A stretch of DNA of 63,341 nucleotides, filler included, from Octopus bimaculoides (Eukaryota): assembly GCF_001194135.2 (NCBI RefSeq). It is 5 parts of 5 records of this genome, joined end to end, with 100 filler letters (N's around TTAATTAATTAA, not from the genome) between each part and the next. Parts side by side here need not be neighbours in the genome. Positions count along the whole stretch, not along the records: positions 31,402 to 40,449 come from NC_069002.1; 4 more parts are not named here. One strand, written 5' to 3'. The notes under the pieces were generated by a model. The model made no database searches, was not told the DNA's origin, and saw only the letters and a program-made list of their open reading frames with translations. Position numbers and translations under genes: made by a program. Of this stretch, positions 1 through 63,341 are shown one piece after another. Within the stretch, counting starts at the first letter, position 1. Every line of letters begins with the position of its first letter.

Positions 1-47
<47 letters not shown>

Positions 48-669
48 CATATCTGTATGTGTGCATGTGATTGCGTGTTTATGTGTATGCGTGTCTATAT
101 ACGCACGCATGCATTCTATATAAACATATAAATATATGAATGAATGAATGAATGAATGATAGAATGATAGAATGAGAGACAGCAAGATAAACTGTGATTC
201 GCTTAATTATACATTTATAAGCATATGGACATTTATAAGCATGTGTATGTATGCATGCGAATGTGTAGGTGTTATTGTGTATGCATATGTCTGCGCCTGT
301 ATGTCTATGGAAGAGCGTGTGTGTGTGAGTATTTATGCCTGGTATTTGTACATGTGTGATTATTTGTACGTATGTGTGAGTATTTGTACGTGTGTGTGAG
401 TATTTGTACGTACTTGGATGTATGAATGGGCGTATTTCAGAATGTGTATGACCACTATAAACAACGGTAATACCCATTAAGTCTTTAATACATAGCCATG
501 TTGTTTCTCCAAGATTTCTCTTAGTAAACCTAGACTGATTGAACTGTTGATCAGAGGATTGAATTTTACGACCATCCATTTGTGGCAGACATTTTCTATT
601 TTAGGCAAGATGGAGGAGAGACACATTGGAGATTCTACAGAGGCATCACGTTAGCATTATATGAAGCAT

Positions 670-710
<41 letters not shown>

Positions 711-1398
711 NNNNNNNNNNNNNNNNNNNNNNNNNNNNNNNNNNNNNNNNNNNNNNNNNNNNNNNNNNNNNNNNNNNNNNNNNNNNNNNNNNNNNNNNNN
801 NNNNNNNNNNNNNNNNNNNNNNNNNNNNNNNNNNNNNNNNNNNNNNNNNNNNNNNNNNNNNNNNNNNNNNNNNNNNNNNNNNNNNNNNNNNNNNNNNNNN
901 NNNNNNNNNNNNNNNNNNNNNNNNNNNNNNNNNNNNNNNNNNNNNNNNNNNNNNNNNNNNNNNNNNNNNNNNNNNNNNNNNNNNNNNNNNNNNNNNNNNN
1001 NNNNNNNNNNNNNNNNNNNNNNNNNNNNNNNNNNNNNNNNNNNNNNNNNNNNNNNNNNNNNNNNNNNNNNNNNNNNNNNNNNNNNNNNNNNNNNNNNNNN
1101 NNNNNNNNNNNNNNNNNNNNNNNNNNNNNNNNNNNNNNNNNNNNNNNNNNNNNNNNNNNNNNNNNNNNNNNNNNNNNNNNNNNNNNNNNNNNNNNNNNNN
1201 NNNNNNNNNNNNNNNNNNNNNNNNNNNNNNNNNNNNNNNNNNNNNNNNNNNNNNNNATATAATATATATATATATATATGTAGTTAATAATGGAAATAAA
1301 TACGGTTAGGCTTCATATAAACATATTTACATGGAGCACAATAATACAGAATAAAAGTACAGAATAGAATAAGAAAATATCTAATTTACTCCTTCGAA

Positions 1399-1521
1399 AG
1401 CTGTATCAGGAAGCCCGGAGTTACGTAATAATCACAATAAGCATCAATTGCAAACGAAACGAGCAAAACATCATGGCTATTTAAATGATTATTACGTAAA
1501 TCCTGAGTTCCCGAAACAGCT
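1399..1521. mobile_element. Small inverted-repeat element (MITE-like)
   Basis: Arms 1399-1434 and 1486-1521 match at 30 of 36 positions as inverted repeats around a 51-nt spacer. No TSD seen. Confidence 0.45.
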
Positions 1522-2046
1522 GTCGCGTTATGAAATTACACATTTTCTTATTTTTAAATTTTATTTCGCATTTTTGGCTGCTCTTTGTCAATATATTTAT
1601 ATCAAGTCTAACTGTGTTTATCTCTATTTGGATTTCTCCTATTGCCAATCTTGACATGGCGGGCCTTGACTTTATCGAAGGATTCGGAGTTTAAGTTTAA
1701 ATCCTTTTGAGCACTTATATATGTTCTGCATACTCATCTCTTACCAATGTCTGTAATTATATATAGAAATATGCTCATGTATGTTCGTATGTGCTTGTGC
1801 GCTTGAGAAAAACTGGATATATTTTATAAATGTCTTAAAAAATATATTCCATTTTCATCATATGTACAAACACATGCAGACATAAACATATATAGATGCA
1901 CTCGCTCTTCCGTCCAATAACATACACGTCAACGGAATTTGCAGTATATGTTATGAGTTAGCCTCTTTTCACCTTCCTTCTTTTATCGGTATGGTCAATT
2001 ACTTTTGAAAGTACTTTCTTGTGCGCGGTTTAAATACATGTCTATG

Positions 2047-2078
<32 letters not shown>

Positions 2079-2720
2079 NNNNNNNNNNNNNNNNNNNNNN
2101 NNNNNNNNNNNNNNNNNNNNNNNNNNNNNNNNNNNNNNNNNNNNNNNNNNNNNNNNNNNNNNNNNNNNNNNNNNNNNNNNNNNNNNNNNNNNNNNNNNNN
2201 NNNNNNNNNNNNNNNNNNNNNNNNNNNNNNNNNNNNNNNNNNNNNNNNNNNNNNNNNNNNNNNNNNNNNNNNNNNNNNNNNNNNNNNNNNNNNNNNNNNN
2301 NNNNNNNNNNNNNNNNNNNNNNNNNNNNNNNNNNNNNNNNNNNNNNNNNNNNNNNNNNNNNNNNNNNNNNNNNNNNNNNNNNNNNNNNNNNNNNNNNNNN
2401 NNNNNNNNNNNNNNNNNNNNNNNNNNNNNNNNNNNNNNNNNNNNNNNNNNNNNNNNNNNNNNNNNNNNNNNNNNNNNNNNNNNNNNNNNNNNNNNNNNNN
2501 NNNNNNNNNNNNNNNNNNNNNNNNNNNNNNNNNNNNNNNNNNNNNNNNNNNNNNNNNNNNNNNNNNNNNNNNNNNNNNNNNNNNNNNNNNNNNNNNNNNN
2601 NNNNNNNNNNNNNNNNNNNNNNNNNNNNNNNNNNNNNNNNNNNNNNNNNNNNNNNNNNNNNNNNNNNNNNNNNNNNNNNNNNNNNNNNNNNNNNNNNNNN
2701 NNNNNNNNNNNNNNNNNNTA

Positions 2721-2754
<34 letters not shown>

Positions 2755-2784
2755 ACAAAGTAAAATTGCACGGTACCGCACGAG

Positions 2785-2824
<40 letters not shown>

Positions 2825-5800
2825 CACATATATATATGTTGAGAGGGGAGTGATGGGGTGTGTGAGAAACTCAAGATGTTTATATGCAATAACCATTTCC
2901 GTTGTCTTCCAAGATGAATAGAGCTGGGTATGGTGATTGCTGAAGTAGAGTCATATGAGAAGTAGACCTCAATATCGTAGTTTGTGTGTACATATGTATG
3001 TATGTATGCATGTATATGTATATATATGTTTATATATATATATATGTATCTATATATATGTATATATATAGATACATTTATATATATATATATATAGATA
3101 GATATATTTATAGATATATAAATATACACACGCGCACACAAACATACACATACATCTATACATAGGTATACTTATATGTATATTTTGATATATATAATGA
3201 GAGAGAGAGAGAGAAAATGAAAGGTAGAATGAGTGAGTGGGGAATAAATGCCTATATACATGTGCACACGCGACAAAAATCTGTTTTCAAAGAGTTGCCT
3301 TGTGGCGCCATCTACTCTCTTTAAGACGAACCAAAGCAACAACATTAACAACAATGTAGACAACAACTACAGCTAATATATTAAGAAATAAAAGTAAAAG
3401 GGAACAAAATGTAGAGCTAAATAAGCTGGCTAAAGGAAGGTAACTTGTAAGCTTTTAGTTTGTTTATTACAAAGATCTGTGTTTTATGGACCGTTTTGTC
3501 TTTCTGCTTGCAACTAAAGGCAGCTTTATTTAGAGTCTCTTTCAATTAATTTCTAATTAGTTTTTACTATTTCCTGCCTAACTCTTTAATATCAAACCAC
3601 TTTCTGCTCTCAGACTTTATTACGTGGCAATGGAATAATTTACCGTTCTCATATCGCCATAGACTATTTCGTGATATTGATTTCTCTTGCTTTTGCCTGA
3701 AGGCCGCAAATGCTGATGATGAAAATTGGAATGTGTAGGCGATTTATGTCAAATAGAGCATTAAAGGAGTACTGTACTTTGCTTGAAGCATTGCAATGCA
3801 TAAATATTTTAAAAGAAAACTTTTAAGCCATACAGGCGAAAAGTCAGGTGAAATATGTTATGATGACAATAAATAAAAACAAAGTCATTGGATCACTCTA
3901 CATATGTTGCTTAATAGTTCTGTTATATTTCGGGTAAGATTCCCTTTATCAAATACAAGCTATAATGTAATCCAAGAGTTTGGTGATTGCTGATGATACT
4001 TTTCTCCGAACTTTTGGCTTATATTTTTATCCTATATTTGATAATGGGAATCTTACTCGAAATACAATTGAAGCATTAGATAAATTATGTTGAGCCTCAC
4101 AATATCTTGTATTTGTCTTTATTGGCATCACTTTGCATATTTTGCTTAGCTTTTCACCTGCATTGCTTAGAGGCATTCTAATAATAATTTCTACCTGTTT
4201 ATGTTGTATGCTTTGGCGCTCTTCATAATTTTTCCTTTTCTCTTCTCACTTCTACGCTGACGTGTGTCTTTTTTTAATCAATCACAATTAGTGCCCGTTT
4301 ATATACGAATTTTTCTGGACATATTGAGAATCTTCTGATTGTATTTCTACTTCATTCTTACTTAGTATCACTGGGAGACTTTGGCAACTTTGGTCGGGCG
4401 GATTTACGTGTCCATTCTCTCTGAATCATATCTATTCACCAAAATAAAAACATTTTCTCTGTTTCTTCAATCTCATTTATTTTGATATATTTTGGCGCAA
4501 AGTAAAACATTTTTCAATAATTTGCTATATTTTTCAATTACGGAAACATTTCTTAATTATTATTTTAACACGCTTTTTTGGTTTATGCTCTTAATAAAAT
4601 TATTGCTGTCTTATGAATATTTCGTCATGTTCATGTCAGCTTTTTCTTGCTTTTGACATTTGAGGGGTGTGACACGTTCATCTTTCTTACGCGTTTCATT
4701 TTGTTCTCTCCTTGAAATAAACATTGTATCTCAGTTTATTTAATCAAACCCCAAAACACAAAAATTTTGGACTTGAAGTCAAACGTGAAAAATAAAAACA
4801 CAACATAAAACTTAATAATATGAATAAGTATATATAATATTTTGTCGAGACGTACACATGACTTTTGTTATATACTACAAGCTAAAGTAAATTGATAGTC
4901 TGAAAATTAGAAAGACGAACATAAAATAAAAATACATAATTGTGTTAACTTTAACTGAAATAGTTTCTCTGTGTTCAAACTCGTACAACACTATTTTACA
5001 ATTATAATACTGACAAAAATATAACAAAAATATTTTGATTCAGAGGTCGCGACAGAGAGATAACATACATTTTCTTTTATAAATATAGATAACAATTCAC
5101 ACGATTATATCTTTAGAAAAGTATTTAAGTGCTCCAAGGAGCATAATGTAATTTTGATAACATCAGTTTTTAGAAAATTTGGTTAAAAATATCTTGAATA
5201 GGAATTGCCAAGTAACAGCAAATCTCATTATTCCTCAGAAAAAATAAGTTGGAAATAATAAGAATTATCTCAACGTTTCTATTTTCATGAGTGGTGATAT
5301 CGTCCACAGACGTCTGACTCTGAAGAACGCGGATAGAGATGGCGAAGTTAGAAAAACATGACACCAATAATACATTCTTCAAGCAAACTGCTGTCGTAGC
5401 GTTGCGATGCAAAACACCGATGCAAAGTGCAGAGGAACAAACTCGATATTGCCCACATTTGCTCAAGTCTCCTTGCATTCTAGATTCCTTGAGCTGTCAG
5501 TGGAATGACGGACACAATGATTTGAGAGAATTTAATCATGCGTCTTTCTGTAATGGTATCGAATCATGCGGAGGCTGACTTTAACTTTAGTCTTTCCTCA
5601 CGTGTTGAGAGAAAGATAGATAGATAGAGAAAGAGAGAGACAAAGAAAGAGAGAGGAAGTGGTGTGTTGTGTGTGTGTGTGCCTGTATGTATACTTATGT
5701 ACATGCACGTATATCTGTATGTATATATAGGTTAGTCGTTAGTGCGGTCACAGTCAAATAGCGCATGCGTTGTATGGGACACTCAAAATAGAACATTAAG

Positions 5801-6044
5801 GAAAAATTCAACTGAAATTTATTGTAGTGTGGCTCGCCTGAAGATGAACAATGTCGCATGCGGCTTGGTTCAAGAAAAAGTTTGCTTTATGTATATATTT
5901 GCATGTTTATCTATGTATTCCTGTATATTTGTTGTTTGTGAATCTAAATATAATTAACTTGTTGGTCTACTGTTGACGTTTATGTCACTAATATATGCAT
6001 TTACAATCGAGGATTCCATTAATAATCTAGGATTCTGTGCTACA

Positions 6045-6080
<36 letters not shown>

Positions 6081-6504
6081 NNNNNNNNNNNNNNNNNNNN
6101 NNNNNNNNNNNNNNNNNNNNNNNNNNNNNNNNNGTATATTCACGTGTATAGGTATGTATATATTAATGTAAATACGTGTTTGTGTGGGTGTGTATGTGTG
6201 TATGCGCGCGTTCGTACGTGTGTGGTGTGTGTATGTGGCATCTATAGAGTCACAGCATGTAATATCAGGACCACCCATCTCACACTCTAAATAGGTCACC
6301 GTTCCAATAGAGTGCAGTAGTGACAGAATATAGCCAAATATGATACTAATTTCTTTTACTTAATAAACTTCATCTCAAAACACAAAATATTATAAGTATC
6401 CCGGGGATGTAGACACGGGCGGTAGTTTCTATCAATTTGCGAACAAGAGTCTTATACACAGATTATATATATGCGTGTGTGTATACATACACATACATAC
6501 ATAC

Positions 6505-6551
<47 letters not shown>

Positions 6552-6615
6552 CGTACATATATGTACATACATGTACATACATATGTATGTGCATATATGT
6601 TTAGACACACACAAG

Positions 6616-6646
<31 letters not shown>

Positions 6647-9175
6647 GTATGTATATATATGCGTGTGTGTACATATATGAAAATGTACAGCTTCTGATGG
6701 GTAAATTGACATCATTTTATATTTTTCATTTCACGCATGCGCATTGTTTGTTTTTGATTTTTCGTCAAATGGGCGCCGTCTGTGAGAAAAACAGCACCAT
6801 GACGCAACTCATTCTGCCAGAATGACGGCTTTATTATATAAATTCAGTCTTTAGTATGTCAAGATATTTTTATGTAATTTTGGTAAATATATCTGTTAAA
6901 ATGAGATGTCAGTGTTATTTTCATGTTCGTGTAATTTAGAAGACAATATATTCACCGCACCCAGAATATATACATACATATATAGATGCACATATATACT
7001 ACATGCTATACCTGATACATATACAACAATTTCTGGCGGTCTGTCTGTTACCATCTTAGTGCCTAAGCCAACATGCCAATATTCACGAAAATTTGCATAC
7101 AAGTTACACTAACATAAAGTTCGATAATAAGCTAATTGAATTTCAATAAAATTCTATATAGGCGTTAGGTGAATTATATGGTAAAATGAGAAGGTTGCAA
7201 AAACATATTAGTCTGAGGGAAAGCTAGAAGCAGAGAGAGGGTGACTTATATCAGTGAAGGCGAGAACAGCGGTGGCAATGAGGTGTAACGTTAATACAGC
7301 TGTCATATATACGCGACACTGCGTACATACTTTCGTAAATACGTTGATACAGCACACACACATACATACACACACACTCATGCACAAACACAGACGCAAA
7401 CACAGACAAACACAAACACACAAAGAAAGATGGGTGTAAGGAGTACGTAGTTTTGAGGAGAGAGGGAGTAGGTGGCTTTTCTGCTGTCCATCGCAAAGAA
7501 AACACATACACAGACACACACATGCATATATATATACATACATACATACGTATTCTACTATACACCATTTTAAACTCTTGATTACCTGCGTGTACGTTTG
7601 TAAATGTGTGTGTATGTCTGTGTGTGACGTCCTATAACTGTCTGTCGCTCTACTTTTGTACGATCTTCCCTGTTGCTGTCACATATGGTGAGATTTTAGA
7701 ATTACGTCAACATTTTCAAATTTGGTATATTGAAATAATTTTCAACGTTAAATCCGATTTTGTTATTTATTTGTGACAGAAAAATTGCAGAAAAATCTTA
7801 CTGAGGTTTACAATTTAATCAATTTCACCTAATCAGAAAGCAGGATTTGGAAGCTGGTATTTTCTACATGACAGCTATCTATTGCGAAATAAAGGCAAAA
7901 TCATTAGGAGGAGGAATTTTATTAAACAAACAAAAGCAAAGTATTACGATGACCAAGGTAGTAAGAACTTCTGAAGTTTTAATGAATAAAGTCATGTGAA
8001 ACAGACGGACAGACATATAAATAAATTATAAATTTTGGCGAAAAATTGCCCAAATCTGTCCTAATCAAGATGCCTGTCTGTCGGGGAAGGCATGTTCTGA
8101 CATGGAATTTATAAACATTTATTTAAGACATTCTATTGTAAAAATTGCATGGCAATTACGGGCTATTCAGCTAGTATATATAAATGTGTGTGTGTGTGTG
8201 TGTATGTGTGTGTGTGTATGTGTGTGTGTGTATGTCTGTCTTTGTGGGTGCGTGCATGTGTCTGTGTGCGTGCATGTGTCTGTGTGGGTGCGTGCATGTG
8301 TCTGTGTGCGTTGATGACGTAGGCTGATTGTCGCCAGTTACAACTGCGCGAAGAGAGACAAGTACAACTACATTACCCCATTACTCGCAATTGTTTTCCA
8401 TTTACCATTCCTTCCTTCCTTCCNNNNNNNNNNNNNNNNNNNNNNNNNNNNNNNNNNNNNNNNNNNNNNNNNNNNNNNNNNNNNNNNNNNNNNNNNNNNN
8501 NNNNNNNNNNNNNNNNNNNNNNNNNNNNNNNNNNNNNNNNNNNNNNNNNNNNNNNNNNNNNNNNNNNNNNNNNNNNNNNNNNNNNNNNNNNNNNNNNNNN
8601 NNNNNNNNNNNNNNNNNNNNNNNNNNNNNNNNNNNNNNNNNNNNNNCCTTCCTTCCTTCCTTCCTTCCTGTCTTCCTCCTTCATAACTGCTACGTATATC
8701 TGGATTAAAAGTTTGTCAAGTTACAGAGCTTCTTGGCAAATGCTAGACAAGACACCCGTGCTATTCAGCTGTAAGTTACAGACTATGTGGTATGTACATA
8801 GATATATACACTTCCAAGTAGCGACACCGTTCTTCAGCGTTATCACGGCGCCTTTTACTTGCATAATCTAAAACCACTTATACTCTGTGCACTACCTGAA
8901 CCAAAGATTCACTCCAACTGAGCGCAGATGAAAGAATGGGGTCGCTTCGGCAGAATGAATAGTTTGGTTTATTAATGCAATTATACAAATAGGCGTCAAC
9001 GTTGTTCTGTAGCTAATAGGTACGTTTTGTTGTCTCCTGATTTGGGGTTCGATTTCTCAGCAGGGCATCATTTTGTGTACGTGAAGTGCCTTTTCATGCG
9101 GAGTGAGCAAAATTAGGTAAACCATAAGTGTGATAGGCCGCCGTGTAAGCGTGCACACCCACGGACACACACATA

Positions 9176-9223
<48 letters not shown>

Positions 9224-10039
9224 NNNNNNNNNNNNNNNNNNNNNNNNNNNNNNNNNNNNNNNNNNNNNNNNNNNNNNNNNNNNNNNNNNNNNNNNNNNNN
9301 NNNNNNNNNNNNNNNNNNNNNNNNNNNNNNNNNNNNNNNNNNNNNNNNNNNNNNNNNNNNNNNNNNNNNNNNNNNNNNNNNNNNNNNNNNNNNNNNNNNN
9401 NNNNNNNNNNNNNNNNNNNNNNNNNNNNNNNNNNNNNNNNNNNNNNNNNNNNNNNNNNNNNNNNNNNNNNNNNNNNNNNNNNNNNNNNNNNNNNNNNNNN
9501 NNNNNNNNNNNNNNNNNNNNNNNNNNNNNNNNNNNNNNNNNNNNNNNNNNNNNNNNNNNNNNNNNNNNNNNNNNNNNNNNNNNNNNNNNNNNNNNNNNNN
9601 NNNNNNNNNNNNNNNNNNNNNNNNNNNNNNNNNNNNNNNNNNNNNNNNNNNNNNNNNNNNNNNNNNNNNNNNNNNNNNNNNNNNNNNNNNNNNNNNNNNN
9701 NNNNNNNNNNNNNNNNNNNNNNNNNNNNNNNNNNNNNNNNNNNNNNNNNNNNNNNNNNNNNNNNNNNNNNNNNNNNNNNNNNNNNNNNNNNNNNNNNNNN
9801 NNNNNNNNNNNNNNNNNNNNNNNNNNNNNNNNNNNNNNNNNNNNNNNNNNNNNNNNNNNNNNNNNNNNNNNNNNNNNNNNNNNNNNNNNNNNNNNNNNNN
9901 NNNNNNNNNNNNNNNNNNNNNNNNNNNNNNNNNNNNNNNNNNNNNNNNNNNNNNNNNNNNNNNNNNNNNNNNNNNNNNNNNNNNNNNNNNNNTTTTTTTT
10001 TTTTTTGCTATCTTATTTTTTTAATCAAAGTTAGTCTTT

Positions 10040-10450
10040 GTACTCTCAAACTCAGACCATCAGATAAAATGCCTTGCAGTATTCCTTCCGGCTCTTTACA
10101 TTTTAAGTTCCATTCGTGCCGAAGACAAATTTGCTTTCATCCTTTCGGGGTCAATAAAGCAAATGCAACTCAGATACTGGGTCAATGGTATCAACTATTC
10201 CCCAACCTCTACAACTTATAGCTTTGTATCGAAATTTCAAAACAAGAAGCAGGGAGCAGGCAGAATCATTGGATTGTCTGAAAAGAATGCTTAGAGACAT
10301 TTCTTCAGGCTCCTTACGTTCCATGTTCCAATGCCACCAAGTCGATTTTATCCTTTCGGTATTAATAAAATAAGTACCAGTCAAATACTAGGGCCGTTTT
10401 AATTGGCATTTCTGTCCCCGTAACATTGATGGCCTTGTTCCAAAATTTGA
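10040..10450 (+). mobile_element. Two old, degenerate SINE family A copies
   Basis: Eroded versions of ...ctttcatcctttcggggtc(g/a)ataaa..aagtaccag... with ccaaaatttgaaa-type 3' ends. Confidence 0.6.
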
Positions 10451-10454
10451 GGTT

Positions 10455-10618
10455 GCGGCATTTCGTCCGTCTTTATGTTCTCAGTTTAAATTTCGCCAAG
10501 GACGACTTTACCTTTCATCCTTTCGAAATCGATAAAATATGCACCAGTTACGCACTGGGGTCGATGTAATCGACTAGCTCGCCTCCCCTAAAATTCCAGG
10601 CCCTGGGCCTTTAGTAGA

Positions 10619-10696
<78 letters not shown>
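10455..10696 (+). mobile_element. 5'-truncated SINE family A with long (ATT)n tail
   Basis: gactttacctttcatcctttcg...ggggtcgatgtaatcgact...gtagaaa, then (ATT)n at 10622-10696. Confidence 0.8.
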
Positions 10697-11446
10697 CATC
10701 ATTTTTATATCCCCTGTCTTCTAATGCCGATTCAGGAATCTAGTATAATAAGACAGTCGGTTTGTTATATCAAATATCATCTGTCTACAGACTAATTATA
10801 TATNNNNNNNNNNNNNNNNNNNNNNNNNNNNNNNNNNNNNNNNNNNNNNNNNNNNNNNNNNNNNNNNNNNNNNNNNNNNNNNNNNNNNNNNNNNNNNNNN
10901 NNNNNNNNNNNNNNNNNNNNNNNNNNNNNNNNNNNNNNNNNNNNNNNNNNNNNNNNNNNNNNNNNNNNNNNNNNNNNNNNNNNNNNNNNNNNNNNNNNNN
11001 NNNNNNNNNNNNAAAAAAAAAAAAAAAAAAAACACACACACAAGCAATGACAAATTCAACGACAGAGCAGTAACTTAACAACAGCAAGCTTTTAAAAAAT
11101 AAACACGCGCAAAAAGAAAAGGAAAAAAGGAAAAAACCCCAGATGCAGTAAGGAAGTCGTCAATGAACATCAAACGAGGTTTCGGTAATCTCGTCGTACC
11201 GTTTGATCTCAGTCTTCTTTACAAATATATTATTTGGGTTTTATTTCTCTGACCTGCATCACCTTAGTAGTTTTCTTCGTTTTCCTTTCCTTTTTTTCAT
11301 TCCTTCTTTCTTGTTACCTTCTTCATCTTTCTTTTTCATTTTCGTTTATGTATTTATTTTGTCACGCCTTCCTGTTTTAGCATTTTAAATGTCTTTAAAT
11401 TTTGTTACCTTACGTCTTTTGCGGTTATTATTAGTGTTATTGATAA

Positions 11447-11666
11447 GGCGGTGAGCTACCAGAATCGTTAGCACTCTGGGCAAAATGCTTAGCGGCATTT
11501 TATCCATTTTAAGGCCCTGAGTTCAGATTCCGCCAGGGTTGACTTTGCCTTTCATCCTCTCGGGGATGAAAAGTCGATAAAATAAGTACCAGTTACATAC
11601 TGAGGTCGATATAATCGACTACACAACCCACCCAAATTTCAGGCCTTGTGCGTTAAGTAGAAAGGG
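11447..11666 (+). mobile_element. Full-length SINE family A with 19-bp target-site duplication
   Basis: tRNA-like head ggcggtgagctaccagaatcgttagca...gagttcagattcc and the family body. Flanked by ttattag(t/a)gttattgataa at 11428-11446 and 11667-11685. Confidence 0.85.
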
Positions 11667-11685
11667 TTATTAGAGTTATTGATAA

Positions 11686-12352
11686 AGGTGGCGAGTTAGC
11701 GGTGTCTACTTTTCTTCAGGCTATTTGCGTTCTCGGTTCAAATCCCGCTGAGTTCAGCCTTGCCTTTCCCTCTTTCTGAATGATAGAAAAAAAAAATCAG
11801 TCAAGTACTGGAGGCTATGTAATCGACAAACCTTCCCCTCAAAAGCTGCCGATTCTGTGCCAAAATTTGAAACCATTATGTAAAGCAGTGAGCAGCCAGA
11901 ATCGCTGCCCTACCAGACCGGACAAAAACGATTAGCGGCATTTCTTCCGACTTTACGTTCACAGTTCAAATGCTATCTGGGAGGAATTTTTGCCTTTCAT
12001 CCTTTTGGGGTCGACAAAATAAGTACCAGTCGGGCACGGCAGAGAGGGTCTGGATATAAACCTCTAACCCACTTCCCTGAAATCGCTGGCTTTGCGCCAC
12101 AATTTGAAACCATTGTTACTGTGAGAGATAAGATGGCGTATGACGGCGAGTTGGGAGAACTGTTAGCACGCCGTGCGAAATGCTTGGCGGTATTTCATCT
12201 GTCTTTATGTTCTGATTTCAAAATCTGCCGAGGTCGACTTTGCTTTTCATCCTTTCGGGGTCGATAAATTAAGTACTAGTTGCGTAGTGGGGTCGATCTC
12301 ATCGACTGGTCCCATCTCCCAAAATTTTGGGCCTTGAGCCTAGAGCAGAAAA
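11686..12352 (+). mobile_element. Three further head-to-tail SINE family A copies (about 11686-11875, 11882-12115, 12143-12352)
   Basis: Each repeats the head, the gcctttcatcc-ggggtcga-aagtac core and a 3' end. All share one orientation. Confidence 0.8.
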
Positions 12353-12497
12353 GAGATAAACGGCGTACTAGCATGTCACAAAATGTGCTTAACGATATTT
12401 CCTCCAACTCTTTACATTGTGAGTTCCAAAGTCATTCTGAATTTAAATATCACTCAAGTCGACATGATCTTTCACCATAAGTACTAGTGGAAGACTG

Positions 12498-12818
12498 TGT
12501 TGTTGTTGTTGTTTGTTTCTTCACGAGCCATGCCTGGCTCATAAGGGCCGATTTGCCCGGTTTCATTGGCGTATAGGTTCCTCACCTGGACAGGATGCCT
12601 GTCCGTCGCAGGTGAGCTGCTAGACGCAGGAAGAAAGAGTAAAAGAAAGATGTGGCGAAAGAGTCAGCAGAAGTTCGCCATTACCTTCTGCCGGAGCCGC
12701 GTGGAGCTTTTAAGTGTTTCGCTCATAAACACACACACACATCACCCGGTCTGAGATTCGAACCCGCGACCCCTCGACCGCGAGTCCGTTTCTCTAACCA
12801 CTTGGCCATGTGCCTCCA
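12498..12818 (-). mobile_element. SINE with family C tRNA-like head, an alternative 3' module and (AAC)n tail
   Basis: Minus-strand head ggaggcacatggccaagtggttagag...ggttcgaatctc (A/B-box-like). 3' module contains cctgcgacggacaggcatcctgtccagg. Confidence 0.75.
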
Positions 12819-13084
12819 TAGTGAAACACTGTGATCAATGTAATCGATAATCGACTTACCTCTCCCCATGAAAATTACTGAACTAGTGCTAAAATTAGAA
12901 AGGGTTATTAATGTTATTGATGTGTATATGCAGCGGTGTTATTGATGTGTTTACGCAGCGGTGGATAATTGCAATCGTTAAGCAGACTGTTGGATAAAAA
13001 TCTATTGTGGTATTTAATTTAGATTTTTATGCTGCAAGTTAAGACGGAATTGATGACGATTTTGCATCCAGAGTAGAAATGTTG

Positions 13085-13290
13085 GTTTCAAATTTTTTGG
13101 CAAAACACCAGCAATTTCAAGGAAGGGGTTAAGTCGATTACATCAACTCAAATACGCAACTGCTTCTTATTTTATAAAGCCCTGAGAGGATGAAATGTAA
13201 AATTGACTTCGATGGTATTTGAACTCAGAACGTGAAGATGGACGAAATCCCACTTACCATTTTTCCCGCCTTGCTAACGATTCTGCGAAC
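13085..13290 (-). mobile_element. Degenerate SINE family A
   Basis: Reverse complement of the family A head and core. Confidence 0.7.
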
Positions 13291-13349
13291 TCACTGGAGA
13301 ACAAATATTACCGGTCTAGTACTGGTGCCAACTTCATTGACTATTCCTA

Positions 13350-13685
13350 TCTCTCCATATTTGCAGACTTGTATCTGTTGGCACTCCGTCGCTTACGACG
13401 TCGAGGGTTCCAGTTGATCCGATCAACGGAACAGCCTGCTCGTGAAATTAACGTGCAACTGGTTGAGCACTCCACAGACACGTGTACCCTCAGCGTAGTT
13501 CTCGGGGATATTCAGCGTGACACAGTGTGACAAAGTTGACCCTTTGAAATACAGGCACAACAGAAACAGGAAGTAAGAGTGAGAGAAAGTTGTGGTGGAA
13601 GAGTACAGCAGGGTTCGCCACGATCCCCTGCCGGAGCCTCGAGGAGCTTTAGGTGTTTTCGCTCAATAAACACTCACAATGCCCG
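13350..13685 (-). mobile_element. SINE family C body and 3' tail (head lost in gap)
   Basis: Collinear with the copy at 32632-32970 (gcacgttaatttcacgagcaggctgttccgttgat, cactgtgtcacgctgaat). Confidence 0.8.
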
Positions 13686-15311
13686 NNNNNNNNNNNNNNN
13701 NNNNNNNNNNNNNNNNNNNNNNNNNNNNNNNNNNNNNNNNNNNNNNNNNNNNNNNNNNNNNNNNNNNNNNNNNNNNNNNNNNNNNNNNNNNNNNNNNNNN
13801 NNNNNNNNNNNNNNNNNNNNNNNNNNNNNNNNNNNNNNNNNNNNNNNNNNNNNNNNNNNNNNNNNNNNNNNNNNNNNNNNNNNNNNNNNNNNNNNNNNNN
13901 NNNNNNNNNNNNNNNNNNNNNNNNNNNNNNNNNNNNNNNNNNNNNNNNNNNNNNNNATATATATATATATATATACACATATATATATCATATGTGTACG
14001 TAAAATGATATTGTTAAGATACGTCATTTTCCATGTCATAGCAATGTCCAACATCGAAGTGACAGCTAATGCCAATTGTCTGTCTAACGACACATCTAAA
14101 CTTAGCACGATATTATGTAACAGAAGTTTTACTGCAGTTAGTGTTCCGTTAATGTTATTTTTGCAAACTAACATTGTAATGACGATGGCCGTAGTTGTAA
14201 TCAATTCCAACAATGTCATGAGGACTTGAGTTTTATAAGGGAATCGTATAAGTTCACTGACAGGGTTAACATCGTATTCGTTTTCCCTGCCATTATGGAA
14301 ATGCAGATCAGAAAGGGAGGTAACAACCTATGTTAAAATCCATCCGTTTAAAGATTTCTACTAGTCTGCTGTTCATAGGGCTATGTAAATGATAAGGATA
14401 TCTTACGCTAGTACAAGGCCGTACATTTGTACAGAACGGAATTCGGTGATATTTTTTTCTTTTTTTGTTTGTACCATATCACTCAATATGCACGGTATTT
14501 ATTTTTATTTTATCAACTTGGGAGAAGAAAGTAAAGGACAAAGTTCACTATGGTGACAGAGGAACTGAGCTTTTAAACGTACGTAATATTATACTTTAAT
14601 GTCTTCAGTCCGAATTTTTTTTTGATTTTCTGTCAGCAGCTGTAAGGTATTCAGCGTTTTAAGAATTATTTCTAATTTAAGCACCAGGCGAGTGTAGTCG
14701 ATATCATCGACTCCAGTACTCGACTGGTATATCTATCATCGCTTACCCCGGATTCGCTCATCACTGATCCAGGACAACACGGGTGGGCGTTGAGTCAATG
14801 ATATTGCTTGGACCGTAAAAGCGCACCCCATCGATCATTCACAACGCCAAGGACAATTTGAGGTCTCGTAACGAAACCTATTTTCACTGATTCATTTAAC
14901 ACTGTATTTTTATTTTATTTTATTATATTTAATGCTTTTGTTTTTGGACCCAAACATTCGTAGAAAGCGATGATACATGAACTACATTTTATAGGCCTCG
15001 GAAGGCTGAAAGTCAATGCCAAGCTCAGCGAGATTTGAACGCTGAATTTAAAGAGCCGGGACAATTGCCGTAAAAATAATGTTTTCAACATTTGGCATAA
15101 AGCCATCAAGCTTCAGAGGATGAGGAATAGTATTTCTCTAGTATTTCTTTGTCGACATCGGGGTGGGGGATGGAAAATAAAGTTATCTTAGGCCGAATTT
15201 AAACTCAAAATGTAAGAAGCGAGATTAAATGGTTGGCGCGCTAACAATTCTGTCAATCCAACGCACTCCTTCAGGCCTTTGGTCATATATTTCAAGCTAC
15301 CCGGTAGTGTG

Positions 15312-15398
<87 letters not shown>

Positions 15399-15521
15399 GT
15401 GTGTGTGTGTGTTAGATGGATTGAACCGTCAGATAGACTGAACCTTTAATTCCAGCGTCCAGCCTTGTCGAACGTAATGTCACGCTGATTGATTTTACTT
15501 GAGTGTCATACTAGGAGTAGT

Positions 15522-15755
15522 GGAGTCGCATGGGTTAGTCGTTAGGGCATTGGTCTCATGATCGTAAGATTGTAATTTCGATTCCCGAACCGGGAGAAGC
15601 GTTGTTTTCTTGAGCAAAATACTTCATTTCCCGTTGCTTCACTCAATTCAGCTGGTAAAAATGAGTTATCCTGTGATGGACTGGCGTCTCGTCCAGAGAG
15701 GAATATACACAGCAGAGAAACTGGGAAAATGACTCTTTGCTCCTTATGGAGTAAT
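15522..15755 (+). mobile_element. SINE family E (tRNA head, CORE-like segment, gatggactggcgtc module)
   Basis: Head ggagtcgcatgggttagtcgttagg...ttcgattcccg, then gttgttttcttgagcaaaatacttcatttc and cctgtgatggactggcgtctcgtccag. Related copies at 52778 and 59545. Confidence 0.7.
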
Positions 15756-16668
15756 ATCTACTTACCATTATGTTTGGGCTACACGAGTTTGGGCACTAAT
15801 GCAATGACTAGGTAGCTGAGTTGACCGAGTAAATGGATTGGCCACCATTGAACTCGATGGTGGAATTTTTTTAATTTTCACATGTGTGTGAGACTGACAA
15901 GGAAGATAAAGAGAAGAAGGAAACAAACACATACATGGTATATAAATGTGCATATCCATATATGTACATTTAGATACATATATAGGAATATATGTGAGTG
16001 TATGTGTGTGCGTGTATGTATCTATGTATTTTATACAGATACACATACCAATATGTGTGTAGTGATTGTGTTTGTATTGAGAATTGAGAATTGTAGGACT
16101 TGCTGTAGATAGCGAAGAAATAACTGCATTAATAGATGTATTCACGTATATATATATATATATATATATNNNNNNNNNNNNNNNNNNNNNNNNNNNNNNN
16201 NNNNNNNNNNNNNNNNNNNNNNNNNNNNNNNNNNNNNNNNNNNNNNNNNNNNNNNNNNNNNNNNNNNNNNNNNNNNNNNNNNNNNNNNNNNNNNNNNNNN
16301 NNNNNNNNNNNNNNNNNNNNNNNNNNNNNNNNNNNNNNNNNNNNNNNNNNNNNNNNNNNNNNNNNNNNNNNNNNNNNNNNNNNNNNNNNNNNNNNNNNNN
16401 NNNNNNNNNNNNNNNNNNNNNNNNNNNNNNNNNNNNNNNNNNNNNNNNNNNNNNNNNNNNNNNNNNNNNNNNNNNNNNNNNNNNNNNNNNNNNNNNNNNN
16501 NNNNNNNNNNNNNNNNNNNNNNNNNNNNNNNNNNNNNNNNNNNNNNNNNNNNNNNNNNNNNNNNNNNNNNNNNNNNNNNNNNNNNNNNNNNNNNNNNNNN
16601 NNNNNNNNNNNNNNNNNNNNNNNNNNNNNNNNNNNNNNNNNNNNNNNNNNNNNNNNNNNNNNNNNNNN

Positions 16669-16708
<40 letters not shown>

Positions 16709-19128
16709 AATTCATATATATATATATATGTATGTATGTATATGTACGAATCTATGTGTGTATGTATGCATGTATTTAAGGGGCGTGTTTTTTACGATAA
16801 CGTTTTTACACTTTTGTTTATCAAGTGGAGAATGCCAGCAACATTTTCTTCTTGTCACCTCTACTCTCTCTGTTTCTTTACATTTGTCTCTCACTCTCTC
16901 CACCCCCCTCTCTCTCTCTCCTTGTCCCTCTCTCTCTCTCTCCGTCTCTCTCTGTCCGTCTCTCTCTGTCTCTCTCTTTCTCTCTCGGTTGGAAGTTAGT
17001 AACACCTCCAGCTGATTTTTATACTCTCGCACCCCGATGAAAGAAAGGTCTCTTGTTTGGCTTTTGTAAATAACGGAATTTCTTTGTTCGTTTCTTTCTC
17101 TCTTTTTCTTTTACGTTCTTTTATTTATTTATTCATTTATATATTTTGTGTGTGTGTGTTGGAGAGGTCAGTGGTCATGACAACAGCGTTTTGTAGTGGG
17201 CAGTACCAAAAAGATTTATAGCAATCCAGCCAGAATAGTAAATACTGATTTAGCAAGTGTCGACCTTAAACGAAAGCAGCATATCTTCGTTGTTTTATCA
17301 CAGGTTTTGCTAAAAACGAATAGAAAAAAAAAAAAAGATGGAGATTTTGACGGACTTGGATGTAAGACTAAATGTTTTAAATAAATACAAATAAAAGAAA
17401 GAAAATGTATACGTAAATTCTCGAAATAATGAACAAGTATAATTACTAAACAGAAAAGAATTAAAGAGTAAATAAGTAAATATATATTCTTGTTCAAGAC
17501 TAAATTTGTACTCTACGAAAGTAGAGAGCACCCTCTCAGATTAATGTAGGACTTTGTTTATCATAACTAGACGTGAAAACAAATATTGACATAATAGCTC
17601 AGTCCTGACGTGAGTACTTTCGGAATATTAAATGAAAGACAAGAAAAAATGCAGCAACGGTGTGTATATATGTATATATGTATGTATGTGTATATATACC
17701 CACATATATAAATAAATTAATAATGAAATTAAAGATGCACAGCAAGAAAGAAATTCTAAGATTGTATATAATATGCAAGAAATTAAAATAATTCATGACT
17801 GATACAATACTTTATGAAAAAACGTACCGAAACCTACCGAAAAGCATTACATAAACAGTATTACAAAAGACAGAAAGGTTTATCAAAAGACTCGGAGAAT
17901 TTATTATTACAAAACTGACCGAAAGGAATAACAGCCTACCAATAAATATGGATTCAAGATGATCAAATCTCCACTTCCCAAACTGCTGCTTATATTTGTG
18001 GAGCAAATTTTGAACCAAGATTCTGAACGAGTCTCTTCATACAAACACGAAATCTTAAAAGCACTAAAACATTTCTTCCCAAGAATGTTTTTCTGATGGC
18101 TAAACATGTTACTATATCACGCATACATACATACATACATACATACATACATACATACATGCACGCATGCATGCACAATACAAGCTTACATGCATTATTA
18201 TGGCAAAGCTATAAAATGACGCTAAGATCAAATGTCAATTGTTCTACATATCTAAATGACTACATATTCTATAACACTAACACACACACACATGTATGTA
18301 TACATATGAATATATATATATATATATANNNNNNNNNNNNNNNNNNNNNNNNNNNNNNNNNNNNNNNNNNNNNNNNNNNNNNNNNNNNNNNNNNNNNNNN
18401 NNNNNNNNNNNNNNNNNNNNNNNNNNNNNNNNNNNNNNNNNNNNNNNNNNNNNNNNNNNNNNNNNNNNNNNNNNNNNNNNNNNNNNNNNNNNNNNNNNNN
18501 NNNNNNNNNNNNNNNNNNNNNNNNNNNNNNNNNNNNNNNNNNNNNNNNNNNNNNNNNNNNNNNNNNNNNNNNNNNNNNNNNNNNNNNNNNNNNNNNNNNN
18601 NNNNNNNNNNNNNNNNNNNNNNNNNNNNNNNNNNNNNNNNNNNNNNNNNNNNNNNNNNNNNNNNNNNNNNNNNNNNNNNNNNNNNNNNNNNNNNNNNNNN
18701 NNNNNNNNNNNNNNNNNNNNNNNNNNNNNNNNNNNNNNNNNNNNNNNNNNNNNNNNNNNNNNNNNNNNNNNNNNNNNNNNNNNNNNNNNNNNNNNNNNNN
18801 NNNNNNNNNNNNNNNNNNNNNNNNNNNNNNNNNNNNNNNNNNNNNNNNNNNNNNNNNNNNNNNNNNNNNNNNNNNNNNNNNNNNNNNNNNNNNNNNNNNN
18901 NNNNNNNNNNNNNNNNNNNNNNNNNNNNNNNNNNNNNNNNNNNNNNNNNNNNNNNNNNNNNNNNNNNNNNNNNNNNNNNNNNNNNNNNNNNNNNNNNNNN
19001 NNNNNNNNNNNNNNNNNNNNNNNNNNNNNNNNNNNNNNNNNNNNNNNNNNNNNNNNNNNNNNNNNNNNNNNNNNNNNNNNNNNNNNNNNNNNNNNNNNNN
19101 NNNNNNNNNNNNNNNNNNNNNNNNNNNN

Positions 19129-19160
<32 letters not shown>

Positions 19161-19439
19161 ATAGATATAAGTAAAATAAAATACATAAATAAATACATAA
19201 TTAAAATTTGAGAAATGATTCAAGATTTAGGGTATCCATTTCTATAAACACAATGATTTGTAAGCAAATATGATAACCAAATTAACGTGGGGACAAAGAA
19301 CAGTAGAGACAAGCTGTTGCTCTGCATGATATCTTTCTTATACTGTATCAAATTTGATTTGTTTTAATCACTGCCAAGAAGTTTAAAAAAATGCTGTACC
19401 AAATCTAATTTTGGCGTTCAGTAGCTCTTCTCAGCAGCT

Positions 19440-19640
19440 GTGGAACTCTAATTCGAAAGTTTTAATAATCCACCCCTGTTGTATAGTATTAAGGGCCTTT
19501 CTGATAGTCCAGCCACACTACGGTCAAGTTCCTGCAGTTCTTTACTGTGCCCTCCCGTGACATTTTGTTAATTATCAGCTGCTCTGTATAGCTTCATTCT
19601 TCTCTCTTTCCTCCAGACTGTTTATGTTTTGTTGGGGGCA
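19440..19640 (-). pseudogene. Decayed reverse-transcriptase fragment of an R4/Dong-clade non-LTR retrotransposon
   Basis: Manual translation ...SYTEQLIINKMSREGTVKNCRNLTVVWLDYQK-(frameshift)-ALNTIQQGWIIKTFEL resembles the R4-clade RT block DQLLI.K...NL..AWIDYKKAFDSVPHSWI. Contains a stop and a frameshift. Confidence 0.6.
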
Positions 19641-19674
19641 CAATGACCCTATCGAAAGAGAGAGCGAGCGAGCG

Positions 19675-19715
<41 letters not shown>

Positions 19716-20664
19716 CGGGGGGAGGAGAATGGCCAGTGTATATCATACGCATGATGTCTCAAAAAGCTGTTGAGAGATAATTTTTCAAATACCGCTTACA
19801 ACTTATCCTAAAGCACATGTAGAGTGTTAAATAGATTTTGTCTACTGCGTCAGTTCATTTGGCTAAGTTTGGAATTTCATATGAATTACCGCTGGCCATG
19901 GAACTTGCCTGTTGTCTGTTACAAGTTTTGATAATATTATTGTGTGACTGTATGTTGCTGCAGGGATTGAAGTTACCAGTGAAGAGTGTTCTACTATTTA
20001 ATGCTGTATTTAGAGTAAAATAAATCTGCACTGATTTGGGCGAAGGTAACGAGTCGTTAGACAGTTGACTAGAATGTCTCACGGTGTTTGTTCCAAATCT
20101 ATACATGCTGAATTCAAATCCCGCCAAGGTTAATTTTACCATTAGTCCTTTAGGGATCTTAAAAAAAAAAAAAAAAAGATATCAATGAGGAACGGTGGAT
20201 TGGCGGAACAGTTTGAGGGTCGGGCGAGATATTTAGAGTATGTTCCTAGCTCATTGTTTTCTGACAGCAGCCTTTCACATAATTAATGCCAAACTCTATC
20301 GGTCCATGTCGGCAAATATTCTTCGGTAAATATCGATAGCGTATAGAGGAGTGATATTCATGTACGGATGCCAGTCTTTCTCAAAACCTATTGCCATAGC
20401 CCTATACATACATGTGTAGATAGATGACCAACGTTGACCTACGGAAAACCTAAAGATTTTCCGTAAACCTTTAGGTCTCATTTATGTGGACCAATTTATA
20501 TTTGTTGAATCCTTTTGCTTGTTCATTAAGATGTGTTAAGTAAAGTGCTGGATATTTGATGTTCTATATGTTTCAGAGACGGCGCATAGCTCACCGGCTC
20601 TTTTCCTATTGGCAAGAAACCTTGAAATTAAACTGAATAGTGACATTCATACATACATACACGC

Positions 20665-20755
<91 letters not shown>

Positions 20756-21257
20756 TACATACAAATATATGTCGATAAATATGCAGATAACTCCCCTCCC
20801 GTCCCCACACATATTTTCGTAGCGATTTCACCAAATAATCATTGTTTAAATGCTCAAGGGCCTGTAGCCAGCCTAGCATTATACCCTGCCCAAAAGACAC
20901 ACTACAGAAATCATAACCACAATTTAGTAATTTCCTTTACTGAAAGAGACGAAGAGAGATATTTCTCTACTTCTGCTACGATTCAAGAATCCTCATAACT
21001 TTTGAGGAATTTTATTCGAAATGTTAAGTGTCAATTAACCTATTTGACTTTTCTCCTACATTTTTATATCCGAAACAATGCCAGAGAGTCCTTATAATGA
21101 ATCACCTTAATACGTCTATCACCTCTTTCATTATATTTGCTTGGTTTCTGTGGTGTTTAGTTAATCCAGGATGTCTTAGGCTTCCGTCAAAATGTGCATC
21201 AGTTTAGCGGTTTTCTGTACTCTAGCTAACGTTTCAAGCTATACATATGTGTGTGTG

Positions 21258-21292
<35 letters not shown>

Positions 21293-22018
21293 GTGCGTGC
21301 TCATACATACACACACATATAAAATATTTTAAAGATATATCTGTACATATATATTCATACATGTACATACGTATATATGTATATATATGTGTATATATAT
21401 ACACACACACACATATATAATTTACCGATATATATATATATATATGTACATAAATATATATATATATACATATGTATATGTATATATATANNNNNNNNNN
21501 NNNNNNNNNNNNNNNNNNNNNNNNNNNNNNNNNNNNNNNNNNNNNNNNNNNNNNNNNNNNNNNNNNNNNNNNNNNNNNNNNNNNNNNNNNNNNNNNNNNN
21601 NNNNNNNNNNNNNNNNNNNNNNNNNNNNNNNNNNNNNNNNNNNNNNNNNNNNNNNNNNNNNNNNNNNNNNNNNNNNNNNNNNNNNNNNNNNNNNNNNNNN
21701 NNNNNNNNNNNNNNNNNNNNNNNNNNNNNNNNNNNNNNNNNNNNNNNNNNNNNNNNNNNNNNNNNNNNNNNNNNNNNNNNNNNNNNNNNNNNNNNNNNNN
21801 NNNNNNNNNNNNNNNNNNNNNNNNNNNNNNNNNNNNNNNNNNNNNNNNNNNNNNNNNNNNNNNNNNNNNNNNNNNNNNNNNNNNNNNNNNNNNNNNNNNN
21901 NNNNNNNNNNNNNNNNNNNNNNNNNNNNNNNNNNNNNNNNNNNNNNNNNNNNNNNNNNNNNNNNNNNNNNNNNNNNNNNNNNNNNNNNNNNNNNNNNNNN
22001 NNNNNNNNNNNNNNNNNN

Positions 22019-22050
<32 letters not shown>

Positions 22051-22142
22051 TCTCCGTCTCTGTGTCTCTGTTTCCTTTATATTTCTTGTTCCCTACAACT
22101 CAAACAATTTTCTGTTAACCAATATTAATGTATACCAAAAGT

Positions 22143-22343
22143 CGGTGAGCTGGCGCAACCGTTAGCAAGCCAAGCAAAATGCTTATCGGCGTTTCGTCCG
22201 TTTTCATGTTCAAATTCCGCCGGAGTCGACTTTGACTTTCATACTTTCGGGGTCGATAAATTAAGTACCAGCTGAGTACTGGGGTCAATGTAATCGATGA
22301 ACTCCGTACCAGAAATCACTTGCCTTGTCCCAAATTTGAAATC
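22143..22343 (+). mobile_element. SINE family A
   Basis: ggtgagctggcgcaaccgttagc...gtcgactttgactttcatactttcggggtcgataaattaagtaccag. Confidence 0.8.
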
Positions 22344-22371
22344 AATATCAATATAAACTACATTCACTGAA

Positions 22372-22500
22372 GTGGAGACACATGGCCTAGTGGTTAGAGC
22401 AGCGGACTCGCGATCGAGAGATCGTAGGTTCGAATCTCAGACCAGGCAATGTGTGTATTTATGAGCGAAGCACCTAAGCTCCACTAAGCTCCAGCAGAAG
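22372..22500 (+). mobile_element. SINE family C tRNA-like head (3'-truncated)
   Basis: ggagacacatggcctagtggttagagcagcggactcgcgatcg...ggttcgaatctc continues into SINE body ttatgagcgaagcacctaagctccac rather than an acceptor stem. Confidence 0.75.
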
Positions 22501-23000
22501 CTCGCCTTTAGCTTCTGCTGACACTACAATACAAATAAGTTTCGTATTAATTCACATGATATTGAAAAGAAACGAACGGATTTATCTGACAGTCCAATAA
22601 GATGAAAATATCCAGAAATATAGTCGGCATTCTCAAATCTTTATTTATGTATTGCTAAACCAGATCAAAATGCCTGTGGATTCAGTCCTTTACATGCAGT
22701 CAGCTGGAGTGTGTGTGTGTGTGTTTGTGTGTGTGTGTTTGTATGTATGTGTGTGTGTGNNNNNNNNNNGTGTGTGTGTGTGTTTGTGTGTGTGTGTTTG
22801 TATGTATGTGTGTGTGTGTGTGTGTGTGCGTGTGCAAACAAACATGCATAGATACATAAATATATATATATATAAGGTATAGGTATATATATAATATAAT
22901 ACATGTATAAGCATTTATGTGAATATACATGTGTATGTATATATGTATATGTGTGTATATAAATATGTATATAAATACACATAAATATATGTGTGTGTGA

Positions 23001-23040
<40 letters not shown>

Positions 23041-23249
23041 NNNNNNNNNNNNNNNNNNNNNNNNNNNNNNNNNNNNNNNNNNNNNNNNNNNNNNNNNNNN
23101 NNNNNNNNNNNNNNNNNNNNNNNNNNNNNNNNNNNNNNNNNNNNNNNNNNNNNNNNNNNNNNNNNNNNNNNNNNNNNNNNNNNNNNNNNNNNNNNNNNNN
23201 NNNNNNNNNNNNNNNNNNNNNNNNNNNNNNNNNNNNNNNNNNNNNNNNN

Positions 23250-23296
<47 letters not shown>

Positions 23297-24207
23297 GTTT
23301 ATATGTTTATATCTCTTTAGACACACAAACATATACGTGCACCTGTGTACGAAACACACATGTTCCACGTACGTATTCGCACGTACATGCATTACATACG
23401 CACACTGTTAATATTGCTAACTGTGTCTCTTTTGCAAGCTACCCCCATTAACAACATTTAGTTATATCATTCTCTCGTTAAAACATTGTAACAAAGTAAT
23501 GCACATTGTTATATCTATATTTGAGTACGATTTTATATACAAATTTACACATAAATACGCATACCTTTTTGGATGTATGTATATATATATATATATGTGC
23601 GTGTGTGTTTGTATGTGTTTCTGTATGTGATTTTTTATGTATTTGTGTGTGTGTGTGTGTGTTATATTCAAAATGCGTCTTTATTTTAAATTTAACTTAT
23701 TTCATTAGTTTCTTTTTCTCCTCATATATTGGTATGAGACCCTTACAAGTTGTTTGGGCAATAAAATCCCTACCTCCATCAGCTTCAAAATTTCCAAAAT
23801 TTTACAATTTCATCAGTGGGACGCAAATTATTCTTAATGTGTTTACTTGCGGCATACGTATGTCCCGCAAAATCCTAGTATCAAAAATGGACGCTGATAA
23901 CGTATTAATTTCCTACACGCATCGAACTATCTTAGAGCCTACACAGATCCACCTCTTACAATTCCCTACATATTTCCTCATGCTACCTAGACCCTACCTC
24001 CATACTGCACAATAGATATATAAAATGACATTCCATTTAGTCATTAAAACTATTGCCTATGTAAACCATTTATATTCGACTCGGCTCAGATTTTAAAAAT
24101 ATTCACAGTCGGAATTGCAGCTCTGTATCAATGATCAAAAGTCTAGCTTCTGTAATTAGAAATAACTAAGCCTTTGTTGAATAGTTTTTATCACCAACGC
24201 AAACTTT

Positions 24208-24416
24208 GGTTTCAAATTTTGATACAAGGCTATCAAATTCGAGGGAGGGGTAAATTGATTACATCGACTCAAGCGCTCAGCAGTAAATATTTTATCGACT
24301 CCGAATGGGTGAAAGTTAAAGTCGACCCCTGGCGGCATTTGAACTTAGAACTTTAAGTTGGAAGGAATGTCGCTAAGCATTTTGTCTAGCGCAGTAATGA
24401 TTCTGCCAGTTCATCG
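24208..24416 (-). mobile_element. SINE family A
   Basis: Reverse complement of head, core and ccaaaatttgaaa-type tail. Confidence 0.75.
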
Positions 24417-25136
24417 TCTGTATATATTTTAATTCCTCACCTAAAGCATAAGGCACAGGCGATTTAATAGTTTTAAGTACTAGGTTGGCTCTTTATTTTG
24501 TGGCTAACCAGAAAAATTGAATAGCAATGTTGTCCTCAGATGGATTTGAATTTAATGGTGATATAATTGCTTTTATATATTAATTTATATAAATTAATTT
24601 TTTGTTAGTTTATATTTTACGTTTATAATTTTAATTTAACCTAAAACTTCGTTTAAATTGTATTTTAAACGAAAGATTCGTTAAGATAAGATTTGCATAT
24701 AATATTTCTGTTAGTTTATATTATAATAAACGTAAAGTTAATGATAGCACGTTTATAATTTTTGATATTTTAGATAATATTGTTTAACATTTTTCTATCT
24801 TAATATAATAAGTATTTTTGTATACATTCATTTGTAATTTATTGTTGGTTGATATATACATTCTTTTTATTATTATTGTTGTTGTATTTTGACCTGAAGA
24901 TTAGCTATATTTTTGAATAGAATTGATTTTCGATCGATTTAATCGATTTGAATATATGTTATTTTCTATTTGAAAACTTGGTTAAGAAACACGTGTAGTC
25001 GTTTTATTATCATTATCTTATGATTTTTACTTCGTATTATATTATACTTATTTATCGTGCATTTACTTATTCATTTTTCTATTTGTGACTGTGGATTTTC
25101 ATGGATGTGTTCATGAACTTTGGTTCATTTCTCTAA

Positions 25137-25200
<64 letters not shown>

Positions 25201-25201
<1 letters not shown>

Positions 25202-25385
25202 GTGGCGAGCTGACAGAACAGTTAGTACGCCGGGCAAAATGCTACGCAGCGCTTCGTTCGTCTTTACGTTCTGATTTCAATTTCCAGCCCGCTGATTAAA
25301 CAAGTACAAGTACCAGTCCAGCATTGGAATCGATGTAATCGATTTAACCCTTTGCCCAAAATTAATAGCCTTGTGCCAAACTTTG
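25201..25385 (+). mobile_element. SINE family A directly after a (TA)n run
   Basis: ggtggcgagctgacagaacagttagtacgccgggcaaaatgc...gtcgat/atcgat region, with an internal deletion. Confidence 0.75.
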
Positions 25386-25453
25386 TGTCCGTGTTTGTAT
25401 ACATACATACATACATACATATATACATACATATATACATACATACATACACC

Positions 25454-25491
<38 letters not shown>

Positions 25492-26670
25492 GAAAGAGAG
25501 AGAGAGAGAGAGAGAGTGAGAGATAGATACATACATATGGACAGATAGATAGATAAATATTTATGTGTGTGTATATGTATATATATATATAAATAAATAT
25601 ATATATATACATACATACATATATATATATANNNNNNNNNNNNNNNNNNNNNNNNNNNNNNNNNNNNNNNNNNNNNNNNNNNNNNNNNNNNNNNNNNNNN
25701 NNNNNNNNNNNNNNNNNNNNNNNNNNATATATATATGGGAGAATATACAAAAAATAACAACAGACGAGGACAGGTGGTGTAAATAACAAAAGTATATATT
25801 AGTATGACGCTCGGGAATACGGAAAGTCTTTGACGTTTCGAGCTACGCTCTTCAACAGAAAGAATACGGAGACAAGGAGAAAAATACGGAGAAAAAAAAT
25901 TGAATAGTGTTCAGTCAACGGTCAATCATGAATGAATCCACACACACATATACAATAGCACATATCTAAAACACATGCAAGAACATAGATACTACACATA
26001 CACACATGCGTAGATACACTATATTCAATAACAACAACAACATCAACAACTAAAGAATAGAAGAAACAACTAAAACAACAACAACAACAACATCAGACCA
26101 ATATCAACGACACAATTGGGGATTCTTTAATTCTGGTTTATTGTCAAGTTAAAGAACAGAGCAAAACAATGTGCCAAAGACTTATTTGAAATCTTGGCAC
26201 ACATCTTTTGGAAAGTCTATAGAGATGGTTTTCAAAGATAGGAAACATTGAATGAAGAGGCCAAGCAAAGCAAGATCTTGTGTCGAGATTAATTATAATA
26301 GAAGAGTTTATTCGTATTCGAAATTTACAAGAACTTTTGTTTCCAGAGGAAGTGGAGGAGGGGGAGATAGGAAGGGAGGGAGAGCGTGAGTGTGAGCAAA
26401 AAAAAGAGATAATGAGAGAGAGTGCGTGTGTGTGTGTGAGTGAGAGAAAGTGAGAGAGAGAGAGAGTAAGAGTGAATGAGAGGAGGATTGTTAGACAGAA
26501 AGAGAGAGAGAAAGGGTGTTTGTGTGTGTGTGCGTGTGTGTGCGTGCGTGTGTGTGTGTGCGTGCGTGTGTGTGTGTGCGTGTGTGTTTCAGAGAGAGTA
26601 TGTGAGTGAATATCTATGCGTATGTATATATGCATATATGTCTATATTAGTATGTGTGTGTTTGTTTGTG

Positions 26671-26717
<47 letters not shown>

Positions 26718-26991
26718 ACGCACGTATGCCTGTATATCAACGGAATATACACACAGACCTCGTTATTTACACACATGCATACATCTGTTTGTGTTATATT
26801 ACGTGTTTATGTGCGTCAATACCGTATGTGCCAAACTACAATTAGGTTTCCGATTAAGAAATAAATACACACACACACACAAATACACACACATACATGC
26901 TCACACTTACACACTCGTTATAGGGACGTTTCAGAATAAGGATTGTGTATGCTTGTCTGTATACTTACCTCTATATACGTTGGTATATATG

Positions 26992-27036
<45 letters not shown>

Positions 27037-27904
27037 NNNNNNNNNNNNNNNNNNNNNNNNNNNNNNNNNNNNNNNNNNNNNNNNNNNNNNNNNNNNNNNN
27101 NNNNNNNNNNNNNNNNNNNNNNNNNNNNNNNNNNNNNNNNNNNNNNNNNNNNNNNNNNNNNNNNNNNNNNNNNNNNNNNNNNNNNNNNNNNNNNNNNNNN
27201 NNNNNNNNNNNNNNNNNNNNNNNNNNNNNNNNNNNNNNNNNNNNNNNNNNNNNNNNNNNNNNNNNNNNNNNNNNNNNNNNNNNNNNNNNNNNNNNNNNNN
27301 NNNNNNNNNNNNNNNNNNNNNNNNNNNNNNNNNNNNNNNNNNNNNNNNNNNNNNNNNNNNNNNNNNNNNNNNNNNNNNNNNNNNNNNNNNNNNNNNNNNN
27401 NNNNNNNNNNNNNNNNNNNNNNNNNNNNNNNNNNNNNNNNNNNNNNNNNNNNNNNNNNNNNNNNNNNNNNNNNNNNNNNNNNNNNNNNNNNNNNNNNNNN
27501 NNNNNNNNNNNNNNNNNNNNNNNNNNNNNNNNNNNNNNNNNNNNNNNNNNNNNNNNNNNNNNNNNNNNNNNNNNNNNNNNNNNNNNNNNNNNNNNNNNNN
27601 NNNNNNNNNNNNNNNNNNNNNNNNNNNNNNNNNNNNNNNNNNNNNNNNNNNNNNNNNNNNNNNNNNNNNNNNNNNNNNNNNNNNNNNNNNNNNNNNNNNN
27701 NNNNNNNNNNNNNNNNNNNNNNNNNNNNNNNNNNNNNNNNNNNNNNNNNNNNNNNNNNNNNNNNNNNNNNNNNNNNNNNNNNNNNNNNNNNNNNNNNNNN
27801 NNNNNNNNNNNNNNNNTAGACTTAGTCTTCTCTAACGTTCAATATAATGGTTTCTGCAATAGACAAAAGCCAGCAATTTTGAATAGAGAATGGTTAGTCT
27901 GTAT

Positions 27905-28216
27905 CAGTGGTTCTCAAAGTGGGCAGTATTCCCCACCCCGAGAAAGATGGGGAGTTCCAAGGGGCCGTTGAAGAAAAGTGGGGCGATAATGGGGTAGCGA
28001 TTCATATAAAAATGTGGGGTAATAATGGAGAGGCGATTCATGTAAAACCAACAAAATAATTCTTCATTAGGTTAAGTTTTATTTGTGAAACACAGTTGCT
28101 TTGAATTTGCTTCAGAAAGAGGTCTATGTTTGTGATGGTTAGTTAGGGGTGGGGGTGGAAAGAATGTGGCCTGGGTGTCAAGGGGGCAGTACCTCGAAAA
28201 TGTTTGGGATCCAGTA
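27905..28216. mobile_element. hAT (Charlie-like) MITE
   Basis: Starts CAGTGGTTCTCAAAG. The right end tttgggatccagta is a degenerate inverse (10/14). Flanked by an 8-bp TSD gtctgtat / gtctatat (7/8), the length typical of hAT. Confidence 0.6.
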
Positions 28217-28565
28217 GTCTATATCATTAACCCCAGTAATTGACTGGTAATTTGTTTTATGGTCCCGAAAGGGAAGAAAACAGAATTAACTTAGGCGTGA
28301 ATTGAAATACAAAGTGCTAGAATATAAAGTGCCAGAAGAAATACGCATGACCATTTTTTCCCCCCCGATGCTGCTCTTGGGCTTTGAAATCTTGATGGGG
28401 TCGTAAGAACACTGTTGTGACAAACGACGTGTCATTGACATTTTAAACCTGGTGACGCCCATTCTTTCTGCAGTTCTGATCACAGCCGATCGGTTAGAGA
28501 GGGAGGGAAAAAGATAGATAAAAAGAGAGTGAGAGAAAGGGAGAGAGAGAGNNNNNNNNNNNNNN

Positions 28566-28606
<41 letters not shown>

Positions 28607-28847
28607 AAGAGAACGAGAATAAGAATGGTCCCCAGTCGTGGTCCCAGAAAGAATGAAAGGTAACGTTAACCTCGTTGGGATTTGAACTCAGACTTGGATG
28701 TATACTGCAAATACACTGTCCAATGTTCAAATCTTATATATACGTGTGCATGCGTGTGCGTGTGAGTATTTGTGCGTGTATGTGTATGTGTGTGTAAGTG
28801 CGTGAGTATATGTATATGCGCACACACGTACACATACACTCACACAA

Positions 28848-28891
<44 letters not shown>

Positions 28892-30009
28892 NNNNNNNNN
28901 NNNNNNNNNNNNNNNNNNNNNNNNNNNNNNNNNNNNNNNNNNNNNNNNNNNNNNNNNNNNNNNNNNNNNNNNNNNNNNNNNNNNNNNNNNNNNNNNNNNN
29001 NNNNNNNNNNNNNNNNNNNNNNNNNNNNNNNNNNNNNNNNNNNNNNNNNNNNNNNNNNNNNNNNNNNNNNNNNNNNNNNNNNNNNNNNNNNNNNNNNNNN
29101 NNNNNNNNNNNNNNNNNNNNNNNNNNNNNNNNNNNNNNNNNNNNNNNNNNNNNNNNNNNNNNNNNNNNNNNNNNNNNNNNNNNNNNNNNNNNNNNNNNNN
29201 NNNNNNNNNNNNNNNNNNNNNNNNNNNNNNNNNNNNNNNNNNNNNNNNNNNNNNNNNNNNNNNNNNNNNNNNNNNNNNNNNNNNNNNNNNNNNNNNNNNN
29301 NNNNNNNNNNNNNNNNNNNNNNNNNNNNNNNNNNNNNNNNNNNNNNNNNNNNNNNNNNNNNNNNNNNNNNNNNNNNNNNNNNNNNNNNNNNNNNNNNNNN
29401 NNNNNNNNNNNNNNNNNNNNNNNNNNNNNNNNNNNNNNNNNNNNNNNNNNNNNNNNNNNNNNNNNNNNNNNNNNNNNNNNNNNNNNNNNNNNNNNNNNNN
29501 NNNNNNNNNNNNNNNNNNNNNNNNNNNNNNNNNNNNNNNNNNNNNNNNNNNNNNNNNNNNNNNNNNNNNNNNNNNNNNNNNNNNNNNNNNNNNNNNNNNN
29601 NNNNNNNNNNNNNNNNNNNNNNNNNNNNNNNNNNNNNNNNNNNNNNNNNNNNNNNNNNNNNNNNNNNNNNNNNNNNNNNNNNNNNNNNNNNNNNNNNNNN
29701 NNNNNNNNNNNNNNNNNNNNNNNNNNNNNNNNNNNNTCAAAAATTGTATACTTGTTTTGAATGTCATGTGTGTGTGTGTGTGTGTGTGGTGTGTGTTTTC
29801 ATTTGATATATTTCTAAGTCGGTCTGATTAACCATATCGGTAACAGTCTCTGTATGTGTGTGTCTATGTATGTATGTATGTATGGATGTATGTATGTATG
29901 TATGTATGTNNNNNNNNNNNNNNNNNNNNNNNNNNNNNNNNNNNNNNNNNNNNNNNNNNNNNNNNNNNNNNNNNNNNNNNNNNNNNNNNNNNNNNNNNNN
30001 NNNNNNNNN

Positions 30010-30172
30010 GCCATGCTGGAGCACCGCCTTTAGTCGAGCAGATAGACCCCAGGACTTATTCTTTGGAAGCCTAGTACTCATTCTATCGGTCTCTCATGAA
30101 GAACCGCTAAGTTACGGGGACGTAAACACACCAGCATCAGTTGTCAAGCGATGCTGGGGGACAAACATACAA

Positions 30173-30204
<32 letters not shown>

Positions 30205-30214
30205 NNNNNNNNNN

Positions 30215-30246
<32 letters not shown>

Positions 30247-30410
30247 GACGAGATTCTTTCAGTTTCCGTCTACCAAATCCACTCACAAGGCTTTGGTCAG
30301 CCCGAGGCTATAGTAGAAGACACTTGCCCAAGTTGCCACGCAGTGGGACTGAACCCGGAACCATGTGGTTTGTAAGCAAGCTACTTACCACACAGCCACT
30401 CCTACGCCTA
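30010..30410 (-). mobile_element. SINE family B (tRNA head, CORE-like domain, internal microsatellite, 3' module)
   Basis: Minus strand gtggctgtgtggtaagtagcttgc...gttcagtcccactgcgtggcaacttgggcaagtgtcttc (CORE-like) ... (TA)n(TG)n ... ctaaaggcggtgctccagcatgg. Confidence 0.85.
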
Positions 30411-30719
30411 CATAAATAAATACGCAAGTACGTATTGTAGAAGCAGTGCTGCTTATAATTTGACGTATGTATTGCTTTAGTTTTATCGTTTGTTGTTTTT
30501 TTCATCGCTGTATCCATGTTTTAATTTCGGTATTGTAATGGATGCTGTGATGATTGGTTTGTGGGGGGATTATATCTACGAGGAGTTGGCAAAACAGTAG
30601 TGGAGCGGAAACAGGCCAAATATAAGAAGAGGGAAAAAAAAAAGATGGTAAAATAAATGTGAGCTGCAAGAAACAATAACAGTGTCAGCTACAATAAAAC
30701 AAGAACAAGAACAGGAGCA

Positions 30720-30721
30720 GC

Positions 30722-30767
<46 letters not shown>

Positions 30768-31020
30768 GCAACGACAACAATAATATAAAGGTCAATTGCC
30801 GTAAGAAAAGAGACAGCTACAACGAGATGATGATGATGAATAAGATAATATAAATGTGTAGGGTAATGAAGCAATGGAGAAGGAAATATCCGACTCCCAC
30901 TTTAAAAAAAGGTAAATGTTTATAAAGGTAAATGTAATAGCTTGAAATAGTTTGAGACATCATCATCATCATCATCATCATCATCATTATCATTATCATC
31001 ATCATCATCATCATCATCAT

Positions 31021-31077
<57 letters not shown>

Positions 31078-31215
31078 CCCCACCACCGTCGTCGTCGTCG
31101 TACTCGTCGTCCTCGTCATCATCATCACCATCATCACCATCATCACCCCCACCACCACCCCAGCCCACCACCACCACCACCACCACCACCATCATCACCA
31201 TCCTCATCATCATCC

Positions 31216-31246
<31 letters not shown>

Positions 31247-31301
31247 CCCCACCACCGTCGTCGTCGTCGTACTCGTCGTCCTCGTCATCATCATCACCAT
31301 C
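30720..31301. repeat. Compound trinucleotide microsatellite (CAA)n, (CAT)n/(CAC)n/(CGT)n
   Basis: Directly visible. The block ccccaccaccgtcgtcgtcgtcgtactcgtcgtcctcgtcatc occurs twice (about 31078 and 31247). Confidence 0.9.
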
Positions 31302-31401
31302 NNNNNNNNNNNNNNNNNNNNNNNNNNNNNNNNNNNNNNNNNNNNTTAATTAATTAANNNNNNNNNNNNNNNNNNNNNNNNNNNNNNNNNNNNNNNNNNN
31401 N
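31302..31401. other. Artificial assembly spacer (44 N + TTAATTAATTAA + 44 N)
   Basis: Exactly 100 nt. The palindromic 12-mer puts a stop codon in all six frames. Identical structure at four places. Confidence 0.95.
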
Positions 31402-31844
31402 AATTAAAATAATAGTTTTAAAGTATTCTTGGAAAATAAGATAAAATTTCAAAAAAAAAAATCTTTGCATGTATGAGACATTTTTAAATATATTTAAATG
31501 TTATGTGGCTATCTTTGAGTTCTATTTGCTGACAAACGTGGGTGGGAAGCTCTCGTTACAAACAAAAAGGAACAAGAAAAAAATTGAGTTTTAAGAATTT
31601 TTTTTTTTTTTAATGAAAACAGAGATAACAATTTCCTGCATCATTTGATTAGCTATGTGAGTAATTACTGTTAATAATTAGCGTGTTTCAGCAACCCAAC
31701 TTGAAGGTCTTGGTGTCTCAACATGTTTCTTAGGAAAGTCTTCGATTGTTAAACTGACTTTGTATCTTTACTTTTTTAACTTTTTACCTTTCACTTGTTT
31801 CACTCATTAGACTGTGGCCATGCTGGGGCACTGCCTTCAAAAGA

Positions 31845-32275
31845 GAGAGAGAGAGGTAGAAGAGAGAGAGGTAGAAGTAGACAGAGAAATGTAAAGAGAG
31901 AGCGGTAGGAGAGAAGAGGGAGAGAGAAGTAGAGGGAGAGAGAAGTAGAGGGAGAGAGAAGTAGAGGAAGAGAGAAGTAGAGGGAGAGAGAAGTAGAGGG
32001 AGAGAGAAGTAGAGGAAGAGAGAAAGGTAGAGGGAGAGAAAGGTAGAGGGAGAGAAAGAGGATGAGTAAAGAGAGAAAGGTAAAGAGGAGGTAGAGGGAG
32101 AAAGACAGGTAAAGGGAGAAAGAGAAGTAGAAGTAGAGGAAGAGAGTGGGTAGTGAGAGGAATGGGAGAGAGATAGGTAGATGGGGACTATCAGGAAGGT
32201 ATAGACAGAGAGAGAGAGAGGAAAGAGATAGAGAAAGAAAGAGAGAGGAAAGAGATAGAGAAAGAGAGAGAGGTA
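31845..32275 (+). repeat. Polypurine (GA-rich) tract with 16-bp tandem unit agagggagagagaagt
   Basis: Directly visible. Confidence 0.85.
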
Positions 32276-32631
32276 CCACAAAAACAGCATCCATAACTTT
32301 ATCTTCGCCATTAATGACACAAACATGTTGCACGCTGCCTCGTTAGGTAATTTGCTTCAGCCATAAAACGAGACTGCAGCTTCTACAGGGAAATAAATAA
32401 ATCCAGGAGAGATGAAGGCAAAGAACATTCTCCCTGCAGTGGGGATCTTAACTGGTTAGGGAACCCTGCTGAACCACTGCCAATTTTCTGTTATCTAAGC
32501 ACAAAGCGAACAGAATGAGATGCAGCCATTCACAACAGCGGCTAACAAGCAGCAATTAGGACATCAGGAATTCTCAAATCAGCCAGCATGTCAAATATCT
32601 TCACCACACAGAAACCATCTCGTATTATTAT

Positions 32632-32970
32632 GTGGAGGCACAATGGCCCAGTGGTTAGGGCAGTGGACTCGCGGTCATAGGATTGCGGTTTCGATTCCCA
32701 GACCGGGCATTGTGAGTGTTTATGAGCGAAAACACGTAAAGGCTCCACGAGGCTCTGGCAGGGGATGGTGGCGAACCCTACTGTATTCTTTTACCACAAC
32801 TTTCACTCACTCTTTCTTCCTGTTTCTGTTGTGCCTGTATTTCAAAGGGCTAGCCTTGTCACACACTGTGTCACGCTGAATATACCCGAGAACTACATTA
32901 AGGGTACACATGTCTGTAGAGTGCTCAACCCCTTGCACGTTAATTTCACGAGCAGGCTGTTCCGTTGATT
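32632..32970 (+). mobile_element. SINE family C, near full length
   Basis: tRNA-like head ggaggcacaatggcccagtggttaggg...ttcgattcccagacc. Body collinear with 13350-13685. Confidence 0.85.
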
Positions 32971-33292
32971 AGAGAAGAATGGCCTTGACATTGGAATTGT
33001 AGATGCAGAGTTTTGATTTGAGGGAGATGTCTTTGGAGTATGCAATACATATATATATATATATATACATACAATTAAACCTTGGGAGAGGCATTATGCC
33101 GGTAATAAACACACGCACTGGTTCAGTCCTTTATTAATTTATATAGTTTTTTGTTAAATTATTTCATTGCACTCTTGCAATCTCTTCAGTAACTTGTCTC
33201 TCCACTNNNNNNNNNNNNNNNNNNNNNNNNNNNNNNNNNNNNNNNNNNNNNNNNNNNNNNNNNNNNNNNNNNNNNNNNNNNNNNNNNNNNNN

Positions 33293-33331
<39 letters not shown>

Positions 33332-34378
33332 CATATATAATACACACAATTGTCAAGGACTGCCCAAAGTGCTGACATGTCATTGTCAAGGGAATGGACC
33401 TGATGAAAAGTAACAGATGTCAAGAAACAGATCAGACATTGAAGCTGCAAAGATTGATTTGCACTTACTCATCCCCTGTCAACTTTTCCCCATGATAAAC
33501 ATCCCTGGCTCTTCTACACCACCCTTGGCCCGAACAGCCATCTCAGGCACTGGCACCCTTCAAACCCATCAGGATGAAGAGGCTCAACCATTCACCACAG
33601 ATTAACTGCTCAGATACAAGTTCACTTCACACCACTACTGTTAATATTACATGTATTATGCAAAAACACTCTGCATGCTGTGATAGTCAATAAAACAGAA
33701 ACTGAAATTTCAAATTTCATTCTTTCTGTGTAACCTGGCACCAAATGATACATGGACTTGTGCTGGTCTGTAGCTCAATGATTAGGGACCCTTGCCATAA
33801 AGCATTTTGTCTGACATTCCAACAACTCTGCCAATCCACCGTCAAATGGTAATTTCAATATTTCTTTGACTACCCGATATACATCCTATAAAACAATTTC
33901 ACTAAATGAAGCATCTCGACGATCGTAATCATTTGTTTGTCTCCTTCCACACATCACATGCAACTAAGTCAATATTAGCTCTCTCTCTCTCTCTCTCTCT
34001 CTTTCTTGCTGTCACACCTGATTATCTAGCATGGTTACATGCCCGATAAAGCTTTTAGAAATTTTATTTTACAGATTGGTAAATACATTTCCATCGCAGA
34101 ACTCAAAGGAACTTTGCTTCCCCACTTCACTCCTTAGAGACATTGACAATAGCTGCCATAAAGCACCAGAACATTTGCTTTGATGTTTCCCCAAATTAGC
34201 AGTAAATTCTTCTTCTGCAATAATGGTATATCTTTGTCAAGTAATGTTTTGCATATTCCTCACTTAGCGCCTCATTACACTGGTTCATGCCTGCTATTTA
34301 TCAGATAATCCTCACATCAATAACCAAAACGTTATTATTATTTTAACATTGATATTATAATTATAATCATCATCATCA

Positions 34379-34430
<52 letters not shown>

Positions 34431-34534
34431 TACTACTACTACTACTACTACTATTACTTTTAAAGGCAGTGAGCTGGCCAAATCATTGCAAAACAGGAAA
34501 AAAATGCCTTTGCAATAATTATCCTGGATTGTAA

Positions 34535-34743
34535 GGTAGTGAGCTGGCAGAATGGTTAGCACACCTGGCAAAATGTGTAGCGACATTTCATCCATCTTTA
34601 TGTCATGGGTTCAAATTCCATCAAGATCAACTTTGCCATTTTTTTTAATCCTTTCAGAGCCCGTAAAATAAGTACCAGTGAAACACTGAGGTTGATGTAA
34701 CCAGCTAGCCATGACCCAACAAATTTCAGGCCTTGTAGAAAGG
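34535..34743 (+). mobile_element. SINE family A, CpG-decayed, with ATT runs on both sides
   Basis: ggtagtgagctggcagaatggttagcacacctggcaaaatg... with CG dinucleotides mostly replaced by TG/CA. Confidence 0.8.
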
Positions 34744-34959
34744 ATTATTATTATTATTATTATTAAATCAAAATTAAAAGAAGAGTGCCATTTGTTATCT
34801 AGTGAACAATATTTCGACATCTCACGTGCCTTCAACTGGTTCAAAAAATAAATTATTATTACATAGCAGACTCAGCAAATTCATTGCAAGGAAGGAATAT
34901 TAGGTGTTTAAAATGATGAGGTGATTAATATAAATAATAAATGATAACTATTCCTTCCA

Positions 34960-35220
34960 ACCACAGGCACAAGGCATGCAATTTTTCAGTGGGAGGGCAC
35001 TAGTTGTTTTACACCAACCCCAATATTTAACTGGTACTTATTTTATTGACCCCAAAAAGGATGAAACGCAAAGTTGATCTCGGTGGAATATCTGAACTCA
35101 GAACATAAAGATGGATGGCTGTTGAGGCTATAATAGAAAACACTTGCCCAAGGTGCCATGCAGCAGGACTGAACCTGGAATCACGTAGTTGGGAAGCAAA
35201 CTTTTTATCATACAGCCATG
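34960..35220 (-). mobile_element. SINE A fragment joined to a SINE B 5' fragment
   Basis: actggtacttattttattgaccccaaaaggatgaaa...gaactcagaac, then aagacacttgcccaaggtgccatgcagc-like sequence. Confidence 0.65.
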
Positions 35221-36259
35221 ATGGAATATCATAATGATTATTATTACTATTATCAATGATTATTATCATTATCAGGATTGTTATTGGGATTATCATGGTC
35301 ACGGTGCCAATAAATATTTAATGAAAGACAAACAGGAAAACACAAATAAAACCGAGAGTTAAGGGACAAAAGCTTCTTCTTGTTTTCCTTTCCTTCACCC
35401 TTTTGTTTGTTTTTTTTTAAATATGATTATTTCCTTTCAAGAGAAGACATGTTGTTGCCTCTATGCTTATTATTGAACATATGTCAGACATATAAGGACC
35501 TGTCACTCTGTGTTGAATGTTGCTAAGAACTTCAGTGACAGCTAATGGGTTCTTGTCAGTAAAAATTACTGAAATTATCCGTCAAATCCACAATAGGATT
35601 AAAAAATGGTCATAGCAGCTTGAAAGAACATGTTTATTGTGTCTCATTATAAATTAATTATATTGAAAGAACAAACAAAAAACAAGAAAGAAACAATGAA
35701 AAAAAAGCTGGCCATACAGACTCCAAATCGTTTTTATATAATTGAATAAAGAAATTAAACACAAAAAAAATCTCTGTGTACAGTTTTTATAAAGCGAAAT
35801 AAATTGACAAATAAAAGTAAAAATATTATGCAATGCGAGTTAATGAGTGAAATTATTTATTAAAAATGATATTAATTTATTTGCATATTGTTAACTTTTA
35901 ATATATCATATTAAAAAAAATAATTAATTTTTTTCCCCCGTTGTGTGCACAATAATCTAGATTAATTTTGCAGATGTGTACTTTATACAAATAATAAAAA
36001 TTTTTGGCAGTAATATATATACTGTTTTAAAATTACAAACAATATCTCATCGTTAGTGTATTCATTATTTTACATAATTATACAAAGAATCATCAGTTAT
36101 TTGCTATAAACATGCATATATAATGTTTATATATATGTATATGTGTATATGTATGTATGAATATATATTTACGTGTATGTCTATGTGTACACACACATAT
36201 GTATGTATATATGTATCTGCATATCTATTTATCTATCTATTTATCAATCTCTCTCTTTC

Positions 36260-36323
<64 letters not shown>

Positions 36324-36613
36324 AATAATATATACACACATATACATATATTAATAGTTATCGTCAAGGTAACATATCCAGTACTGTTGCTGTAGTCTCC
36401 TTTAGAGAGATTTAGAAATATTAATATATATATGGCAAAAAAAAATGAAATAACTGAAATGAATACATAAATACATCAAACATTTGATATCCAAACAAAT
36501 TGCAGGAAAATAATTTGCCCCTGGGATACCTGCTAAACATCATTTATATAGAATTTTACAGTTATTTCAATTCATAAAATTAATTGTTTAATTGTTGACG
36601 AATCATAACTCAC

Positions 36614-36678
36614 CCTCCATTAGCATGACGAGCCCACCATTTCTCCCTTGAATCTCCATTCAGACCATCTACCTCGGG
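36614..36678 (-). CDS. unc-13: Next internal coding exon (65 nt) of the unc-13 gene
   Basis: Acceptor (t)n-acag|CCC and donor GG|gtgagt. Phase-0 start matches the previous exon. Encodes PEVDGLNGDSREKWWARHANG(G), equivalent to Munc13-1 [19 protein letters not shown], which directly follows the CaM helix. Confidence 0.75.
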
Positions 36679-37639
36679 CTGTAAAAAAAAAAAACAAAGA
36701 ATTAATAATTGTAATTTAAAAAGGAAAATGATTATAATTATTTAACTATTTTAATAAGCTTTCTCAGTGTGATTACACTGTGTAAAACAATTTTTGTCCT
36801 CGGGTAGCAACTGTTATTTCTTATTTGCTTACCCCTAACAATTATGAAAAATGGCAAATATTTCCTTCAAACTTTGAATTTGTTACATTTATTCAAACCC
36901 CAAAGTAAACAATCACGTCATTCAAAGTCTTGAAGCTATGAGACAATGCAAGCTTAATTCAAAACAATGTGTCTGTGTCTGTTTTGGCAAGGTTTTTACA
37001 GCTGGATGCGCTTTCAAATGCCAGCCACCCAAGAAAGGGAACTGAATGCTTTTTATGTAGCATCAGCACAATCAAGGTCAGTTTTGGCATGGTTCTTACA
37101 GCTGGATGCCCTTCCACATGCCAACCACTTCACAGTATGGACTGGATGCCCAAATATTTCACCTTATTTTATGTTCAAACTGGATATCATCATTGTTTAA
37201 TGTCCACCTTCCAATGCTGGCATGGGTTAGAGGGTTTGACAGGAGCTGGCCAGGTAGAAGACTACACCAGACTTCTGTGTCTGTTTTGGCATAGTTTTTT
37301 TGGCTGGATGCCCTTCCTAACACCAACCACCCCACAGAAAGGACTGAGTGCTTTTTACGTGGCACCAGCACAGGTGAGGTCAGTTTTGGTATGGTTTTTT
37401 TAACTGTATGCCTTTCCAAATGCCAGCACAGGTGTGGTCAGTTTTGGCATGGTTTTTTTATGCATTTGGATGCCCTTCCTAACACCAATCTCCCTACCTC
37501 CACCCAGAATGGGCCGAGTGCTTTATATGTGGCATCTTATGCAAGTAAATGACAGAAAAAAAGGGATAAAGAAGGATTAAAATAAATAATTAATAAAAAA
37601 GAAGCAATAAAACCCCCAAAACACAATACAAATACTTAC
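36679..37639 (-). other. 961-nt GT-AG intron between the two unc-13 exons
   Basis: Canonical gtaagt donor and poly-T/acag acceptor. The interior is mostly repeat-derived. Confidence 0.75.
36968..37535 (+). repeat. Array of about six degenerate copies of an interspersed motif (gttttggcatggttttt..gctggatgcccttcc..atgcca.cca)
   Basis: The motif recurs at about 36990, 37080, 37285, 37380 and 37440, and again at 38555-38765. ctggatgcccttcct resembles RTE-type retroposon 3' ends (recalled). Confidence 0.75.
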
Positions 37640-37832
37640 GTCTCCTAGCTGACTGCACACTTTTTGGATTGCATCGATCCAACGATTGCGAGCTGGTGAA
37701 GGCAGTTCTGTGCGTTTTTCTGTTTCTTTCTCTTCATAAGGTAAATCAGTTGGAGGAGGAGCAGCAGCATCACTGTAGTCTTGTGTACTCTGTCGGCTGA
37801 CATCTGCTGAAGAAATTCGGCTATTCACAGGA
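37640..37832 (-). CDS. unc-13: Internal coding exon (193 nt) of an unc-13/Munc13 family gene, containing the calmodulin-binding helix
   Basis: Acceptor ...cttacttttgcag|T and donor GAC|gtaagt. One base plus 64 open codons: PVNSRISSADVSRQSTQDYSDAAAPPPTDLPYEEKETEKRTELPSPARNRWIDAIQKVCSQLGD. The C-terminal ARNRWIDAIQKVCSQL matches the Munc13 1-5-8 CaM motif (Munc13-1 [16 protein letters not shown], recalled). It splices in frame to the next exon. Confidence 0.8.
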
Positions 37833-38288
37833 CTGCAAAAGTAAGAAGGCGAAAATTAAAAAGAGACATCGTAATACAAGACGGGACATTTTGCGGCCTT
37901 ATGTTTCGGAAGCAGTCATGGGCCAAACAGCAAACCGTGGGGCATCCCAAACTGCATCTTTGTGTCTTTTACTTGTTTCAGTCATTCAGCTGCAGCTATG
38001 CTGGGGCACCGCCTTGATGCCTAACAAATATTGATTTCAAATTTTGGCACAAGGTCAGCAATTTCAGGGGGTGGGGTGGGGGTGGGGGGACAAACAAATT
38101 TTGAAGAAAATGAGCCAGAACCAGAATTGATCACGAAATAGAAGGCACAGGGACCAGTTATTCCTGTGTGCACATGTAAAAGTAATGCAAAATTTCTTCT
38201 GATTTATCATCATCTTCATTGTTATTATTATCATTATTATTTTTCATTATTATTATCATTATCGTATTTTCCATTATCATTATTATTA

Positions 38289-38500
38289 GGGTGGTGAGGT
38301 GGCAGAATCGTTAGCACACCAGGCAAAATGCTTAGTGGCATTTCATCTGTCTTTACATCTTGAGTTCAAATTCTACCATGGTCAACTTTGCCTTTCATCC
38401 TTTTGGGGTCAATAAAATAAGTACCAGTTGACTGGAGTCAATGTAATTGACTGGTTCCCATCCCCTAAAATTTCAAGTCTTGAGCCTATAGTTGAAAGGG
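38289..38500 (+). mobile_element. SINE family A, full length, almost completely CpG-decayed
   Basis: Aligns end to end with the copies at 42844, 48100 and 55107. Differences are dominated by CG to TG/CA. Confidence 0.9.
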
Positions 38501-38554
38501 CTACAATTATCATTATCATTACTATCATTATCATTACTATTGTTATTATGATTC

Positions 38555-38765
38555 AAAGTCAGTTTTCCATGCTGGCATGGGTTAAATGGTTTCGTTGGAG
38601 CTAGCAAGCCAGGGAGCTGCACCAGGTCCCAACTGTCTGTCTTGGTATGGCTTCTATGACTGGACGTCCTTCCTAAACACCAACCACTTTACAGAGTGTA
38701 CTGGGTGCTTTATACATGGCACCAGTACAGGTGTTTTTAACATGGCACCAGCACATTTGTCAAAG
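38555..38765 (+). repeat. Single copy of the RTE-like gctggatgcccttcc repeat family
   Basis: ttttccatgctggcatgggtt...actggacgtccttcctaaacaccaaccactttacagagtgtactgggtgcttt matches 37200-37370. Confidence 0.7.
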
Positions 38766-39214
38766 TAAGGACATAAAAAAAAAACATTATTTCCCACCCC
38801 CCAGGGACTGTGATCCCTTGCGACGCCACTTGCCTTAGGTTAAACCATGTCAGTCTCAGTATCAACCAGCTACATCTCTTTATTGTTACCAACACAACAA
38901 AATATTCTCAGTTGTCAAATATCATTCTTATCTTTGGCAAATCTGTGATTTCTTTGTATTTTTTTTTTTTGCTTTTTATAATTAATTTCCCTTTTTTAAT
39001 TACATGTCATCTACTAAAAAACTCGTTGAAACCACCTTATCTTGGTCATTAAACTTGCACAGCCAATAAATTATGCACATTTCATTGCTTGTCAGATGTC
39101 CCAAAGCCTTCGCTCATTTTAATCATATTTTTGTTTTCTTAAAGAAAAAAACAAAGAAAAAATAATTTCATATTCATATTTTCCCTGGGAGCTTTGGTTC
39201 TATATTTTTTTTAT

Positions 39215-39385
39215 GGGCACAGGTATGATTGTGTAGTTAAGAAGTTTGTTTCCCAACCATGTGGTCGTAAGTTCAATCCCACTAAGCTCCACTGTAGGCT
39301 AGTGTCTTCTACTGTAGTCCCAGGCCAACCAATGCCTTGTGAGTGAATTTGATAGATGGAAACTGTGGAAGCCTATCGTACATAT
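39215..39385 (+). mobile_element. SINE family B 5' half, CpG-decayed
   Basis: cccaaccatgtgg..gttcaatccc...gtgtcttctactgtag...gccttgtgagtgaatttgatagatggaaactg. Confidence 0.7.
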
Positions 39386-61650: not shown

Positions 61651-63341
61651 ACGTACGTTAGTCCGTTCGGCCTCCCTCTGCACCGTTGGAGCAGACTTCG
61701 GACGTGCGTACGTCCGTTCTGCCTCCCTCTGCAACGTTCGAGCGGAATTCGAACGTTTGTGCCTCCTTTAAGCATCCCTCTGCACCTTTCCAGCGGAATT
61801 CGAAAGTTCGTGCGTCCGTACGGCCTACCTCTCTACCGTTCGAGAGGAATTCGAACGTACGTGCGTCCATTCCGCCTCCCTCTGCACCGTTCGGGCGGAA
61901 TTCGAACGCACGTGCGTCCGTTCGGCTTCTTTCTGCACCTTCCGTTCGTGCGTCCGTACGGACTACATCTGCAAAGTTCGAGCGGAATTGGAACGTACAT
62001 GCCTCCGTTCGGCCTCCCTGTGCATCGTTCGAGCGGAATTTGAACGGACCTGCGTCCGTTCGGCCTCCCTCTGCACCGTTCGAGCGTAATCGGACGTACG
62101 TGCGTCCATTCTGCCCCCCTCTGCACCGTTCGAGCGAAATTCGATCATAAATGCGTCCGTTCTGTCTATCTCTGCAACATTCGAGCTGAATTCGAACGTT
62201 TGTGCCACCGTTAAGCCTCCGTCTGCACCTTCCCAGCGGAATTGGAAAGTTAGTGCGTCCCTACGGCCTACCCCTTCACCGTTCGTGAGGAATTCGAACG
62301 TACTTGCGACCGTTCGGCATCCCTCTGCAGCGTTCTAGCGCAATTCGAACGTACGTGCGTCCGTTCGGCATACCTATGCAACGTTCGACCGAAATTCGAA
62401 CGTACGTGCGTCCATTCGGCCTCCCTCTACACCGTTCGAGCGGAATTCGAAAGTACGTGCGTCCATTCGGCCTCCCTCTGCACCGTTTGAGCGGTATTCG
62501 AACGTACGTGAGTCCGTTCGTCCTCCCTCTGCACCGTTCGGGAGGAATTCGGACGTACGTGCGTCCGTTCTGCCTCCCTCTGCACCGTTCGAGCGGAATT
62601 CGAACGTTTGTGCATCCGTTAAGCCTCCCTCTGCACCTTCCCAGCGGAACTGGAACGTTCGTGTGTCCGTCCGACCTACCTCTGCACCGTTCGTGAGGAA
62701 TTCGTAAGTACGTGCGACCGTTCGGCCTCCCTCTGCATTGTTCGAACGGAATTCGAACGTACGTGCGTCCGTTCCACCTCCCTCTGCACCGTTCAAGCGG
62801 ATTCCGAACGTAGTTGCGTCCGATCGGCTTCCCTCTGCACCGTTGGATCGGAACTCGAACTTGCGTGCGTCCTTTTGGCCTCCTTCTGCACCGTTCGAGC
62901 GGAATTCGAAAGTAGGTGCGTCCGTTCGGCGTCCCTCTGCACCGTTCGAGCGGAATTCGAACGTACGTGTGTCCGTTCGAGCGGAATTCGAATGTACGTG
63001 CGTCCGTTCGGCTTCTTTCTGCACCTTTCGGTCGAAATTCGAATGCTCATGCGACCGTTCCGCCTCCCTCTACACCGTTCGAGCGGAATTCGAACATTGG
63101 TGCGTCCGTTCGACCTCCCTCTGCACCGTTCGCGCGGAATTCGAACGTACGTGCGTCTATTCAGCCTCCCTCCACACCGTTCGAGCGGAATTCGGACGTA
63201 CGTGCGTCCATTCTGCCTCCCTCTGCCCCATTCGAGCGGAATTCGAACGTTCTTGCGTCCGATCGGTCTCTCTCTGCAACATTCGAGATGAATTCGAACG
63301 TTTGTGGCACCGTTTAGCCTCCATCTGCACCTTCCCAGCAT
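61651..63341. repeat. GC/CpG-rich 51-bp tandem satellite, about 33 monomers, running off the window end
   Basis: Consensus by eye GTACGTGCGTCCGTTCGGCCTCCCTCTGCACCGTTCGAGCGGAATTCGAAC. Successive monomer starts at 62351, 62402 and 62453 give a period of 51. Confidence 0.95.

Follow-up and report, generated by a model that had tools for sequence, protein, structure and literature searches.

Two internal unc-13/Munc13 exons with a predicted calmodulin-site region in Octopus bimaculoides

The prototypic bilaterian unc13 carries a calmodulin (CaM)-binding amphipathic helix N-terminal to C1, and the Munc13-type motif has been recorded in Drosophila and in gastropods including Aplysia (PMC9282427). 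In C. elegans UNC-13L, the CaM site lies within the unstructured N-terminal region (PMC11991699). The Munc13 motif consists of anchors at positions 1, 5 and 8 on a helix that binds the CaM C-lobe, with Glu at position 14, and of a Trp at position 26 that binds the CaM N-lobe, so that the complex is extended and modular. Between helix and Trp, the 2KDU complex has a hairpin and not a continuous helix, and the spacing of the anchors is not by itself enough to reproduce the binding mode of Munc13 (PMC3794949). In Munc13-1 (Unc13a) and ubMunc13-2, as in the octopus, the site follows C2A and a disordered linker and precedes the DSMP(D/E)(I/L) segment and C1. The long isoforms of molluscs (Aplysia Ac-unc13-A/B, PMC9282427; Biomphalaria 'protein unc-13 A', P0032) likewise share the C2A-linker-CaM order with the octopus.

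In this study, a stretch of 63,341 nucleotides of O. bimaculoides DNA, filler included (hereafter the window), was analyzed, focusing on the 9-kb piece from NC_069002.1 at positions 31,402 to 40,449. Two consecutive internal coding exons of a single long C2A-containing unc-13/Munc13 gene, whose product acts in synaptic-vesicle priming, were identified on the minus strand of this piece, and we regard the gene and exon identity as almost certain.

Exon structure, splicing and the existing gene model

The earlier note on this DNA described two minus-strand exons with canonical splice sites and matching phase, and the sequence reads exactly so. The features, all on the minus strand, are as follows.

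37640-37832, minus strand: unc-13 exon 1, 193 nt (1 base and 64 codons), ending in phase 0
37833-37834, minus strand: exon 1 acceptor AG, after ...cttacttttgcAG, with a pyrimidine-rich tract
37634-37639, minus strand: exon 1 donor GTAAGT, at a position kept in all genomic fragments
36679-37639, minus strand: intron between exon 1 and exon 2, 961 nt
36679-36680, minus strand: exon 2 acceptor AG, preceded by a long T-tract
36614-36678, minus strand: unc-13 exon 2, 65 nt, from phase 0 to phase 2
36608-36613, minus strand: exon 2 donor GTGAGT, overlapping an in-frame TGA at 36612-36610

Exon 1 opens at 37832 with the last base of a split Ser codon (AG/T), and the 64 complete codons after it read PVNSRISSADVSRQSTQDYSDAAAPPPTDLPYEEKETEKRTELPSPARNRWIDAIQKVCSQLGD; the exon 1 product, (S)PVNSRISSADVSRQSTQDY..ELPSPARNRWIDAIQKVCSQLGD, starts with PVNSRISS after the split codon. 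Exon 2 comprises 21 codons plus GG and reads PEVDGLNGDSREKWWARHANG(G). The junction is in phase 0 on both sides, so that the two exons are compatible. The same note held that exon 2 is invisible as an ORF and that the exons are hidden among repeats; exon 2 is indeed absent from the ORF list, and several copies of one interspersed repeat lie inside the intron.

At least five partial copies of one SINE-like interspersed repeat occur in the intron (about 36972-37497) and upstream of exon 1 (about 38564-38733). A search of the piece for tRNA or Rfam features found none, and the repeat copies were likewise without match. An assembly gap of 86 N at 33207-33292 has TA-rich microsatellite on both flanks, and at 31784-32333, about 36120-36400 and about 34400-34600 there are a CT/GA-rich low-complexity block, (TA/TATG)n microsatellites and AT-rich simple repeats. 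The AT-rich simple repeats of the piece give rise to long spurious ORFs.

Boundaries, splicing and purifying selection of the exons are shown, the spliced transcript being that of a related species. L001, a genomic contig from another cephalopod, is similar to the window from the exon 1 acceptor to the exon 1 donor and no further. Ungapped blocks of this contig and exon 1 differ by 15 synonymous and 0 non-synonymous changes, and identity to the intron flanking exon 1 is 33/100, which equals background. A spliced transcript contig of a related cephalopod (L009, from the Logan assembly of run SRR8281684, with the product P0029) maps to the window in two blocks only, 37834-37641 and 36671-36614. 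Its bases 1647 and 1648 correspond to window positions 37640 and 36678, i.e. exon 1 is joined directly to exon 2, and the bases that follow its exon 1 part agree with exon 2 at 53/65 positions versus 15/65 for the intron. Spliced reads across 37640/36678 had been named earlier as a check on the two-exon reading, and the junction is thus present, in a related species rather than in O. bimaculoides. Read from the base-level alignment, L009 differs from exon 2 by 10 synonymous and 2 conservative changes. It departs from the window at the 36614 donor, beyond which the match falls to 29/100, and continues into ...IDSMPEIKPRRK... with the codons GG/A CCA CCA; the join at the exon 2 donor reads GG/ACCACCAGAACAT.. 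(PPEHNTFY..).

A direct protein search with the joined 86-residue octopus peptide matched only one UniProt model, A0A0L8G322_OCTBM (P0001), and one Logan fragment. An exhaustive HMMER search with P0001 and a profile search recovered at least 25 short ORF fragments of other genomes that cover exon 1 alone, all of which read into the intron at one position, after ..QLx(E/D). Because these fragments share both the exon and its boundary, exon 1 and its donor position are widely conserved. No full-length protein with exon 1 was found by the exhaustive HMMER search with P0001 or by the profile search of 5.8 billion proteins; since only fragments were present there, the full-length mollusc models in that collection are evidently without this exon.

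When P0029 and Munc13 probes were used in tblastn searches of the 9-kb piece, no other unc-13 exon was detected, including those of the C1-C2B-MUN-C2C core. P0029 matched just these two exons, in line with the earlier statement that the stretch has neither a DSMPDI exon nor an upstream phase-2 exon. Therefore, more than 2.6 kb separate exon 1 from the preceding exon (..SPVDSRVSSLNVSRQSTQDY) upstream, and the DSMPEI exon is either over 5.2 kb downstream or hidden in the 86-N gap. In Elysia and in three ENA contigs (L002-L005), the introns are too long for neighboring exons to fall within 10 kb of the exon 1 homologue: neither a C1, C2B, MUN or C2A exon nor a recognisable exon 2 turned up in these flanks.

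A0A0L8G322 is an O. bimaculoides protein of 112 aa that is annotated as 'uncharacterized' and carries no unc-13 annotation. It is 100% identical to the window over both exons and has the same exon 1/exon 2 junction. The frame through the exon 2 donor reads gga-ggg-TGA, and the model stops there. Taken at face value, this gene model and the in-frame TGA at 36612-36610 would make exon 2 a terminal exon and the product a short stand-alone protein of 112 aa ending at the TGA that overlaps GTGAGT. However, in the cephalopod transcript GG/ is spliced to PPEHNTFYTSIDSMPEIK.. without loss of frame, and two further sequences described below (L007 and P0030) likewise continue in frame past the exon 2 homologue. 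The first exon of the model, MLIHFNNLSNFLLSSCSNDEADDYN (MLIHF..DDYN), is absent from the piece and conflicts with the transcript, whose preceding exon ends ..SLNVSRQSTQDY. A terminal exon 2 is thus highly improbable in our view. Since L009 splices at the exon 2 donor and continues, this donor is used, and A0A0L8G322 is an internal unc-13 fragment that is mis-bounded at both ends: unlike the transcript, it begins with an incorrect, unsupported 5' exon and ends at a spurious stop that lies in the exon 2 donor. An occasional intron-retaining isoform may exist at this donor.

Assignment to the unc-13/Munc13 family

The unc-13 identity of the region just before DSMPDI/C1, as proposed in the earlier note, was borne out by a profile match to 2KDU_B, by C2A-bearing transcripts and by named unc-13 proteins. 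The profile (A2) was built solely from exon 1 homologues in other genomes, without Munc13 input. Among 177,635 distinct PDB sequences it gave a single match, to 2KDU_B (E 0.006, over 20 residues), so that the sole PDB match of the exon family is an experimentally defined Munc13 segment. This chain, the sequence of which was verified, is the Munc13-1 CaM-binding peptide ('Protein unc-13 homolog A'), and the consensus segment of A2 aligned to it was SpArvRWidAfnkVcaqLne. Taken by itself, the match is suggestive only.

The C2A-bearing transcripts place the region in its gene. L007, an intron-free contig recovered in a scan of metagenome contigs, contains a 506-aa ORF, the first 151 residues of which match only the Munc13-1 C2A structures 2CJS and 2CJT (E 2.8e-59 for 2CJS_A; Pfam C2). 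A single HSP that spans the exon junction aligns residues 386-467 of this ORF with the octopus peptide (E 2e-19), and RPPQHNTFYTSIDSMPEIKPRRKSIPLVSDL, which includes DSMPEIK, comes after the octopus-like region. A search with the L007 ORF returned P0029 as well as P0030, P0032 and a Nucella C2A fragment, all described below. P0029 shares 88% identity with the octopus peptide (E 3e-49), and at its N-terminus lies a Munc13-type C2A that matches only 2CJS_A and 2CJT_A ('UNC-13 HOMOLOG A', E 1.2e-52). A Munc13-type C2A is therefore found at the N-terminus of the same transcript in both L009/P0029 and L007, and lies outside the window itself. In the ORFs of L007 and L009 the region is followed by ...TSIDSMPEIKPRRKSIP.VSDL, with DSMPEIK directly after the exon 2 homologue. 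A JGI protein annotated as 'protein unc-13' (P0030, Pfam PF00168 and PF00130) has C2, the region, DSMPEIK and then C1. Hence P0030 places the region between C2 and C1, and L007 and L009 place it after C2A and before the DSMP(D/E)(I/L)..VSDL segment. The region is thus part of an unc-13 transcript in the related species, with C2A on one side and the DSMPEI/C1 region on the other.

Other molluscan loci agree with this placement. The Biomphalaria protein (P0032, 'protein unc-13 A, partial') ends C-terminally with the exon 1 homologue, and the Elysia gene model with an exon 1 homologue has a C2-domain gene upstream on the same strand. In Nucella, the C2A fragment (tag ACOMHN_001171) and the exon fragment (ACOMHN_001174) are three tags apart, and the contig listed for each has the same length, which fits the gene order. 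A Munc13-1 N-terminal probe matched only this motif, in three loci; the Munc13-1 probes served solely as queries, and the conclusions are drawn from PDB, Pfam and database sequences.

Past ..IP(L/F)VSDL, both L007 (1573-1668) and L009 (about 1800-1908) read into a GT-initial sequence with a stop soon after, at the place where P0030 continues ..VSDLSLAAKR. The two contigs probably end in an unspliced intron, and the intron that follows the DSMPEI exon may thus be long or slow to be removed. One candidate from the scan of metagenome contigs, a bacterial contig with 52.6% GC and an MFS transporter ORF (L008, 3518-3583), was rejected as a false positive with a chance ARWIEAFNRI match.

We also considered whether the exons belong to a different gene, in which the helix would be a generic amphipathic helix or the C-terminal helix of a PH domain that merely resembles Munc13. 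The core WIDAIQKV resembles what we take to be the PH-domain terminal helix consensus (..eeWikAIqk..). The octopus peptide alone did not reach 2KDU in the PDB and gave only chance-level matches, of which the best was 2g3w (E 0.019); as a relative of the octopus peptide, 2g3w (XAC2396, 'WWxxHAN') looks like chance and was discarded. Against this, two transcripts place the helix in one ORF with a Munc13 C2A, and named unc-13 proteins contain the helix region. Ahead of the helix, exon 1 encodes over 40 residues of low-complexity Ser/Pro/acidic sequence, and no PH beta-sandwich was found immediately upstream of the helix (Pfam, E <= 10). A best match to a non-Unc13 protein, e.g. a PH-domain helix, had been set by the earlier note as the outcome that would overturn the assignment; it did not occur, as the octopus peptide matched 0 Pfam families at E <= 10. 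A PH-domain or other non-Unc13 helix is refuted by the C2A-bearing L007 and P0029, and we give an origin in another gene practically no credence.

The predicted calmodulin site and the duplicated Ser-rich motif

Within the two unc-13 exons, the features relevant to the predicted CaM site and the Ser-rich motif are as follows.

37775-37831, minus strand: N-terminal Ser-rich motif of exon 1, PVNSRISSADVSRQSTQDY, with invariant S, Q, S and T columns in the exon family
37640-37693, minus strand: last 18 codons of exon 1, ARNRWIDAIQKVCSQLGD, a predicted amphipathic helix homologous to the Munc13-1 CaM-binding helix
37681-37679, minus strand: helix anchor W1
37669-37667, minus strand: helix anchor I5
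37660-37658, minus strand: helix anchor V8
37642-37640, minus strand: D at helix position 14, an acidic residue
36639-36634, minus strand: WW doublet of exon 2, motif positions 28/29, aligned with Trp-26 of Munc13-1

The octopus peptide spanning the predicted CaM site is ARNRWIDAIQKVCSQLGDPEVDGLNGDSREKWWARHANGG. The hydrophobic anchors 1, 5 and 8 of the amphipathic helix are all found in the octopus, and in the exon-family rows displayed W1 is invariant, position 5 is F, I or Y and position 8 is V or I. Like the octopus, Munc13-1 has W1, a hydrophobic residue at 5, V8, an acidic residue at 14 and a downstream Trp followed by a Gly-rich stretch. Position 5 is I in the octopus versus F in Munc13-1 (I also in P0047, V in P0056), and position 14, acidic and not hydrophobic in both, is D in the octopus versus E in Munc13-1. 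The octopus has no Trp at position 26; it has a Trp doublet at 28/29, compared with the single Trp of Munc13-1, and this Trp aligns with Trp-26 after a linker that is 2-3 residues longer. Elsewhere, the second Trp stands at 28 in one vertebrate-type sequence (P0047) and at 30 and 33 in other invertebrate unc-13. The net charge of the octopus helix is +1 over 18 residues, versus +3 in Munc13-1 and +3/+4 in vertebrate-type sequences. Because W1, I5 and V8 are present, the 1-5-8 module is conserved, and the second module is present and differently spaced.

By homology, the region is the orthologue of the Ca2+/calmodulin-binding module of Munc13-1/ubMunc13-2. As the Trp residues occupy 28/29 and not 26, and as 2KDU was not reached by the octopus peptide alone, we infer CaM binding from homology and consider it probable that octopus unc-13 binds Ca2+/CaM here. 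The exons encode the end of the disordered linker after C2A, comprising the Ser-rich SRQSTQDY motif, an acidic spacer, the amphipathic helix ARNRWIDAIQKVCSQLGD and a short Gly/Trp segment (..SREKWWARHANGG). On the Munc13-1 model, W1, I5 and V8 of the helix would engage the C-lobe of Ca2+/CaM and the downstream Trp the N-lobe, and the predicted module would make vesicle-priming activity and short-term plasticity responsive to residual presynaptic Ca2+.

The same residues may be read differently. These could be unc-13 exons in which the cephalopod/lophotrochozoan helix is not a bipartite CaM sensor of the Munc13-1 type and serves another CaM mode or another interaction, e.g. an intramolecular C1-C2B contact; the CaM domain has been speculated to interact with C1-C2B (PMC11991699). 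The position of the Trp (28/29 in the octopus, 30 and 33 in other invertebrates, versus 26), the lower net charge of the helix (+1 versus +3/+4) and the finding that spacing alone is insufficient for the Munc13 binding mode (PMC3794949) are in favor of this. However, W1, hydrophobicity at 5, V or I at 8 and acidity at 14 are features shared across phyla, and the Trp falls in the same alignment column, with Trp 28 also in the vertebrate-type P0047. Moreover, a hairpin lies between helix and Trp in the 2KDU complex (PMC3794949), and the Munc13-type motif occurs in gastropods and Drosophila (PMC9282427). We hold this alternative to be unlikely, though it merits serious consideration, and the bipartite Munc13-type module is retained as the preferred reading.

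The motif SPxxSRxSSxxVSRQSTQDY is present in two tandem copies, of which one closes the preceding exon and the other opens exon 1 (37775-37831, minus strand). In P0029 the tandem copies occupy residues 275-314 (..SPVDSRVSSLNVSRQSTQDY/SPVNSRISSADVSRQSTQDY..). The tandem motif is also found in L007, P0028, P0030 and P0032 and is conserved in the mollusc-type sequences recovered. Its RQST fits the R-x-x-S/T kinase consensus. A modified cephalopod/lophotrochozoan CaM module (WW at 28/29, a weakly basic helix, Ile5) combined with phospho-regulation via the duplicated motif might give priming a Ca2+-sensing unlike that of mammalian Munc13-1; we offer this as a speculative and rather doubtful proposal.

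Tandem copies of parts of the exon were observed in other species. In a contig of another invertebrate (L006, about 1058-1360), a 45-nt unit in about six tandem copies lies immediately upstream of the real exon and repeats the acceptor region and the first codons of the exon 1 homologue (..SPLNSRSNHVYLCVY..). A 6404-nt ENA contig of a further species (P0015 and P0027) has several tandem copies of the exon 3' end and the intron start (PHVRWLEAYDKVLNQLSE-VSI..).

Comparison with molluscan unc-13 and implications

Among the molluscan sequences, Biomphalaria P0032 resembles the octopus in having the same exon and 3' boundary (..RVCAELSE/) and the duplicated SRQST motif, but the two share only 38% identity over exon 1 and their acidic spacers differ. 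The helix core is AIQK in cephalopods versus AFN(K/R) in gastropods. The octopus exons are an orthologous instance of a known motif, and their description is ordinary gene annotation; what it adds is limited to the correction of one fragmentary gene model and the observation that the second Trp is spaced differently. A literature search for the motif string returned nothing.

The O. bimaculoides model of 112 aa, so far 'uncharacterized', may now be given a new label, that of an internal unc-13 fragment. The CaM-site exon is represented in the protein database mostly by anonymous single-exon ORFs, and the exon-family profile can be used to find it in fragmented invertebrate assemblies. The Munc13 CaM module is conserved in cephalopods together with its exon boundary after ..QLxE, as could be expected from published results on gastropods and Drosophila (PMC9282427), and cephalopods are a group of interest for synaptic plasticity.
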